IMG/VR virus record: IMGVR_UViG_3300029866_000016
Coordinates: 1 to 41,506 of that record
Origin: a virus
DNA length: 41,506 bases
Direction: 5' to 3' (one strand)
The stretch's first letter is position 1, and every line of letters begins with the position of its first letter. The notes beneath the pieces are model-generated. The model searched no databases and was not told where the DNA came from. It was given only the letters and a program-made list of their open reading frames with translations. This document shows, piece after piece, positions 1 through 41,506 of the stretch. A program made the position numbers and the translations under genes.

Positions 1-160
1 AGCAGCACCAACTCAAGGGCTGCCCGGCACTCCGGCACCGGCACCGGCTCAACAATACGCACCAGCAGCACCAACTCAAGGGCTGCCCGGCACTCCGGCA
101 CCGGCATACGATTATCTAAACCCGCCCGCGCAACATATTGATGCCGACGTGCCGCAATAG
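1..160 (+). CDS. C-terminal end of the SSB-like gene that runs off the window at 41506 (gene spans the junction)
   Basis: The frame with codons at 2-4, 5-7 and so on continues the PAAPxQGLPGTPAPAQQY repeat seen at 41313-41506. It ends ...YDYLNPPAQHIDADVPQ with TAG at 158-160. The acidic tip resembles SSB and T7 gp2.5 tails. Confidence 0.7.
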   Translation, partial: AAPTQGLPGTPAPAPAQQYAPAAPTQGLPGTPAPAYDYLNPPAQHIDADVPQ

Positions 161-167
161 TAACCAC

Positions 168-196
168 GCCGCCCTAAACTCAGGGCGGCTATTTTT
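168..196 (+). terminator. Rho-independent terminator after the SSB-like gene
   Basis: 8-bp stem gccgccct (168-175) / agggcggc (182-189), 6-nt loop, followed by tattttt. Confidence 0.75.
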
Positions 197-207
197 GAGA
201 GGCTAAA

Positions 208-2139
208 ATGTACGAAATTTACGATATCGAAACATATCCGAACTGCTTTACGTCAACACATTACAACGTGCAAACTGGGGAGTGGGTGACATTTGAAATA
301 TCTGAGCGACGCACCGATTTGGCAGCACTCATTGCTCACTTAAACCAGTTGATGATAACTAATACCTATCTCGTGGGCTTTAACAATGTGCATTTTGATT
401 GGCCGGTGCTGTCGATGGTTTTGCAGGACGATGCGATCAGTGTTGATGATCTATATTTTCGATCACAATCTATATTTGCTAGCGATGACCAATACGAATT
501 TGTGGATTGGGAACCGCTAGTCAAACAAATAGATTTGTATAAAATACATCATTTTGACAATACTGCAAAGCGTACATCACTCAAAGTATTAGAGATTAAT
601 ATGATGATGCGGAGCGTTCAAGATTTACCAATATCACCGGGCACGACATTATCGTTCGTGCAAATGGACGAGCTGCGCGAATACAATCGGCACGATGTGT
701 TAGCCACCTCGATGTTTTTTGAGTACTCACGTGCGCAGATTGAGTTTAGAATGTCGTTAGGTGAGCACACATTAAATAGTAACGATACCAAAATTGGTAA
801 AGATTATTTTATAAAACATTTGGGTTTGCAAAAGCCCTACCACCAATCACCACGTATATCAATACCGCTGAAAAATATAATATTTCCTTACATTGATTTT
901 ATAAGCCCTGACCTCAAACGCGTGCTCGAATACTTGAAAACCATCGACATCGTGGGAACCAAGGATAGCTTTAAGCCACTCACGCCCACAATTGGTGACC
1001 TGACGGTAACAGTTAGACAAGGTGGCATACACGGTTCGGTGAGCAGTGAGACTGTCACGTCAAACACTACACATGCTGTCATAGATATTGACGTGGCGAG
1101 TTACTACCCAAGTTTATCAATTGCTAACGACTTATATCCCGAGCACTTAGGCCGCCAACAATTTTGCGACATTTACGCAGATATCAAAAAAGAAAGGCAG
1201 GCTTACGATAAAAAAGACCCAAGAAATGGAATGATTAAGTTGGCACTAAACGGGGTGTATGGTGATAGTGGCAACCCATACAGTGCATTTTATGACCCTC
1301 AATATACAATGACCATCACAATCAATGGTCAATTATTATTGTGTAAACTCGCGGAAATATTGACCGGTCATATTGCTGACTTGCGACTCTTACAGATAAA
1401 CACGGACGGTATGACAATGTTAGTTAACCGTAATGACCTCACACGGATGCGTGAAATGATGAGGCAGTGGGAAGTGTGGGCGCGTGGCCTAGCGTTAGAA
1501 GAGGTTGAATATTCGTCGATGTTTATACGTGACGTTAACAATTACATGGCTGTTAAGCTTGATGGGGGCATCAAGCGCATTGGTGAATTTTGTCACGAGA
1601 CCGCAAAAGAAAATCCAGCAACTAGAGAAATTGCGTGGCATAAAGATCACGGCGCTTTGGTCATACCCAAGGCCGTTGAAGCTTATTTGTTGCACCGCGT
1701 AGACCCTGCTACTTTTATTCGATCACACGCCCAGGGTTTTGACTTCATGCTAAAAGCTAAGGTGCCTAAGAGTAATTATTTGACACTAGGCGGCGCTCGA
1801 ATTCAAAATACATCGCGATATTATGTTAGTAATACCGGTGGGCAGCTAACTAAAATCAGCCCACCCACTGAGGGTTACGAAGTCGGATGGTTTAAAAAAG
1901 CAAATGGGGTTAGCGCTCACGACTATTTCAGTGTGCCACCCACGACCCACGACCCACGATACCACACTAAAAATAAGTCACTGTATACACAGCGCACGAC
2001 TAATTTTGAAGCGGGGTGGTTAGTGAGCCTGTGCAATGACGCGTTTGATTTTGACCCGTCAAATGTCAATGTTGAATATTACACTCGACGGGCTTGGACA
2101 TTAATTAACAGTGTTAATCCGCACCAATCAAATCAATAG
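208..2139 (+). CDS. DNA polymerase, family-B-like, with N-terminal DEDD 3'-5' exonuclease (643 aa)
   Basis: Exo motifs are YDIETYP, FNNVHFDWPVL and YNRHDVLAT. Polymerase motifs are DVASYYPS (A, DxxSLYPS-like), KLALNGVYG (B, KxxxNSxYG-like) and QINTDGM (C, DTDS-like). An RBS gagagg lies upstream of the ATG. Confidence 0.8.
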   Translation: MYEIYDIETYPNCFTSTHYNVQTGEWVTFEISERRTDLAALIAHLNQLMITNTYLVGFNNVHFDWPVLSMVLQDDAISVDDLYFRSQSIFASDDQYEFVDWEPLVKQIDLYKIHHFDNTAKRTSLKVLEINMMMRSVQDLPISPGTTLSFVQMDELREYNRHDVLATSMFFEYSRAQIEFRMSLGEHTLNSNDTKIGKDYFIKHLGLQKPYHQSPRISIPLKNIIFPYIDFISPDLKRVLEYLKTIDIVGTKDSFKPLTPTIGDLTVTVRQGGIHGSVSSETVTSNTTHAVIDIDVASYYPSLSIANDLYPEHLGRQQFCDIYADIKKERQAYDKKDPRNGMIKLALNGVYGDSGNPYSAFYDPQYTMTITINGQLLLCKLAEILTGHIADLRLLQINTDGMTMLVNRNDLTRMREMMRQWEVWARGLALEEVEYSSMFIRDVNNYMAVKLDGGIKRIGEFCHETAKENPATREIAWHKDHGALVIPKAVEAYLLHRVDPATFIRSHAQGFDFMLKAKVPKSNYLTLGGARIQNTSRYYVSNTGGQLTKISPPTEGYEVGWFKKANGVSAHDYFSVPPTTHDPRYHTKNKSLYTQRTTNFEAGWLVSLCNDAFDFDPSNVNVEYYTRRAWTLINSVNPHQSNQ

Positions 2140-2290
2140 CCGCTTGCGCTTCATCGCGCAGCTCAAACAAACGCTCAGGTGTAACTGGGCCGAGTTCACG
2201 CTCTTGTGCAAATCGAGTTGCACTAATGTTGTAAGATTCGAGTAGACGTAAACCCGCTTCGGCAACTGCTAGTATTGCTACAGCATTCAT
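2114..2290 (-). CDS. Small protein (58 aa) at the end of the lysis cassette, function unknown
   Basis: Not in the ORF track because it is under 60 aa. ATG at 2290-2288 overlaps the upstream TGA (ATGA) and is preceded by aaagagg. Sequence: MNAVAILAVAEAGLRLLESYNISATRFAQERELGPVTPERLFELRDEAQAAIDLIGAD. Its 3' end overlaps the convergent polymerase 3' end by 26 nt. Confidence 0.45.
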   Translation of the reverse strand: MNAVAILAVAEAGLRLLESYNISATRFAQERELGPVTPERLFELRDEAQAAIDLIGAD

Positions 2291-2655
2291 TGTGATACCT
2301 CTTTTCTGATTAGTTGGGTGATAGATAGTGCACTAGATATTTTAGATTGCGCCCCAGTCTGATCGACAACACATGCTGCACTAACTGTAACAATGCACAT
2401 CAACCCCTCAGCTTGTCTCACTGAGTCGGCAGCAGTTTGCAATCGGTTTTTAATCCTCAGCGCTTGTAAACCCGTGATACTCTTACTCAATCTCGCAAGC
2501 TCTACTTGCTTTGCTGTTTCGGAGATTTGGATATAAGCAAAGGCAATGCCTTCAACTGGACTATTGATTTGAGGGGGTGACACACATGCCACACTTAGCA
2601 GTAATACGACTGCTAGCATCATATTACGCATTCTTTTTGTCCGGAAAAAATGCAC
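2287..2655 (-). CDS. Putative spanin-like lipoprotein / lysis accessory protein
   Basis: Signal-like N-terminus MMLAVVLLLSVAC followed by VSPPQ (imperfect lipobox), then a helical region. It sits directly after the holin. Internal Met codons (2631, 2622) are more likely starts than 2655. Confidence 0.35.
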   Translation of the reverse strand: MHFFRTKRMRNMMLAVVLLLSVACVSPPQINSPVEGIAFAYIQISETAKQVELARLSKSITGLQALRIKNRLQTAADSVRQAEGLMCIVTVSAACVVDQTGAQSKISSALSITQLIRKEVSQ

Positions 2656-2797
2656 CGAGAAGTCCCACGCCTGCTAGTCCAATGACTACGATTGATTCAA
2701 TTTGTTCGGGTGAAAGCATCACCCCAAATGACATTAGCAGTGCAATAATTCCACGCCACGTCGATGCTTCACTTGCTCGTTCTAATAAATATTTCAT
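2624..2797 (-). CDS. Putative holin (57 aa, two TM segments)
   Basis: MKYLLERASEASTWRGIIALLMSFGVML...IVVIGLAGVGLLGAFFPDKKNA has two hydrophobic helices and a charged C-terminus. The ATG at 2797 lies 7 nt after GAGGG within the endolysin stop region. The ORF-track start at 2827 would overlap the endolysin. Confidence 0.6.
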   Translation of the reverse strand: MKYLLERASEASTWRGIIALLMSFGVMLSPEQIESIVVIGLAGVGLLGAFFPDKKNA

Positions 2798-2801
2798 AAT
2801 T

Positions 2802-3353
2802 TTAACCCTCATTGTCGTCGTATGCACGGCGATACCAGCCGCGCTTGTATTTTCCCATCATGGGTTTTTTAGTAATAATCATCCGATATACAGCCGCTTG
2901 CTCAGACCTAAATGCTGTTAGCAATCGAGCATTGTCGAGGTCGTTAACTGCATTTAGACTTTTGGGGCCAAACTTACCATCACTAACTAAATACCTTCCG
3001 ACGGCCCGGCAAGCGCGTTGTATGCAACGGTTAGCTTGAGGGTGTCCCATATTGACCGCAGTATCAAAAATCTTATTAGTAACCCCCTGATCGCAGATAT
3101 ATTTGTAGTTAGTATTCTTAAAAAAATATCGAAAGTAAAAATTATAAGCATCATCATGGTCTGCTAATTTAATATCATCAATATCAATATCCCCGTCACC
3201 ATCAATATCAAATCTCAAGTCATTAGTCTTAGCTAGTGTGCGTAACGATATCCCCCACTTTGTTGCACCGCCGGGGTCGTCAGGGTCATTGGTAAATTTG
3301 TGACCACCCTCTCGCGGCAGCATAAATTCAAACGCAGGCTTAAACTCAGACAT
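2802..3353 (-). CDS. Endolysin, GH108-type muramidase with C-terminal peptidoglycan-binding-like region
   Basis: N-terminal LPREGGHKFTNDPDDPGGATKWGIS matches the GH108 EGG...D.GG.T..GI signature. The C-terminal DGKFGPKSL...YR... resembles PG_binding_3. It is followed by the holin. Confidence 0.8.
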   Translation of the reverse strand: MSEFKPAFEFMLPREGGHKFTNDPDDPGGATKWGISLRTLAKTNDLRFDIDGDGDIDIDDIKLADHDDAYNFYFRYFFKNTNYKYICDQGVTNKIFDTAVNMGHPQANRCIQRACRAVGRYLVSDGKFGPKSLNAVNDLDNARLLTAFRSEQAAVYRMIITKKPMMGKYKRGWYRRAYDDNEG

Positions 3354-4576
3354 TAGAAAAACTCCTCAATAATGACAAGTCCATCACCACCGTTACTAGC
3401 ATTGATTAATAGTCCTGGGATAGGTACCTGAGCACCGCCGCCGCCGCTACCCACACCCCCTCGCGGTGGTGATGCTAGAGGGTTAAATTTAACTGCGCCG
3501 TTGCCAAAAAATGCCGCATCACCCCCATTACCTAATGATATAAATTGCAACAATCCGCTGGTATTCGACGAGGTAGTGCCAGCGTCACCAGGTTGACCTG
3601 TTAAATTTAATTGCCCGCCCGTGGCGCCCCCCCCAGTCCCTCCTATATTACTACTTATGCTTATAGAGGGTGGGATGTTGAGACCAGAGACACCGGGTGC
3701 ACCACCGCCCGATGCTGTCATTGTATTAAATCCGACACCTGATATTGAGCTGTCACCGCCCGCAGCGCCGATAAGACCACCAACACCTACATTTATGGTC
3801 ATGGAGTCCGGAAGTAAAGACCTTGCAAAGGTGCCGATGGTCACCCCAGCACCACCTCCACCACCACCACTAGCGATGACTGATGAGCTACTCAGATTAT
3901 TGCCACCAGCACCAGCACCCACGGCCATAAACTTGACACTGCGTGCGGCAACGGATGGGGAAAATTGAGTGTTGCTAGTCACTGTTATTAAATTGGTTGC
4001 TATTGGACTTGAGCTAATACCATTTAGTCGAGCCTGATCTGCTGCACTAATGACTCCAGCTTGAGTTATTGACGCGGATGGAATTGTAGCGTTAGAGCCT
4101 GTGCTTGATTGCACGGTGACTTGTGTAGCAGTGCGCGCTACTGTCAAGTCAGTCGTACCAACCCCAGCCCCACCACCGATAAAGTCGACAAGTGTTCGCC
4201 AGTGCGATGGGATATTTACACCGTTTGCGGGGTCGCGAACCCCATCGACCGCGCCTGGACCACTTAACTCGGTGGACACATAAAACGTCCCATCCGATCC
4301 CCGCACCACACCGTTGAGGGTGGTGTAGTCGACGGTTTCCGACCACCCTAAAATGCCTGAGCGATCCACCTCAGTCGCTAACTCGTATAAGATATGTAAA
4401 ATCTCGTTAATGTCAGCGCTGTCAGCGAGTGTATCAAAACCAAAACCACTCAATAGTGTAGCAGGAGTTAGTGCGGTGTTACGATACGCCACCCCTTGTG
4501 CAGGCACGGTGGGGATAGTAGTGTTAGCATCATCGCCAAAAATTGCGGGGATATTGTTATCACGAGTGTTAGCCAT
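3353..4576 (-). CDS. Tail fiber / adhesin with glycine-rich C-terminal domain
   Basis: Follows the J-like and DUF2612-like genes. The C-terminal half contains many GGxGG tracts (GGGGGGAG, GGTGGGATGG, GGVGSGGGGA) and ends GGDGLVIIEEFF. Confidence 0.65.
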   Translation of the reverse strand: MANTRDNNIPAIFGDDANTTIPTVPAQGVAYRNTALTPATLLSGFGFDTLADSADINEILHILYELATEVDRSGILGWSETVDYTTLNGVVRGSDGTFYVSTELSGPGAVDGVRDPANGVNIPSHWRTLVDFIGGGAGVGTTDLTVARTATQVTVQSSTGSNATIPSASITQAGVISAADQARLNGISSSPIATNLITVTSNTQFSPSVAARSVKFMAVGAGAGGNNLSSSSVIASGGGGGGAGVTIGTFARSLLPDSMTINVGVGGLIGAAGGDSSISGVGFNTMTASGGGAPGVSGLNIPPSISISSNIGGTGGGATGGQLNLTGQPGDAGTTSSNTSGLLQFISLGNGGDAAFFGNGAVKFNPLASPPRGGVGSGGGGAQVPIPGLLINASNGGDGLVIIEEFF

Positions 4577-5292
4577 TATGTAAACTCACTTAATTGTTGA
4601 GGAGTAAATCCTACGCTGAACGCGGAAGTGTCAAAGTGTCGCCCGTCACTATCAAAGCCAAATGCCCCGTCGGGTGCGGCGACTATATTAGTTATTCTTG
4701 CAGTTACCGGCAGCGGTAAAATAGTGCGCTGCTCAATAAAAATATCGGACTCATTGATCATTAAAGTAGTGAGCTGACCAAGTGTGATATCAGTCGGCAC
4801 GATCATTCGCAATTCCATCGGCCCCACGCGTATAAAGCTGACATCTAGCCCATTAAATAACTGTATAAAGCGGATCAATTCGGGGAGGCTTGCAGGACGT
4901 ACATGATTTTTAAAAATCTTTGAAAATATTAAACGTCTAAACTCGGAATCTAACGCTGGGAGACTTCCGAATAACACTGCGCCATCGGAAAACCAAGGGC
5001 TTGTGTCGAGCCGTCCGCGATTATCAAACCCAAAAAATACCCGCTGATCTGCGTTTAGTGATATGCGCGGCTGACCTACAATTCGACCCCACACATCGAG
5101 ATTTACGTCGGCCGCGCGATCTAACTGAAAAACGTCTAGCGTACCGACTATTGCATCATGCAGTTCTTGTTCTTCTTCAATCAGTGCTGTCAGGAAACAA
5201 TTAATTAAAAATGAGCGACTGAATTGAAACATCAGTCGCGACCCACCCTGAACTACTAAGTCTTTGTTAATTGGGGAAGTGTCAACTAACAT
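4576..5292 (-). CDS. Baseplate / tail-fiber-associated protein (DUF2612-like)
   Basis: Positioned after the J-like gene. The motif ...LDRAADVNLDVWGRIVGQPR resembles the DUF2612 pattern as I remember it. Confidence 0.5.
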   Translation of the reverse strand: MLVDTSPINKDLVVQGGSRLMFQFSRSFLINCFLTALIEEEQELHDAIVGTLDVFQLDRAADVNLDVWGRIVGQPRISLNADQRVFFGFDNRGRLDTSPWFSDGAVLFGSLPALDSEFRRLIFSKIFKNHVRPASLPELIRFIQLFNGLDVSFIRVGPMELRMIVPTDITLGQLTTLMINESDIFIEQRTILPLPVTARITNIVAAPDGAFGFDSDGRHFDTSAFSVGFTPQQLSEFT

Positions 5293-6508
5293 TTATGAAA
5301 ATCCGTGTGCTGTCGAATGTTGCGATCTGATCGAAATTAATAGGTACGGTAGCCATATTAATAGTTAGGCTCGACAATCCTAACTGTATACTGTTAACAA
5401 TGTGGCCCGGTACGCTGTTGACTGGAGTATACAATCTTGATGCACTCACTGATTCGCCTGGTAAAAATCCTATTTGTTGAAATCCTATGTCGATCCCTAA
5501 TCCTGCTGCGCCATCCTGGGCATAGCTTAATATTGCGTCGATCATGCGACTGACACCATCGGTACCAAATTGACGCAAGTCATTGACTGTCGTATTGATT
5601 GCTACAAATAATTCAACCGGTGACGGTCTAATCCATCTTATCTCGTTGTTGATGCCTCGCCGGTCTGTGATAGTCATGGAGGTGTTGCCAAAATATCCTA
5701 CACCGGTTGCTGTGCGTAAAAATAAAGTTTCAGCAATCACTTGATCGTTACCGCCTTGCAGCACCGCAGCGATAGACTTACCTGGTAATCCGCGAGCATC
5801 TGTGATTAATGTGTCATTGACGAGCAGCCGAACAAATTCAGTGCCTGGAATATTAGAGAGTGCACTAAAAATGGCCTCACTTGTGCTTTGACTTGGGGCT
5901 TCGGTGGTTCGCGCCCGACGTGCCCGCAATGCTGAATCAGATTCTTCAAGCGCGCCAGGGTTTGCGTCCAACAAATTAACGACACTAGACCACCCATTAA
6001 TAGGGGTGAGAATATTAGTTAGGGTGCCGGCTTGAGCAGGGACAGCACCGGTTATTTCTGATAGTGCGGTTACTGTGCCAGCGCCCGAGCCATCGAGTGT
6101 AATGTCTGCTGTAGTCACAAATGTCACAATTTGTACAGGGTCTGACACCCTTTGCCCTAACTGAATTATAGTGCCGGGGGTGCCGGTCAATTGTAATTCA
6201 ACAGTCGACACTGTGGCTTCACGACGTGTGATCCCATTGACTTGCACACTTGCTGATTGCACCACACCTGTCGCCGCATCAGGATCTAAAAAACGTACTA
6301 CATTTTCTAGTTGCATCCACGCTTCAGCATTTGCCTCGATTGTCGCATCGAGTATTTGCACAAGCGGGTCGTTTTCGTCAAAATCAACATTTAGTGATTC
6401 CCCGGTGTCAGGGTCAGTGATTAGTGACAGTCGAGCATATAAACTGGCACGAATGTCAGCGAGTCGTTTGAGTCTAAAGCCCTCCGGCATTAATCCAAAA
6501 TCACCCAT
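5282..6508 (-). CDS. Baseplate J-like protein
   Basis: 408-423 aa protein between the W-like and DUF2612-like genes. The N-terminus MGDFGLMPEGFRLKRLADI is typical of J-like proteins, so I place the start at 6508. The ORF-track start at 6553 adds 15 aa and has no RBS. Confidence 0.7.
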   Translation of the reverse strand: MGDFGLMPEGFRLKRLADIRASLYARLSLITDPDTGESLNVDFDENDPLVQILDATIEANAEAWMQLENVVRFLDPDAATGVVQSASVQVNGITRREATVSTVELQLTGTPGTIIQLGQRVSDPVQIVTFVTTADITLDGSGAGTVTALSEITGAVPAQAGTLTNILTPINGWSSVVNLLDANPGALEESDSALRARRARTTEAPSQSTSEAIFSALSNIPGTEFVRLLVNDTLITDARGLPGKSIAAVLQGGNDQVIAETLFLRTATGVGYFGNTSMTITDRRGINNEIRWIRPSPVELFVAINTTVNDLRQFGTDGVSRMIDAILSYAQDGAAGLGIDIGFQQIGFLPGESVSASRLYTPVNSVPGHIVNSIQLGLSSLTINMATVPINFDQIATFDSTRIFINVS

Positions 6509-6560
6509 ACCACGAATCACACCTTTATATAGACAATTATCACAGTATAGCATTAAATAA

Positions 6561-6595
6561 GTATCAGACTTTACATTTATTATATAGTCTGATAC
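6561..6595. promoter_or_regulatory. Perfect 10-bp inverted repeat upstream of the plus-strand Cro-like cassette (operator or bidirectional element candidate)
   Basis: gtatcagact (6561-6570) and agtctgatac (6586-6595) are separated by an AT-rich 15-nt spacer, in the 74-nt gap between divergent genes. Confidence 0.45.
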
Positions 6596-6627
6596 TGTAT
6601 GATCGACTTAAGAGAGAGGATGACGGT

Positions 6628-6804
6628 ATGAGAGTGGGGACATTAAGAGAGTACATTGTCAAACATCACGAGGGGGTGCAAGCTAAATTTGCTAGAGCAA
6701 ATGATGTTGACCCACCACAGGTGACGCAATGGATTAACGGTCAGTTTTTAGTGATTGATCATGTGATGTATAGCAAGCGCCGGGAATTGATAAAACCGAA
6801 ATGA
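6628..6804 (+). CDS. Cro-like HTH protein (58 aa)
   Basis: Not in the ORF track. MRVGTLREYIVKHHEGVQAKFARANDVDPPQVTQWINGQFLVIDHVMYSKRRELIKPK aligns by eye with the lambda Cro layout (TLKDY...A...V.QS.I...I..G..I.L.I....Y....KP). RBS is gagagg. Its stop overlaps the next ATG (ATGA). Confidence 0.55.
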   Translation: MRVGTLREYIVKHHEGVQAKFARANDVDPPQVTQWINGQFLVIDHVMYSKRRELIKPK

Positions 6805-7043
6805 ACATAATCATAGAGTATATTTGGTATCGTGGATTTTATGATAATGATAACGTTTTAGGTGAGACGAGGTTGACTAGTCTTGTCAGGTCTAGGATTG
6901 GGGTCAAATCGGCAATTGAGAAATGGGTGAAGGAGTGGTTGAGCGTGGGTTATATCGAAATTATCACTATCAACACCATTTACGCAGACGACGAGATATA
7001 TTGCGAGATTGATTCAAAACGATTTGACGCTAAAATGGTATAA
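6801..7043 (+). CDS. Hypothetical protein (80 aa), second gene of the antisense cassette
   Basis: ORF coupled to the Cro-like gene by an ATGA overlap. It is AT-rich, and its 3' end overlaps the convergent baseplate W-like gene by 14 nt. Confidence 0.45.
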   Translation: MNIIIEYIWYRGFYDNDNVLGETRLTSLVRSRIGVKSAIEKWVKEWLSVGYIEIITINTIYADDEIYCEIDSKRFDAKMV

Positions 7044-7395
7044 CTAAGTCAGTGTCAATGATCCCTGCACTCGTTTGTACCGACATAGTAATCGAGTATG
7101 AGCGTGCTGAGGTATCAAAATTAGCGTCAAATGTGTTAATGCGGAGTACTCCAGGCACTGATAACACTCGTGATCTGAGCACTAAGTTGACCTCAGCGAC
7201 TGCGCTTTTTGAGCCTAGTAAATCAGTGTACCACGGGGTACCGTCTTGAATGTCGAGAAAATACTCACCCTGCAGATGTCGCAGGGTGACATTGATTCGC
7301 TGGTTAATCTCATCAATCCCATTTATCAATGCAAACCGACCATTTACAATTGACAAATCATGAGTCAAGGTGGGAAGGTTAAATGTAAAACTCAT
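7030..7395 (-). CDS. Baseplate wedge protein (gpW/gp25-like)
   Basis: 121 aa, located between the spike and J-like genes. QRINVTLRHLQGEYFLDIQDGTPW...LLG matches the W/gp25-type pattern. Confidence 0.6.
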   Translation of the reverse strand: MSFTFNLPTLTHDLSIVNGRFALINGIDEINQRINVTLRHLQGEYFLDIQDGTPWYTDLLGSKSAVAEVNLVLRSRVLSVPGVLRINTFDANFDTSARSYSITMSVQTSAGIIDTDLVIPF

Positions 7396-8168
7396 CAGCT
7401 TGGACCATCAGTTGTTTGTGTGCCACGATCAACACCAGTATGTACATGATCAGAAAATGTCAGTCCGTCAATGGTGGTCAATTCTAAAGCAGTAAGCACT
7501 TGACTGACATTGACAAGGCCTTGTATTGTAACATCTCCATTAATATTAAGACCGCCTGGCGCATCAATTGTGACGCCACCCGCTGAGTTGATTGTTATGC
7601 GTGCACTACCTGTCGATAAAGTAATGATACCACTGTCGACGGATATCACGCTGTCGCCGACCATGATCACCGCGTCGTCATCCGTGATCGACATTCGTAC
7701 GCTGCGATCACGGTTACGTAGTTCAAGGCCTTGGCTAAAATAGTTAGCCAAGGCCACTGGTGCTGGATTAGCACCCACAATCGCCAGACTATCCGTGATG
7801 TGATGTGATCGCGATTGCACGGGTTGTGCTGGGGATTGTACACCACTATTATCAACCCAGTTATCAATCGATCTATCACACACTGCTAGCAATACTTGAT
7901 CACCTGGGCGAACTGGCAGTGTGAGAGCAAACCCCGCACCGTGGGCATAAGGCATAACTAACGGTACATGCACAACCTCAGGCATATCTACAGTTATTCG
8001 TTCGTCGTCAATAGTGACGTATCGTCGGATATTTGGTTGTATTACCGCTAACTGGTCAGTGCTATTAAAGCTTACAACAGTGCCTGGTGTGTGGGTTCGT
8101 GCCCGTGATATCTCACGCCGCACAGTTTCCAGTAGTGCCCCTGATTCTGATTGCCCGCGCAAATCCAT
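7395..8168 (-). CDS. Baseplate central spike (gpV / gp138-like)
   Basis: N-terminal OB-like region (GTVVSFNSTDQLAVIQP...RPGDQVLLAVCDRSIDNW), beta-helical repeats (ITINSAGGVTIDAPGGLNINGDVTIQG) and a C-terminal HVH motif as found in spike apex metal sites. Confidence 0.7.
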   Translation of the reverse strand: MDLRGQSESGALLETVRREISRARTHTPGTVVSFNSTDQLAVIQPNIRRYVTIDDERITVDMPEVVHVPLVMPYAHGAGFALTLPVRPGDQVLLAVCDRSIDNWVDNSGVQSPAQPVQSRSHHITDSLAIVGANPAPVALANYFSQGLELRNRDRSVRMSITDDDAVIMVGDSVISVDSGIITLSTGSARITINSAGGVTIDAPGGLNINGDVTIQGLVNVSQVLTALELTTIDGLTFSDHVHTGVDRGTQTTDGPS

Positions 8169-9061
8169 TATACAACATCCAGTATTTTAAATGCTCGGGT
8201 GCTCATAACCCAGTCGTGATTATATGTAGCGCCTGAAAATTCAATGCTGAAAACTTTATACACACCGTCGAGCATTGGGTTACTAATACTTGTTACTCGC
8301 ATTTGGTCACCTGGTCGCACCTCGGGATTTAATATTGAGTCAATAGTCACCCCGTTATTATGTTGCATTGCGCCGGCTAATGTAGGTGTAATATTGATTA
8401 GGTTTCGATTTTCCGCATTAATTTCAAAAACTCGGTCAAAAGCGCGGTTGTCCGATATCGCCTGAAATCGTCCGTCTTGAATCGACCAGGTGAAGCCATA
8501 TTGGTTTGCTAAATTGTCCAACTCATTACTTGATCTATCTGATACAGTCAACCCACCACTTGACAATATTCCGTCGATATCAATTCGTCCTAATTCTACA
8601 CCCGGCATATCGCCAACAATAGAACGCACGAGTGTGGAAACACTTTGCCCACCTAAAAATGTTCGGTTAGTAACTCCTTTTGTAATGCCGCCGAATCCAC
8701 CTAATACATTTAGTTTGGTGACATACTCAGCACCATCTTTGGTGGTTCTCGCATTTAGCACACCGCCCTGCATTAGCAAACTTAACCCAGTGTTAGCCCA
8801 CCCTACACGTATTCGTACGCGTGATAAGGTGGCTCGAATACGTTCGCGACTTTCGGCACGCATGTTATAGATAATAATTTCCGCTGCATTAGCTGAGGAC
8901 TGTAAATATCTTTTAACATTAAACTCAATTGCTAAATCATCGCGACCCCCGTCACTAAAAATACGCAAAGCCTCTGAACTATTCCCACCGCCGACGTCAT
9001 CCGCCAGTGGTCCAATGAGTAGCTCAATATTGCGTATAAATGGATTATTAGGTGGCTGCAT
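8168..9061 (-). CDS. Baseplate hub-like protein
   Basis: Lies directly upstream of the spike gene. The likely start MQPPNNPF at 9061 overlaps the upstream stop. The ORF-track N-terminal extension to 9139 is probably not translated. Confidence 0.45.
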   Translation of the reverse strand: MQPPNNPFIRNIELLIGPLADDVGGGNSSEALRIFSDGGRDDLAIEFNVKRYLQSSANAAEIIIYNMRAESRERIRATLSRVRIRVGWANTGLSLLMQGGVLNARTTKDGAEYVTKLNVLGGFGGITKGVTNRTFLGGQSVSTLVRSIVGDMPGVELGRIDIDGILSSGGLTVSDRSSNELDNLANQYGFTWSIQDGRFQAISDNRAFDRVFEINAENRNLINITPTLAGAMQHNNGVTIDSILNPEVRPGDQMRVTSISNPMLDGVYKVFSIEFSGATYNHDWVMSTRAFKILDVV

Positions 9062-9557
9062 TAAGGTTAATGGTGTAAACCAATCCCTGATCCGTGCGTG
9101 ATGGTGGAAATATAAACTGTAAATCCTCACCACTAACACTAGTTAGTGGGTCATCGTCAATCACGTCGGATAATGACCCACTAACTGCATTAAGTATACT
9201 GGTTGGGATTGCACTTATTGTCACACTTACAGCCACCAAATTTGATGACTGTATGAGGTCTAGCACTCGGCACGACGCACTGAAAATACCCGGCGGATAG
9301 GTGTGACTAATGACTGGGGTGGCTGACTGTATTTCGCCCGATCCGTCACCAGGTAACACTGCGTATGTAAGGGTATCATTTTCAGGGTCTGTTGACGCTG
9401 ATAGATCAAATGTGACGGCTATGTCATTACGCGAAGCCTCGACATTTGAAGCGACTACACACGTCGGGGCTAAATTAATTACGTCACCGACTTGGAAAAA
9501 CAACCCATCAGCAAATAGCTCGTCAGCAAATAGCCCGTCAGCAAATAAGTTTATCAT
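9048..9557 (-). CDS. PKD-like domain protein with N-terminal LFADG repeats
   Basis: FDLSASTDPENDTLTYAVLPGDGSG...HTYPPGIFSASCRVLD matches the PKD pattern (FD.S.S.D....L.Y....GDG.....H.Y..G). Start overlaps the upstream stop (TAATG). There are three 15-nt repeats at 9505-9549. Confidence 0.6.
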   Translation of the reverse strand: MINLFADGLFADELFADGLFFQVGDVINLAPTCVVASNVEASRNDIAVTFDLSASTDPENDTLTYAVLPGDGSGEIQSATPVISHTYPPGIFSASCRVLDLIQSSNLVAVSVTISAIPTSILNAVSGSLSDVIDDDPLTSVSGEDLQFIFPPSRTDQGLVYTINLNAAT

Positions 9558-11485
9558 TACGGAGCAGTACGGATCGGGTTAGTAATGCCATCACCACTAA
9601 CTACATTATCATTAAACGCTTTAGGGTTACTGTCAATAATCCCTGGCAGCGTGAATGTTAATTGATCCGTCTGATCCCGGATAGCTGCAATTGCTGCTGG
9701 ATCAAAACTGGTATTATCGATTGCATATCGAGATGTATCGACAACTGTGACAGCCCCGCCGGAATTATCTTCCAGATCAAAAAATCCAGCAATCGTAATG
9801 GTACCGCCGACACAATTTGCATTAATTGTAATTAGTCTACCAGCCCCGTCGATGCTGACATTATCGCCCACTTTGAGATTGAGAATTTCCACTGATCCAG
9901 CATATCGGCGCATATTTAAACTTTTAATACCTACTCCGGTGAAATCTATAAAAGGATGTGTCAGCCCCGCATCAGTCGAGCGTGTATCAATATAGTCATA
10001 AGTCCCCGCATCAGTCAGGGTGATTGTCCCGCCGATACCACAATCTACTAACGAGTGTAGGCCAAGCGAGTGGTCGGTAAGTCTGCACCCCTCGTAGCAT
10101 GTCAATATAGAGTTATCACCCAGGTCATTGCCTGTAATTTGTGCACCATGTATGAGTGAGCCCGCTACATTTCGCCCGCCCAAATCCACAGCATAATCGT
10201 GACCAAAAAATTCAAACCCAGCATAGGCTTGATCAAGCGTAAAAACCGACCCCGGTAGTGCATGCAGCAGTGTACTATTCAAGCCGTCCATGATTGTGCG
10301 TGCTGATGCCAGCACACTAACTGGGTTATCAAAAGTGCCATCATTATATAACACTGTCCCTGTATTATTTCGGTTAGTGTCGATCCAAACTTGACCGCCT
10401 ACATATCCAATAATCTGCTGTGACGCCACGCCCTCAGCGAGTAATTCATCAACGGTTAAGGTCGCGCCGGTCAAACCAGACCCGTCAATGCGCAAGAACA
10501 CTAACCCAATATCAGCACCGGTTCCGGTGTGTCGAGATAACAGGTTTAGCACACGCACGACATTAGCAGCACCGGTCTGGCCCACTAACTCACCGTATGC
10601 GTCCCAGGTTGTACCGTTCCAAACCGAGAAATTCAAGATATCATTATTGCCGGTTAAATGCCCTGTAAAAGTTATCGACCTTGCAGTTCGTGAGCCACCA
10701 ATTGAAATTTGGTAAACCACATCAATAGCACCACCAACATCATTAACAATGTGGTCATTTCCTCCAATAAAATGGGTATCCACAAATGTGTTGGTCTGAG
10801 TGCCGATAAAACTAACACCATTTAGTGCCCCGCCGGTATTGTCCGCGTTGACTTCAAAATTGAGTCCACCACCAGAACCCCCTACTGATGAAACATTATC
10901 GGCGCTGGCTAATGCAACTCTCACACTATTCCCTGCGGTAACGACAAAAGGGGCTGGGTCACTATCTAGTGTTATTTGCCCTGAGCTAGCAACATACGAT
11001 GCTAAACTCACCGTCGCAATGTCCTCAGCAACTGACGCATCACCTATAATCACATCGCTACCGGTGGGGTAGGACGCGTCAAACGAACTGCCATTAGTGA
11101 GTGTAAAAACAGTAGGACTTATTACCGTCAAGACTGTGGTGTCAATCAGTACTGCACCCTCGGTAGTATTTGCAGCGATCAATTCAAACTCACCTGCGAT
11201 CCCAATGGGGTTGAGTGCGGAAATAGTTACCGAGCAATATGCAGTATAGTCACCAACCGTATAGCCTGCCGACGTAGGTATAGTCACTTCATACGCGCCG
11301 TTTGGATACGCCGCATTAGTTAGTAAAAACGGGGTTAAGATTGCTATAGGTGCATTAGATGCTGTATCGCCTTTTCGCCGAACATGAACCAACGGTGACG
11401 CACCATCTCCTTGACTACCTACGTCTGTGTTTGATGCAAACGCTAAGCGAACCGTGGCACCCAATTCTCTGATTTTATCTGTCAT
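9557..11485 (-). CDS. Large tail fiber / tailspike-like protein (642 aa)
   Basis: Long Gly/Thr/Asn-rich protein in the tail module. The C-terminal half has beta-helix-like periodic segments (GAQITGNDLGDNSILTCYEGCRLTD...). Confidence 0.55.
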   Translation of the reverse strand: MTDKIRELGATVRLAFASNTDVGSQGDGASPLVHVRRKGDTASNAPIAILTPFLLTNAAYPNGAYEVTIPTSAGYTVGDYTAYCSVTISALNPIGIAGEFELIAANTTEGAVLIDTTVLTVISPTVFTLTNGSSFDASYPTGSDVIIGDASVAEDIATVSLASYVASSGQITLDSDPAPFVVTAGNSVRVALASADNVSSVGGSGGGLNFEVNADNTGGALNGVSFIGTQTNTFVDTHFIGGNDHIVNDVGGAIDVVYQISIGGSRTARSITFTGHLTGNNDILNFSVWNGTTWDAYGELVGQTGAANVVRVLNLLSRHTGTGADIGLVFLRIDGSGLTGATLTVDELLAEGVASQQIIGYVGGQVWIDTNRNNTGTVLYNDGTFDNPVSVLASARTIMDGLNSTLLHALPGSVFTLDQAYAGFEFFGHDYAVDLGGRNVAGSLIHGAQITGNDLGDNSILTCYEGCRLTDHSLGLHSLVDCGIGGTITLTDAGTYDYIDTRSTDAGLTHPFIDFTGVGIKSLNMRRYAGSVEILNLKVGDNVSIDGAGRLITINANCVGGTITIAGFFDLEDNSGGAVTVVDTSRYAIDNTSFDPAAIAAIRDQTDQLTFTLPGIIDSNPKAFNDNVVSGDGITNPIRTAP

Positions 11486-12630
11486 AATGTCTGACCTTTA
11501 AATAAATTATGCCCTAGTATATTATCTTTAAATAGAGGTGTCGAACGCGTGGTCACGGGAGGCATCGTGTCGAAAAACTCGAACCCGCCAATCGTACCTA
11601 TCGCTTGGCGGGTTGTGCCCACAATATCCACAGTTAAATCAACGCGTGGGTCAATTTGAGCCGGGACTAATACGCCATTTTGTGTAACAGTAAATGCGTT
11701 TTCCCCAGCGATTGAAAAATCCTGATTAACGAAATCCACAACAAATACATTGGACCCCGAACTAGGTGAGATGATCACCCCCGCCACATTGGGAATCCCA
11801 CCAATGCCAAATTTACTCAATGCCGAGGCATCACCGCTGATGTTACCAGCGCCCGTAAAATTGACTATCCCCGGTGATGATACAGGGCTTGATATACGCC
11901 AATCCAATTCGGATGGGTCAACCGCCCCTGTCGCAAGTTGCGTTGATCGAGTGTCTTGATTAATAACTATATTATTGTAAGCGTCGATTATTGCAGTAGA
12001 CATCCCGGTCAACGACACTGCAATACTACCGTTTAATGTCTCTGTTGGGAATCGACCGCAATCAATAATTGTATTGTGATAAAGATTGTAACGATAAACA
12101 TTGCCGACCCCGGAGAATCTTTGAATGTGTATTGCGGCGCGGGCAAAACCTGTTATTACGCAGTTAGCAATGGTGGCAGATTGCGATGTTGCTCCACCAA
12201 AATAAAACCCATCTTGACCACTTTGATTATTTGCGGCACGGATAAAACATGCTTGTGCAAGAAAGTTACCGGAGTTGAGCCTGAACGCCTCGTCTGACCC
12301 ACCAGCTAATGTATCAAGTGTTATAGCTATACCTTGGTACCAAACAAATCCACCATTAATCGTATCCGCGTGACCCCCTGCGTTACCGAGAATATGTGCA
12401 CCCGACCCTCCACCAAAATCTGTTGCGTGATTGCCCGGTGTGTGGGTTATCTTTATGTGGTTAGCAAAAGATTCTCCTGCCCTCGCCGGCACAACGATGT
12501 CGCCAACATAAGTCCCGGGCTCTAACTGTATTTCGTAGACCTCGGTCAGCGTTGCAGGAGCAGCGTCAATAGCGGCTTGCAAGTCGGTAAAGTCCGCACC
12601 CCCTGCCTGATTAACAACAACGATTGTCAT
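11482..12630 (-). CDS. Right-handed beta-helix protein (pectate-lyase-fold, depolymerase-like)
   Basis: Repeated segments NCVITGFARAAIHIQ, YHNTIIDC and AYNNIVINQ. The start MTIVVV at 12630 overlaps the upstream stop (TAATG). Confidence 0.6.
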   Translation of the reverse strand: MTIVVVNQAGGADFTDLQAAIDAAPATLTEVYEIQLEPGTYVGDIVVPARAGESFANHIKITHTPGNHATDFGGGSGAHILGNAGGHADTINGGFVWYQGIAITLDTLAGGSDEAFRLNSGNFLAQACFIRAANNQSGQDGFYFGGATSQSATIANCVITGFARAAIHIQRFSGVGNVYRYNLYHNTIIDCGRFPTETLNGSIAVSLTGMSTAIIDAYNNIVINQDTRSTQLATGAVDPSELDWRISSPVSSPGIVNFTGAGNISGDASALSKFGIGGIPNVAGVIISPSSGSNVFVVDFVNQDFSIAGENAFTVTQNGVLVPAQIDPRVDLTVDIVGTTRQAIGTIGGFEFFDTMPPVTTRSTPLFKDNILGHNLFKGQTL

Positions 12631-13382
12631 TATGAGATGCCCATAACTTCTATGGTTACCCACCTAACTGGAGTTAGTTCAAACCAGTCTAAATTGATTG
12701 CTCCGTTGTCTATGTCCAGTCGCAGTGTGTAGCGCCCGGCAGGCAAGAAAATCAGCCCCGCATCTTCGATTGCCCACACATCCCATGCACCGGTTGATGG
12801 TATGATTCCGGATGACACATAAACCTGAACACCGTCAACACTAAAACTCAAGTTAACAGGCGCGTTGGGTTGCTCAACCCGCGCATAGCGCGCAGTTACT
12901 TGATACAGTGCGGTGTCATTGACAACAACCTCATATTCTAGCCACTCACCTGCTTGCGTCCAGCCGACGTTAAAGCCACCTGTGTCGCCAGTTAGATTTT
13001 GGATATCTACGCCAAAATCATCGCGATACAGCCCTCCTCGGTTACTTTCCGGTGTTGAATCATTAGCTGTGGTATAGTCTTCAAATTCAATTCTGCCTGG
13101 CACTAACTGTAAGTAGAGTGGCGCCATTTCGGACTCCACACATATGACATGGCCGCTAATACCATCGGCATTTGTGTATTCGTGATAGCGAAACCTACCA
13201 TTGAGTCCAGTCGCATGACTGAAATCCCCACACTCATCGCCGACTATGGCGCGTGCTATTGCCCTGCCACTAATAACCGAGATTAGTGGCCTTGTTTCAA
13301 AAGATCGGTTCGGTGCAACCACTGTATTAGATAATGCGAGGGTAGAGAATAAAAGTAGAAACACTGTGCATATAATTTTCAT
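12630..13382 (-). CDS. Secreted CBM6-like carbohydrate-binding protein
   Basis: Sec-type signal MKIICTVFLLLFSTLALS|NT. The C-terminal ~130 aa RIEFEDY...GWTQAGEWLEYEVVV...YQVTARYA...PSTGAWDVW...LPAGRYTLRL...INLDWFEL match the CBM6/35 pattern. Confidence 0.65.
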   Translation of the reverse strand: MKIICTVFLLLFSTLALSNTVVAPNRSFETRPLISVISGRAIARAIVGDECGDFSHATGLNGRFRYHEYTNADGISGHVICVESEMAPLYLQLVPGRIEFEDYTTANDSTPESNRGGLYRDDFGVDIQNLTGDTGGFNVGWTQAGEWLEYEVVVNDTALYQVTARYARVEQPNAPVNLSFSVDGVQVYVSSGIIPSTGAWDVWAIEDAGLIFLPAGRYTLRLDIDNGAINLDWFELTPVRWVTIEVMGIS

Positions 13383-13990
13383 GGTGTCATCCTGTGTGTT
13401 ACTGCGTGGTACTTAATCTTAACGCGCTCCATTGCACCATCTCTCACCATGCGACTGATTACCTGCCCTACACTTTCTCGACAACTACCTATCGCTTTTG
13501 CCAGTGCAGTTATGTTTATTTTAAACCCAGTGTCTGCCGATATGGCATCTAGTTTGCCGCAGACCCATTTGACATTTTCATAGCAGCTGTATACGGTTAG
13601 TCTCGATGCAAACGTCATCTGATCTGAGATAAATGTAGCATACTGAGCGTCATCAGCCTTGCATCGCAACAGCTTTGATTTGAGAATCGCATGGATATAA
13701 AATCCCTCGGGAACGAATATAACATCCCCTGCTACAACCACGCACGCACTGCCATTAGTATCATGCGAAATCGCCGAAACCGCGCCTTTTTGGACAAAGT
13801 AAGTCCCAGTTAATAAACTGTGCCTGTTTTTTTGGATTGTTATCTCATTCACAGCACCCTCAATAATCTGAGTGTCAGGTAGCACCCTAGCTCTGATTTT
13901 ACTCAAAGCACCAATCTTTCGGGTGCATGTTTGGAGCTGTGCTATCGCATCGTCGCACATTCGCTCAATTTCGCTATAGTCTAGTTTCAT
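13379..13990 (-). CDS. Crp/Fnr-family-like transcription regulator
   Basis: Beta-barrel-like core (YFVQKGAVSAISHDTNGSACVVVAGDVIFVPEGFY) plus a C-terminal HTH ITALAKAIGSCRESVGQVISRMVRDGAMERV (Crp-type G.sREsV.r.l..l...G). ATGA overlaps at both ends. Confidence 0.6.
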   Translation of the reverse strand: MKLDYSEIERMCDDAIAQLQTCTRKIGALSKIRARVLPDTQIIEGAVNEITIQKNRHSLLTGTYFVQKGAVSAISHDTNGSACVVVAGDVIFVPEGFYIHAILKSKLLRCKADDAQYATFISDQMTFASRLTVYSCYENVKWVCGKLDAISADTGFKINITALAKAIGSCRESVGQVISRMVRDGAMERVKIKYHAVTHRMTP

Positions 13991-14568
13991 AATAAAAATG
14001 GATCGGCGATTATTTCGCTAATCGAGCTGTCACCCACTACCTCAACTCCAATAATATCAGTCGCTAGTATACCAAAAAGAGGGCGGGATAGAACTATAGA
14101 TTGATCTGCAGTCGACTGTGTAAATGTCTGAGTGTTTAGTATGACACCACCTTGGGTTATGTTTATTATGTTGACTGTAAATGTCGGGGTCGGTGGTGCG
14201 ATAGCACCAATGTCATCGATTGTCACATTTAACTCAGGTATGGTATCGCTTGCCACAACCTCGGAATCTAAAAACTGCACAACGTCAGCAACGTTGCCCA
14301 ATGTATCAACGCCTCGATTTTCCGCCGTCATTCTGATCTGCTGAAATAATTGAGTAAGGTGTGGATACGCGCTAACTATATTTATGCGATCTAACAGGCT
14401 TAAGCCGACAACAAGTACTTGACCATTGCTGTCAAGAATATCAACCAACCATTTATTTAATGCACTGTTGAATGACGTACGGAATTGGTACTCGCCGATA
14501 CCCTCGATAAAATCAACAGTAACTAATCGTGCGCCGTCGTCGGTTAGTGGTATGACTTGCAGAGTCAT
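13987..14568 (-). CDS. Hypothetical tail/baseplate-module protein (193 aa)
   Basis: ORF in the tail operon between the post-TMP gene and the Crp-like gene. I recognise no motif. Confidence 0.4.
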   Translation of the reverse strand: MTLQVIPLTDDGARLVTVDFIEGIGEYQFRTSFNSALNKWLVDILDSNGQVLVVGLSLLDRINIVSAYPHLTQLFQQIRMTAENRGVDTLGNVADVVQFLDSEVVASDTIPELNVTIDDIGAIAPPTPTFTVNIINITQGGVILNTQTFTQSTADQSIVLSRPLFGILATDIIGVEVVGDSSISEIIADPFLL

Positions 14569-15129
14569 TTAAATTAACGCCTCAAATATCCTGTTTAGTA
14601 TCGACTCATTGACTCGTGCTGGCGCGTCACCCTCGGTGATACTATTTTGTCGCCCACCTTGCAATTCACTTGACGCTGTACGATCAACTGATGGGTCTAG
14701 GTCTTCACGCGGGATCAATATCACACTCGTTTGGGTTAGGTTTACCTCGGTAAATGTAAGCAGTAGATTTAGCCGGCCGTTAAATGGCGCGGCATTATCA
14801 CCGGTGAGTGCGGTTAGTGCATAATTTTCATAAACTTCATGCGCTGTGACAACCGTATACAATTCGCGCATGTTTAATTGTGATCTAAATTCTTCCCAGC
14901 TTTCAGCCGGTTGTGCACCTAACGAGTTTGAGATTTCAGCCTCAATGGTCACAGTATTTGGGTGTCTAATAATGTGATCTGAGATGACCGCACCGCTTTC
15001 AATTGGCAATTGTGTCAGTTCAGCATCGCCGGTGTGTGTCTCACGCAACCGCAAATCTATGCGAGTGCTAATCAACGTACGACTGCCGCGAAACAGCCCT
15101 ATAACTACACCAATTAATCCTATTGGCAT
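14569..15129 (-). CDS. Tail/baseplate protein immediately after TMP (Dit- or DNA-circulation-like)
   Basis: Position, plus the segment ELTQLPIESGAVISDHIIRHPNTVTIEAEIS, which is typical of post-TMP baseplate proteins. Confidence 0.4.
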   Translation of the reverse strand: MPIGLIGVVIGLFRGSRTLISTRIDLRLRETHTGDAELTQLPIESGAVISDHIIRHPNTVTIEAEISNSLGAQPAESWEEFRSQLNMRELYTVVTAHEVYENYALTALTGDNAAPFNGRLNLLLTFTEVNLTQTSVILIPREDLDPSVDRTASSELQGGRQNSITEGDAPARVNESILNRIFEALI

Positions 15130-16686
15130 TTAGTTAACCACCGCCGCGTTGAGTCCGGGGCTGTTAATCTGCTGTGATTGCACTAGTGATAGTTCACGCT
15201 TAATAATTTCGGCAGTTCTACCAGGGTTAGCGGCGCCGCTAACATTAATAACTATATTAGTATTGTTAGCACCCCCCTGCATATTGCTAATATTACGAGT
15301 AGCTTGTGAGCCGATAATCTCAGTTAGTGGCTTTACAAACCCTAACCCGGCTGAGGTTGGTACACCTGTATCATCAGAGGCTCCAGCCGACAGTAAGAAG
15401 CTAGGTATGGGTAAGCTGTCAATTAGACTGCCCCATTTTGTAGACACAATTGCGACGGCCTTGTCAATCATTGCACCGAGCACATCAAGGCCTATAATTT
15501 TTGACCAGTCAAGCTTAGGTAAATTAACTAAAGATTTAAGTTTATTAATGATTTTATTGATAGTCAATTTTACGATTGCGAATAACAATAAAAAGTAGTT
15601 TTTTATACCCTCTACGAGTTTACCCGTGACACTTTCACCGCCCTGAAACGCTACGATCATATCTTCAATTATGAGGATGACCGCTACGATGGCGGCAACC
15701 ATTATTAAAAAAGGTGCAGATGCAATCAACACCTTGACCGCTATCAAGCCCAGAATTGCAGACAGGGCTACGAGGGATACGGTCACTACCTGGGCGATTT
15801 TATCCGCATCAAACAGTCCGTCAGTAAAACCACCCAGGTTAGGGATCACTGACAATAAATTATTGACAAGCGTACTGACTATTCGTGCAAAATTCTGGAA
15901 GCCAAAGACGACACCTTGAATAAATGTTGCTAAGCCGCTTATTATTATCTCTTTATTCGCCACAACTAATTCAGTTAGGCTTTCGACAAGTGGGGTGAGT
16001 ATGGGTAACAGTGAGACAGCTATGACCGTCGCCAGCCCAGTCATAGCTGTGCGCATTGATACGAGCTGTGCATTATATGCAGCAGCCTGAGCGGCATCAG
16101 CGGGTGATACGATGCCCCCCAATCGCCTAGCCTCAGCACGTAGCGCTTGGATATTACTACGACCTTGTTGCAATAATAGTATAGTGTCTTGACCAAATCC
16201 CAACTTACTTGCCAAATCTCGACCTGTCAGAGTGTCAAATTTAGTTAGACCGTCTGCGACGTCGAGAAATAATTCCTCGAAGCCTTTAAGATTACCCTGT
16301 GCATCACTGATTGACACGCCGAGGCGGGCTAATTCTTCACTGGGCTGTCCGAGGCGTATGCCACCAACGGTCGCTGCAAAGGATTCAAAGTCGGAACGCA
16401 GAGAACTAACTGAACCACCCGCTCGTTTGATGCCAAACTCAAATTCTTGGAGTGCCTCAAAGCCGAGATCAATGCTTTTCGCAAACTTGGCACCGTCGTC
16501 AACCTGACCAGCAATCTTATCTGCAAATGCAACAACTGCAACGGTGACAACCGTCAACGCGGCACCCGCCGCTAGAGCGATGGTTTTAACTTTATCAAGA
16601 CCGGCTGACAGTTTGCGTGAGGCGCCGTCATTACCGCTATCACTTTTAAGTGTTAGTAATGTGACCAGCTCGTCAACTATCGCCAT
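15130..16686 (-). CDS. Tail tape measure protein
   Basis: 518 aa, Ala/Leu-rich helical protein with hydrophobic blocks. It lies directly downstream of the frameshifting chaperone pair. Confidence 0.75.
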   Translation of the reverse strand: MAIVDELVTLLTLKSDSGNDGASRKLSAGLDKVKTIALAAGAALTVVTVAVVAFADKIAGQVDDGAKFAKSIDLGFEALQEFEFGIKRAGGSVSSLRSDFESFAATVGGIRLGQPSEELARLGVSISDAQGNLKGFEELFLDVADGLTKFDTLTGRDLASKLGFGQDTILLLQQGRSNIQALRAEARRLGGIVSPADAAQAAAYNAQLVSMRTAMTGLATVIAVSLLPILTPLVESLTELVVANKEIIISGLATFIQGVVFGFQNFARIVSTLVNNLLSVIPNLGGFTDGLFDADKIAQVVTVSLVALSAILGLIAVKVLIASAPFLIMVAAIVAVILIIEDMIVAFQGGESVTGKLVEGIKNYFLLLFAIVKLTINKIINKLKSLVNLPKLDWSKIIGLDVLGAMIDKAVAIVSTKWGSLIDSLPIPSFLLSAGASDDTGVPTSAGLGFVKPLTEIIGSQATRNISNMQGGANNTNIVINVSGAANPGRTAEIIKRELSLVQSQQINSPGLNAAVVN

Positions 16687-17256
16687 TTTTATTTTGCTCC
16701 GTCTCTAGCCAGTCGTTAAATTCTAATAATTCGAGCATGTGCATAAATTGCAACATATCAACCGTGTTATCACACAAGTCTACATAACTACAGTACCCCG
16801 CCTTAATAACTCGACTCACTAAATAGTCGTTTCTCCACTCTTCTGGGATTGTGATCCCGCGCCCGCCGATAGCAACGATTGGAAGTTCTCGACGTTTTCG
16901 AGCAAAAAATCTTTGCTATTCTCCCAGATCGCCCACATCCCCACCTGCATCATGTCGGCCGGGTGCTGTGTAAAATGGGAATTAAAGACAGAGGTGTCAC
17001 TCAATGACTTACCGTCTGCGATTTTAATAGTGGTTTTAAACACTAACCGCAATAAGTCAGTGACCGCATCTGAGTCAAGGTTACCGATTACAGCCATTAT
17101 TTTAGTGTTATCTAAACTAGTTAGATCGACACTGCCCAGACTGCCAACGACAGCCTTAACCACCTTTGGTGCAAAATCAAGGGCTAGCATAGGTGGCATG
17201 GGCAACAACGCATACTCACGTCCGTTAATTTCCTTTTTGCGATAGGGATTATCCAA
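16673..17256 (-). CDS. Tail assembly chaperone -1 frameshift fusion (gpGT-like)
   Basis: After T_TTT_TTG (16909-16903) the -1 frame stays open for 76 codons (...ITIPEEWRNDYLVSRVIKAGYCSYVDLCDNTVDMLQFMHMLELLEFNDWLETEQNKNGDS). It ends at a TGA at 16675-16673, overlapping the TMP start. Confidence 0.65.
16819..17256 (-). CDS. Tail assembly chaperone (gpG-like)
   Basis: 145 aa between the tube and TMP genes. It contains a slippery heptamer near its 3' end. Confidence 0.7.
   Translation of the reverse strand: MDNPYRKKEINGREYALLPMPPMLALDFAPKVVKAVVGSLGSVDLTSLDNTKIMAVIGNLDSDAVTDLLRLVFKTTIKIADGKSLSDTSVFNSHFTQHPADMMQVGMWAIWENSKDFLLENVENFQSLLSAGAGSQSQKSGETTI
16903..16909 (-). promoter_or_regulatory. 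Programmed -1 ribosomal frameshift slippery site
   Basis: X_XXY_YYZ heptamer T_TTT_TTG, in phase with the gpG-like frame (gaT TTT TTG). Confidence 0.65.
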
Positions 17257-17680
17257 TTAGCCCACCAGTCTCAATCAAAGCATAGTTAGACGCGGTGAGT
17301 GTAAAAGTTCGTGCTTGCATTGTCGGCCCACCCGTCTGAAAAGATGTGTCACTCACTGCGCAATTAAATAATGTCAGTGTATCATCGACACCAGTAGTCA
17401 CAAGTGCCTGGCTTAAGATCGGCACCCCAACATGCGCAAGTTGCGACAACTCAAAAAGAAATTGAAGTGATGGACTTGTCGGCTTAAATTTAAGTGTGAG
17501 AATAGCAGGACGTGGCGAACCGAAACTGAGAGCATTACGATCTAACCCGCGAGTGACGACAATGTTATCACCCTGTGGCTCGAACAATATGACATCCTCA
17601 CCCTCATAAAAATCCCGCATTACAATGCCATTAATAATAACACTGTGTGAATTTTGATCATAAAACTGTGATCGTGGCAT
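17249..17680 (-). CDS. Tail tube protein
   Basis: 143 aa between the sheath and chaperone genes. Confidence 0.7.
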   Translation of the reverse strand: MPRSQFYDQNSHSVIINGIVMRDFYEGEDVILFEPQGDNIVVTRGLDRNALSFGSPRPAILTLKFKPTSPSLQFLFELSQLAHVGVPILSQALVTTGVDDTLTLFNCAVSDTSFQTGGPTMQARTFTLTASNYALIETGGLIG

Positions 17681-17692
17681 TATCTAACCCCT

Positions 17693-19195
17693 TTAAGGTA
17701 GTGCTTGGACGTTAAACGCGACGCTATGAATAGCGCCCGCAAATCGAATAGTCATCACAAATGGTGGGCCTTGTCGTGCGGCGCGCTCCGATGCAGTGAC
17801 CAAACGTAAAGGCGTGAATGCAATGTCATATGCAGGTAAGACCCGTTCACCCGTCTGTAACTCAGGGGCGTTAACCATGCGCGGCGCTAATGCACCGTTA
17901 AACTCGTAACGTTCACCGATTAATGACGCTGCGGCTTGTAATAAAGCAGCGCCTGATGCAGTAAAAGGAACCTTACCCTCACGTAAAAATACATTAAACA
18001 ACGCTACTTGCAATTCCTCACTAAAATTATCAATAATCAATCGCTCATCGATAAACCATGTATCCGCCGCCATCACCCCCTCACGAATCGTACGTGCAAC
18101 TGTACCAATGCGAGTGAGTGTATTATATCTTTTACTAGTTAGGACTGCTAACTCAGACTCGTTAACCCCGACAGGTGTCGCGCCCACTAAGTTTTTAAAC
18201 TTGAGGGTGATTGTACTATCGGCCGCCGCATAGTTAACACTGAGCATAAGTGCTAATGCCATCACATCCGGATATTCGTCCGGTGCATCACTGTACCAAT
18301 TCACGGTGCGCTCATGACCGTTAAAGTTAGTCAACGCTCCGATGTCGGTGGTACTGGCAGCATTCATCGCATTGACCGAATTACTCAATGCGATGAATAT
18401 ATTATTGTGAGCTTGGGCGTCGCTCGCTACTAAAAATTGGTCATCAGTATCTCGAAAACTACGTTCTAGTGCATAGCCATAAATAAACCGACCGGACTGT
18501 AATGCCGCTTCGCGCACGATTGCCATCTCATTTACAATACCCGTCGGCAGGTATCCCATCGTTGATATTGCATCACCTGATTCGATGCTCAACAGCCCCG
18601 AAACTCCGACATCAGTACCAGAGGCAGGTGGGATAGGACTGTTAATAACTACAGATAGATCACCAATTGTACCACTTGTAATGCGTACGATATTGTTATT
18701 AATAACCACGGTCGCACCCGCAGCACCGGAAAGTACCAGTGCCGTTTGAATACGCGAAGCCACGGCGTCGAGTGAGGTGTCGGTACTAAAATCTAAATTA
18801 GTTAGTGCATGAGATATACTGTCAACCTCAATAGTTAACGAGCCGTCGGTGATCGCCTGAAACACAGTGAGATCACCGACAGTATTACCGGTTAAAAACC
18901 CAGGCTGGGCAGTCTCAAAAATCTGAGCAATGGCAAGAGTCAGAGCTCGCACGGGTTGTGCAAAAAAGTCACGAGCCATGGCTACCGCTTCACTACTGGC
19001 ATCAAAAATATCGGTGACCGACACAAAGCTATTAAAAAATCGAATCCGGTTGGCACCGTGATCTAACGGGCCGGTACGAACAATCGCAACAGCAACACTC
19101 AGATCAGTAGTCAGCTCAGTTTGTGGCCGACTAACATTAATCATCACATCGATATCGCGTGGTAGTGCACGATCGTTGCCACTAATTATTGCCAT
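17693..19195 (-). CDS. Tail sheath protein
   Basis: 500 aa, directly upstream of the tube, chaperone and TMP genes. Confidence 0.7.
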   Translation of the reverse strand: MAIISGNDRALPRDIDVMINVSRPQTELTTDLSVAVAIVRTGPLDHGANRIRFFNSFVSVTDIFDASSEAVAMARDFFAQPVRALTLAIAQIFETAQPGFLTGNTVGDLTVFQAITDGSLTIEVDSISHALTNLDFSTDTSLDAVASRIQTALVLSGAAGATVVINNNIVRITSGTIGDLSVVINSPIPPASGTDVGVSGLLSIESGDAISTMGYLPTGIVNEMAIVREAALQSGRFIYGYALERSFRDTDDQFLVASDAQAHNNIFIALSNSVNAMNAASTTDIGALTNFNGHERTVNWYSDAPDEYPDVMALALMLSVNYAAADSTITLKFKNLVGATPVGVNESELAVLTSKRYNTLTRIGTVARTIREGVMAADTWFIDERLIIDNFSEELQVALFNVFLREGKVPFTASGAALLQAAASLIGERYEFNGALAPRMVNAPELQTGERVLPAYDIAFTPLRLVTASERAARQGPPFVMTIRFAGAIHSVAFNVQALP

Positions 19196-19674
19196 TATTT
19201 ATCATCCTCAATATTATAATCAACGCTGTCAAAACAATCAGCAGCAAACGTCTCACTAAGTGTAGCATACCCGCTAATCGAAAACTCAGCGCGTGGTCTT
19301 AGTCGACCTAAATATTCTCCGGTCAAATCCAAAACATTAGTTACTTGTGCGCGCCCCATATTAGCCCACAAATCTAATAGTCGATTATCTGACTCCACAC
19401 TTGCCTTGAGTCGTGACGCATCAGCCATTGCCGCTCCATCCCAGATTGACAGTTTAACCGTCAATACTGATAGATTGCGTAAAGTTTGAGCGCCTGAAAT
19501 CTCGTCATAAGTCGAAACATCATAAGGCATTGCTGATATGTCGCTAAATAAAATAGTAGCATAAGGTGAGTTAGGAGGTCTGACATTTTGATTCTCGAAT
19601 TGCACGGCGCGATCGGGCAATACATTGATCACCCAATCAAACACATCATCTTGTATGTCGCTAAATGCTGTCAC
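19195..19674 (-). CDS. Tail completion / terminator-like neck protein
   Basis: Position between the head-tail joining genes and the sheath gene. Confidence 0.4.
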   Translation of the reverse strand: MTAFSDIQDDVFDWVINVLPDRAVQFENQNVRPPNSPYATILFSDISAMPYDVSTYDEISGAQTLRNLSVLTVKLSIWDGAAMADASRLKASVESDNRLLDLWANMGRAQVTNVLDLTGEYLGRLRPRAEFSISGYATLSETFAADCFDSVDYNIEDDK

Positions 19675-20033
19675 AACCGCTCGACATATACTGTCGCCAA
19701 ATATTTATTATAACCCCCGTATAGTCCCCAATCCTTTTGAGCAATCACTCGCCACACTCGACCATACGCATTAATAAAAGTTTGTAATTGTGGAGTCTCA
19801 TTTAGATAATTGAGCACTTGACGCGTGCGAATAACAAGACCTGAGTCGGCCTCAACACCCTGTGGTAAAAACTTTAATTGTTTGTCGCTCATTGGCTGCA
19901 CCGAACCGATCAATGTAAAATTAGTATCAAGCGTCTTAAACTCTCGACCGTCAACAAGCTCCACACGCTCATCAAACGCGGGGAATGACACAGTAAATAG
20001 ATCAATGGCGACGGCGACAGGTAACGGCAACAT
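19671..20033 (-). CDS. Head-tail joining protein
   Basis: Position in the neck module. 120 aa. Confidence 0.4.
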   Translation of the reverse strand: MLPLPVAVAIDLFTVSFPAFDERVELVDGREFKTLDTNFTLIGSVQPMSDKQLKFLPQGVEADSGLVIRTRQVLNYLNETPQLQTFINAYGRVWRVIAQKDWGLYGGYNKYLATVYVERL

Positions 20034-20035
20034 GA

Positions 20036-20512
20036 CTATTTATCGCGCACAATGTGCATTGCTGAGCCTGCTAGTAAACCTGTGTCAACCAGCGGATTGT
20101 CGCTACCCTTTGCTGTGATAGTTGATATTGCATTCGCTGGCTCACGTAGATCGACGATGGTTTGTTTAATCGCAGTGGCTCCGACGAGACCCATTGTTTC
20201 GAGTACAGACGTCAAGCTTGTGGCGCCTGCATTAACAGCTTTTACCCCCGCTTTGGCGATAGGCTTAGATCTCTCGACAGCCAAAGCACCACCTGGCCCC
20301 ATAAAATCCCGACGGGGAATGACTTCAGTGCCGAAATTATTGTCTACGGCTACGTCTAACAGCGGTTTACCGTCAGGATATGATAACCCCGCGCTTTCCG
20401 TACCGACCGGAAAGCCAACCGCGACAGTCTTATTAGATTTATAACGATCTAATAACTTACTAATATAGTTAGGGTTGCGTTGCTTGACTGTTGCGACCAT
20501 GACCGTTACCAA
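20036..20512 (-). CDS. HK97 gp10-like neck protein
   Basis: NNFGTEVIPRRDFMGP resembles the EFGT....RPF motif of the HK97 gp10 family. Confidence 0.5.
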   Translation of the reverse strand: MVTVMVATVKQRNPNYISKLLDRYKSNKTVAVGFPVGTESAGLSYPDGKPLLDVAVDNNFGTEVIPRRDFMGPGGALAVERSKPIAKAGVKAVNAGATSLTSVLETMGLVGATAIKQTIVDLREPANAISTITAKGSDNPLVDTGLLAGSAMHIVRDK

Positions 20513-20900
20513 TTAATGTTCCGCCCTGCACACAAGTTTCACGCAGGGCTAAAAATTCTTGACCGTAAACTGTCCGTGCTAGTGATATTTCCTCTTTTGT
20601 ACCGTTGGTCAAATATTCAGGTGTGGTAAAAGATGTTGACACCCCGTCCACATTACCCGACGATACTACACCAGCACCACCAGCAACACCACCCACTCCA
20701 CCAGTGCTGGCGCGCTGGGCAGCTAGTCCAACTTGATGTGCGGATAAATAGATCACAGCGTCATTAAAGCAGACACCCCAGGCGTCAGGGATTAGTTGCA
20801 GAGTCGAGCGGTCTAACCAAAATTGTACCGAGTCATCGCTGACGACTGACTCGGTGAACTCAGGTAATAACTCTCGAAACTCTGCAATAGTCGGCATCAT
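20469..20900 (-). CDS. Head-tail connector (DUF4054-like)
   Basis: N-terminal IAEFRELLPEFTE...AVIYLSAHQV pattern, and position after the capsid genes. Confidence 0.5.
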   Translation of the reverse strand: MMPTIAEFRELLPEFTESVVSDDSVQFWLDRSTLQLIPDAWGVCFNDAVIYLSAHQVGLAAQRASTGGVGGVAGGAGVVSSGNVDGVSTSFTTPEYLTNGTKEEISLARTVYGQEFLALRETCVQGGTLIGNGHGRNSQATQP

Positions 20901-21290
20901 TTACTTAGACTTTCCACGCTTTGGTTCAACCATAGTTGTCGGTGCAGTTTCCACACTCTTCACCTCGTGCTTAATTTTATCAGTGTTAGAGGCATCGGGT
21001 TGCAAAGATTCTGGTCTAACTGCATCGGTATTATCCGAGCGTGTTGGCTCAGAAGGAGTTAAGGCACTTTCAGAAATGGTAATACGACCAACCATTAAAT
21101 GACCACGTAACGCTGCATTACCTTTTTGCATTTTTTCCCAGACATCTTTGTCAACCGACCCAACACCGCCAGGCGATAGTGTCAGTCGAGCCTTAGCATC
21201 GGAGGCCTTAGGCTTGCCACGACCATCACTTACTATAGGTAGATGCATGGTTAGCGGCGACAACATGTGATTTTTAATTGTGATTTTCAT
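20901..21290 (-). CDS. Hypothetical head-module protein (129 aa)
   Basis: ORF directly downstream of the major capsid gene. Confidence 0.4.
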   Translation of the reverse strand: MKITIKNHMLSPLTMHLPIVSDGRGKPKASDAKARLTLSPGGVGSVDKDVWEKMQKGNAALRGHLMVGRITISESALTPSEPTRSDNTDAVRPESLQPDASNTDKIKHEVKSVETAPTTMVEPKRGKSK

Positions 21291-21292
21291 AT

Positions 21293-22255
21293 TTAAATTC
21301 CGTCCGTATAGCTCATTGATGCTGGATAAGGCATATGATAAGAGCCAATCTTATACTCAGCATAGATATTAACATCGTATCCATGCTCTTGAGGCTCTAA
21401 CAACTGAAACGGTAAAGGCCAAGGCACCATAATATTGTCAGAGTCTTTATACTCCGCAACAACTAAACGCGCTGTACTACCGCTGCCAGCCTCATCGAGA
21501 TACCGGATAGGTTTAATATCCAACGGTTGACCAGTGCGAGCTGTGTACACATTTGCCATTTTGATATACTCAAGAATGGATTTACCCGCCGCATCATTAA
21601 TAGTCTGTGAGCTGATAAATGCAAATTGATCGCCGGGGATAAAAACCGTATCAGGTAAATGCACAAAACGACTATTAACCCACGCGGTGGAAATTGCACT
21701 GTTAATATCAAATTGAATTTCATCCGGCGTCTTATTAACCCAAAGCGATGAAGCGCCGCCACCAATTGCCGCAGTGCCAACAGGCACTCCAGGATAATTT
21801 AACCATCCGTCGAAACCTACATTTTCGTCACCGTAAAACATCAAACCTTCAACGTGACGCTCACAAGCCATGCGCATATGTTTAGGTAGGTCGGTTAGTA
21901 AACTCTCATTGTAGCCAAATTGCACTTGCCGCGCATCTTCACGATCAAAAATTGCGGCAACACCGGCAACTTCGATTGGGATTCGATTCTTGCCGATTGT
22001 ACGACCGACGGTTGGGATTGACTGATCGTGATTCGCGCGAAACGAACCTTGCCCGCGCCAATCACGAACACGGTACGAGCGCTCAGTTGCACCCGGATTG
22101 ACAGCAGTATCAACTGACGCCTCGGGGATGACTTCGCGCCACTGCAATTCGCCATATTTGACATCTTTAAATGCTTCGCTGATGTCTTCAAAAGCACCGT
22201 AAACTAACTCTAATGCGCTAGTGCGGTCACCGGGTGAACCAAAATTAAAAGGCAT
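21293..22255 (-). CDS. Major capsid protein
   Basis: 320 aa following the scaffold and decoration-like genes. The gene order is typical of DUF1073-portal / DUF2213 / DUF2184-type head modules. Confidence 0.7.
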   Translation of the reverse strand: MPFNFGSPGDRTSALELVYGAFEDISEAFKDVKYGELQWREVIPEASVDTAVNPGATERSYRVRDWRGQGSFRANHDQSIPTVGRTIGKNRIPIEVAGVAAIFDREDARQVQFGYNESLLTDLPKHMRMACERHVEGLMFYGDENVGFDGWLNYPGVPVGTAAIGGGASSLWVNKTPDEIQFDINSAISTAWVNSRFVHLPDTVFIPGDQFAFISSQTINDAAGKSILEYIKMANVYTARTGQPLDIKPIRYLDEAGSGSTARLVVAEYKDSDNIMVPWPLPFQLLEPQEHGYDVNIYAEYKIGSYHMPYPASMSYTDGI

Positions 22256-22258
22256 GAT

Positions 22259-22819
22259 TTAGTATCCTATTTCAATTATTGCAATAGAGTTCGCGGCGCT
22301 GGTGTCGTACCAACGCGCTGACGTAATCTGAATGGTATCCACCCCAGCTGCGGCATTAGTAAATGCCCCAATTGGGAAACCGTGACCAGTTGTGTCATCT
22401 ATATACATATGCACCGAGTTACCCGCACTCACTGCGATAGTGGCTGTCACAAATATTCGACCCTGGCGCAACACTGGGGCCATCTTGTTGGGTGACCAGA
22501 TCGGGTTGCCGTCAATGTCATTTTCTTGTGCGCTGTCACGTACTAAGATGCCAACAAAGTCATTGATGTTCTCGCCAGCCGAGGGGGCGATAATTGGGAA
22601 GGGGGCTGGCCGATCACCGTATTCACCCACCGGAATAGTGATTGACGTGCCCCGCATAACACCTAGGCCCACCATCAAATTGGTAGTCCCACCCACGGGA
22701 TAGCCATCAACTAATGACGGGTCACCCTGCGTTGCAATTTGACCTGGGAAACCTCGGCTCGGATGATCTGTGTAATCAGTCTGCACACTGCCTTGGATTG
22801 TGCCGCGAAAACCGCTCAT
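22259..22819 (-). CDS. Head decoration / structural protein
   Basis: 186 aa between the scaffold and the capsid gene. Confidence 0.4.
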   Translation of the reverse strand: MSGFRGTIQGSVQTDYTDHPSRGFPGQIATQGDPSLVDGYPVGGTTNLMVGLGVMRGTSITIPVGEYGDRPAPFPIIAPSAGENINDFVGILVRDSAQENDIDGNPIWSPNKMAPVLRQGRIFVTATIAVSAGNSVHMYIDDTTGHGFPIGAFTNAAAGVDTIQITSARWYDTSAANSIAIIEIGY

Positions 22820-23997
22820 TATTTACCTCCGGTTTTGTAGTTGTTGTAAGCTGCATAACCTAACGAGTCTTTGTTAGCCACTTTAGATTTGTCACGATTA
22901 AAAACCTCGGCACCCGCAACCTTACGTTTAGTTGATGGGGCCAACTCGCGAATAGTATTAAATACACCTTTAACAAATGATTCATCTTTTGCAAAATCAT
23001 CGCTCAAAGGCTCTTTGCGGATTGCATTAACTACATGTAGGCGCAACTTGTGACCACGCAAACCTTTGATAGAATTAGCCGCCTTTTCTTTGTCGTCGTA
23101 CGCTTCATTGTCAACGAGAGCATCAACCGAATTCATTTGCTCCTCGGCCATTTCCTCAGCCATATTTTCGAGTGAGTCACCGGATGTAAGCTCATCAATG
23201 CGAGCCTTTAACTCGTTAATGACACCCATCGCTTCTGCCAATTTTTCCTCTGAGTTTTTAATCTCAGTTTTCGCTTCTTCGGCACTGTTCATAGCTGCTT
23301 CAAGCGCCTGGGCATTTAATGCTTCGTTGTGTACGTGCATCGCAAGCACACCGTTGAGCACTACCGCATCACTGTTAGCTACGCGGATTGCGCGTTTGTC
23401 TGCCAACTCTATTGTTGTTAAATCCATCGCTTCCGCTCCGCTTTGTTTATTTAAAATTCGTACTTCTCGACCGCCCCGCCCTTCGCCATTGGGCAACAGG
23501 GCGACGTGATTAAATCGTATTGTATTCTGCGCCACGTCGTAAGCCACATCTTCATAGCTACCGGGCGTAACATCATAATAAGCTGTATATGCACTTGATA
23601 TTTCTGTAAGTTCACCAGATTTAATTTTAGCAATAGTGTCAGGGTCTCTAATAGACAGATCAACTTCGAGATACGGCCCAGATTGACGAGCTTCACCCGC
23701 AACGCTGCCCACTTCGTGATTTTTACGTTCCTCATCGGCTTCGATCCACTCGTGATACCCGCCAATAACCGGCATACCTTCGATGCTTTGCATCGCATGC
23801 GGACTAAAAATAGCATCAGGTGGTACATTAACGCTAACAACATCCGGTAATTCCCCTAAAGCTGGGTCATTACCCAGTTCTTCCCGACCATACTCCATTA
23901 CGCCACAAGAAATCAAGCGTATTGTAATTCGTAAAAACCCGTTGTCATCTACCCGCCAATCCTGGCCGATTTGGCTACGCTCATATAGCATTTTCAA
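22819..23997 (-). CDS. Prohead scaffold/protease-like protein (DUF2213-like)
   Basis: N-terminal DDNGFLRITIRLISCGVMEYGREELG pattern, plus an acidic coiled-coil C-terminal half typical of scaffolds. Confidence 0.6.
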   Translation of the reverse strand: MKMLYERSQIGQDWRVDDNGFLRITIRLISCGVMEYGREELGNDPALGELPDVVSVNVPPDAIFSPHAMQSIEGMPVIGGYHEWIEADEERKNHEVGSVAGEARQSGPYLEVDLSIRDPDTIAKIKSGELTEISSAYTAYYDVTPGSYEDVAYDVAQNTIRFNHVALLPNGEGRGGREVRILNKQSGAEAMDLTTIELADKRAIRVANSDAVVLNGVLAMHVHNEALNAQALEAAMNSAEEAKTEIKNSEEKLAEAMGVINELKARIDELTSGDSLENMAEEMAEEQMNSVDALVDNEAYDDKEKAANSIKGLRGHKLRLHVVNAIRKEPLSDDFAKDESFVKGVFNTIRELAPSTKRKVAGAEVFNRDKSKVANKDSLGYAAYNNYKTGGK

Positions 23998-24817
23998 TCA
24001 CCTTTTCTAACTCAATTAAAGGTTCCGCAAAACAGCGGCATTGTATTGACTCACCTGGCCCGCCGTCAGCTGGTAAAGAGTCCCACCTATACACGCGCCC
24101 CTCACGCGCAAAGTGATCACCGTGCACCCGCGACGGGTCATTAGGGCCACCAGGTGTTCCGGTTACCCTAATATCCTGCACCGTGCGCCAAATAAATCGT
24201 TCAATCCCCACATCTCGCTGTCTAACCGAATTTAGTGCGCCGATAAATTTAGTCGTTTGGTCACGCGCGATTAGTTTAGCCTTCTTGTCACTTTGTGATC
24301 CCAAGACCCGCAGTCGATTAATGAGTGATCCTTCCTTAAATTCCCTACCTTCAAAATTGTCAAGAATCGCCCGCTGTACTTTTTTAAAATGCTCGGCCGG
24401 TATGCTCGATATCAAGCTAACATTTTCGGCTAACGCTTTATCAATGACCCCCGCTACCACCTCACTCGACAATATTCGAGCGCTACTAACACCCAGCGTA
24501 CTACGCAATGTTTTTTCAATTTTGCGGCGATTAGCGTCGTCCATCGTTGCAATACTCGACCCGGCAATATTGGCCGCAGCGGAATCAAACCTTAAATTAG
24601 CCCTCCGCAACTCAGACTGCACCTGCGATTGAATGCGAGTCATTGACTCACCCGCCGAAACGGCGCGACCAATCAAGGCGGTCTGTTGTTTTAGAGTAGT
24701 TGTTAACGCTAGCAGTGCTTTGCGATACTCAACCTCATGTGCCTTAGTGACTTTAGCAGCGGCCCCACGCTTTGAACCTTTACCGCCGCGCCCGTCACTG
24801 CTAAGAATTACACTCAT
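23981..24817 (-). CDS. Minor head protein, Mu F / SPP1 gp7-like
   Basis: FIWRTVQDIRVTGTPGG...HGDHFAREGRVYRWD...QCRCF matches the Mu F-like C-terminal pattern. It follows the portal gene with an ATGA overlap. Confidence 0.7.
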   Translation of the reverse strand: MSVILSSDGRGGKGSKRGAAAKVTKAHEVEYRKALLALTTTLKQQTALIGRAVSAGESMTRIQSQVQSELRRANLRFDSAAANIAGSSIATMDDANRRKIEKTLRSTLGVSSARILSSEVVAGVIDKALAENVSLISSIPAEHFKKVQRAILDNFEGREFKEGSLINRLRVLGSQSDKKAKLIARDQTTKFIGALNSVRQRDVGIERFIWRTVQDIRVTGTPGGPNDPSRVHGDHFAREGRVYRWDSLPADGGPGESIQCRCFAEPLIELEKVIENAI

Positions 24818-26109
24818 AGATTATAATGGCCTAGCACATTTAGAGCCTCAAGTGCTTGCTCAGGTGTGATCACATCGTGCATTACTAAATTAGTTAACGC
24901 AGTTGAGTCAGCGCCGCGCGTAGTTGCTGCGTCACTTTCTGACGGTGACCACATCGGCGGGAATTCTATTTCGACACTTTCAGGATCGACTGTCGGCAAT
25001 ATTGACGGTAGTGCAACCCGTAAAAACTTTTCAAGCTGTGGACGTAATCGTGACTCTCGACCATCATCAATTGCATTATAATAATTTTCTAAATCTGACT
25101 TACCTGTTGCATTAAGCCCACCAGGTGCTTCGCCTAAGAATCGAGTCGCGGGAATGTCGCTAGCAGCACTGATGATTTGTAAAAATTGCTGTAATAACTC
25201 GGGGACACCACCGAACGATGCTGACCACTGATCAATCGCTATGTCCTTACCGTCAATCATTGCTGCTTGATACATGCTCATCTGATCAGTCATCGTTTGC
25301 AATGCAGCAATCGCATCACCGCCGCCCGTCGTACTCAGTTGAGCTTTAAGACTGCCGTTATTTATAAGCACTATGCTTGCTCGCTGAATTAATTGCATCG
25401 CTGATTGTCGAGCGCTCACGCTGCGTATTATATCGTCATAAATTGCAGTGAGCACCGATACACCAAAGCCGTCATAGCTGCCTTTTATAAAACCAATATC
25501 GGTAGCCTCATTGTCCGTCAACGGGTCGCCGTCAAATATTAATAACCGGCTGTGATGCACGGCTTGCCCAATAACATGATATGTTTCAGGCTTTCCAAAA
25601 CGGGCACTGAGGGGGTTAGTGTCATACTCAAGTTGCGACACTCGACTACGCGGGATGACATTTGTAAATATCAGATCGCCCTCTGATATTGCAGAGTGAT
25701 CAACAGGTTTACTCGCATCATCATCACTGCGCAAACCCATTACAATTACCGCACCGCCGACCAGGCGCTCTAACTTGAGTGCTTGACGCAGAGCACGGCT
25801 AAATTGCAATTTAGATAATGCGGCGGTGAGCGTACAAGTTTGTTTCTCGTCAAGTCCTGAGTATGTCCAGCCTTTACGTAAAATGTCCTGGACGGGAATG
25901 TCGACAATTTTGCGAGCTGTCCACTCCTTATAATATAGCTCACCCCATTCGCGCGACTGTAAACTTGCGGAGCGAGTGCGATCAAGAGGGTGTGAGCTTG
26001 AGCGTTGGACTCTTGCGTTGTTGCCATGATCTTGCGCTTGACCCTGACCGGCACTTGACACTATGCGAGAATTATTAGTCTTTGTGCGTTTGCGATTGCG
26101 ACGAGACAT
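24814..26109 (-). CDS. Portal protein
   Basis: 431 aa between the terminase region and the MuF-like gene. Confidence 0.75.
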   Translation of the reverse strand: MSRRNRKRTKTNNSRIVSSAGQGQAQDHGNNARVQRSSSHPLDRTRSASLQSREWGELYYKEWTARKIVDIPVQDILRKGWTYSGLDEKQTCTLTAALSKLQFSRALRQALKLERLVGGAVIVMGLRSDDDASKPVDHSAISEGDLIFTNVIPRSRVSQLEYDTNPLSARFGKPETYHVIGQAVHHSRLLIFDGDPLTDNEATDIGFIKGSYDGFGVSVLTAIYDDIIRSVSARQSAMQLIQRASIVLINNGSLKAQLSTTGGGDAIAALQTMTDQMSMYQAAMIDGKDIAIDQWSASFGGVPELLQQFLQIISAASDIPATRFLGEAPGGLNATGKSDLENYYNAIDDGRESRLRPQLEKFLRVALPSILPTVDPESVEIEFPPMWSPSESDAATTRGADSTALTNLVMHDVITPEQALEALNVLGHYNL

Positions 26110-26111
26110 AA

Positions 26112-26480
26112 CTAAATATGCACCCCAAACATTTTAAATATTAATGGGGCTCCGACCCACGACATCACAAGTGTGACGACCATCACCATACCTAACTGCT
26201 TATAGTGTCTCTTGTCAATGACATCTAACCTATCGACGACTTTGTTTTGTTTATTTGTCAATAGACCAATCTGATCTTTAAGTGCTGCAATAGCAACTAA
26301 CTCTAATGAGTGATTGAGAGTAGCCCGCTCAACTTGAGTAAATCGTGAGTTAACGTCTACTCTCAGTTCTTTTAGTTCATCCCGCACATTGTCGAGACTG
26401 TCCGCGACATTAGTCAAAGTAGCTTCAATTTGTCCGATTAATCTTTCATTAACTTCAGCATCCATTTTGGTATTATACAT
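26112..26480 (-). CDS. Coiled-coil protein with C-terminal TM anchor (122 aa), unknown function
   Basis: Helical heptad-like region followed by GMVMVVTLVMSWVGAPLIFKMF. It is the first minus-strand gene after the antisense cassette. Confidence 0.45.
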   Translation of the reverse strand: MYNTKMDAEVNERLIGQIEATLTNVADSLDNVRDELKELRVDVNSRFTQVERATLNHSLELVAIAALKDQIGLLTNKQNKVVDRLDVIDKRHYKQLGMVMVVTLVMSWVGAPLIFKMFGVHI

Positions 26481-26557
26481 AAGTCAAGTAATTATACTAG
26501 CGTCTATTAACCCGGGTATCCCGATAGTTAATTACAATTTCTAAAAATAGAAATAGT

Positions 26558-26566
26558 TGGTATACT
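26558..26566 (+). promoter_or_regulatory. Extended -10 promoter candidate for the plus-strand cassette
   Basis: TGgTATACT lies 37 nt upstream of the ATG at 26603. A second TATACTAG copy is at 26493-26500. Confidence 0.4.
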
Positions 26567-26602
26567 AGACCCACACACTAACAAACAATAGAGAGATAAA
26601 TT

Positions 26603-26809
26603 ATGAACAGACTACACAACTGGTTGACTGAGCGAAGAAAAGAATTTTCTGATAGTGAGATTATTGCGGGGGTGGGTAACGGTGATATTGAGTCACCGGG
26701 CGACTGGATGGGGATATCAGAGGGTTCAGATTACATTAAAATCTGGGATACTGAGACGGTCGCAGACAATAAAATGGGATTTATTTATATCAGTTATCAT
26801 CGCGAATGA
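26603..26809 (+). CDS. Hypothetical protein (68 aa)
   Basis: ORF with leader acaatagagagataaattATG. This is nearly the same leader as the gene at 27014. Confidence 0.45.
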   Translation: MNRLHNWLTERRKEFSDSEIIAGVGNGDIESPGDWMGISEGSDYIKIWDTETVADNKMGFIYISYHRE

Positions 26810-26994
26810 AAACTATACTCAGAGAATTAATTGACTCGCTGCCTGGCGATTGTTGGGATGCTAAAGTTGGTGAGTGCGCCCGCATCCTTGAGCGCTCACG
26901 ATCTACAGTATATCAGTGGTTGTGTGACAGCCCACCAATATCTACTACAACACTTGATGCTTTAAGGTATCGCATATCTTGTTCTGATAGCTAA
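26806..26994 (+). CDS. Cro/YdaS-like HTH protein (62 aa)
   Basis: GECARILERSRSTVYQWL is an HTH pattern. ATGA overlap with the upstream gene. Confidence 0.5.
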   Translation: MKTILRELIDSLPGDCWDAKVGECARILERSRSTVYQWLCDSPPISTTTLDALRYRISCSDS

Positions 26995-27013
26995 TTACAA
27001 TAGAGAGATTAAA

Positions 27014-27862
27014 ATGAAATATTTATTACTGACACTGATTTTATTTTCGAACGACTGTTTATCTATTGAGCAAACCAATTTAAAATACGAACTAACTAGT
27101 GAAAAAGAGTGGGGGTATCTGGCAATCGGATATCGCTTAGGGTCTGGTGTTGATATTTATTGTCGATACGAGTACAAGAATATCCAATATGTGCTCTATC
27201 GCAGCCCGAATCGATCAGAAAAAATATCGAAAATATCAATAAGTGCAGAAAATAAGACGCATAACCTGAATTTAAAAAAGAATATCTCCGAGAGTGAATT
27301 TACTGAATTTGTGAAAGCAGATAACATACGTCTGACAATGTATGCAAGGACTAAGTGGAAACGGTTTCGGAGAAGTCCGGTCGCTAAACTAGACAGTGAA
27401 AAACTACTAGACTTAGTGACTCAATGTAATCTAAAGAAGAAAGCTCGAATTGATAATAGAGCACAATTGTATAAAAAGAGAAAGGAGAGGATTAGCAAAA
27501 TTGCTGATAACTTTGGATTAACTCCGATGTTTGGTGGTAGTAATGTTGCAAGCTTTGAGGAAATTATCACACAAATATCACAACGCGGAGAGGTCAACAC
27601 ACGCGGTCAGTTCGTACGAGTGCAGAATGGGTTTTATCGAGTGACACAAGTTATTGGCAAACGTGGTGCTATATTATCAAGTTATGGATTTAGCAATCAA
27701 CCACTGATTAGGATTAACACAGTTGGGCCCGTGATACAAGGCCAAGACTGGGCCCGCACAAGTAGTTTAGTTAAATTTGTTGAAGTCACCTCTGCTACGA
27801 CCGTGCTCGGAGCTTCGCGCCAGATAATCGTGTTTGACCAACTATCAATCGACACAAACTAA
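27014..27862 (+). CDS. Secreted or membrane-associated Lys-rich protein (282 aa), unknown function
   Basis: N-terminal signal-like MKYLLLTLILFSNDCLS. Visibly AT-rich. Ends 2 nt before the convergent terL stop. Confidence 0.5.
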   Translation: MKYLLLTLILFSNDCLSIEQTNLKYELTSEKEWGYLAIGYRLGSGVDIYCRYEYKNIQYVLYRSPNRSEKISKISISAENKTHNLNLKKNISESEFTEFVKADNIRLTMYARTKWKRFRRSPVAKLDSEKLLDLVTQCNLKKKARIDNRAQLYKKRKERISKIADNFGLTPMFGGSNVASFEEIITQISQRGEVNTRGQFVRVQNGFYRVTQVIGKRGAILSSYGFSNQPLIRINTVGPVIQGQDWARTSSLVKFVEVTSATTVLGASRQIIVFDQLSIDTN

Positions 27863-27864
27863 AA

Positions 27865-29262
27865 TTACATATATCGCAAAACAACAGACCAGGTTAACAG
27901 CGCCATCGTCATAGCGTCGACCTGGTCATCATGACGATGTGACATGTCAGCCTGGAAGCCCGTACACTCGTCAATAAATCCCACAATCCATGGGGCTATT
28001 GACGAGTCGGGCAGCCACACCTTTTCCTCATGAATCGACCAGCTTGCGGCTTTAACACGAGATAATTTATCATCCCCTTGCAATTCAAAATCACTAGGCA
28101 GCCAGGGGATAACTTTAATATCGGTATACTCTTCGAGCACTTGTAGCAAGCTCGTACCGCTGACTTTATCTTCAATAAACATGCCAACCGGTGCAATCCC
28201 GTGTGATAAATCACAATGTTTACCCCAAAATGCCTTAGCGTGTTTAACTAAATCAGGAAATGCCCAGCGACCTCTTACTTGATCAAGTAGGTATAATCTC
28301 TTGTCATCTTCAACACCCCAGAGCTGAAATACCGTCGGATCATTAGCATCTTTGGTTTTCATGGCCGTATCAGCGGTGACGAATGTCAGTCTACACCGCT
28401 TTTTGACTTCAGTCAGGTCTGCATAATGTTGCCACCATTCCTCTTTTATCACACTACCCGTTGGATGGCGCGGTTCTTGCTGGTACTGTGACCAATATGT
28501 AAACTCGTCGACTTGCTCCAACTTTTTAAGATACTCTAATGATGCGGTTGATTCCCACACAGCTAGGTCGGTGATACGGTCGTGTCCTGGTATTTTGACC
28601 TGATACCACAATTCGGGCTCATTTGCAAGTACCCATCCTGATAAATCTTGTGGATGGGTACGCTGCATAATTAAAATATAAGGTGTGTTGGTTTTATTTC
28701 TGCGATTTTGTGCGGTGCCCGTATACCAGTCAATATTTTTCTTGAGCATCAACTCACTGCGCGAATCGCCAGGCTTAATCGGATCATCGATACCAAAAAA
28801 CCCAGCAAACCCAGCACGTTTTTGACCCGCGCCAAACCCCGTGATAGCACCCCCCACACCCGCCGCACGCAGTCCACCACGCATCGAGGTGTGAAACTCG
28901 TCCATCCTATCCGAGCGTCCTTTATCAAGTGACGCAGCGGGGAACATCGACCGATACCATTCTTCACGCATCGTATTGCGAATTTTGTCGGAGCTTTCTT
29001 TGGCTCGCTCTTTTACATATGCACTAAGTATATATAGTGAGTCCGGCAAATGACCAATTGACCATTCTACCGCTGCCTCAAGCAGATCAGTTTTACCAAA
29101 TCGCGGAGGTAAATTAATAACTAAATTACGCTTACCATCCGGCAGCTTACCGGCGATACACAACTCGATAGCGCGACAAATAGTGACAACATGTGGCAAT
29201 ATCAAAAATAAACTGTTACGTGATTTGGCCTTGGCTCTCACATAATCAACTAGTCTCAGCAT
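27865..29262 (-). CDS. terL: Terminase large subunit
   Basis: About 465 aa following terS. It has an ATPase-like N-terminus (NLPPRFGKT Walker A-like) and a nuclease-like C-terminus. ATG at 29262 follows GGAGAG. The ORF-track start at 29280 is a TTG. Confidence 0.8.
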   Translation of the reverse strand: MLRLVDYVRAKAKSRNSLFLILPHVVTICRAIELCIAGKLPDGKRNLVINLPPRFGKTDLLEAAVEWSIGHLPDSLYILSAYVKERAKESSDKIRNTMREEWYRSMFPAASLDKGRSDRMDEFHTSMRGGLRAAGVGGAITGFGAGQKRAGFAGFFGIDDPIKPGDSRSELMLKKNIDWYTGTAQNRRNKTNTPYILIMQRTHPQDLSGWVLANEPELWYQVKIPGHDRITDLAVWESTASLEYLKKLEQVDEFTYWSQYQQEPRHPTGSVIKEEWWQHYADLTEVKKRCRLTFVTADTAMKTKDANDPTVFQLWGVEDDKRLYLLDQVRGRWAFPDLVKHAKAFWGKHCDLSHGIAPVGMFIEDKVSGTSLLQVLEEYTDIKVIPWLPSDFELQGDDKLSRVKAASWSIHEEKVWLPDSSIAPWIVGFIDECTGFQADMSHRHDDQVDAMTMALLTWSVVLRYM

Positions 29263-29791
29263 TGATGATACTCTCCGCAAACTGCTCTGCTACTAATAGT
29301 GGGTTGTCAAGCACGGGCGGTGTAATATGTTTAATCTCACTCACCTCTTTAAAGGCTTGTACATCGATGTGTTTGCCGATTAACTCCAGCACTTTCACCC
29401 GATCATGTATTTTTGGTGTCACCGTTAGTTGGCCTTGTATCTCCTTGATTTCATACCCCGTAATCATTCGCTGCTGGGCATATGTCAAGTCCTGGACGGG
29501 TTTAGGGTTGCCCTGGTCATCAAATAATTGACGTATGTCGCCGAGGCCAACCATCATCAGCTCACGTAGCACTGTCGCTGCGGTGATGTGTAACTCGTCA
29601 GCGACTGCATCCATGAGTGTTTGCACATAGACGCGCAGTAACTCATCACTATTAAAGTGTGACTTGCACGACCGTGCAACACTCTCACTATATCCGCACA
29701 TTTGGCCCGCTCGATACGCATTGTTACAGGCTACATAAAACTGTGCCCACAACCGGCGACGAGGGCTTATTGTTAAAAATATCTTGTTCAT
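29246..29791 (-). CDS. terS: Terminase small subunit
   Basis: LTISPRRRLWAQFYVACNNAYRAGQMCGYSESVA matches the Terminase_2 pattern (LT.kq..F..eY....Na..AA..AGYS). Confidence 0.75.
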   Translation of the reverse strand: MNKIFLTISPRRRLWAQFYVACNNAYRAGQMCGYSESVARSCKSHFNSDELLRVYVQTLMDAVADELHITAATVLRELMMVGLGDIRQLFDDQGNPKPVQDLTYAQQRMITGYEIKEIQGQLTVTPKIHDRVKVLELIGKHIDVQAFKEVSEIKHITPPVLDNPLLVAEQFAESIINAETS

Positions 29792-29796
29792 ACACC

Positions 29797-29805
29797 ATTA
29801 TATCA
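29797..29805 (-). promoter_or_regulatory. Perfect extended -10 (TGaTATAAT) immediately upstream of terS
   Basis: The minus strand reads TGATATAAT-ggtgt-ATG. Only 5 nt separate the hexamer from the terS ATG. Confidence 0.35.
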
Positions 29806-29863
29806 CGTCATTTATTTGATGGTTTTGACCTCAAACGCATCAAATATTGGTGTATATCACACA

Positions 29864-30020
29864 CTCTCAAAATTTAGGGGATACTCTCAAATTTTGAGAG
29901 AACGCCGCCAACTTTTTGACGCATCAATTGGCTCTCAAATTCTTGATCTAATACTAGTTAAATTTTGAGAGCTAATTTTAAATTTTGAGAGCTAATTTTA
30001 AATTTTGAGAGCTAAAATTT
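29864..30020. repeat. Iteron family A: CTCTCAAAW, 3 direct and 4 inverted copies, including a 17-bp palindrome and a 3x 20-bp tandem repeat
   Basis: Forward copies at 29864, 29884 and 29932. Reverse copies (ttttgagag) at about 29892, 29964, 29984 and 30004. Tandem aaattttgagagctaatttt x3 at 29961-30020. Confidence 0.8.
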
Positions 30021-30124
30021 AGACTTTTAGGGCTTCTATCTAATACTAGTTAGGGGGTTAGTTAGGACTTACTCCAAAGATTGGAACAGACCCTAAACCG
30101 TCTAAATCTAATATTAGTTAGGGG
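29946..30124 (+). repeat. Three dispersed copies of ATCTAATAYTAGTTA(GGGG)
   Basis: Copies at 29946-29960, 30038-30057 and 30106-30124. Each contains an AATACT/AATATT -10-like hexamer. Copy 2 has TTAGAC 17 nt upstream. Confidence 0.7.
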
Positions 30125-30159
30125 AAAAGTGCTACATTTTTGACCACTTTTTTTGAGAA

Positions 30160-30268
30160 CCCAGTATCTATGCGGGCTACAGTCGCACCGACTTGTCCCG
30201 ACTATTCCGACTATTTTGGGGGTGATTTTAGGGTAGTTGGTGCGCCTGTAGCCCGCATAGATACTGGG
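30160..30268. repeat. Perfect 22-bp inverted repeat with 65-nt spacer (long hairpin/cruciform)
   Basis: cccagtatctatgcgggctaca (30160-30181) pairs with tgtagcccgcatagatactggg (30247-30268). Pairing extends imperfectly inward (gcaccgact/agttggtgc). Confidence 0.85.
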
Positions 30269-30498
30269 CTCCACAAGTTGATAATTCCGACTACCCCGAC
30301 TTTTTGGAACATCTCAGAATTCTAGAGTTTCTGTATATGTGTGGATGTGTGTATATGCGGTATTGTATCTATTTAGTAGTCTATAATCACTCAGGCATAC
30401 TACTATTATACTCATTATTAATATCTTTATAAAGTCGGGGTAAGTAGGGGTAAGTAGAGAAAAACCCAGCAAATATATGGGCTACAGTCGCACCGACT
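30188..30498. repeat. Iteron family B: YCCGACT, 6 forward and at least 1 reverse copy, flanking an AT-rich segment, plus a 20-bp direct repeat
   Basis: ccgact at 30188, 30198, 30207, 30287, 30296 and 30493. agtcgg at 30433. gggctacagtcgcaccgact at 30174-30193 and 30479-30498. AT-rich tract at 30330-30430. Confidence 0.75.
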
Positions 30499-30575
30499 AG
30501 TTGGGATTTCATCGGAATCGGTCGGGACTGGTGAAATTATGATAAACTGTGGACACAAACAGAGAGGCGAACATT

Positions 30576-32183
30576 GTGAAATTATATCCAGACCAGCTCA
30601 TGCTGGAAGCGGACATTTTTACGGCGTGGGATCGAGGCGCGAATGATGTTCTGGCGGTCTTACCGACCGGCGGAGGTAAGACGATACTCAACGCGTCCAT
30701 TGTCAAAAAACTAAATGTCCCTACCGCTGTGGTAGCTCATCGCAGCGAATTAGTTGCACAGTTATCTCACGCGTTAGCAAGATGGGACATACGTCACGAC
30801 ATCATTGCACCCACATCTATCATCCAGACAATCCGACACAATCACTATGACCCAGCCAGTGCGGTCAAAGTAGGCAGTGTGCAAACTCTTAACGCTCGCA
30901 AAAATCTGTATGAGCCGTGGATTAAGCAGGTGCAACTCTACTGCACGGACGAAGCCCATCATCTTTGCAAAAATAATCAATGGGGGCGATGTCGAGAGTT
31001 ATTTATCAACGCTAAAGGTCTTGGATGGACTGCAACACCCTCTAGGATGGACGGGAAGGGACTTGGACGCCACGCAGACGGTTATTTTGATACCATGGTA
31101 GGGGGTAAAACTTTAAGAGCTCTTATCGACGCTGAGCGACTTTGTGATTATCGACTGATTGCTCCACCATCCGACATTGACATCAATAATCTTAAAATTG
31201 GAGCGTCGGGTGAATACACTCCAAAAACAGTTAAGACTGAGGTTAAAACCAGTCATATTGTTGGTGATATTGTGCAACATTATTTGACTTTTGCACCAGG
31301 TAAACTAGCGTTTGTGTTCGCTGATTGCGTGGAGAATGGTGCGGATATTGCATTAAATTTCAATCGCGTGGGAATTAGGGCTGAGATATTATCTGCGACG
31401 ACCCCGGCTGTTGTACGTGCGGACGTACTCACAAAGTTTAAAAACCGTGAAATTACAGTCATTGTAAATGTGGATTTATTCGGTGAGGGGGTTGATGTTC
31501 CTGCGTTAGAAGTTGTAATAATGGCTCGTCCCACTAACTCACTCAATCTTTACATTCAACAGTTTGGTCGAGCGCTGAGAGTGTCGCCGGGTAAAACCCG
31601 CGGGATTATTATCGATCATGTTAATAATTGGCAGCGACACAATTTGCCGGATTCACCACGCGATTGGTCATTAGATCGTAGAGAAAAGAGAGCGAAACAT
31701 GACAAAGATCCCAATTTAATATCTCTGCGCGACTGTGAGCATTGCTATCAGCCCTATGTTGCGTATTTAAGTCGATGTCCATATTGCGGGCACGTACCAA
31801 CTCCGACGCCGCGGGGTGGGCCGGAGTTGGTGGCGGGTAATTTATTAGAGTTTACACCTGAAGTGTTGCGGCAACTGCGGGGAGAAATTGACCGCTTGGA
31901 ATTGCACGACAGTCATGTCAAAGCCAAAATGTTACATGCGGGAGCAACCCCCCTTGTCGCTAACAGTGCTGCTAAATTGCACAGAGAGCGTGCGACAAGT
32001 CTTGATACTCTCAAGCATACGATTGCATGCTGGGGTGCGTTGCAACGATCAAAAGGACTTGATGATGCCGAAAGTTATCGACTCTTTTATATGCAATATG
32101 GAATCGATGTGATGACTGCTCAGACACTCGGTGCAAAAGATTGTGATGCGTTGATAATTAAATTATCGCCAACCCTTGCATAG
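30576..32183 (+). CDS. SF2 DNA helicase (DEAH box) with C-terminal zinc ribbon
   Basis: LPTGGGKT (motif I), TDEAHH (II), TATPSR (III), QQFGRALR (VI) and CEHC...CPYCGH. The likely start is GTG at 30576, 8 nt after agagagg. The ORF-track start is GTG at 30549. Confidence 0.8.
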   Translation: MKLYPDQLMLEADIFTAWDRGANDVLAVLPTGGGKTILNASIVKKLNVPTAVVAHRSELVAQLSHALARWDIRHDIIAPTSIIQTIRHNHYDPASAVKVGSVQTLNARKNLYEPWIKQVQLYCTDEAHHLCKNNQWGRCRELFINAKGLGWTATPSRMDGKGLGRHADGYFDTMVGGKTLRALIDAERLCDYRLIAPPSDIDINNLKIGASGEYTPKTVKTEVKTSHIVGDIVQHYLTFAPGKLAFVFADCVENGADIALNFNRVGIRAEILSATTPAVVRADVLTKFKNREITVIVNVDLFGEGVDVPALEVVIMARPTNSLNLYIQQFGRALRVSPGKTRGIIIDHVNNWQRHNLPDSPRDWSLDRREKRAKHDKDPNLISLRDCEHCYQPYVAYLSRCPYCGHVPTPTPRGGPELVAGNLLEFTPEVLRQLRGEIDRLELHDSHVKAKMLHAGATPLVANSAAKLHRERATSLDTLKHTIACWGALQRSKGLDDAESYRLFYMQYGIDVMTAQTLGAKDCDALIIKLSPTLA

Positions 32184-32239
32184 TGCATAATTTGATGATA
32201 TTGTACTCACAAGTTTAAGTTAATGAGAGGCTATAACAC

Positions 32240-32863
32240 ATGATTAAATTTAAAATACCAGCAGAGCAAATTAGAGCCGCACTAATTCACGTCGCAAAGG
32301 GTGATGTTAGATATTTTCTTTGCGGTATCCACGTCGCAAAAAACAACGACGTGGTATCAACTAATGATCACACACTATTTTTAAGCGACAATGACGTGCT
32401 TAATGCTTTTGATAATGCCGATGGCGGTTTTGATTTGTCTGAGTGTTATGAGTACCCAGAGGATGGCATCATCTTGGATACGTCTAATAAATGGCCTATT
32501 TTGGACAGTAAGGTTAAATACGTTGGTGTCGAGATAGACTATGGTACTGAAACTGCGAACATCTCTTATCATGTGTTCGTCGATAAACAATTAAAAACTG
32601 CACGTCAAACCGTTGAATTCGCCGTAAAACTTATCGGTGCTAAGTTCCCTGACTATCAGCGTGTTATGCCCACACGCAACGACTCAGAGCCGACACCCAC
32701 AATCATAAACTTTTCGCCCGCGCTACTCGCTACGATTGCCAAAACATTTCCTCGCAAAAACACCGGTGTGTCGATTGAGATATTTGGGGCTAATACTGCG
32801 ATTAAGATTACGAGTAAATACTCTCCGACATTTATATTAATCATCATGCCATGTCGAGTATGA
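32240..32863 (+). CDS. Truncated DNA polymerase III beta-clamp-like protein (207 aa)
   Basis: DVRYFLCGI (E. coli DnaN: DVRYYLNGM), STNDHTLFL (ATDGHRLAV), GAKFPDYQRVMPTRN (DGRFPDYRRVLPKN), C-terminal IIMPCRV (VVMPMRL). Confidence 0.6.
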   Translation: MIKFKIPAEQIRAALIHVAKGDVRYFLCGIHVAKNNDVVSTNDHTLFLSDNDVLNAFDNADGGFDLSECYEYPEDGIILDTSNKWPILDSKVKYVGVEIDYGTETANISYHVFVDKQLKTARQTVEFAVKLIGAKFPDYQRVMPTRNDSEPTPTIINFSPALLATIAKTFPRKNTGVSIEIFGANTAIKITSKYSPTFILIIMPCRV

Positions 32864-32938
32864 TAACGGATGACTCACAACTAACTAAATTTGATTGATA
32901 AACGGCTCGCGAAGAGTTTTACACAAAAGAGGCAGAAA

Positions 32939-33934
32939 ATGAAATTTGATATCTTAAATCGGGTCGGTAATGAAGTGAAATTTACGGCAGACATAGACTG
33001 TAGTGAATCATTGTTAGAGGCGCAGAAATTGGGTTTAGCGGTGAAGTGGGCGGTGAGGTGGGTGATTAGAAGTCGTACCGAACTGCGTGGTGCCGATCTG
33101 AGAGGCGTCGACCTGAATAATGTCGACCTGAGTGGGGCCGACCTGAGTGGTGCCGATCTGAGAGGCGTCGACCTGAGCGGGGTCGACCTGCATGATTCCG
33201 ACCTGCATGATTCCGACCTGCATGATTCCGACCTGCATGATTCCGACCTGCGTGGGGCCGACCTGAGCGATTCCGACCTGAGCGGGGCCAACCTGAGCGG
33301 GGCCAACCTGCACGGGGCCAACCTGCGCGGGGCCGACCTGCGCGGGGCCGATCTGCGCGGGGCCGACCTGAGCGGGGCCAACCTGCGTGGGGCCGACCTG
33401 AGTGATTCCGACCTGAGCGGGGCCAACCTGAGCGATTCCAACCTGCGCGGGGCCAACCTGAGCGGGGCCAACCTGAGCGGGGCCAACCTGCGCGATTCCG
33501 ACCTGCGCGGGGTCGACCTGCGCGGGGCCAACCTGAGCGGGGCCAACCTGCGCGATTCCGACCTGCGCGGGGTCGACCTGCGCGGGGCCAACCTGAGCGG
33601 GGCCAACCTGGATAATTCCGACTGGGTACCAAAAATCGAAAACATCCACGCCACCGTATATGCCGCTGCGAAGGAGGGAGATGCTCTTGACATGGATCAA
33701 TGGCATACATGCGAGACCACCCATTGTCGGGCGGGATGGGTGGTCACTCTTGCCGGGGCGGCGGGGAAGGTTATGGAGGGTGTTTACGGGACGAGTGCGG
33801 CGGCAGCATTAATCTATATGTCTAGTGATCCGGCTATGAAAAAGATACCAAATTGGTTAGCGTTGGATGAAGATGCTCTGCAAGATATGCAAGAAATGGC
33901 AGAAGCGGAACAACTAACTAAAGAGGCAACATGA
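32939..33934 (+). CDS. Pentapeptide-repeat protein (35 consecutive repeats) with Cys/His C-terminal domain
   Basis: Start MKFDILNRV follows aaagagg. Repeats are [RSH][GD][ASV][DN]L x35, then ...WHTCETTHCRAGW.... The ORF-track 5' extension to 32891 starts at a TTG. Confidence 0.85.
   Translation: MKFDILNRVGNEVKFTADIDCSESLLEAQKLGLAVKWAVRWVIRSRTELRGADLRGVDLNNVDLSGADLSGADLRGVDLSGVDLHDSDLHDSDLHDSDLHDSDLRGADLSDSDLSGANLSGANLHGANLRGADLRGADLRGADLSGANLRGADLSDSDLSGANLSDSNLRGANLSGANLSGANLRDSDLRGVDLRGANLSGANLRDSDLRGVDLRGANLSGANLDNSDWVPKIENIHATVYAAAKEGDALDMDQWHTCETTHCRAGWVVTLAGAAGKVMEGVYGTSAAAALIYMSSDPAMKKIPNWLALDEDALQDMQEMAEAEQLTKEAT
33086..33610 (+). repeat. 15-nt periodic coding tandem array (pentapeptide repeats) with perfect internal duplications
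   Basis: catgattccgacctg x4, perfect (33191-33250). 33481-33540 is identical to 33541-33600 (60 nt). Confidence 0.9.
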
Positions 33935-34024
33935 ATGAGTTGGCTCTTTTCGCGGGTGAGCTTAAGTTACTTGACAAACAGCTCGCGAGGGGGTTTACCC
34001 AAGAGGATCAAAGGAGGTACGAGC

Positions 34025-34348
34025 ATGCGTGTTGGATGTCATAAAAATGTAACTGAGTACGATGGTGCATTTAATTGTCTTGACTGCAATAATAAATGGG
34101 GAGCACTCGGCCCTGACTACCCTAACAACGCGTCAAAATATTGCGACGTTAAGCTATTATCGTTGACGGGCAAGACTAACACGAGATATTGTGATAAGAC
34201 CCACCAGAGCCACATTTGGATAAATTGGCAAACTAACGATCGTCAGTGTGAAACTAGCGAAGATCAATTATCAGCGATACTCTATGATGTGTTTAAAAAG
34301 TTGGAGTCAGGCGTAACAGTTGAATTAAGTGTGACCCAAAATGAATAG
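34025..34348 (+). CDS. Cys-rich small protein (107 aa), possible zinc binder
   Basis: Strong RBS aaggagg 7 nt before the ATG at 34025. Sequence: MRVGCHKNVTEYDGAFNCLDCNNKW...YCD...YCDKTH...C. The ORF-track start at 33935 lies in the intergenic motif. Confidence 0.55.
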   Translation: MRVGCHKNVTEYDGAFNCLDCNNKWGALGPDYPNNASKYCDVKLLSLTGKTNTRYCDKTHQSHIWINWQTNDRQCETSEDQLSAILYDVFKKLESGVTVELSVTQNE

Positions 34349-34745
34349 AGAAAACATACCAGCATCAATCAACATCTTGCAACGAGTGATTGACAGGGGC
34401 TCTAATTTTGATATCAATTTTTGGGCCAGCCCCCTGCGGCAGGGGGTTGATGCAAGCGAAGAGTCATACCACGCTTGCGGCATGTCTGCTTGTTGGGGTG
34501 GATGGGTTGGAGTTTCGCCTGAATGGCCAGGGGGCGTTGACTATTCTGGCGGGCCTACTCTAATAAATGGATACGGTGAAAAACTTGTTGGTACCTGTGC
34601 TCTGGCTCATTGGCTAGACGTTGACCTTAAGATGGTCGCAAGTATCGCAGGTTTGGTCGAGGTGGGGGAGTATTACGCTGTTCGCAAGGCTGACATCACC
34701 CCGCAAATGGTAATAACTAAACTAGAGGACTTATTAAATGGATAA
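34341..34745 (+). CDS. Hypothetical protein sharing the H-x-C...C-x-G-G-W module with the pentapeptide protein C-terminus
   Basis: SYHACGMSACWGGWVG compared with WHTCETTHCRAGWVV. Confidence 0.5.
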   Translation: MNRENIPASINILQRVIDRGSNFDINFWASPLRQGVDASEESYHACGMSACWGGWVGVSPEWPGGVDYSGGPTLINGYGEKLVGTCALAHWLDVDLKMVASIAGLVEVGEYYAVRKADITPQMVITKLEDLLNG

Positions 34746-35148
34746 ATATGACGAGTGTGAATTAACAGCTATAGAATACACAAACAGCGGCACGACAGTC
34801 GAATCTTTCGAGGACGAATTTGACGGCGTTAAATTTTACTATGTGTGCAAAATAAATGGAGTGAGTTGTCGAAGCGAAATTAAGTATCTATCGCACAAAG
34901 CGGCTGTAGACGCAGGTCGAGAGTTTATTGACACCCACAAGGTGGTTAGTCCATTTAATAAATGGCTTTACCGACACAATTACGAGGTCAGGAGCGTCGG
35001 TGACAACTTTTATTGGGTCGCGAGATTCTATGGCGAGAATCTAACTTCCGATGCTGTAGATAGTCTCACACTTGCGGACAGTAATGGGCGAGAGTTTCTA
35101 TGCAAAATATATGATTTAGAAAACAACCAAAAAGAGGCAACAAAATGA
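34738..35148 (+). CDS. Hypothetical protein (136 aa)
   Basis: ORF overlapping both neighbours by a few nt. Confidence 0.45.
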   Translation: MDKYDECELTAIEYTNSGTTVESFEDEFDGVKFYYVCKINGVSCRSEIKYLSHKAAVDAGREFIDTHKVVSPFNKWLYRHNYEVRSVGDNFYWVARFYGENLTSDAVDSLTLADSNGREFLCKIYDLENNQKEATK

Positions 35149-35786
35149 AAACTACAGCATTAGGAATTACAGCACTACTATTAGTTATTATTGGATCAAA
35201 CGATGCTGTTGCATCACGATACGGATATCAAAATAACTACAATTATAATAAGAGCAGCTCACGCAGCAATGCGAGCAGTGACTCTCTAAGCACAAGCCGG
35301 GCAACCGGTGGGAATGCTCTCAGCACGGCAAGCGGGTTTGGCGGCAGCTCTGACAATCAGGTAAATATCGGCGGCGACACGACAACTTTTCGTTTCCCCG
35401 TTTCGTCTGCGTTTGCACCCCAGGCGATCAACAATGCAGAGTGCGGGCGTGCTGGGGGCATTGCTGGACAGCTTAGAAATTTCGGTGGCAGCCTTGGGTT
35501 ACCACTCAGCAACAACCTAGATTGTGATGCCGATAATGATGCAAATTGGCTTATAACATTGGGGTACGTGGATGAAGCAATAAAATCAAAATGCCAAAAA
35601 AGATCAATGCGACGCGCACATGGTGGTGATGCTCGCGGCCGGAAATCGCGTGCGGACAATTGTTATAACGAGCTTAAGACACGGCGTGTCGCCCAGGTTG
35701 CACCGACAAACTCCAGCAATGCCTCCGCAGTCTCCGACATCGACGAAAAAATATCCCGTGCTTTTGCGGCATCACAGAAGAAATAG
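35145..35786 (+). CDS. Secreted Ser/Gly/Asn-rich protein (213 aa)
   Basis: Signal MKTTALGITALLLVIIGSNDAVA|S, a low-complexity region, four Cys, and a basic C-terminus. Confidence 0.5.
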   Translation: MKTTALGITALLLVIIGSNDAVASRYGYQNNYNYNKSSSRSNASSDSLSTSRATGGNALSTASGFGGSSDNQVNIGGDTTTFRFPVSSAFAPQAINNAECGRAGGIAGQLRNFGGSLGLPLSNNLDCDADNDANWLITLGYVDEAIKSKCQKRSMRRAHGGDARGRKSRADNCYNELKTRRVAQVAPTNSSNASAVSDIDEKISRAFAASQKK

Positions 35787-35815
35787 ACAATTATCTGACA
35801 TTAGGAGAGAGAATC

Positions 35816-35887
35816 ATGCATAAGATATTATTGGGCATTGTTGCCGTAGCTGTAATTACACTCACATACTATCCCGTGCCCGCGTGA
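35816..35887 (+). CDS. Hydrophobic micropeptide (23 aa)
   Basis: aggagagagaatcATG. Sequence MHKILLGIVAVAVITLTYYPVPA. Its TGA overlaps the GTG start of the VRR-NUC gene (GTGA). Confidence 0.35.
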   Translation: MHKILLGIVAVAVITLTYYPVPA

Positions 35888-36273
35888 GCGAATCGGCAAT
35901 ACAATCAGCGATACGATTAGCAGCTCGCGACAACGGGCAGTTGCTATGGCGCAATAATTCAGGTGCATACTTTGACAAGCGTGGAGTGTTAGTTAGGTAT
36001 GGACTGGGCAATACGAGCAAAGCAATAAATAAAGTATTAAAGTCGAGTGACTTAATTGGAGTCACTCGGGTTAACATCCAACCGCATCACCTGGGACGCA
36101 CTATAGCGGTATTCACCGCACTTGAAATAAAGCAGGACGTTAACAAGATTAAGTCACCCCGAGAACTAGCACAAGCTAACTATATTAATCTTATCGGAGA
36201 CTGCGGAGGCATTGCTGGATTTTGTGACACTATAGAGGATGTGGAAATTTTAATAAGGGAGTTTATACAATGA
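35884..36273 (+). CDS. VRR-NUC domain nuclease
   Basis: WRNNSGA...SSDLIGV...FTALEIKQ...Q...I...GG matches the PD-(D/E)XK VRR-NUC pattern. Confidence 0.7.
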   Translation: MSESAIQSAIRLAARDNGQLLWRNNSGAYFDKRGVLVRYGLGNTSKAINKVLKSSDLIGVTRVNIQPHHLGRTIAVFTALEIKQDVNKIKSPRELAQANYINLIGDCGGIAGFCDTIEDVEILIREFIQ

Positions 36274-36452
36274 CATGTTCAACAATCACTCTCACTGACG
36301 ATCAAATACTGATGCTATTATTGTGGCATGATGTAATATCAAGCCTCGTGCCCGCAAGACTTAATTATCAAGACGACGAGCTGGCGAATATGTTATTTTG
36401 TAGATTGACAGACAAAAAAAAGACTCCCCATAAATTAACACAGGGAGTCTGA
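36270..36452 (+). CDS. Hypothetical protein (60 aa)
   Basis: ORF with an ATGA overlap to the VRR-NUC gene. Confidence 0.4.
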   Translation: MTCSTITLTDDQILMLLLWHDVISSLVPARLNYQDDELANMLFCRLTDKKKTPHKLTQGV

Positions 36453-36526
36453 CACACACACGCTAGGAGAGAGGCCAAACGTTCGGTCACTGTACCCCAG
36501 CCCTTTATTATTTGCAAGGGTTATTT

Positions 36527-38857
36527 ATGTATCCGAAAAAATTACTAGAATATGACCAATTTGTCAACTGGACTTACTTACCTGACAAAAATGGGGAATT
36601 ACAAAAAGTACCTATAGACATTAATACGTTGCTACCTGTTAATGCTCACAACCCAACATATTGGTTGAGTTATGAGAGTGCCACCGCCAACTCAGATAAA
36701 ATAGCATTTGTGTTAGCGGACAGTGATCCTTTTTGGTGTTTAGACATCGATTACTGTATTGATCCAATAACCGGTGCGATTGACGACCGTGTGACAACCT
36801 GGGCACATGAGCGATTTAAGGGCGCGTATGTCGAGCGCTCGACATCAAATACTGGCATACATGTGTGGGGATGTGGTAGTCCCCCGGTCGATCATCGATG
36901 TCGATTTGACAACATTGAATTTTATAGTCGGGCTAGATTTATAGCGTTAGGAAGCTCGATCAGCGGTGATATATGGTTGGACTGGACTGACACACTCAAA
37001 GAGTATGTGCCGAGCAAGCCCGCTGATGAGTTAGGGTTGTCAAGTGAGATTGATGACACGCCCCATCCGGATGCCACACCTCCGGAAACTGACAGTGCTT
37101 TATTAGAGTTATTATTTCGCGAGAATATACTTAACCAGGCGCTTTACGAGGGTAACAGTGTTGTACTTAGTGGACGGTATTTAAAGCAAAAAGATGGTAT
37201 AGGGTGTGGATTTGATCACTCAAGCGCACGCCTTGCGCTGCTCGGCAAGCTGGCATTTTACAGTGGTAACAATCGCGCACGAATGCAACAGTTGTTTATG
37301 CAATCCCCGTTGGTGCAAAAATGGCAACATTGGCCCCAACATTTGCGCACACGCGAACTTAATAAGGCATGTGGTGATGTTGTATATAGTGGCGCGGTCG
37401 AACAGAGCGAAGGCCTGGAGGCTCCACTGGTCGAATCAGGCGATTGGGTCAATAATGAGGTCACAGATCGAGGCGTAATCATGAGCGGTAGAGCGTGGCT
37501 AACTACCGAAATATTCCCTAACCGACTTGCTGAATTTTTTGATGACTTTAGATTGATTACTGAATCGGGTAAAGTGTACGAAGTATCAACCGGTAACATT
37601 TATACCAGGGCTAGCTTTAACGATAGTTTTAATACTAATAGTTTTATTTTTATATTAAGTGTCAACCCTCGTAAAGTAACTGACAAACCGTACGAAGCAT
37701 TTAGTCGCACACCGCTGCCCTCACATAAAGCAATGTATCCTATTCTGCAACCTGGTTCACCGCTGGGTGCGATATCAGTTACCGATAATATTAGTTATTG
37801 CAATGTCTATCATCGACCATCGGCTAAAAAGGGGGATGTGTCTAAATTTTTAGGGTTAGTTGAGACCTTATACCCTGATGACCACAATATACTACTCGAT
37901 TATATGGCCCATGTAGTGCAAAACCCACAAATAAAAATGGGCTGGGTGCCCATCCTGCAAGGCCCAGAAGGGTGCGGCAAGTCAATGATCCTAACCATTT
38001 TTAGAAAGTGTGTGGGGGCTAAATATTCAACACCGATTGGTAACGATCAATTGTCAGGTGACAAAAATGGTTGGTTGGAAAGTATGTTGGTTGGTACCGT
38101 CGATGAATTTAAAATTAATGATCCGAAAGCATTAGCTCAGTTGATGAATTATATCACTGATCCCGAAATACAACTTAGAGCAATGTATCAAGATGCCCGC
38201 CGCATTGACAATTTGATTAATTTTTTGATGGCAACAAATCATAAGGATGCGGTGCGAATAAATATCAACTCACGACGCTGGGCGCATTTTTATGCGAGCG
38301 TGCAAACTTTCGCCGAGATGTTGAATGCGGGTTTGGACTCAAACTACTACATAGCTTTAGCAAAATGGTTGCAAAATGGCGGGTATGCTAATATTAATTA
38401 TTATTTACTCAAGCGTGATGTGTCAGCCGTCAACATAACCCGAGCACCAAAAACCAGTGTTACACGCTTAGCAATTGTGGAATCTTACACATCATTCCAG
38501 CGTGCGGTGGTTGAAGCGGTTGACTGTAACAGGTTAGGATTTACAGAGGGGGTTATAGTAAGTCATGAGTTACGTGCGTTGGTAAATGAGAGCACAGGCA
38601 AACCGGTGTGTCCATATCTCACAACTAAGCCACTGGAGACTTTAGGGTATCAATTGCATCCAGATTTGCATGATGGTCGATCACATAGAAAATTGAAACT
38701 AGAGGGGAGTCTTGGGCTGTCAGCCCCCCGACTATATTTTAAAACTGGTCACCCGTTACTCAACGTAGCAGGCATTACCGAGATATTTTTAGAGATTGAA
38801 AGAATATGGCAGCGTAAATTAAACACATCACCAACACTTGTATATAGCAAAGATTGA
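36527..38857 (+). CDS. Bifunctional primase-polymerase / SF3-type helicase
   Basis: WCLDIDYC (DxD), STSNTGIHVWG, Walker A LQGPEGCGKS, Walker B LVGTVDEF. ATG at 36527 follows aaggg. Confidence 0.8.
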   Translation: MYPKKLLEYDQFVNWTYLPDKNGELQKVPIDINTLLPVNAHNPTYWLSYESATANSDKIAFVLADSDPFWCLDIDYCIDPITGAIDDRVTTWAHERFKGAYVERSTSNTGIHVWGCGSPPVDHRCRFDNIEFYSRARFIALGSSISGDIWLDWTDTLKEYVPSKPADELGLSSEIDDTPHPDATPPETDSALLELLFRENILNQALYEGNSVVLSGRYLKQKDGIGCGFDHSSARLALLGKLAFYSGNNRARMQQLFMQSPLVQKWQHWPQHLRTRELNKACGDVVYSGAVEQSEGLEAPLVESGDWVNNEVTDRGVIMSGRAWLTTEIFPNRLAEFFDDFRLITESGKVYEVSTGNIYTRASFNDSFNTNSFIFILSVNPRKVTDKPYEAFSRTPLPSHKAMYPILQPGSPLGAISVTDNISYCNVYHRPSAKKGDVSKFLGLVETLYPDDHNILLDYMAHVVQNPQIKMGWVPILQGPEGCGKSMILTIFRKCVGAKYSTPIGNDQLSGDKNGWLESMLVGTVDEFKINDPKALAQLMNYITDPEIQLRAMYQDARRIDNLINFLMATNHKDAVRININSRRWAHFYASVQTFAEMLNAGLDSNYYIALAKWLQNGGYANINYYLLKRDVSAVNITRAPKTSVTRLAIVESYTSFQRAVVEAVDCNRLGFTEGVIVSHELRALVNESTGKPVCPYLTTKPLETLGYQLHPDLHDGRSHRKLKLEGSLGLSAPRLYFKTGHPLLNVAGITEIFLEIERIWQRKLNTSPTLVYSKD

Positions 38858-38890
38858 TGGTAATCTGATGACAACTTTAGGATACACAAG

Positions 38891-39094
38891 ATGAATAAAC
38901 TTTTTAAACAACTTGAAGAACGCTGTGGGACAGTCACATCCACTCACAAACTACTAGGGATTTGTGAGTCGGGATACTTTCAGATGCGTAAAGGCACCAC
39001 ACGACTGCCCCGGTATATCATTAACTCAATGAGGGCACACCTTGCATTAAGTGATGATAAATTTTTAAAATTTAAACACACGAAAAGGAACTAA
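38891..39094 (+). CDS. Small putative DNA-binding protein (67 aa)
   Basis: Weak HTH-like STHKLLGICESGYFQMRKG. Confidence 0.35.
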   Translation: MNKLFKQLEERCGTVTSTHKLLGICESGYFQMRKGTTRLPRYIINSMRAHLALSDDKFLKFKHTKRN

Positions 39095-39096
39095 AC

Positions 39097-39681
39097 ATGT
39101 ACAAACTAACAATCAACTTTGACTCAGTCTCACAGCTTAAATGCGTTGCAGATTTTATTGCTAGTCAGCGAGCGACAGAGGTAGCACCGACAGCGACATC
39201 AATAGAGGTGGCGCCGACAGTGGCATCAATAGAGGTGGCGCCGACAGTGGCATCAATAGAGGTGGCGCCGACAGTGGCATCAACCCCGTGGGATGCCCGC
39301 ATACATAGCAGCACTCGGAGCGTCACAAATAGTGGTGAGTGGGTCAAGCGCCGAAATGTTGACAAAGCAGAATATGAGCGAGTGCTTGCTGAGATTAATG
39401 CCCCAGCAGAATATGAGCAAGCACTCGCTGAGGTTGACGACTTCCCCGCCACCCTCACCCCGGTAGAGCCTGTCCAGGCCGAAATTAGGTATGAAAATAT
39501 GCAGGAAGCCCTAGCGCATCTAGCTAATGTAGTGTCTAAAGTTATCGGTGACGGCGCCGTGTTGCCTCAGGATATTATGGGTGAGTATAAACTGTGCGGT
39601 GTGAATAATCTTGATCAGCTTAACAGTGACTTAGAGTTGGTCAATAAAGTGATCGTGCATTTTGAGTCTAAAAGTGCATAA
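39097..39681 (+). CDS. Hypothetical protein with 9-aa tandem repeats and a PWDxRIH motif
   Basis: (EVAPTVASI)x4 followed by PWDARIHSSTRSVTNSGEWVKRR. Confidence 0.5.
   Translation: MYKLTINFDSVSQLKCVADFIASQRATEVAPTATSIEVAPTVASIEVAPTVASIEVAPTVASTPWDARIHSSTRSVTNSGEWVKRRNVDKAEYERVLAEINAPAEYEQALAEVDDFPATLTPVEPVQAEIRYENMQEALAHLANVVSKVIGDGAVLPQDIMGEYKLCGVNNLDQLNSDLELVNKVIVHFESKSA
39178..39285 (+). repeat. 27-nt coding tandem repeat x4
   Basis: gaggtggcgccgacagtggcatcaata units. Copies 2 and 3 are identical. Copy 1 is diverged and copy 4 differs only at its last 2 nt. Confidence 0.85.
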
Positions 39682-39688
39682 ACTACGC

Positions 39689-40741
39689 ATGTCCGGCGCA
39701 CCGCGTTGGTCAAACTGCGCGGCCAGCGCGTCGATGGAATATGACGAGCCCAACACGAGTAATGACGCTGCTCGGGAAGGTACCGCCGCACATTGGGTGC
39801 TGGAAACTGGAGCGAGTGTTGCGGGTGAAAAAGCACCCAATGGTATCATTATTGATGAGGATATGATTATTCACGCTCAAGAGGTGATAGAGCACTTCCG
39901 CACGCTTGAAGGCTGTGAAGAGCTTGAGATGGAGGCTGTGGTGCAAGTAAGCACTCCCGCAGGTCATACTATTACAGGCCGTTGTGACCTGCGAGTGCGG
40001 ACATTCAATCATTTAATTATTGCGGATTATAAATACGGTCGGGGTTTGGTTGATGATTGGTCGCAAACCTTAGGCTATGCGGTAGCCACCCTGGCAGGTG
40101 AGCGATTGCCTAATAACATAGATTTGATGATATTACAACCACGGCCTTGGCATCATGACGGCCCGTATCGAACAAAAACGCTGAGTCGTGCGGAGTTTGA
40201 GACCACTCGTGATCAATTTCTGGACGCCGCCGATGCGACCTACTTACCTGATCCGGAAATGGTTGTGGGTAGATATTGCAAAGAGTGCAAGGCTGGACAT
40301 AAATGTCCAGCCTTGCGCATGTCTAGCCTAGAGGCAATTGATAAATATACTGGTTTATCAATATTACCGGATATGCCAGCTAATGAACTATCGGCAGAGT
40401 ATGATCAAGTTACCAGATTACTAAGTGTAGTTAGTAAACGCAAAGATGTACTATCTGATCAAATTAAACTCAAATTAAACTCAGGTCAGTACGTGCCCAA
40501 TTATCAAACTTTGCCAAAATTTGGCAATCGATTTTGGCAAGACGAAAACCAAGCTAAACTGATGGCGGCGCTGACGGGGGTGGATATTTCAACACAGTCA
40601 ATTTTAACCCCCACGCAAGCGGTCAAAAAAGGGCTGGCTGATGAATTAGTATCGACACTAACCAGTCGAAGTATATCGAGTCATCAACTTGTAAGGGTTG
40701 ATGTGTCTAAAAAAGCAAAAGAGGTCTTTAAAAATGAATGA
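39689..40741 (+). CDS. Cas4-like PD-(D/E)XK exonuclease (DUF2800-type)
   Basis: MSGAPRWSNCAAS..., D...ADYKYG nuclease core and the Cys cluster CKECKAGHKCP. It sits next to the SSB-like gene, as in known DUF2800/DUF2815 modules. Confidence 0.65.
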   Translation: MSGAPRWSNCAASASMEYDEPNTSNDAAREGTAAHWVLETGASVAGEKAPNGIIIDEDMIIHAQEVIEHFRTLEGCEELEMEAVVQVSTPAGHTITGRCDLRVRTFNHLIIADYKYGRGLVDDWSQTLGYAVATLAGERLPNNIDLMILQPRPWHHDGPYRTKTLSRAEFETTRDQFLDAADATYLPDPEMVVGRYCKECKAGHKCPALRMSSLEAIDKYTGLSILPDMPANELSAEYDQVTRLLSVVSKRKDVLSDQIKLKLNSGQYVPNYQTLPKFGNRFWQDENQAKLMAALTGVDISTQSILTPTQAVKKGLADELVSTLTSRSISSHQLVRVDVSKKAKEVFKNE

Positions 40742-41506
40742 AAAATTATATATAATCACACCTGTTGGTCGGATAGTGCAAGGGCATCCAATGGAACCGA
40801 ACACGAAAGGATATAATGGCAATGTGGCGGTTAACAAAAATGGTGAACCTAAAACTAGTTATTTCTTTTCTCTAGCTATTGAAAAAAATAACCCCGATTG
40901 GGTAGCATTTTGGCAGCAGATAACAGATTACGCCGCCAAAGTTTACCCAGGCAATGAGTCGACATTCAGCGGCTTCAAATGGAAATATTTGGATGGTGAC
41001 GCACCCGAACATTTGGGCAAGGACGGATTTGCGACGTGTCATGTACTTAAGTTGTCGCAAGGATTTGTACCCTCCCTTGTTGATAGCGCGGGTAACGGCA
41101 TGAACGGCGATCAGCTAAAACGCGGTGACTTTGTGAGAGCACAGTTAAGTGTCGGCCCAAATCGCGAGGCGTCGCCAAACACTGGCTTATTTTTAAATCC
41201 ATCTATGATACAGCACGTCGCTTTCGGTGCTGCAATTTCAGCAGGGCCGGATGCGGCAGAAGTATTTGGTGCTTCTAAAATAGGTTATGTTCCGCCGGGT
41301 GCAAGTCAGACACCAGCCGCGCCGGCTCAAGGATTGCCTGGCACTCCGGCTCCGGCTCAACAATACGCACCAGCCGCGCCGGCTCAAGGATTGCCTGGCA
41401 CTCCGGCACCGGCTCAACAATACGCACCAGCAGCACCAACTCAAGGGCTGCCCGGCACTCCGGCACCGGCACCGGCTCAACAATACGCACCAGCAGCACC
41501 AACTCA
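40734..41506 (+). CDS. ssDNA-binding-protein-like gene (DUF2815 / gp2.5-like), 5' part. It continues at 1-160.
   Basis: ATG at 40734 overlaps the upstream TGA (ATGAATGA). The frame is open to the window end. Sequence: MNEKLYIITPVGRIVQGHPMEP... followed by a Pro/Ala/Gln repeat linker. Confidence 0.55.
   Translation, partial: MNEKLYIITPVGRIVQGHPMEPNTKGYNGNVAVNKNGEPKTSYFFSLAIEKNNPDWVAFWQQITDYAAKVYPGNESTFSGFKWKYLDGDAPEHLGKDGFATCHVLKLSQGFVPSLVDSAGNGMNGDQLKRGDFVRAQLSVGPNREASPNTGLFLNPSMIQHVAFGAAISAGPDAAEVFGASKIGYVPPGASQTPAAPAQGLPGTPAPAQQYAPAAPAQGLPGTPAPAQQYAPAAPTQGLPGTPAPAPAQQYAPAAPT
41313..41506 (+). repeat. 57/63-nt coding tandem repeat (PAAPAQGLPGTPAPAQQYA), continuing at 1-105
   Basis: Units at 41313-41369, 41370-41426 and 41427-41489, plus a partial unit. 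41429-41506 is identical to 1-78. Confidence 0.9.

Follow-up and report, generated by a model that had tools for sequence, protein, structure and literature searches.

Phages are known to encode exported proteins that switch off their own receptor, the known cases concerning protein receptors. T5 Llp and the Cor proteins of phi80, N15 and HK022 are exported lipoproteins, encoded beside receptor-binding tail genes, which block FhuA, thereby sparing phage from capture by infected cells and debris, and are not found in the virion. Spackle (Sp) of T4 is a small helical periplasmic inhibitor of the gp5 tail lysozyme that carries a signal peptide, its gene not being linked to gene 5. Further exported cargo is encoded in the late operons of lambdoid phages, such as stxAB downstream of PR'/tR' and the lom and bor morons, and is released by phage lysis; the B subunit of Stx is itself a glycan-binding protein. 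Polysaccharide receptors are used by many phages, and we know of no lectin-type masking factor described for receptors of this kind.

The locus considered here lies in a window of 41,506 nucleotides, the whole stretch of DNA that was analysed (IMG/VR virus record IMGVR_UViG_3300029866_000016). The phage comes from deep-ocean crust and its hosts are uncultured bacteria of the subseafloor aquifer, probably Thiotrichales. In its tail module the gene of a lectin with a predicted signal peptide is coupled to that of a Crp-like protein, the two forming what is called the pair below, and a 382-aa tail gene completes the trio.

Results

Gene layout around the pair

All four junctions around the Crp-like and lectin genes overlap, leaving no intergenic space (Table 1). 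The Crp-like gene overlaps the baseplate plug gene in an ATGA, the lectin ATG overlaps the TGA stop of the Crp-like ORF in another ATGA with an AGGA Shine–Dalgarno motif 9 nt on its 5' side, and the TAA stop of the lectin shares its last A with the ATG of the gene that follows (TAATG). The true start of this 382-aa gene is accordingly at 12630 (MTIVVVNQAGG...), as against the GTG at 12663 chosen by the ORF lister. The true start of the hub gene probably lies downstream of its listed GTG, its homologues being 297–300 aa long.

Table 1. Window positions of the pair, of the segments of the lectin and of the neighbouring tail genes.
Feature	Position	Strand	Basis or remark
Pam3 gp18-like baseplate plug	13987..14568	-	Pfam Pam3_gp18 2.4e-6, phrog_349; upstream insertion boundary
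Crp-like gene, 203 aa	13379..13990	-	First gene of the accessory pair
Lectin ORF, 250 aa	12630..13382	-	Conserved among homologues
Signal peptide, lectin residues 1–18	13329..13382	-	n-h-c layout, homologues
N-terminal domain, lectin residues ~19–85	13128..13328	-	Conserved motif, AlphaFold2 model
CBM6/CBM35 module, lectin residues 97–239	12666..13094	-	Pfam and PDB matches
C-terminal tail RWVTIEVMGIS, lectin residues 240–250	12633..12665	-	Peptide conservation, 8 loci
Tail-module gene, 382 aa, beta-helix/pectinesterase-like	11482..12630	-	Weak pectinesterase matches
642-aa protein, no family assigned	9557..11485	-	Within block inserted between plug and hub genes
169-aa PKD/Ig-domain protein	9048..9557	-	Pfam PKD_4 5e-7; last gene of inserted block
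E217 gp41-like baseplate hub	8168..9139	-	Pfam E217_GP41 1.4e-7; downstream boundary of five-gene block

The gene order of Pam3 was used for the baseplate comparison (PMC9942802), and the genes for tube initiator, plug, hub, spike, sheath initiator, wedge and fibre all map elsewhere, in the Pam3 order. The 642-aa protein of the inserted block is about 80% conserved in sister phages, whether these carry the pair or lack it. A promoter and terminator scan found nothing convincing on either side of the pair in the window phage, no flanking repeats were found around it, and its GC and GC3 are not atypical when tested as a signature of horizontal transfer. No integrase was present among the window ORFs scanned, and scanning the window for Rfam families and tRNAs yielded none.

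Signal peptide of the lectin

The N-terminus of the lectin, MKIICTVFLLLFSTLALS followed by NT, begins with a basic n-region, continues with a hydrophobic core some 13 residues long and has small residues at positions -3 and -1. Inspection and a crude scan both place the predicted cleavage between ALS and NT, in the layout MK, IICTVFLLLFSTL and ALS, then N. The n-, h- and c-regions expected in the sequence of a Sec/SPase I substrate are thus all present, export itself being a prediction. The same n-h-c layout with small -3/-1 residues recurs in all eight full-length homologues, while the tripeptide at the cleavage site drifts between ALS, SLS, ALA, VSA, ANA and AQA. The signal peptide of the siphophage variant L018 is weak and lacks a basic residue. 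Such starts are infrequent in the window, where the crude scan picked out three of 85 ORFs, another of the three being the lipoprotein-like gene of the lysis cassette. The lectin has no lipobox, Cys5 being too near the N-terminus. The conservation of these features across the full-length homologues upholds the preliminary description, which had read the start of this ORF as a cleavable signal peptide.

The CBM6/35 module and the C-terminal tail

The same description had recognized a CBM6/35 domain, and all the motifs that it quoted are present. Pfam scores for the lectin exceed the gathering thresholds of both CBM_35_2 (9.4e-15, 55.1 bits, cutoff 23) and CBM_6 (4.5e-14, 53.3 bits, cutoff 28.9), and CBM6 chains in the PDB (8zvk, 2y8k, 5la2, 5g56 and 1uxz) were matched at 1.7e-20 and 7e-19 in a first search and at 1.9e-21 and 9e-20 with the module alone. 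W141, W200 and N230 of the lectin align with Tyr33, Trp92 and Asn121 of 1uxz, which we take to be the cleft-A sugar-binding residues of CmCBM6-2. These three residues are retained in eight of nine family members; in the abundant clade P0005 they are replaced by A, L and R, so that sugar binding in cleft A cannot be universal in the lectin family. A pattern-based scan of the representative genomes of 185,579 species revealed no full-length relatives of the lectin, and what the representative genomes and metagenome contigs contained were ordinary CBM6 modules of cellular enzymes only.

Beyond the CBM6 fold the lectin ends in the tail RWVTIEVMGIS, within which a decapeptide is conserved. Its conservation as a ribosome-binding site of the next gene was ruled out, since the codons vary synonymously across the eight loci.

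A two-cysteine N-terminal domain

Between signal peptide and CBM6/35 module lies a domain that the preliminary description missed, with the motif TRPlk..IGR..VG..C...Y.YH..TN..G..G.a.C. and two invariant cysteines (C51 and C81). It matched nothing among Pfam and PDB sequences, Pfam SH3 included, and only seven of 1.84 billion representative proteins reached E ≤ 0.001, two of which are family members and one of which (P0027) looks spurious; the distant relatives P0025, P0026 and P0028 also have signal-peptide-like starts. An AlphaFold2 model of the domain (pLDDT 77) has six strands, and Foldseek returned SH3b domains as its best matches in both libraries used, none of them significant (E ≥ 0.1, TM 0.4–0.56). 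On its sequence we regard the domain as a new small all-beta two-cysteine domain, the model of which may be an SH3b-like beta-barrel. An AlphaFold2 model of the full-length lectin built from nine sequences was poor (pLDDT 50) and was left out of the fold search.

The unrelated contig L065 carries a Crp-like homologue (hhalign probability 97%) that overlaps the start of a 103-aa protein consisting of a signal peptide and the N-terminal domain only, with no CBM6. This arrangement implies that the core unit is a regulator with an exported N-domain protein, and the N-terminal domain seems to be the part of the lectin that is coupled to the regulator. By its domain content the lectin is predicted to be non-catalytic, composed of binding modules only (signal peptide, two-cysteine beta-barrel, CBM6/35 and C-terminal strand), and we propose it as the founding member of a new protein family.

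The Crp-like partner

The 203-aa protein comprises an N-terminal coiled segment, a short beta-roll-like region and a C-terminal helix-turn-helix of the Crp/Vfr/CLP type. Taken alone, the window protein matches Pfam HTH_Crp_2 below the cutoff (E = 0.0035, 17.7 bits against 27). A profile of 10 homologues (A3) matched 3iwz at 6.4e-5 and Vfr at 1e-4, chains of the Crp/FNR family making up 35 of the 40 PDB matches listed, including the top 24; among the members themselves, seven of the 10 match HTH_Crp_2 and five match Crp (PF00325). The recognition helix reads CRESVGQ in the window copy and SREMVGR in homologues, a Q replacing the last R, and the homologue profile keeps S-R-E-x-V-G-R. With a profile that finds almost only Crp/Vfr/CLP chains and a recognition helix that is kept, the neighbour is indeed Crp-like, as had been suggested. 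Neither Pfam nor the PDB profile search detected a cNMP_binding domain, the sensor region containing only a short beta-rich stretch with the pattern G..f.V.kG.V. Crp-type sites (TGTGA-N6-TCACA, up to two mismatches) are not above chance in the window, with 26 found and 22.7 expected. Word-based homologue searches yielded three proteins for the Crp-like gene and five for the beta-helix gene. The Crp-like protein was also considered as a tube-fold baseplate cap (E217 gp37/gp38) and rejected, since the gene order is that of Pam3, not E217, and the profile matches are mainly Crp-family helix-turn-helix chains.

The neighbouring tail gene

The 382-aa gene follows the pair in every pair-bearing phage examined. 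Its product is, by weak matches, beta-helix/pectinesterase-like from residue 1, and its N-terminal ~370 aa are shared in other phages, where variable C-terminal extensions give proteins of 660–846 aa. The profile of this family reached the pectinesterase 1xg2 at E = 0.22 only; Pfam Pectinesterase was matched at E = 0.047 by the version in L011 and not by the window protein itself, for which there was also no PHROG, PADLOC or cultured-phage match. The pectate-lyase fold and depolymerase role assigned to this protein at the outset are tentative labels, based on two pectinesterase matches (E = 0.05 and 0.22).

These matches bear on the proposal that the lectin is a carbohydrate-binding partner acting in trans, which after its release at lysis would direct the beta-helix enzyme or the virions to biofilm matrix or to polysaccharide outside the cells, or would aid the use of polysaccharide by the host. 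A CBM6 module and a catalytic domain normally share one chain; here the closest CBM6 relatives are modules of carbohydrate-active enzymes from bacteria that degrade polysaccharides, and the candidate catalytic beta-helix is encoded by the next gene. Prophage-encoded carbohydrate-active enzymes are the subject of PMC13507307. No catalytic domain emerged from the searches with the 382-aa neighbour, however, and lectin and neighbour would be made in separate compartments, while the pairing with a Crp-like regulator and the CBM6-less N-domain protein of L065 would both go unexplained. We consider a partnership of this kind highly improbable.

Distribution, deletion and divergence of the pair

The order Crp-like gene, lectin gene, beta-helix gene recurs in three unrelated phage backbones, namely the E217/Pam3-like myophage of the window, a temperate siphophage or prophage that has host flanks and carries an integrase (L018/L019), and a phage with a GpA terminase and an S24 repressor (L014). 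In the GpA-terminase backbone the trio directly follows the early genes, just 5' of the terminase gene and not between recognized tail genes, and is preceded by an intergenic region that is promoter-like and terminator-like. The arrangement has passed among no fewer than three backbones of unrelated phages. Since the two-gene insert also lies next to one variable tail gene in two further, unrelated types of phage, we regard it as probable that the insert is a portable accessory, active at the host surface and not built into the particle. No relatives from cultured phages were found in 50,697 phage records, searched with the DNA and by tblastn with the lectin, plug, beta-helix and 642-aa proteins; the sheath alone matched cultured phages, at about 30% identity. 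Neither the pair nor its neighbours had a match in PHROGs or PADLOC.

Two sister myophages from two samples (L021 and L022) share the backbone of the window phage and lack exactly the Crp-like and lectin genes. A relic ORF of 17 codons retains the first seven codons of the Crp-like gene (MKLDYSE), and this clean deletion with its seven-codon scar shows that the pair is dispensable. Both phages carry a gene of the 382-aa type without the pair.

Since the deletion is clean and the parts of a minimal Pam3-type baseplate are all assigned to other genes, the lectin is very unlikely to be an obligatory part of the virion, in line with what the preliminary description supposed; it is neither a known baseplate part nor indispensable. 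It might instead serve as an extra adhesin of tail or baseplate, with its N-terminus left uncleaved or with the protein acquired after lysis through its C-terminal strand. Its gene does stand among tail genes, after that of the plug and before that of the hub, and its translation is coupled to that of structural genes; the C-terminal decapeptide has been conserved, and carbohydrate-binding modules are common on phage fibres. Against an adhesin speak the conserved Sec-type signal peptide, the loss of the gene in L021/L022 with its neighbours intact, the position of the GpA-terminase trio away from recognized tail genes, and the DNA-binding protein that always accompanies the lectin. We give little credence to a virion-associated lectin.

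The dispensability of the pair, its regulator-plus-effector layout, which is typical of morons, and the temperate character of two of the three backbones (L018/L019 with integrase and host flanks, L014 with an S24 repressor) would also fit a lysogenic-conversion module. Here the Crp-like protein would drive the lectin from the prophage and perhaps reprogramme host genes for surface or biofilm, altering the surface of the lysogen and not the lytic cycle, and the promoter-like and terminator-like region before the GpA-terminase trio could be read in the same way. In the window, however, the pair is dispensable like a moron but has no promoter and terminator of its own; its junctions overlap with no space between genes, no integrase was seen among the scanned ORFs and its GC and GC3 are ordinary. 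Lysogenic conversion would also leave the strict position beside one tail gene unexplained, and we judge it unlikely.

Within the tail module no stretch is more divergent than the pair. Compared with the sister phage L009, its two proteins share 52% and 59% identity, whereas the flanking tail proteins share 74–97%, and nucleotide identity is 60–67% across 13900–12701 before returning to 80% in the next 200-nt bin (12700–12501). Pairwise identities of Crp-like protein and lectin correlate with r = 0.77, as against only 0.44–0.51 for either of them with the tail gene, and the Crp-like and lectin genes are thus co-inherited. Regulator, secreted lectin and beta-helix protein had initially been proposed to form a functional unit. 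The recurrence of their order in three backbones strongly favours such a unit, but the beta-helix gene undergoes recombination of its own and also occurs in phages that lack the pair; the unit is a tight pair of regulator and exported protein beside an independently recombining tail gene.

The same data bear on whether the lectin, in the manner of Spackle, is a periplasmic inhibitor, its target being not a host glycan but the beta-helix tail protein that a superinfecting relative brings through the envelope. Linkage of the pair to the conserved N-terminal ~370 aa of the tail gene is invariable, both genes diverge fast, as an arms race predicts, and the conserved C-terminal strand could serve as a docking peptide. 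Yet both recognizable modules are of glycan- or cell-wall-binding types, and the identities of lectin and tail gene correlate weakly, the tail gene being mosaic relative to the pair; the N-domain-only protein P0025, moreover, has no demonstrated tail-gene neighbour, the contig ending there. An inhibitor of this type appears distinctly unlikely.

Discussion

Domain content, conservation, translational coupling, portability, dispensability and elevated divergence of the pair are direct observations, and we hold its anatomy and accessory status to be very probably as described. Our explanation as a whole, from this anatomy through to a block of adsorption, we put at a probability of about 0.4. 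The lectin would be made late, alongside the tail genes, and exported to the periplasm, where its cysteine pair could form a disulphide, and it would stay out of the phage particle. It would then bind an envelope polysaccharide, either in the periplasm or, once the cell has lysed, on the debris; the likeliest ligand would be the glycan that the neighbouring tail protein handles. Phage would as a result no longer be captured by infected cells or by what lysis leaves of them. The logic would be that of T5 Llp and of Cor in phi80 and N15, with a sugar receptor taking the place of the protein receptor, and the Crp-like partner would control either the pair or host surface genes. Translational coupling in a late operon without signals of its own implies late expression, which leaves little time for classical superinfection exclusion. 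The adsorption-blocking function itself, argued from analogy, is a tentative proposal that may well be wrong, as is the receptor masking or superinfection exclusion put forward in the preliminary description.

A wider and more doubtful generalization is that the pair represents a new and portable class of accessory system, a glycan-directed equivalent of Llp and Cor in which a two-cysteine protein, coupled to a Crp-type regulator and here equipped with a CBM6 lectin, would be exported and coat the receptor polysaccharide or a peptidoglycan/polysaccharide layer, rendering cells and debris non-adsorptive, and would travel with the cognate tail gene between myophages, siphophages and other phages. 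In a bolder variant, a signalling pair might be formed by the regulator and the exported protein, the latter with the conserved peptide at its C-terminus.

We found no description of such a pair of regulator and exported lectin in the literature. As a compact, dispensable cassette that recurs in three architectures and has natural deletion variants, it is a concrete candidate for a means by which phages escape sugar-coated debris, and pair-bearing and deleted phages offer a ready-made comparison. A new small secreted domain is also defined by this family, as is an unusual Crp-type regulator that phages carry within tail operons.

Comparison with known systems

The CBM6/CBM35 modules of bacterial glycoside hydrolases (CtCBM6 in 2y8k/5la2, CmCBM6-2 in 1uxz, and 8zvk) belong by sequence to the same fold family as the lectin module (E from 1e-9 to 1e-21). 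The lectin differs from them in being phage-encoded, in having no catalytic domain and in fusing the module to a two-cysteine N-terminal domain and a conserved C-terminal strand. The SH3b cell-wall-binding domains of endolysins and autolysins (2krs, 4krt, 5d76 and 5leo) are the best Foldseek matches, none significant, to the small six-stranded barrel modelled for the N-terminal domain, whereas its invariant cysteine pair is no SH3b feature. With the factors Crp, Vfr and CLP (3iwz, 2oz6 and 1g6n) the Crp-like protein shares an R-E-x-x-G-R recognition helix, correctly spaced from the C-terminus, and a similar size, but it has no detectable cyclic-nucleotide-binding domain, a coiled segment precedes its shortened sensor region, and its gene lies inside a tail operon.

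Among phage systems, the lambdoid cargo genes stxAB, lom and bor likewise encode signal-peptide proteins within or at the head of a late operon, and the GpA-terminase trio follows a promoter-like and terminator-like region. In contrast to these, the pair has no homology to toxins or outer-membrane proteins, and its place in the myophage and siphophage is among the tail genes, where stops overlap starts and the pair has no transcription signals of its own. Spackle resembles the lectin as a phage protein with a signal peptide, its own role being to act in the periplasm against incoming tail functions; it differs in that the pair has lectin modules and a strict linkage to the tail gene. Llp and Cor differ from the lectin, which has no lipobox, carries glycan-binding modules and is accompanied by a Crp-type regulator, and the sequences show no similarity (neither PHROGs nor PADLOC gave a match), so that the resemblance is one of logic only. 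It consists in a small accessory protein, predicted to be exported and to stay out of the virion, that is encoded beside a tail gene and would keep infected cells and debris from capturing phage.

Modules of the lectin

The preliminary description's observation of an exported-type, CBM6-like lectin ORF is confirmed. The predicted signal peptide has the classical n-h-c layout (MK, then IICTVFLLLFSTL, then ALS before NT), and in each of the eight full-length homologues a hydrophobic core and, after it, small residues at -3/-1 (ALS, SLS, ALA, VSA, ANA, AQA) persist while the sequence drifts; of 85 window ORFs, a crude scan flagged just 3 with a comparable N-terminus. A second signal-peptide-like protein (213 aa, MKTTALGITALLLVIIGSNDAVA before S), for which Pfam gives no match, is encoded amid the replication-side genes. 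Residues 119-237 of the lectin match CBM_35_2 (9.4e-15) and CBM_6 (4.5e-14), both beyond the curated Pfam cutoffs, and the protein matches PDB CBM6 chains (8zvk, 1.7e-20; 2y8k/5la2, 7e-19), the module by itself reaching 1.9e-21 and 9e-20, which bears out the CBM6/35 assignment. W141, W200 and N230 align on Tyr33, Trp92 and Asn121, the cleft-A ligand residues of CmCBM6-2 (1uxz). In the P0005 clade of lectin alleles all three are replaced (W141A, W200L, N230R) and six residues are inserted after the N-terminal domain, the remainder being conserved. Searched by pattern, representative genomes of 185,579 species and JGI metagenome contigs yielded nothing beyond ordinary cellular-enzyme CBM6 modules; enzymes of this kind are the probable source of the captured module. 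The lectin carries binding-type modules only, with no catalytic domain; that it acts as a CBM in trans, or in another auxiliary polysaccharide function, is improbable.

A domain of some 70 residues (N-domain) separates the signal peptide from the CBM; it has two invariant cysteines, C51 and C81, and no sequence match in Pfam or PDB. Against 1.84 billion representative proteins its profile found just seven at E <= 0.001: two family members, four distant relatives and P0027, an NHL-repeat-like protein that looks spurious. Three of the distant relatives (P0025, P0026, P0028) are small proteins with signal-peptide-like starts; the fourth (P0024) has the domain in two copies. An AlphaFold2 model from 12 sequences (pLDDT 77, pTM 0.61) has six strands and gave no significant Foldseek match in PDB and viral libraries; the top matches in both, at a non-significant TM of 0.4-0.56, were SH3b cell-wall-binding domains of endolysins and autolysins (2krs, 4krt, 5d76, 5leo), a resemblance of the model that offers a lead and not a classification. 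After the CBM, the decapeptide WVTIEVMGIS is conserved while its codons vary synonymously across eight loci, so its conservation is not explained by a ribosome-binding site for the following gene alone.

Coupled neighbours and the baseplate cluster

The coupling described for both sides of the lectin is present: its ATG, 9 nt 3' of an AGGA motif, shares ATGA with the stop of the 203-aa ORF upstream, and its TAA shares TAATG with the ATG of the following 382-aa tail gene, whose true start is 12630 (MTIVVVNQAGG...). The 203-aa gene likewise overlaps its own preceding gene via ATGA, so that from 14568 to 9048 genes abut or overlap with zero intergenic space. Scans of both strands in and around the locus gave no RNA families, tRNAs or meaningful repeats.

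When ten homologues of the 203-aa protein were combined in a profile, 35 of the 40 PDB matches listed, including the top 24, were Crp-family chains (CLP 3iwz, 6.4e-5; Vfr, 1e-4; CAP), aligned at the expected C-terminal position. Homologues keep the recognition helix S-R-E-M-V-G-R (CRESVGQ in the window), and Pfam HTH_Crp_2 and Crp match seven and five of the ten members, respectively. No cyclic-nucleotide-binding domain is detectable, and the Crp-like label is thus correct for the DNA-binding part. The window shows no enrichment of Crp boxes, their count not exceeding chance; two one-mismatch palindromes are tabulated.

Assignment of the 382-aa protein to the 'pectate-lyase fold' or to the depolymerases is tentative. 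By eye the sequence resembles parallel beta-helix coils; a six-sequence profile gives a weak match to pectinesterase 1xg2 (E = 0.22, aligned from residue 4) and one homologue a weak match to Pfam Pectinesterase (E = 0.047), and Pfam, PHROG, PADLOC and cultured-phage records hold no match to the protein itself. Conservation spans the N-terminal ~370 aa, from residue 1; C-terminal extensions vary (382-396 aa in total in myophages, 660-846 aa elsewhere), some of the proteins carrying Ig or fn3 domains. That the exported neighbour inhibits incoming tail proteins, as T4 Spackle does tail lysozyme, seems quite unlikely.

The contigs come from North Pond subseafloor crustal fluids (BioSamples SAMN07571231-45; PMC6736579). 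At about 41.5 kb, the window represents a nearly complete phage, with terminase, portal, capsid, sheath, tube, tape measure, GH108 endolysin, helicase and primase-polymerase genes. Its tail-gene order matches that of the minimal myophage Pam3 (PMC9942802): tube initiator (Dit_like), plug (Pam3_gp18), hub (E217_gp41), spike (Gp138_N-like), sheath initiator, wedge (Baseplate_J, Wedge1) and fibre. The sole difference is five window genes between plug and hub, encoding the Crp-like protein, the lectin, the 382-aa protein, a 642-aa protein and a 169-aa PKD-domain protein, so every essential baseplate part is accounted for elsewhere. Two small opposite-strand genes (58 and 80 aa) separate the sheath-initiator gene from the Baseplate_J gene, and by eye the 58-aa product resembles a small helix-turn-helix protein; sister phages have small reverse-strand genes at this site (77/68 or 80/58 aa in L001/L002, a single one of 63 aa in L021/L022). 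Tape-measure lengths vary among similar phages (518, 522, 575 aa), which, as read from the genes, implies tail-length variants within the same population.

Locations of features in the window and in related contigs
Feature	Location	Strand	Remarks
Lectin ORF	12630-13382	-	250 aa
P0005-clade lectin allele	10001-10774		Contig coordinates; L001-L004, L007, L009; abundant
Tape-measure gene	15130-16686	-	L001:6535-8262; L009:6535-8262; L021:5404-6972
Lysis cassette	2287-3353	-	
Endolysin	2802-3353	-	GH108 + PG_binding_3
67-aa ORF	2624-2827	-	Holin-like, two hydrophobic segments
122-aa ORF	2287-2655	-	Possible spanin; lipoprotein-like N-terminus, lipobox non-canonical (SVAC)
Crp-box-like palindrome	35851-35866		Intergenic gap upstream of ORF 35884-36273
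Crp-box-like palindrome	13838-13853		Inside Crp-like gene
Two small genes	6628-7043	+	
213-aa protein	35145-35786	+	
Pentapeptide-repeat protein	32891-33934	+	347 aa, Pfam 4e-65; early region; spurious ORFs overlap on opposite strand
Relic ORF	L021:8103-8156		Identical in L022
Region before trio	L014:7560-7680; L016:470-575; L006:9100-9215		
Crp-like/P0025 pair	L065:3178-3965		
642-aa homologue	L023:2712-5383		Whole region; homologue 673 aa, divergent C-terminus

Recurrence, loss and divergence

The order Crp-like protein, signal-peptide lectin, beta-helix-like protein (the trio) recurs in three unrelated backbones: the myophage (window, L001-L004, L009, L023, L025-L030); a temperate siphophage or prophage (L018-L020) with Phage_tube_2, HK97-type capsid, tape measure, integrase and host flanks; and a GpA-terminase, Phage_portal_2 phage with an S24 repressor (L011-L017, L006). 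Host genes flank one siphophage copy, and one tail-gene homologue lies on a Thiotrichales MAG. A lysogenic-conversion moron is an unlikely identity for the lectin, if the least unlikely of the alternatives. In the GpA-terminase backbone the trio stands after the early genes and before the terminase, preceded by ~210-230 nt of intergenic DNA with a sigma-70-like promoter (TTGACA...GATTAT) and, about 100 nt later, a hairpin and T-run, recalling lambdoid PR'/tR' at the head of the late operon.

Two contigs from two samples (L021, L022) share this myophage backbone but have neither the Crp-like nor the lectin gene: the plug gene is followed by a 46-nt gap, a 396-aa beta-helix-like gene, the 642-aa gene and so on. 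The gap retains the Crp-like gene's first seven codons (MKLDYSE), which with ten further codons form a 17-codon relic ORF (MKLDYSEAVSGGWGYQK and stop) whose end shares ATGA with the tail gene. It is the scar of a deletion that removed the pair as a unit, which makes the pair dispensable; the beta-helix-like, 642-aa and PKD genes remain. Least likely, then, is that the lectin is a virion-bound adhesin or other virion part, because it has a signal peptide, the pair is cleanly deleted in nature and the trio occupies a non-tail position in one backbone.

Compared with sister phage L009, the Crp-like protein and lectin are 52% and 59% identical and the flanking tail proteins 74-97%; in 200-nt bins, nucleotide identity drops from 70-82% to 60-67% between 13900 and 12701 and is back to 80% at 12700-12501. 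Across seven trios, Crp-like and lectin identities correlate at r = 0.77, and each with the tail gene at 0.44-0.51. Mosaics are clear: the tail gene of L023 is nearest to that of a GpA-terminase phage. In L023, a 216-aa He_PIG Ig-domain protein comes after the 642-aa homologue, with reverse-strand genes next instead of the hub, and the contig is either a rearranged or a recombinant relative. Recurrence, deletion and these correlations support the 'functional unit' of the preliminary description, redrawn as the pair plus an adjacent, partly independent tail gene.

On an unrelated contig (L065), which also bears Nmad5 and metallophosphatase genes, a 163-aa Crp-like homologue (hhalign probability 97%, hmmsearch 3e-18) overlaps the start of 103-aa P0025, a signal peptide and N-domain without CBM6. 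The pair thus exists outside the North Pond family, and its conserved core is the regulator and an exported N-domain protein, with CBM6 as an added targeting module. P0026 and P0028 have no Crp-like neighbour.

Discussion

The lectin is a conserved, exported-type, non-catalytic protein with tight genetic linkage to a Crp-type regulator. Dispensable, fast-evolving and portable, it always lies, in North Pond phages, directly upstream of one variable tail gene. Its modules and this neighbour make binding of an envelope polysaccharide, one related to the presumed ligand of the tail protein, the most economical function to propose, and masking of a surface glycan, as earlier suggested, is a plausible hypothesis. 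The lectin would be made alongside the late gene products, pass through Sec to the periplasm, become oxidised there and stay out of the particle, and its binding would block adsorption to infected cells and debris. Weak points of adsorption blocking are that late, coupled expression leaves little time for classical exclusion, that Crp boxes show no enrichment, and that the P0005 clade has lost W141, W200 and N230.

The lectin family has no match in PHROGs, PADLOC or 50,697 cultured-phage records, the N-domain has none in Pfam, and the literature searched yielded no description of such a pair or family. The proposed function follows the logic of T5 Llp and Cor. The system most resembles a known strategy, an exported accessory protein encoded beside a receptor-binding gene, here carried by a new protein family.

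Follow-up and report, generated by a model that had tools for sequence, protein, structure and literature searches.

Crp/Fnr regulators are among the best-understood bacterial switches, yet they are nearly absent from phages: just 21 of the 50,697 phage records deposited contain a relative of Crp, and host DNA accounts for the majority of these. Regulators of a different kind are known from the immI region of phage P22, where mnt, arc and ant lie in the late/structural region directly upstream of the tailspike gene. This region is dispensable and mosaic, and its regulators are ribbon-helix-helix repressors which have their own promoters and known operators and which control the antirepressor. 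Accessory proteins are also encoded beside genes for host recognition, including the masking or exclusion proteins Llp of T5 and Cor of phi80 and N15, which neighbour receptor-binding genes, and Lom of lambda, an exported moron in the tail region. These are lipoproteins or outer-membrane proteins which act on protein receptors; each is expressed from a promoter of its own, and a dedicated regulator is lacking.

We analysed a stretch of phage DNA of 41,506 nucleotides (IMG/VR virus record IMGVR_UViG_3300029866_000016, hereafter the window); the hosts of the phage are deep-subseafloor bacteria. We found that a gene in the late operon encodes a minimal member of the Crp/Fnr structural superfamily, and that this gene is the first of a two-gene accessory unit, shared with a predicted Sec-exported CBM6/35 lectin, which lies directly upstream of a putative beta-helix gene. 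The initial annotation of this locus knew of no described role for such a regulator, and a literature search agrees: it returned no described Crp-fold protein in a phage structural module, no exported CBM lectin of a phage and no lectin of this type acting as a receptor-masking or exclusion protein.

The regulator gene and its fold

The regulator gene lies on the minus strand at 13379-13990, begins with an ATG codon and encodes a protein of 203 aa (22.4 kDa, pI 8.95). It shares an ATGA overlap with each of its neighbours: ttattATGAaac at 13990-13987 (minus strand) contains the regulator ATG and the TGA of the upstream 193-aa plug gene, and caccATGAaaa at 13382-13379 (minus strand) contains the regulator TGA and the ATG of the downstream 250-aa lectin gene. 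The reading frame, its translation and both overlaps, as first annotated, were confirmed in the sequence. The frame is kept in eight lineages with a dN/dS of 0.13 (dS = 0.58, against a homolog of 86% identity), which is beyond chance, and the gene is real and under purifying selection. Within the first 10 codons 4 of the 5 nucleotide differences from lineage L001 are synonymous, and we therefore favour the ATG at 13990 over a start at Met11, which was used for P0001. It should be noted that almost all junctions of the late operon overlap by 1-11 nt or abut, so that the ATGA overlaps are the norm of this operon and nothing peculiar to the regulator. No Shine-Dalgarno-like sequence was found 5-12 nt from the regulator ATG, which is compatible with coupling of the regulator by reinitiation and is no proof of it.

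We used AlphaFold2 to predict the structure of the regulator from only 8 sequences, giving a pLDDT of 79 and a pTM of 0.67; with 4 close sequences alone the pLDDT was just 40. The model comprises an N-terminal helix (aa 5-30), a disordered linker (aa 31-46), a short beta domain (aa 49-110, encoded at 13661-13846 on the minus strand), a long helix (aa 114-133) and a winged helix-turn-helix (HTH; aa 157-201, encoded at 13388-13522 on the minus strand). When this model was compared to the PDB with Foldseek, all of the 50 best matches were full-length Crp/Fnr regulators (E 2e-8 to 1.5e-6), with alignments of 177-210 columns and TM of about 0.5. The only strong structural match in BFVD was A0A6J5RKH2, annotated as Crp (E 5.6e-8). 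A profile of the eight family sequences gave the same assignment in the PDB, where the top 21 matches were all of the Crp family (Vfr, CLP and CAP; E 2.6e-4 to 9e-4) and were colinear at the C-terminus. Using hhalign, the family profile aligned to E. coli CRP, whose sequence was entered by hand, with an E of 5.6e-6 over 126 columns, barrel included, and the alignment reached CRP residues 38-100. The structure and profile searches thus agree with the Crp/Fnr layout first read from the sequence, and we conclude that the regulator is a minimal member of the superfamily, with a short barrel, a long dimerisation-type helix and a winged HTH like that of Crp.

The N-terminal barrel and long helix of the superfamily are present in the predicted model in a shorter than canonical form: the beta domain is ~20 residues shorter than in CRP, and barrel and helix together are ~34 residues shorter than in canonical Crp/Fnr proteins. 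Because the beta domain is short and the sequence profile alone does not reach it, the sensor function of the regulator remains putative. The barrel and the start of the helix are the most conserved portions of the family, with G62, V66, G69, V71, P94 and F97 of the beta domain invariant. The extra N-terminal helix is found in some family members, and P0005 and P0006 have no N-terminal segment. Against curated collections, HTH_Crp_2 was matched independently by 6 of the 8 members, Crp (PF00325) by 2 and PF00027 by none. The window regulator itself scored below the Pfam cutoffs (HTH_Crp_2 at aa 157-191, 17.7 vs 27 bits; Crp, 12.5 vs 21 bits; PF00027 undetected) and reached 14 bits against the NCBIfam CRP equivalogs, which have cutoffs of 266-274; PHROGs gave zero matches for it, including to structural families.

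The predicted recognition helix (aa 171-184) opens with R171-E172, followed by Q176, and these positions are aligned to R180-E181...R185 of CRP. R171 is invariant in the eight-member family and E172 is found in most members, while position 176 is R or K in 6 of the 8, Q in the window protein and G in P0003. The C-terminal domain has a pI of 9.8. Judging from R171, E172, the chemistry of position 176 and the basic C-terminal domain, DNA binding by the regulator is plausible.

The residues which hold the cAMP phosphate in CRP are deleted or replaced in the hhalign alignment: G71 is aligned to F92, E72 falls within a 4-residue deletion, R82 is aligned to I99 and S83 to H100. The helix contacts T127 and S128 of CRP face an alignment gap. 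The absence of the canonical cNMP cassette, remarked on in the initial annotation, is therefore upheld, and by its cassette and helix contacts the regulator would be placed outside of the cAMP-binding CRP/Vfr subfamily. It also appears to lack the N-terminal Cys cluster of the FNR subfamily: of its seven Cys (positions 12, 22, 83, 110, 136, 144 and 170), six are invariant, though only among four close sequences, the exception being C170, and not one is kept in all eight members. PADLOC gave zero matches for the regulator, its homologs and the proteins of the cassette, and nothing marked the regulator as an anti-defence sponge or a defence component.

A mobile and dispensable unit with a predicted exported lectin

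The second gene of the unit (12630-13382, minus strand) encodes a lectin of 250 aa with a CBM6/CBM35 module at aa 119-237 (Pfam CBM_35_2, 9e-15; CBM_6, 4.5e-14; PDB CBM6 matches down to 1.7e-20); both the N-terminal domain of the mature protein and its C-terminal tail are conserved. In the alignment all eight lectins have a signal peptide, judged by eye, with a small-x-small cleavage motif and 2 conserved Cys in the mature N-terminal domain; 2-4 residues only stand ahead of the hydrophobic segment. These features predict export by the Sec pathway. The lectin stop overlaps (TAATG) the true start, an ATG at 12630, of a gene for a protein of ~380 aa (MTIVVVNQAGGADF..., 11482-12630, minus strand), which is conserved at 48-83% identity across lineages (blastp). 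Its match to pectin methylesterase is weak (E 0.089); the protein is probably a beta-helix of the pectin-lyase fold and likely a receptor-binding or depolymerase protein. Also on the minus strand are a gene for a 642-aa protein (9557-11485), restricted to the lineages of the window, L001, L007 and L028, and a gene for a 169-aa PKD-domain protein (9048-9557; Pfam PKD_4, 5e-7), the last ahead of the baseplate hub. On the upstream side of the regulator, following the tape measure and a Dit-like gene, lies the gene for a baseplate plug of 193 aa resembling Pam3 gp18 (13987-14568, minus strand; PF22479, 28.4 bits, cutoff 24.2), which is the upstream neighbour of the regulator in the window phage only.

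We found about 8 clusters of the regulator family among 1.8 billion representatives, all of them on phage-type contigs. In 8 of 8 lineages the regulator is followed by the CBM6/35 lectin with its Sec signal and then by the ~380-aa putative beta-helix protein. The upstream context varies and is of at least four kinds: an E217/Pam3-like myovirus baseplate (the window), the tail of a temperate siphovirus, a capsid/glycosyltransferase region, and the first position after a lambdoid Q-promoter-terminator unit. The last was seen in L010, L014 and L021, where a promoter-terminator stands upstream of the unit in the lambdoid late-promoter layout, after a resolvase and a Q-like gene. The regulator does lie deep in the late operon of the window, and its initial description as a gene inside the tail/baseplate operon holds for the window phage; it does not hold as a conserved feature, as the invariant neighbours are the lectin and beta-helix genes. 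Neither DNA searches nor tblastn recovered a GenBank phage homolog for any of the regulator, plug, beta-helix and lectin. Scanning genome contigs with the beta-helix alignment gave only unrelated matches to an N-terminal motif, and metagenome contigs gave two weak partial matches only. One gut "Bacteriophage sp." contig with a Crp match (H8/L041) was unannotated and of high GC, with ORFs in every frame, and was set aside.

Sliding identity comparisons delimited an exchanged block of 3.9 kb at ~10390-14250 (200-nt resolution), which contains the regulator, the 3′ half of the plug gene and the 5′ ~1.1 kb of the 642-aa gene. In L002 this block carries the L001-type allele, and over the other ~16.7 kb that was compared L002 and the window share an identity of about 100%. 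When the unit is compared between L007 and the window, homology begins only 26 nt upstream of the regulator ATG, and the identity matrices are incongruent. The regulator and lectin are shuffled as a unit by recombination among phages of different morphotypes.

The pair can also be lost. Three phages (L028, L029 and L037) still have the plug and beta-helix genes and the other baseplate genes, with the regulator reduced to a 17-codon remnant and the lectin absent; the ATGA coupling chain of their beta-helix, 642-aa and hub genes is preserved, and the two samples in which they occur also contain phages with the pair. Regulator and lectin are dispensable, their loss occurring without loss of the phage. 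Since the contexts vary and sister phages with the same baseplate have lost the gene, the regulator, which has no constant position or presence in the tail module, is most probably no component of the tail and its tail setting is incidental. Regulator and lectin are also the most diverged segment in a 20-kb comparison (51-64% nucleotide identity vs about 78% elsewhere), as expected of host-interaction genes. Co-divergence of the two was only weak (Spearman 0.32, P = 0.10) and we therefore do not claim co-evolution between them.

Expression and candidate operators

The regulator-lectin unit, which in every case lies within a late transcription unit of a phage, has no promoter of its own, and the promoter and terminator of a moron are lacking; because of this the unit should be expressed late. 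A moron expressed in lysogeny was ruled out, as the unit is promoterless and there was no integrase or repressor among the window ORFs scanned. We also ruled out a lysis cassette for the lambdoid contexts, the GH108 endolysin of the window being encoded elsewhere and the lectin having no catalytic domain. The conserved promoter-leader-terminator of L010, L014 and L021 gave no Rfam match, nor did the window, and the leader box of these three lineages is absent from the window.

Canonical Crp sites (TGTGA-N6-TCACA) were found at chance level (26 vs 22.7), as were FNR sites (TTGAT-N4-ATCAA; 4 vs 2.2), and an unbiased scan for enriched palindromes of 5-mers with spacers of 0-10 gave nothing beyond simulation. 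Perfect 5-N4-5 palindromes had 6 matches vs 0.13 expected, in a pattern which was picked after viewing the sequence. Two of these palindromes lie in the cassette, both in coding sequence. The first, CCACTAAC-N4-GTTAGTGG at 9130-9149 inside the PKD gene, is a candidate operator or hairpin whose arms are kept in L001 with a different spacer. The other, CTAAC-TGGA-GTTAG at 12664-12677, stands 34 nt upstream of the beta-helix start, is absent from L001 and L007 and is probably fortuitous. The 14-mer CTAATAYTAGTTAG (15 vs 0.55) was rejected as an operator: it is strand-biased, with 12 of 15 copies on the plus strand, and is clustered in a divergent intergenic region and otherwise found within coding sequence.

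Possible functions and comparison with known systems

We propose that the regulator is a minimal, cNMP-independent Crp-fold DNA-binding protein which takes part with the lectin in a dispensable accessory function related to the host surface, a reading to which we give an even chance of being correct. The regulator would be made late, through read-through and translational reinitiation; it would dimerise via its long helix and bind DNA via the R171-E172...Q/R/K176 recognition helix, and it may be gated by a ligand other than a cNMP, held in a conserved barrel/helix pocket which is lined by G62, V66, G69, V71, P94, F97, I121, D123, Q124 and F127. With the lectin in the periplasm it would share a function aimed at a host surface glycan and linked to the adjacent receptor-binding gene, most likely by lowering or masking the receptor, so that superinfection is excluded or progeny are spared from adsorbing to debris. 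It is the linkage of the two genes which suggests such a joint role. Against this explanation, little of a lytic cycle is left for a late-made regulator to alter the cell surface. A bolder reading, in which the pair is a portable phage device that couples a ligand-gated switch of the Crp fold in the cytoplasm to a glycan-binding protein in the periplasm, is doubtful; if true, it would be a new late-acting system of superinfection exclusion or receptor management which travels with receptor-binding genes and is gained and lost inside a single phage population.

The constant position of the unit directly upstream of the beta-helix gene could instead point to a local cis-regulator, which binds in the cassette and, for instance as the activator of an internal promoter or as a roadblock, tunes how the downstream beta-helix, 642-aa and baseplate genes are transcribed, and which sets the dose or timing of host-recognition proteins. 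The two cassette palindromes would fit this, one preceding the beta-helix start by 34 nt and the other lying close to the cassette 3′ end, as would the arms at 9130-9149 which L001 keeps around a changed spacer. However, the palindrome pattern was chosen post hoc and the unbiased scan was without significance, the 12664 site is missing in L001 and L007, and the obligatory lectin partner is left unexplained. As the ATGA chain of the beta-helix, 642-aa and hub genes is intact in the pair-less phages, these downstream genes can do without the regulator, and we consider the cis-regulator unlikely. We also regard as improbable a virion-packaged, co-injected DNA-binding protein, made with the proteins of the tail lumen and acting early in the next infection. 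In the window the gene of this late-expressed and basic protein follows directly on the tape measure, Dit-like and plug genes, a place which often encodes ejected proteins. Across the family, however, it occupies four unrelated positions, including the first after a lambdoid late promoter and one beside capsid/glycosyltransferase genes, moves between backbones of myoviruses and of siphoviruses, has been deleted from a sister phage with which it coexists and has no similarity to known virion proteins in PHROGs.

Two further explanations concern what the pair might sense. Clostridium thermocellum has an established design in which an extracellular CBM sensor is paired with a transcription factor, and the lectin could, like sigma-I/RsgI, sense an extracytoplasmic polysaccharide with the Crp-fold protein as its cytoplasmic output; in another form of this explanation, the Crp-fold protein could have lost DNA binding and act as an escort on the lectin precursor. 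Strict adjacency, start/stop overlap or abutment and joint loss of the two genes would suit either form. We nevertheless find this very improbable: with 2-4 residues before its hydrophobic segment and a signal-peptidase motif, the lectin has no cytoplasmic domain to touch the regulator, and the Crp-type DNA-contact residues are retained. Least probable of all is a sensor or sponge for nucleotide signals, whose barrel binds a cNMP, a c-di-NMP or a messenger of the CBASS/Pycsar type and sequesters it or switches transcription. The sensor domain does descend from a cNMP-binding fold, barrel and helix start are the best conserved parts of the family, and CLP, among the best sequence matches, binds c-di-GMP (title of entry 3iwz). 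This idea, raised by the initial annotation for nucleotide or defence signals, is weakened by the missing phosphate cassette, the shortened barrel, the lack of PF00027 in all eight members and the zero PADLOC matches, and it leaves the link to an exported lectin unexplained.

If, as we propose, the pair manages a receptor glycan, its exclusion or anti-adsorption function would form a class which is new, and it would exemplify a phage-borne sensor-regulator for late-stage decisions. If the regulator only tunes tail-fibre expression, it would still be a rare documented case of a dedicated regulator within a structural operon. The locus represents a phage-restricted, reduced branch of Crp, fixed mid-operon, promoterless and tied to an exported lectin and a host-recognition gene. 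The natural variants offer ready genetics: the allele has been swapped in a genome which is identical in all else, and a variant with a clean loss of the pair is found alongside in the same aquifer samples.

Compared to described Crp/Fnr regulators (CRP/CAP, Vfr, CLP, FNR, NtcA, CooA and DdrI; 3dv8, 2oz6, 3iwz and 1cgp), the phage regulator has the same domain order in ~200 aa and a recognition helix which opens with S/C-R-E and has a basic residue five positions later in most family members. It differs in falling below all curated thresholds, in the loss of the cAMP cassette and in its shorter barrel and helix; its family is confined to phage-type contigs, and the window gene stands mid-operon with no promoter region of its own. 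Its minimal barrel, which in ~60 residues keeps a conserved pocket but lacks the nucleotide cassette, is also of interest as to how Crp sensing domains can shrink or be re-tasked. A0A6J5RKH2, from an uncultured member of the Caudovirales, is likewise a Crp-fold protein on a viral contig, but it is annotated as a cAMP-binding Crp and no kinship to the regulator family was detected at the sequence level. As with immI of P22, the regulator lies in the late region by a putative receptor-binding gene and is dispensable and mosaic; however, its fold is of the Crp type, its partner is an exported lectin, and in the regulator-lectin unit a promoter is absent and an operator was not found. The lectin itself is, like Llp, Cor and Lom, exported, dispensable and exchanged with an adjacent host-recognition gene, which fits the role proposed for it here.

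Fold and residues of the regulator

The regulator is encoded by an ORF at 13379-13990 on the minus strand, and the ATG start and 203-residue translation proposed in the initial annotation were confirmed. Homologs share 86% and 52% identity with it. Against the 86% homolog, dN/dS was 0.13 at an unsaturated dS of 0.58, and the first 10 codons differ from those of the 52% allele mostly by synonymous changes, which supports the ATG at 13990 as the start. Judged by these comparisons, the regulator is a real gene. Single-sequence family scans matched Crp HTH models below threshold only. When 1.84 billion cluster representatives were searched exhaustively with HMMER, only six protein clusters were genuine matches (P0001 and P0004-P0008) and 2 were spurious; these six and two clusters from a word-index search (P0002 and P0003) make up the eight lineages analysed here. 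The family is small and comes from few environments.

A profile of the eight members, compared to PDB sequences, placed Crp-family proteins (Vfr, CLP, CAP) at all of ranks 1-21 (E 2.6e-4 to 9e-4), always colinear across the C-terminal HTH. HTH_Crp_2 was matched independently by 6 of the 8 members and cNMP_binding by none. AlphaFold2 gave an unusable model from four sequences (pLDDT 40); the model used here is a prediction built from eight diverse sequences (pLDDT 79, pTM 0.67). From the N-terminus it shows a helix (residues 5-30) and a disordered linker, then beta strands at 49-110, a long helix at 114-133 and, over 157-201, a winged HTH. The best 50 Foldseek matches to this model in the PDB were all full-length Crp/Fnr regulators (E 1.9e-8 to 1.5e-6, 177-210 columns, TM about 0.5). 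Among viral structures there was one strong match, to a protein annotated Crp. Alignment by hhalign to the E. coli CRP sequence gave 85.6% probability (E 5.6e-6) over 126 columns spanning CRP residues 38 to 199. The Crp/Fnr layout read from the sequence alone is therefore borne out by the model, its structural matches, the PDB profile and hhalign.

The same holds for the cyclic nucleotide phosphate-binding cassette, which had been reported as missing. In the hhalign alignment, CRP G71, R82 and S83 correspond to F92, I99 and H100 of the regulator, E72 falls with L73-L75 inside a four-residue deletion, and T127/S128 lie in an alignment gap. By this alignment, the cAMP cassette is absent. The CRP DNA-contact pattern R180-E181...R185 appears as R171-E172...Q176; R171 is invariant in the family, and in 6 of 8 members position 176 is occupied by R or K. 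The C-terminal domain is basic (pI 9.8), and 10 of the 11 family-invariant residues lie in the barrel or where the long helix begins.

Gene context and linked genes

The window looks like a complete virulent myovirus genome of ~41.5 kb. Its late genes occupy the minus strand between terminase (about 29.8 kb) and endolysin (about 2.8 kb), its replication genes the plus strand, and the window ORFs scanned included no integrase. The regulator follows a 518-aa tape-measure-sized gene, a Dit-like gene and a 193-aa gene (13987-14568, minus strand) matching the Pam3 gp18 baseplate plug above the Pfam threshold. The annotated ATGA overlaps were found at both its ends on the minus strand, at 13990-13987 with the plug stop and at 13382-13379 with the start of the 250-aa lectin gene (12630-13382), a CBM_6/CBM_35_2 protein by Pfam. 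As nearly all late-operon junctions in the window abut or overlap by 1-11 nt by their coordinates, these overlaps reflect an operon habit and not a peculiarity of this gene.

A CBM6/35 gene of ~250 aa lies directly 3' of the regulator in all eight lineages, overlapping or abutting, and is followed in all eight by a third protein beginning MTIVVVNQAGGADFTDLQAAIDAAP (11482-12630, ~380 aa, in the window). The linkage is thus obligate, whereas the upstream context differs among lineages. In the window and the related contig L001 it is the Dit-like gene and plug of an E217/Pam3-like myovirus; in L007-L009, DUF1064-type early genes and a 56-aa ORF; in L024/L030, from a temperate siphovirus, an ORF of tape-measure size (685 aa) and a 251-aa gene. 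In L022 the regulator lies between capsid and connector genes, downstream of a 993-aa glycosyltransferase/methyltransferase protein. This fusion (6614-9595), on the capsid side of the regulator and lectin genes, joins GT4 glycosyltransferase, SAM methyltransferase and GT2 glycosyltransferase domains and may modify virion or host glycans. The siphovirus lineage carries an integrase, an excisionase and an AcrVA2-like gene (L030 17378-21983, L031 20474-21983), marking it as temperate, and in L031 its integration site adjoins the host genes for LMW phosphatase and RNase E.

In three distant phages the sequence directly upstream of the regulator runs from a sigma-70-type promoter through a leader of ~70 nt, which has a conserved box, to a strong intrinsic terminator (L010 1586-1745, L014 470-693, L021 9650-9820). 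The conserved promoter is TTGACA-17-GAkTAT and the box is TTCWGSCAACKTG(GTAT); the units had no match in Rfam. In L010 and L021 a DNA methyltransferase, a RusA-type resolvase and a small ORF come before this unit, and in L010 the small ORF has a weak Q-like antiterminator match. This layout resembles the lambdoid nin-Q-PR'-tR' region (the PR'-qut-tR' late control region of lambda), so the pair of regulator and lectin would open the late operon in those phages. By gene order, from which we infer late expression, the regulator is in a late transcription unit wherever the surrounding genes are identifiable. Its placement in a tail/baseplate operon stands for the window, but as a conserved setting it does not; the tail is not the regulator's conserved home.

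In all eight lectins the N-terminus is short and basic and leads into a hydrophobic core of 12-16 residues and a small-x-small motif; by eye this was assigned as a signal peptide, from which export would be predicted. The mature N-terminus (N-x-S-F-E/D-T-R-P-L), two Cys and the C-terminus (...ITI-V-M-A/G-I-S) are conserved in all of them, and all have the CBM; the C-terminus overlaps the third-gene start region. Matches to PDB sequences were CBM6 modules (to 1.7e-20). Outside the CBM, the conserved N-terminal domain of ~90 residues, with the two Cys, had no family match. The third protein had no Pfam match; a weak profile match to a pectin methylesterase beta-helix (E 0.089), covering the typical N-terminal motif and a conserved QD, is suggestive of a beta-helix.

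Several other features of the window were observed. The divergent intergenic region between the small terminase (minus) and helicase (plus) genes (29791-30549) is packed with repeats: three tandem copies of AAATTTTGAGAGCTAATTTT, inverted CTCTCAAAATTT arms, three copies of ATCTAATAYTAGTTAG, and an inverted repeat of 37 nt (30157-30193 / 30235-30271, 92%), found a third time at 30463-30501. The region probably serves as origin and for early/late promoter control. Allowing up to 2 mismatches, the 14-mer CTAATAYTAGTTAG is present at 15 sites against 0.55 expected, including 6009, 9133, 18129, 29948, 30040, 30108, 35175 and 40849. With 12 of the 15 copies on the plus strand regardless of gene orientation, it is a polar genome-wide motif; several copies lie at orthologous positions in L001, and the 6009 site is identical over 26 nt. 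Among the early/replication genes, 32891-33934 (plus strand) encodes a 347-aa pentapeptide-repeat protein (Pfam E 4e-65). Such proteins can mimic DNA (Qnr/MfpA-like), so an anti-defence or topoisomerase-protecting function is possible. Two small opposite-strand genes (about 58-80 aa) lie between the sheath-initiator and Baseplate_J genes (window ~6553-7030, L001 16963-17399). They occur in the window-related myovirus contigs L001-L006, with a single 63-aa gene in L028/L029, and were not seen among window ORFs of 90 aa or more.

Loss, exchange and distribution of the unit

Three contigs (L028, L029 and L037), whose backbones differ very little from that of L001 (Dit 99%, plug 95%, 642-aa protein 98%), lack both regulator and lectin. 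Their place is taken by a 17-codon ORF, MKLDYSEAVSGGWGYQK, composed of the regulator's first seven codons (MKLDYSE) and ten others (L028 8103-8156, L029 9174-9227, L037 7951-8004). ATGA overlaps are kept with the plug and with the third-gene ATG, which suggests from sequence that the translational coupling chain itself is under selection. Phages with and without the pair were found in the same two samples. Together with the remnant-only sister phages, this indicates a dispensable accessory unit whose two genes come and go jointly. In this backbone the tail module includes the third gene and those that follow it.

The unit is also mobile. Over 20.6 kb (window 3394-23990), identity between contig L002 and the window is about 100% except in a 3.9-kb block (about 14,250 to 10,390), where L002 is 100% identical to L001 and 51-79% to the window; by these identities L002 is a natural recombinant. 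The exchanged sequence runs from the 3' half of the plug through regulator, lectin and third gene into the 5' part of the 642-aa gene (9557-11485, minus strand), and is most diverged in regulator and lectin. Between the window and L007, homology begins only 26 nt upstream of the regulator ATG, and the unit therefore carries along no promoter. The window's regulator and lectin are closest to those of L007 (86% and 78%) and its third gene to that of L001 (77%), while L021 and L022 share 83% in the third gene and only 41% in the regulator. These incongruent identities indicate that recombination shuffles the pair against third-gene alleles. Third-gene residues 1-47 show 68-96% identity between myovirus, siphovirus and lambdoid backbones, compared to about 50-60% in the remainder, and plausibly form a crossover patch. 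A virion-anchoring N-terminus would not usually be conserved to this degree across morphotypes.

No homolog of the regulator, plug, lectin or third gene was found in 50,697 deposited phage records, nor in one genome each of 185,579 prokaryotic species scanned with the third-gene alignment. The related contigs originate from few metagenome series; BioSamples SAMN07571231-245 are crustal fluids from the North Pond subseafloor aquifer (PMC6736579). In NCBI, one related contig that bears a prophage carries the label Thiotrichales, to be read with the unreliability of phage-contig binning in mind.

Possible function and relation to known systems

The retained contact residues and basic HTH suggest that the regulator would dimerise and bind DNA, and it may sense a non-nucleotide ligand, given the concentration of invariant residues in the barrel and long-helix start. 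Regulator and lectin would act jointly on something tied to the host surface glycan that the adjacent gene recognises. We favour receptor lowering or masking by analogy, as such functions (T5 Llp, phi80 Cor) tend to be dispensable, to evolve fast, to be polymorphic in a population and to show linkage with receptor-binding genes.

Of four alternatives, we ranked highest that the regulator acts locally on the downstream host-recognition genes. In searches for the DNA target of the regulator under any reading, canonical Crp and FNR sites occurred at chance level only, and an unbiased palindrome scan was negative. CTAAY-N4-GTTAG was over-represented (6 vs 0.13 expected), as a pattern picked after viewing the sequence and with sites in coding sequence; the arms of the copy at 9130-9149, 8 nt each, are conserved in L001 around a differing spacer, and the copy at 12664 is not conserved. 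No operator could be named from these searches. Next in rank is a packaged protein co-injected with the DNA, followed by a sensor pair with the lectin, or an escort of the lectin. A nucleotide sensor or sponge, a role to be set beside the missing cAMP cassette, was ranked last. Receptor lowering or masking remains our preferred reading of the pair.

By fold the regulator belongs to the Crp/Fnr superfamily. It falls below the curated sequence thresholds and lacks the cassettes that define the cAMP and FNR subfamilies, and we therefore class it as a divergent branch restricted to phages, apart from CRP, Vfr and FNR. The initial annotation knew of no described role for such a factor in this context, and the literature searched likewise yielded no description of the regulator and lectin arrangement. 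The nearest context precedent known to us is immI of P22, in which regulators also lie just upstream of a host-recognition gene, that of the tailspike; it differs from the present unit in having another fold, its own promoters and another partner.

Follow-up and report, generated by a model that had tools for sequence, protein, structure and literature searches.

The plus-strand gene at positions 32939–33934 of the window, the 41,506-nucleotide stretch of viral DNA analysed here, encodes a protein with three modules: an N-terminal cap, a length-variable rod of pentapeptide repeats and a C-terminal domain that is the conserved core of its family. Our leading proposal, to which we give a little less than an even chance, is that this is a phage accessory protein whose C-terminal domain (C-domain) docks on a protein of DNA metabolism. 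A previous reading of the same DNA from sequence alone (the sequence-only reading) had highlighted the acidic repeats as a candidate DNA mimic, comparable to Qnr and MfpA proteins. The evidence below indicates that the rod is probably not a length-tuned mimic of this type.

Three modules encoded by one phage gene

The open reading frame extends from an ATG at 32939 to a TGA at 33934, which gives a gene of 996 nt and a product of 331 amino acids plus stop. Direct reading of the sequence reveals a GAGG Shine–Dalgarno-like motif (32929–32932, plus strand) 6 nt before the ATG. Independent gene callers in the JGI and ENA assemblies yield the identical 331-amino-acid call, which is found in L008, L009, L011, L012, L018 and L019. 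Minus-strand open reading frames of 270, 229 and 214 amino acids that overlie the repeats were rejected as artefacts of a stop-free array.

All parts of the protein are encoded on the plus strand. The N-terminal cap (amino acids 1–49; 32939–33085) is modelled by AF2 as a β-hairpin and a helix (pLDDT 89–95 for amino acids 1–40), matches phrog_31567 and carries the motif MKFxIxNRxxGxVxF, an alignment consensus that is common to the family. This cap is kept in homologues from Ralstonia and Acinetobacter phages and in two relatives (P0001 and P0002) whose N-termini follow a pattern nearly identical to that of the window protein. The cap is followed by 35 contiguous pentads with monotone codons (33086–33610), corresponding to about nine β-helix coils, and by a degenerate 36th pentad, DNSDW (33611–33625), which forms the junction with the C-domain. 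The latter (about amino acids 230–331, roughly 100 residues; 33626–33931) is predicted to be all-α. A match to phrog_31265 (7e-81) spans amino acids 129–325.

The array arose by amplification of DNA

Membership among pentapeptide repeat proteins is clear from Pfam PF00805, with a score of 215.6 bits (cutoff 20.2; E = 3e-65). The sequence-only reading was right in counting 35 uninterrupted repeats, and its consensus, [RSH][GD][ASV][DN]L, describes 34 of the 35 pentads, failing only for pentad 3 (NNVDL). Its claims at the DNA level also stand. Four perfect 15-nt copies of CATGATTCCGACCTG occupy 33191–33250 and encode HDSDL four times, and a perfect 60-nt duplication (33481–33540 = 33541–33600) is part of a higher-order repeat at 33462–33610, in which identity at an offset of 60 nt reaches 89 nt (33462–33550 = 33522–33610). 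Tandem Repeats Finder (TRF) reports a period of 15 with 32.5 copies (score 428) and a period of 60 with 5.6 copies (score 487).

The remainder of the array is similarly uniform, with only 18 distinct 15-mers. Every leucine codon is CTG (35/35, against 13% genome-wide) and every alanine codon is GCC (20/20, against 15%), and the GC content is 0.695 versus 0.435 and 0.50 in the flanks. Thus, the array originated by amplification at the DNA level, as the perfect copies and the 60-nt duplication had been taken to mean. Contingency-type coding tandem repeats share several of these traits, including perfect repeats, monotone codons and in-frame gain or loss of units between near-identical genomes. 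Variation in the window family differs from such loci in that it alters the length of a solenoid rather than switching expression on or off, and it bears no sign of programming.

Repeat number is an assembly consensus and varies among relatives

The figure of 35 pentads is an assembly consensus, not a proven count, and the short-read data fix neither how often the perfect units are repeated nor whether this number is heterogeneous in the population. Two public scaffolds from ENA (L004 and L010) that belong to the same phage match the window at 100% identity except for 100 N at 33576|33577, within the 60-nt duplication. Eight contigs from other samples break in or beside perfect tracts, with ends at 33206, 33213, 33222, 33268 and 33516 and starts at 33462 and 33581 (two contigs); the breaks of three of them (L015, L016 and L017) fall within the four-copy 15-nt tract. 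However, the 996-nt gene is identical in four independent gap-free assemblies, with only 3 SNPs in a fifth, and 35 pentads is therefore a reproducible short-read solution. For the same reason, the possibility that the window is merely a scaffold stripped of its N characters was rejected. One assembly variant resembles intra-array conversion or mis-assembly. A search for cultured phages with near-identical DNA found none.

A C-domain search recovered 1,863 representative clusters (E ≤ 1e-3), which bears out the suggestion in the sequence-only reading that a family with this cap and Cys/His C-terminus exists. The family matches 419 IMG/VR loci, whereas 185,579 species genomes yielded only 100 loci, many being on short MAG contigs. 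It is a large, phage- and prophage-borne family defined by the C-domain rather than by the repeats. Host-derived capture, which had been suggested for the gene, finds no support in this distribution or in the location of family members in early, recombination or replication modules of phages and prophages.

Pentad number ranges from 0 to about 38 across the family. Among representatives, 0 to 34 pentads (median 8) lie upstream of the C-domain, compared with about 36 in the window. The nearest relative, P0001, has a C-domain that is 82% identical and only about four pentads. Stand-alone C-domains also occur (for example, P0207, P0044 and P0008), one member (P0135) has LRR-like repeats in place of pentads, and Bacteroidota loci fuse Cys-rich CSxCSx repeats to the C-domain. 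Variation between isolates, as predicted, is evident in five allele pairs in which the flanks are identical but the pentad number is not, and in the Ralstonia phages BHDT_So9 and DLDT_So2, whose flanks are 100% identical and whose genes differ by a single 45-nt (three-pentad) indel. The window gene is thus an extreme but not a unique member of its family, and long arrays recur, with about 38 pentads in Sarlave and 24–30 in other Ralstonia phages.

The Ralstonia phage proteins, annotated as 'putative pentapeptide repeat protein' (RsoP1IDN gp4, BHDT_So9 ORF31, DLDT_So2 ORF30 and Sarlave S3_00013), have the same layout of cap, array and C-domain with the motif WH..CGT(A/T)HCRAGW. By tblastn, Sarlave, BHDT_So9 and DLDT_So2 match at 46–49% identity over 97–98% of the query and RsoP1IDN at 54% over 64%. 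As in the window, the genes are placed in an early region ahead of replication genes and their arrays are long and variable. These phages are podoviruses, whereas the window derives from a myovirus-like phage in an environmental metagenome, and their pentads are of the AYL/ADL type as opposed to ADL/ANL/SDL.

It could be argued that a long array is largely incidental, the product of neutral slippage and in part of inflation or collapse during short-read assembly, and that the protein would work just as well with a few pentads. The few pentads of the closest relative, the perfect repeats indicative of very recent events, and the N-gaps, contig breaks and variant described above would all accord with this explanation. 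We nevertheless consider it quite unlikely. The gene recurs intact across the gap-free assemblies with its frame always kept, and long arrays have appeared independently in Sarlave and other Ralstonia phages. Furthermore, with the 60-nt unit the rod grows by complete coils that have a face-specific pattern, suggesting that the fold is still under selection. Since the C-domain is the conserved part of the family, the rod looks, on comparison of sequences, like a dispensable or interchangeable accessory, although its length could still matter.

Predicted fold, charge and genomic context

The predicted structure of the array agrees with the expectation of about nine β-helix turns. In the AF2 model, a short strand or bridge occurs every five residues from about residue 97 to 218, which is the pattern of a quadrilateral β-helix. 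Confidence is good for residues 100–220 (pLDDT 80–89) and only 46–63 for residues 50–100. Four pentads, or 60 nt, make one coil, and the 60-nt period of the DNA thus agrees with one coil of a right-handed quadrilateral β-helix. Foldseek comparison of the full model with viral structures returned other unnamed pentapeptide proteins only.

The negative charge that had been claimed is likewise present. The protein has a net charge of −26 and a pI of 4.5, with −0.08 charges per residue overall and −0.10 in the array, a value that places this allele among the most acidic arrays of the family (about the 10th percentile) and leaves some probability that in this phage the protein does act as a DNA mimic. 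The family as a whole does not share this acidity: array charge has a median of −0.037 per residue and reaches 0 or more in 25% of arrays. Within the window array, the 3′ half has most of its Asp in a single pentad of each coil (RDSDL/SDSNL), the remaining pentads being for the most part neutral GANL.

The gene belongs to a co-directional replication module with the order helicase, clamp-like protein, pentapeptide gene, primase, exonuclease and DNA polymerase; the designation 'early gene' in the sequence-only reading derives from this position only. In Ralstonia podoviruses, the gene is found upstream of the primase and helicase genes. In a Xanthomonas prophage and temperate contigs, it sits between the cI/cro switch and the integrase, with AAA_24, SSB, ERF and DUF669 genes as neighbours. 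The same slot in the lambda pL operon holds host-protein inhibitors such as gam, kil, cIII and ral. Adjacency to a sliding clamp was rejected as a general rule, as it is seen in the window, at two Dyadobacter loci and in one distant case only. A search at 58 viral loci found no conserved neighbour, the largest neighbour cluster extending to 4 of the 58.

This setting invites comparison with T7 Ocr, ArdA, lambda Gam and T7 gp5.9, which are likewise acidic, are encoded by mobile elements as early or accessory proteins and, with respect to the temperate relatives, occupy a similar slot. A rod that works like Ocr, ArdA or Gam would sit where a restriction, BREX or RecBCD-type enzyme binds DNA, with the C-domain serving as an anchor or dimerization unit. 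Consistent with such a decoy are the early or accessory position beside recombinases and methyltransferases (the gam or abc2 slot of lambdoid phages), the acidity of the window allele and the fast evolution of the array, which is typical of arms-race genes. However, the known mimics have folds unrelated to that of the window protein and have no conserved His/Cys domain. Their charge density, about −0.2 per residue for Ocr or ArdA, is also far higher than the −0.08 observed here, and the family includes neutral, basic and array-less members. Conservation as extreme as that of the C-domain is unusual for an anti-defence protein. Moreover, PADLOC and anti-defence annotation yielded nothing for the gene, and a search of the literature library consulted uncovered no characterized phage pentapeptide protein and no link to anti-defence. 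A decoy function of this type therefore seems rather improbable.

Comparison with Qnr and MfpA proteins

A role as a Qnr/MfpA-type mimic would have the acidic β-helix stand in for the DNA T-segment and bind, modulate or protect host gyrase or topoisomerase IV during infection. The window protein resembles Qnr, MfpA, AlbG and McbG in its pentapeptide β-helix of about 8–10 coils and its acidic surface; its nine or so coils are comparable to those of an MfpA or Qnr monomer, and phmmer matches to the structures of Qnr, QnrB1 and MfpA run through the repeats. Small phage inhibitors of gyrase, such as Igy and Gip, are also known (PMC10886550), which adds to the plausibility of this target.

Kinship with these proteins, however, is not borne out. 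The NCBIfam model for Qnr (NF033086) gives 75.6 bits (cutoff 240), with all Qnr subfamily models far below cutoff, and that for MfpA (NF000349) gives 95 bits (cutoff 360). A further NCBIfam model, 'Alr5209', passes its cutoff through five repeat stretches only and was rejected as a repeat artefact. Qnr proteins have loops A and B, a length of about 215 amino acids and a short C-terminal dimerization helix, whereas the array of the window protein is uninterrupted by loops and leads into a C-domain of 100 amino acids. Likewise, the gene resides in a phage replication module rather than in an mfp conservon. Members of its family have hypervariable arrays, in some cases of other repeat types, and the Asp residues of the window array are confined largely to one pentad per coil in the 3′ half. 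DNA mimicry is also difficult to accept as the function of the family as a whole, given the variable array, the stand-alone C-domains, the LRR-like and Cys-rich fusions and the median charge of only −0.037. We therefore regard a gyrase- or topoisomerase-directed mimic as very unlikely.

A conserved His/Cys domain defines the family

The C-domain is marked by a near-invariant WH-C-TTHCRAGW motif, which in the window protein is WHTCETTHCRAGW (amino acids 255–267; 33701–33739, plus strand), as delineated by alignment conservation. All conserved columns of the phrog_31265 family motifs (P.I..IH ... WH.C.TTHCRAGW ... LIY..SDP) are present. In an alignment of 247 sequences, H237, H256, C258, H262, C263, R264, G266, W267, E280, Y293, S296 and D316 are at least 95% conserved, bearing in mind that H262, R264, G266 and W267 are fixed or restricted by the regular expression that chose these sequences. 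Specifically, H256, C258, H262 and C263 are 99–100% conserved, the 100% for H262 being so by construction because the expression demands H there, and H237 is 96% conserved. Identity across the C-domain is 50–82% among the hits, and 55–82% for 120 hits.

The AF2 model of the isolated domain is confident and all-α (pLDDT 89.5, pTM 0.84). It gave 0 hits in a Foldseek search of the PDB and only a 74-amino-acid homologous fragment in BFVD, and the sequence has no match in Pfam, NCBIfam or PADLOC. When 12 C-domain members were compared with Pfam at E ≤ 5, only stray matches were returned, among them AvrPtoB-E3 in 2 of 12 at 0.012. The phmmer and profile searches of the PDB gave only a weak match, to mitochondrial RBFA (E = 7e-4, 22.6 bits). 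This was rejected as a similarity between Ala-rich helices, because RBFA has a KH-type α/β fold and Foldseek found no match. A neighbouring open reading frame of 134 amino acids was also rejected as a paralogue of the C-domain, with an hhalign probability of only 26%.

The near-invariant His, Cys, Arg, Glu, Tyr, Ser and Asp residues could denote the active site of an enzyme, or a redox or metal sensor, that acts through its Cys/His residues on a host or phage substrate while the repeats would do no more than present the domain or act as a spacer. Identity of 50–65% across very different hosts and the occurrence of the domain with any repeat array or none agree with this idea. Nevertheless, a catalytic or sensory domain is highly improbable for an all-α unit of about 100 residues with no enzyme relative by fold or sequence, and the compact H-x-C...H-C spacing is more like that of a structural metal site. 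From this spacing and conservation, we infer that the C-domain is a module stabilized by a metal, probably zinc. It is most likely the functional core of the protein.

A model for the protein and its implications

These observations lead us back to the three-module accessory protein proposed at the outset. In this model, a small N-terminal cap precedes a right-handed pentapeptide β-helix rod that can rapidly gain or lose 15-nt units and their multiples in frame, in steps such as the 45 nt of the Ralstonia pair or the 60 nt, one coil, of the window array. In the window phage, the rod has been amplified from a few founder units to about 35 pentads. The third module, the metal-stabilized all-α domain of about 100 amino acids with its near-invariant His/Cys motif, would bind a conserved host or phage protein of DNA metabolism, presumably at an early stage of infection. 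The acidic rod would then be a tolerated, length-variable extension that serves as a steric blocker, a spacer or a generic nucleic-acid-like surface.

A more far-reaching version, which we consider unlikely, holds that the C-domain is an undescribed zinc-binding fold that docks on a universal replication or repair protein and that the solenoid is a length-varying rod that blocks access to DNA. If this is true, phages of many bacterial phyla use the same fold to position a rod, usually of pentapeptide and sometimes of LRR-like or Cys-rich repeats, that blocks its target sterically or electrostatically. Changes in repeat number would serve in an arms race or for tuning, and the family would constitute a new class of modular host-takeover proteins.

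At a practical level, the locus breaks short-read assemblies and can be used as a strain marker. Pentapeptide-repeat genes are common in phages, and analogy often leads to their annotation as gyrase inhibitors or quinolone-resistance proteins. The defining feature of the present family is instead an unstudied, strongly conserved His/Cys domain without structural relatives in the PDB, which shifts the focus of experiments to this domain and its partner and cautions against naming such phage genes Qnr-like resistance determinants.

A pentapeptide array amplified from few repeat units

The window gene (+) runs from an ATG at 32939 to a TGA at 33934, with GAGG 6 nt upstream of its start, and the JGI and ENA gene callers agree on its 331-aa product. 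A longer, TTG-initiated ORF from 32891 is unsupported by either caller and by relatives, which begin MKF. On the same strand, a 49-aa N-terminus precedes 35 contiguous pentads (33086-33610), and directly 3′ of the array lie a degenerate pentad, DNSDW, and a C-terminal region of ~100 aa. All but one of the pentads (34/35) match [RSH][GD][ASV][DN]L, the exception being pentad 3 (NNVDL), and the protein matches Pfam PF00805 (E = 3e-65). TRF finds 32.5 copies at period 15 and scores period 60 better (5.6 copies, 88% matches). The four 15-mers at 33191-33250 are exact copies, and 33481-33540 is identical to 33541-33600, with identity at an offset of 60 spanning 89 nt from 33462. The array is far beyond chance expectation, and its description in the sequence-only reading, as 35 repeats with perfect copies, is accurate, the exact count being subject to the assembly evidence below. 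Minus-strand ORFs of 270, 229 and 214 aa over the array (32881-33724, -) are stop-free repeat artefacts rather than genes.

The array draws on a monotone set of codons, unlike the remainder of the genome: Leu is always CTG (35/35; 13% genome-wide), Ala always GCC (20/20; 15%), Val always GTC (6/6; 20%) and Gly mostly GGG (21/25; 18%). The array holds only 18 distinct 15-mers, and its GC content is 0.695, compared with 0.457 window-wide and, in the flanks of the gene itself, 0.435 and 0.50. By this signature of codons, 15-mers and GC, the array was amplified from few founder units; the perfect copies, monotone codons and small set of 15-mers bear out the earlier proposal of recent expansion. 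Because the 60-nt period equals four pentads, or one coil of a quadrilateral β-helix, expansion adds whole coils. The nearest relative, P0001, from the same metagenome set, has a C-terminal domain 82% identical to that of the window protein and the same N-terminal pattern, with only ~4 pentads, likewise encoded by GGG-GCC/GTC-GAY-CTG.

Repeat number in assemblies and relatives

The phage is an environmental genome that has been assembled many times over. One assembly, ENA scaffold_288 (L004), matches the window at 100% identity and carries 100 N exactly between 33576 and 33577, within the perfect 60-nt duplication; a second scaffold (L010) has the identical array gap. Eight contigs from other samples are broken by the array, ending at 33206, 33213, 33222, 33268 and 33516 or starting at 33462 and 33581 (two contigs), all within or beside perfect tracts. 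The identical 996-nt gene is present in four independent gap-free assemblies (JGI Ga0315559_100038 and ENA scaffolds 48, 193 and 303). A fifth, ENA scaffold_762 (L012, 4278-5273), has three substitutions, at gene positions 495, 502 and 508, by which pentads 24-25 come to repeat the sequence of pentads 22-23. This variant stems from conversion within the array or else from a chimeric assembly. Thirty-five pentads is thus the reproducible short-read solution, which leaves room for the perfect units to differ in copy number and for the population to be heterogeneous.

Among related proteins, five pairs are identical both N- and C-terminal to the array and differ in pentad number alone (for example, 3 in P0012 versus 11 in P0014). 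The cultured Ralstonia phages BHDT_So9 (L188) and DLDT_So2 (L189), which share one host, are 100% identical across flanks of 1.5 kb and 1.4 kb, and the entire difference in genome length (41,296 versus 41,341 bp) is accounted for by one indel of 45 nt (3 pentads) in the homologous gene. Relatives therefore support the predicted variation in repeat number between isolates, which may extend to the window phage.

Other repeats occur in the window. A 27-nt ×4 tandem repeat (39177-39283; 95% matches) inside an ORF at 39097-39681 (+) encodes SIEVAPTVA-type repeats, and its copy number is uncertain too, since 39278|39279 is precisely where scaffold_288 carries its other run of 100 N. A 57-nt tandem repeat (1-78 and 41311-41506) coding for a Pro/Ala/Gln-rich segment encloses the 78-nt terminal direct repeat (1-78 = 41429-41506), so that the apparent circular closure may not mark true genome ends.

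A conserved C-terminal domain defines the family

The window gene is an extreme-length new member of phrog_31265, a known but uncharacterized phage family. Searching with the C-terminal domain alone returned 619 close proteins, and a profile search yielded 1863 cluster representatives at E ≤ 1e-3 (1313 at ≤ 1e-10). Pattern scans found 419 loci in IMG/VR viral contigs; among 185,579 species-representative genomes they found only 100, many of these on short MAG contigs. Record names (TULL18-1 scaffolds, NORP MAGs) suggest a single marine subsurface metagenome series, perhaps that of North Pond, as the source of the phage and its nearest relatives (L005, L108 and L109). Those relatives are assigned to MAGs of unrelated bacteria (Phycisphaerales, Robiginitomaculum) and are probably mis-binned phage DNA.

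The domain is almost always C-terminal. Across 247 aligned copies, H237, H256, C258, H262, C263, R264, G266, W267, E280, Y293, S296 and D316 are at least 95% conserved; for H262, R264, G266 and W267 the values hold partly by construction, because the selecting regular expression fixed or restricted these four. What precedes the domain varies. Representatives carry the N-terminal cap and 0 to ~34 pentads (median 8, 95th percentile 26), compared with ~36 for the window protein by the same count; Ralstonia phage Sarlave has ~38, so the window array ranks with the longest and is not unique. P0044, P0008 and P0207 are stand-alone domains with nothing upstream, P0135 has LRR-like repeats in place of pentapeptides, and in two prophage-like Bacteroidota loci (Spirosoma, L151 7254-8309; Dyadobacter, L163 7509-8315) the domain is joined to long, Cys-rich arrays of CSxCSx instead of pentapeptides.

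An AlphaFold2 model of the window protein, built from a 66-sequence alignment (mean pLDDT 80), predicts an N-terminal β-hairpin plus helix cap (pLDDT ~90), a β-helical array with a strand each five residues (pLDDT 80-89 for residues 100-220, falling to 46-63 over residues 50-100, a stretch gapped in relatives) and a C-terminal five-helix bundle. Together with the PF00805 match, this model upholds the predicted pentapeptide β-helix. Modelled alone, the C-terminal domain reaches pLDDT 89.5 and pTM 0.84. Foldseek returned no PDB match for it at E ≤ 10 and a sole BFVD match, a 74-aa homologous fragment; Pfam, NCBIfam and PADLOC gave none.

A phage-borne gene among replication functions

The window genome is myovirus-like, with sheath, tape measure, baseplate, portal, capsid, TerS and TerL genes all on the - strand; no cultured phage has a TerL more than 39% identical to its own. 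The + strand carries a replication module in the order SF2 helicase, 207-aa clamp-like protein, window gene, four small ORFs, HNH-like, primase and exonuclease, which a DNA polymerase completes across the contig ends. Between the divergently oriented genes for the small terminase (-) and the helicase (+) lies a perfect 20-nt ×2.9 tandem repeat of TTAAATTTTGAGAGCTAATT (29958-30015), which may serve as an iteron, an operator or part of an origin.

The 207-aa neighbour (32240-32863, +) matches phrog_3007, annotated as a RusA-like resolvase, and weakly matches processivity-factor families (phrog_947 and Pfam DNA_pol3_beta_2). The Dyadobacter locus encodes a bona fide phage sliding clamp that also matches phrog_3007, so that label is possibly mistaken; judged by these matches, the neighbour may be a short clamp-like protein. 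Downstream, a 134-aa ORF (34341-34745, +) contains YHACGMSACWGGWV, which resembles the C-terminal domain motif WHTCETTHCRAGWV, and aligns weakly to the domain profile (hhalign probability 26%); its homologue also adjoins P0001 in L005.

Homologues of the window gene lie directly upstream of primase and helicase in the early region of Ralstonia podoviruses, beside the sliding clamp, an Ant antirepressor and a resolvase in the Dyadobacter locus, and, in temperate-phage contigs and a Xanthomonas albilineans prophage, in the interval from the cI/cro switch to integrase, near AAA_24 (Sak4-like), SSB, ERF, DUF669 and methyltransferase genes. No gene neighbour was found to be conserved across the family loci. 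Recent capture from a host, as first suggested, is unsupported: 31 of the 37 long bacterial loci have one or more flanking proteins in common with viral loci, which indicates that the family is phage-borne.

Function of the C-terminal domain and the rod

The sequence-only reading had cast the protein as a candidate DNA mimic comparable to the Qnr/MfpA type, which finds no support. The protein falls short of both family models (Qnr, 75.6 bits versus 240; MfpA, 95 bits versus 360) and has neither the loops nor the short dimerization helix of those proteins. A length-tuned mimic should keep its length, and a family that spans 0 to ~38 pentads and swaps repeat types argues against mimicry. Acidity is also unconserved: the median array charge is -0.037 per residue, and one array in four is at 0 or above. 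The window allele is nevertheless among the most acidic in the family (net -26 and pI 4.5 overall; array -18, C-terminal domain -9), which leaves a small probability that in this phage the protein plays a nucleic-acid-like role against gyrase, RecBCD, restriction or BREX-type enzymes. Among the papers searched, none characterized a phage pentapeptide protein, and the mentions found were annotations by analogy.

The protein is modular, joining a strongly conserved C-terminal domain to a dispensable or interchangeable solenoid of fast-varying length, and it occupies early, recombination or replication positions. In the reading that we favour, the C-terminal domain would be the functional core, probably a zinc-stabilized module given its H...H-x-C...H-C ligand pattern, and would bind a conserved DNA-metabolism protein, with the rod as a steric or electrostatic appendage. 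The architecture and family assignment are near certain and the mode of action is a guess; the composite is accordingly tentative, and we rate it slightly below an even chance. In lambda, gam, kil, cIII and ral all inhibit host proteins, and their slot corresponds to that of the homologue in temperate relatives, a likeness that would fit a role in host takeover or counter-defence. The most interesting element of the gene is less the repeat array than the conserved His/Cys domain, which lacks structural relatives.
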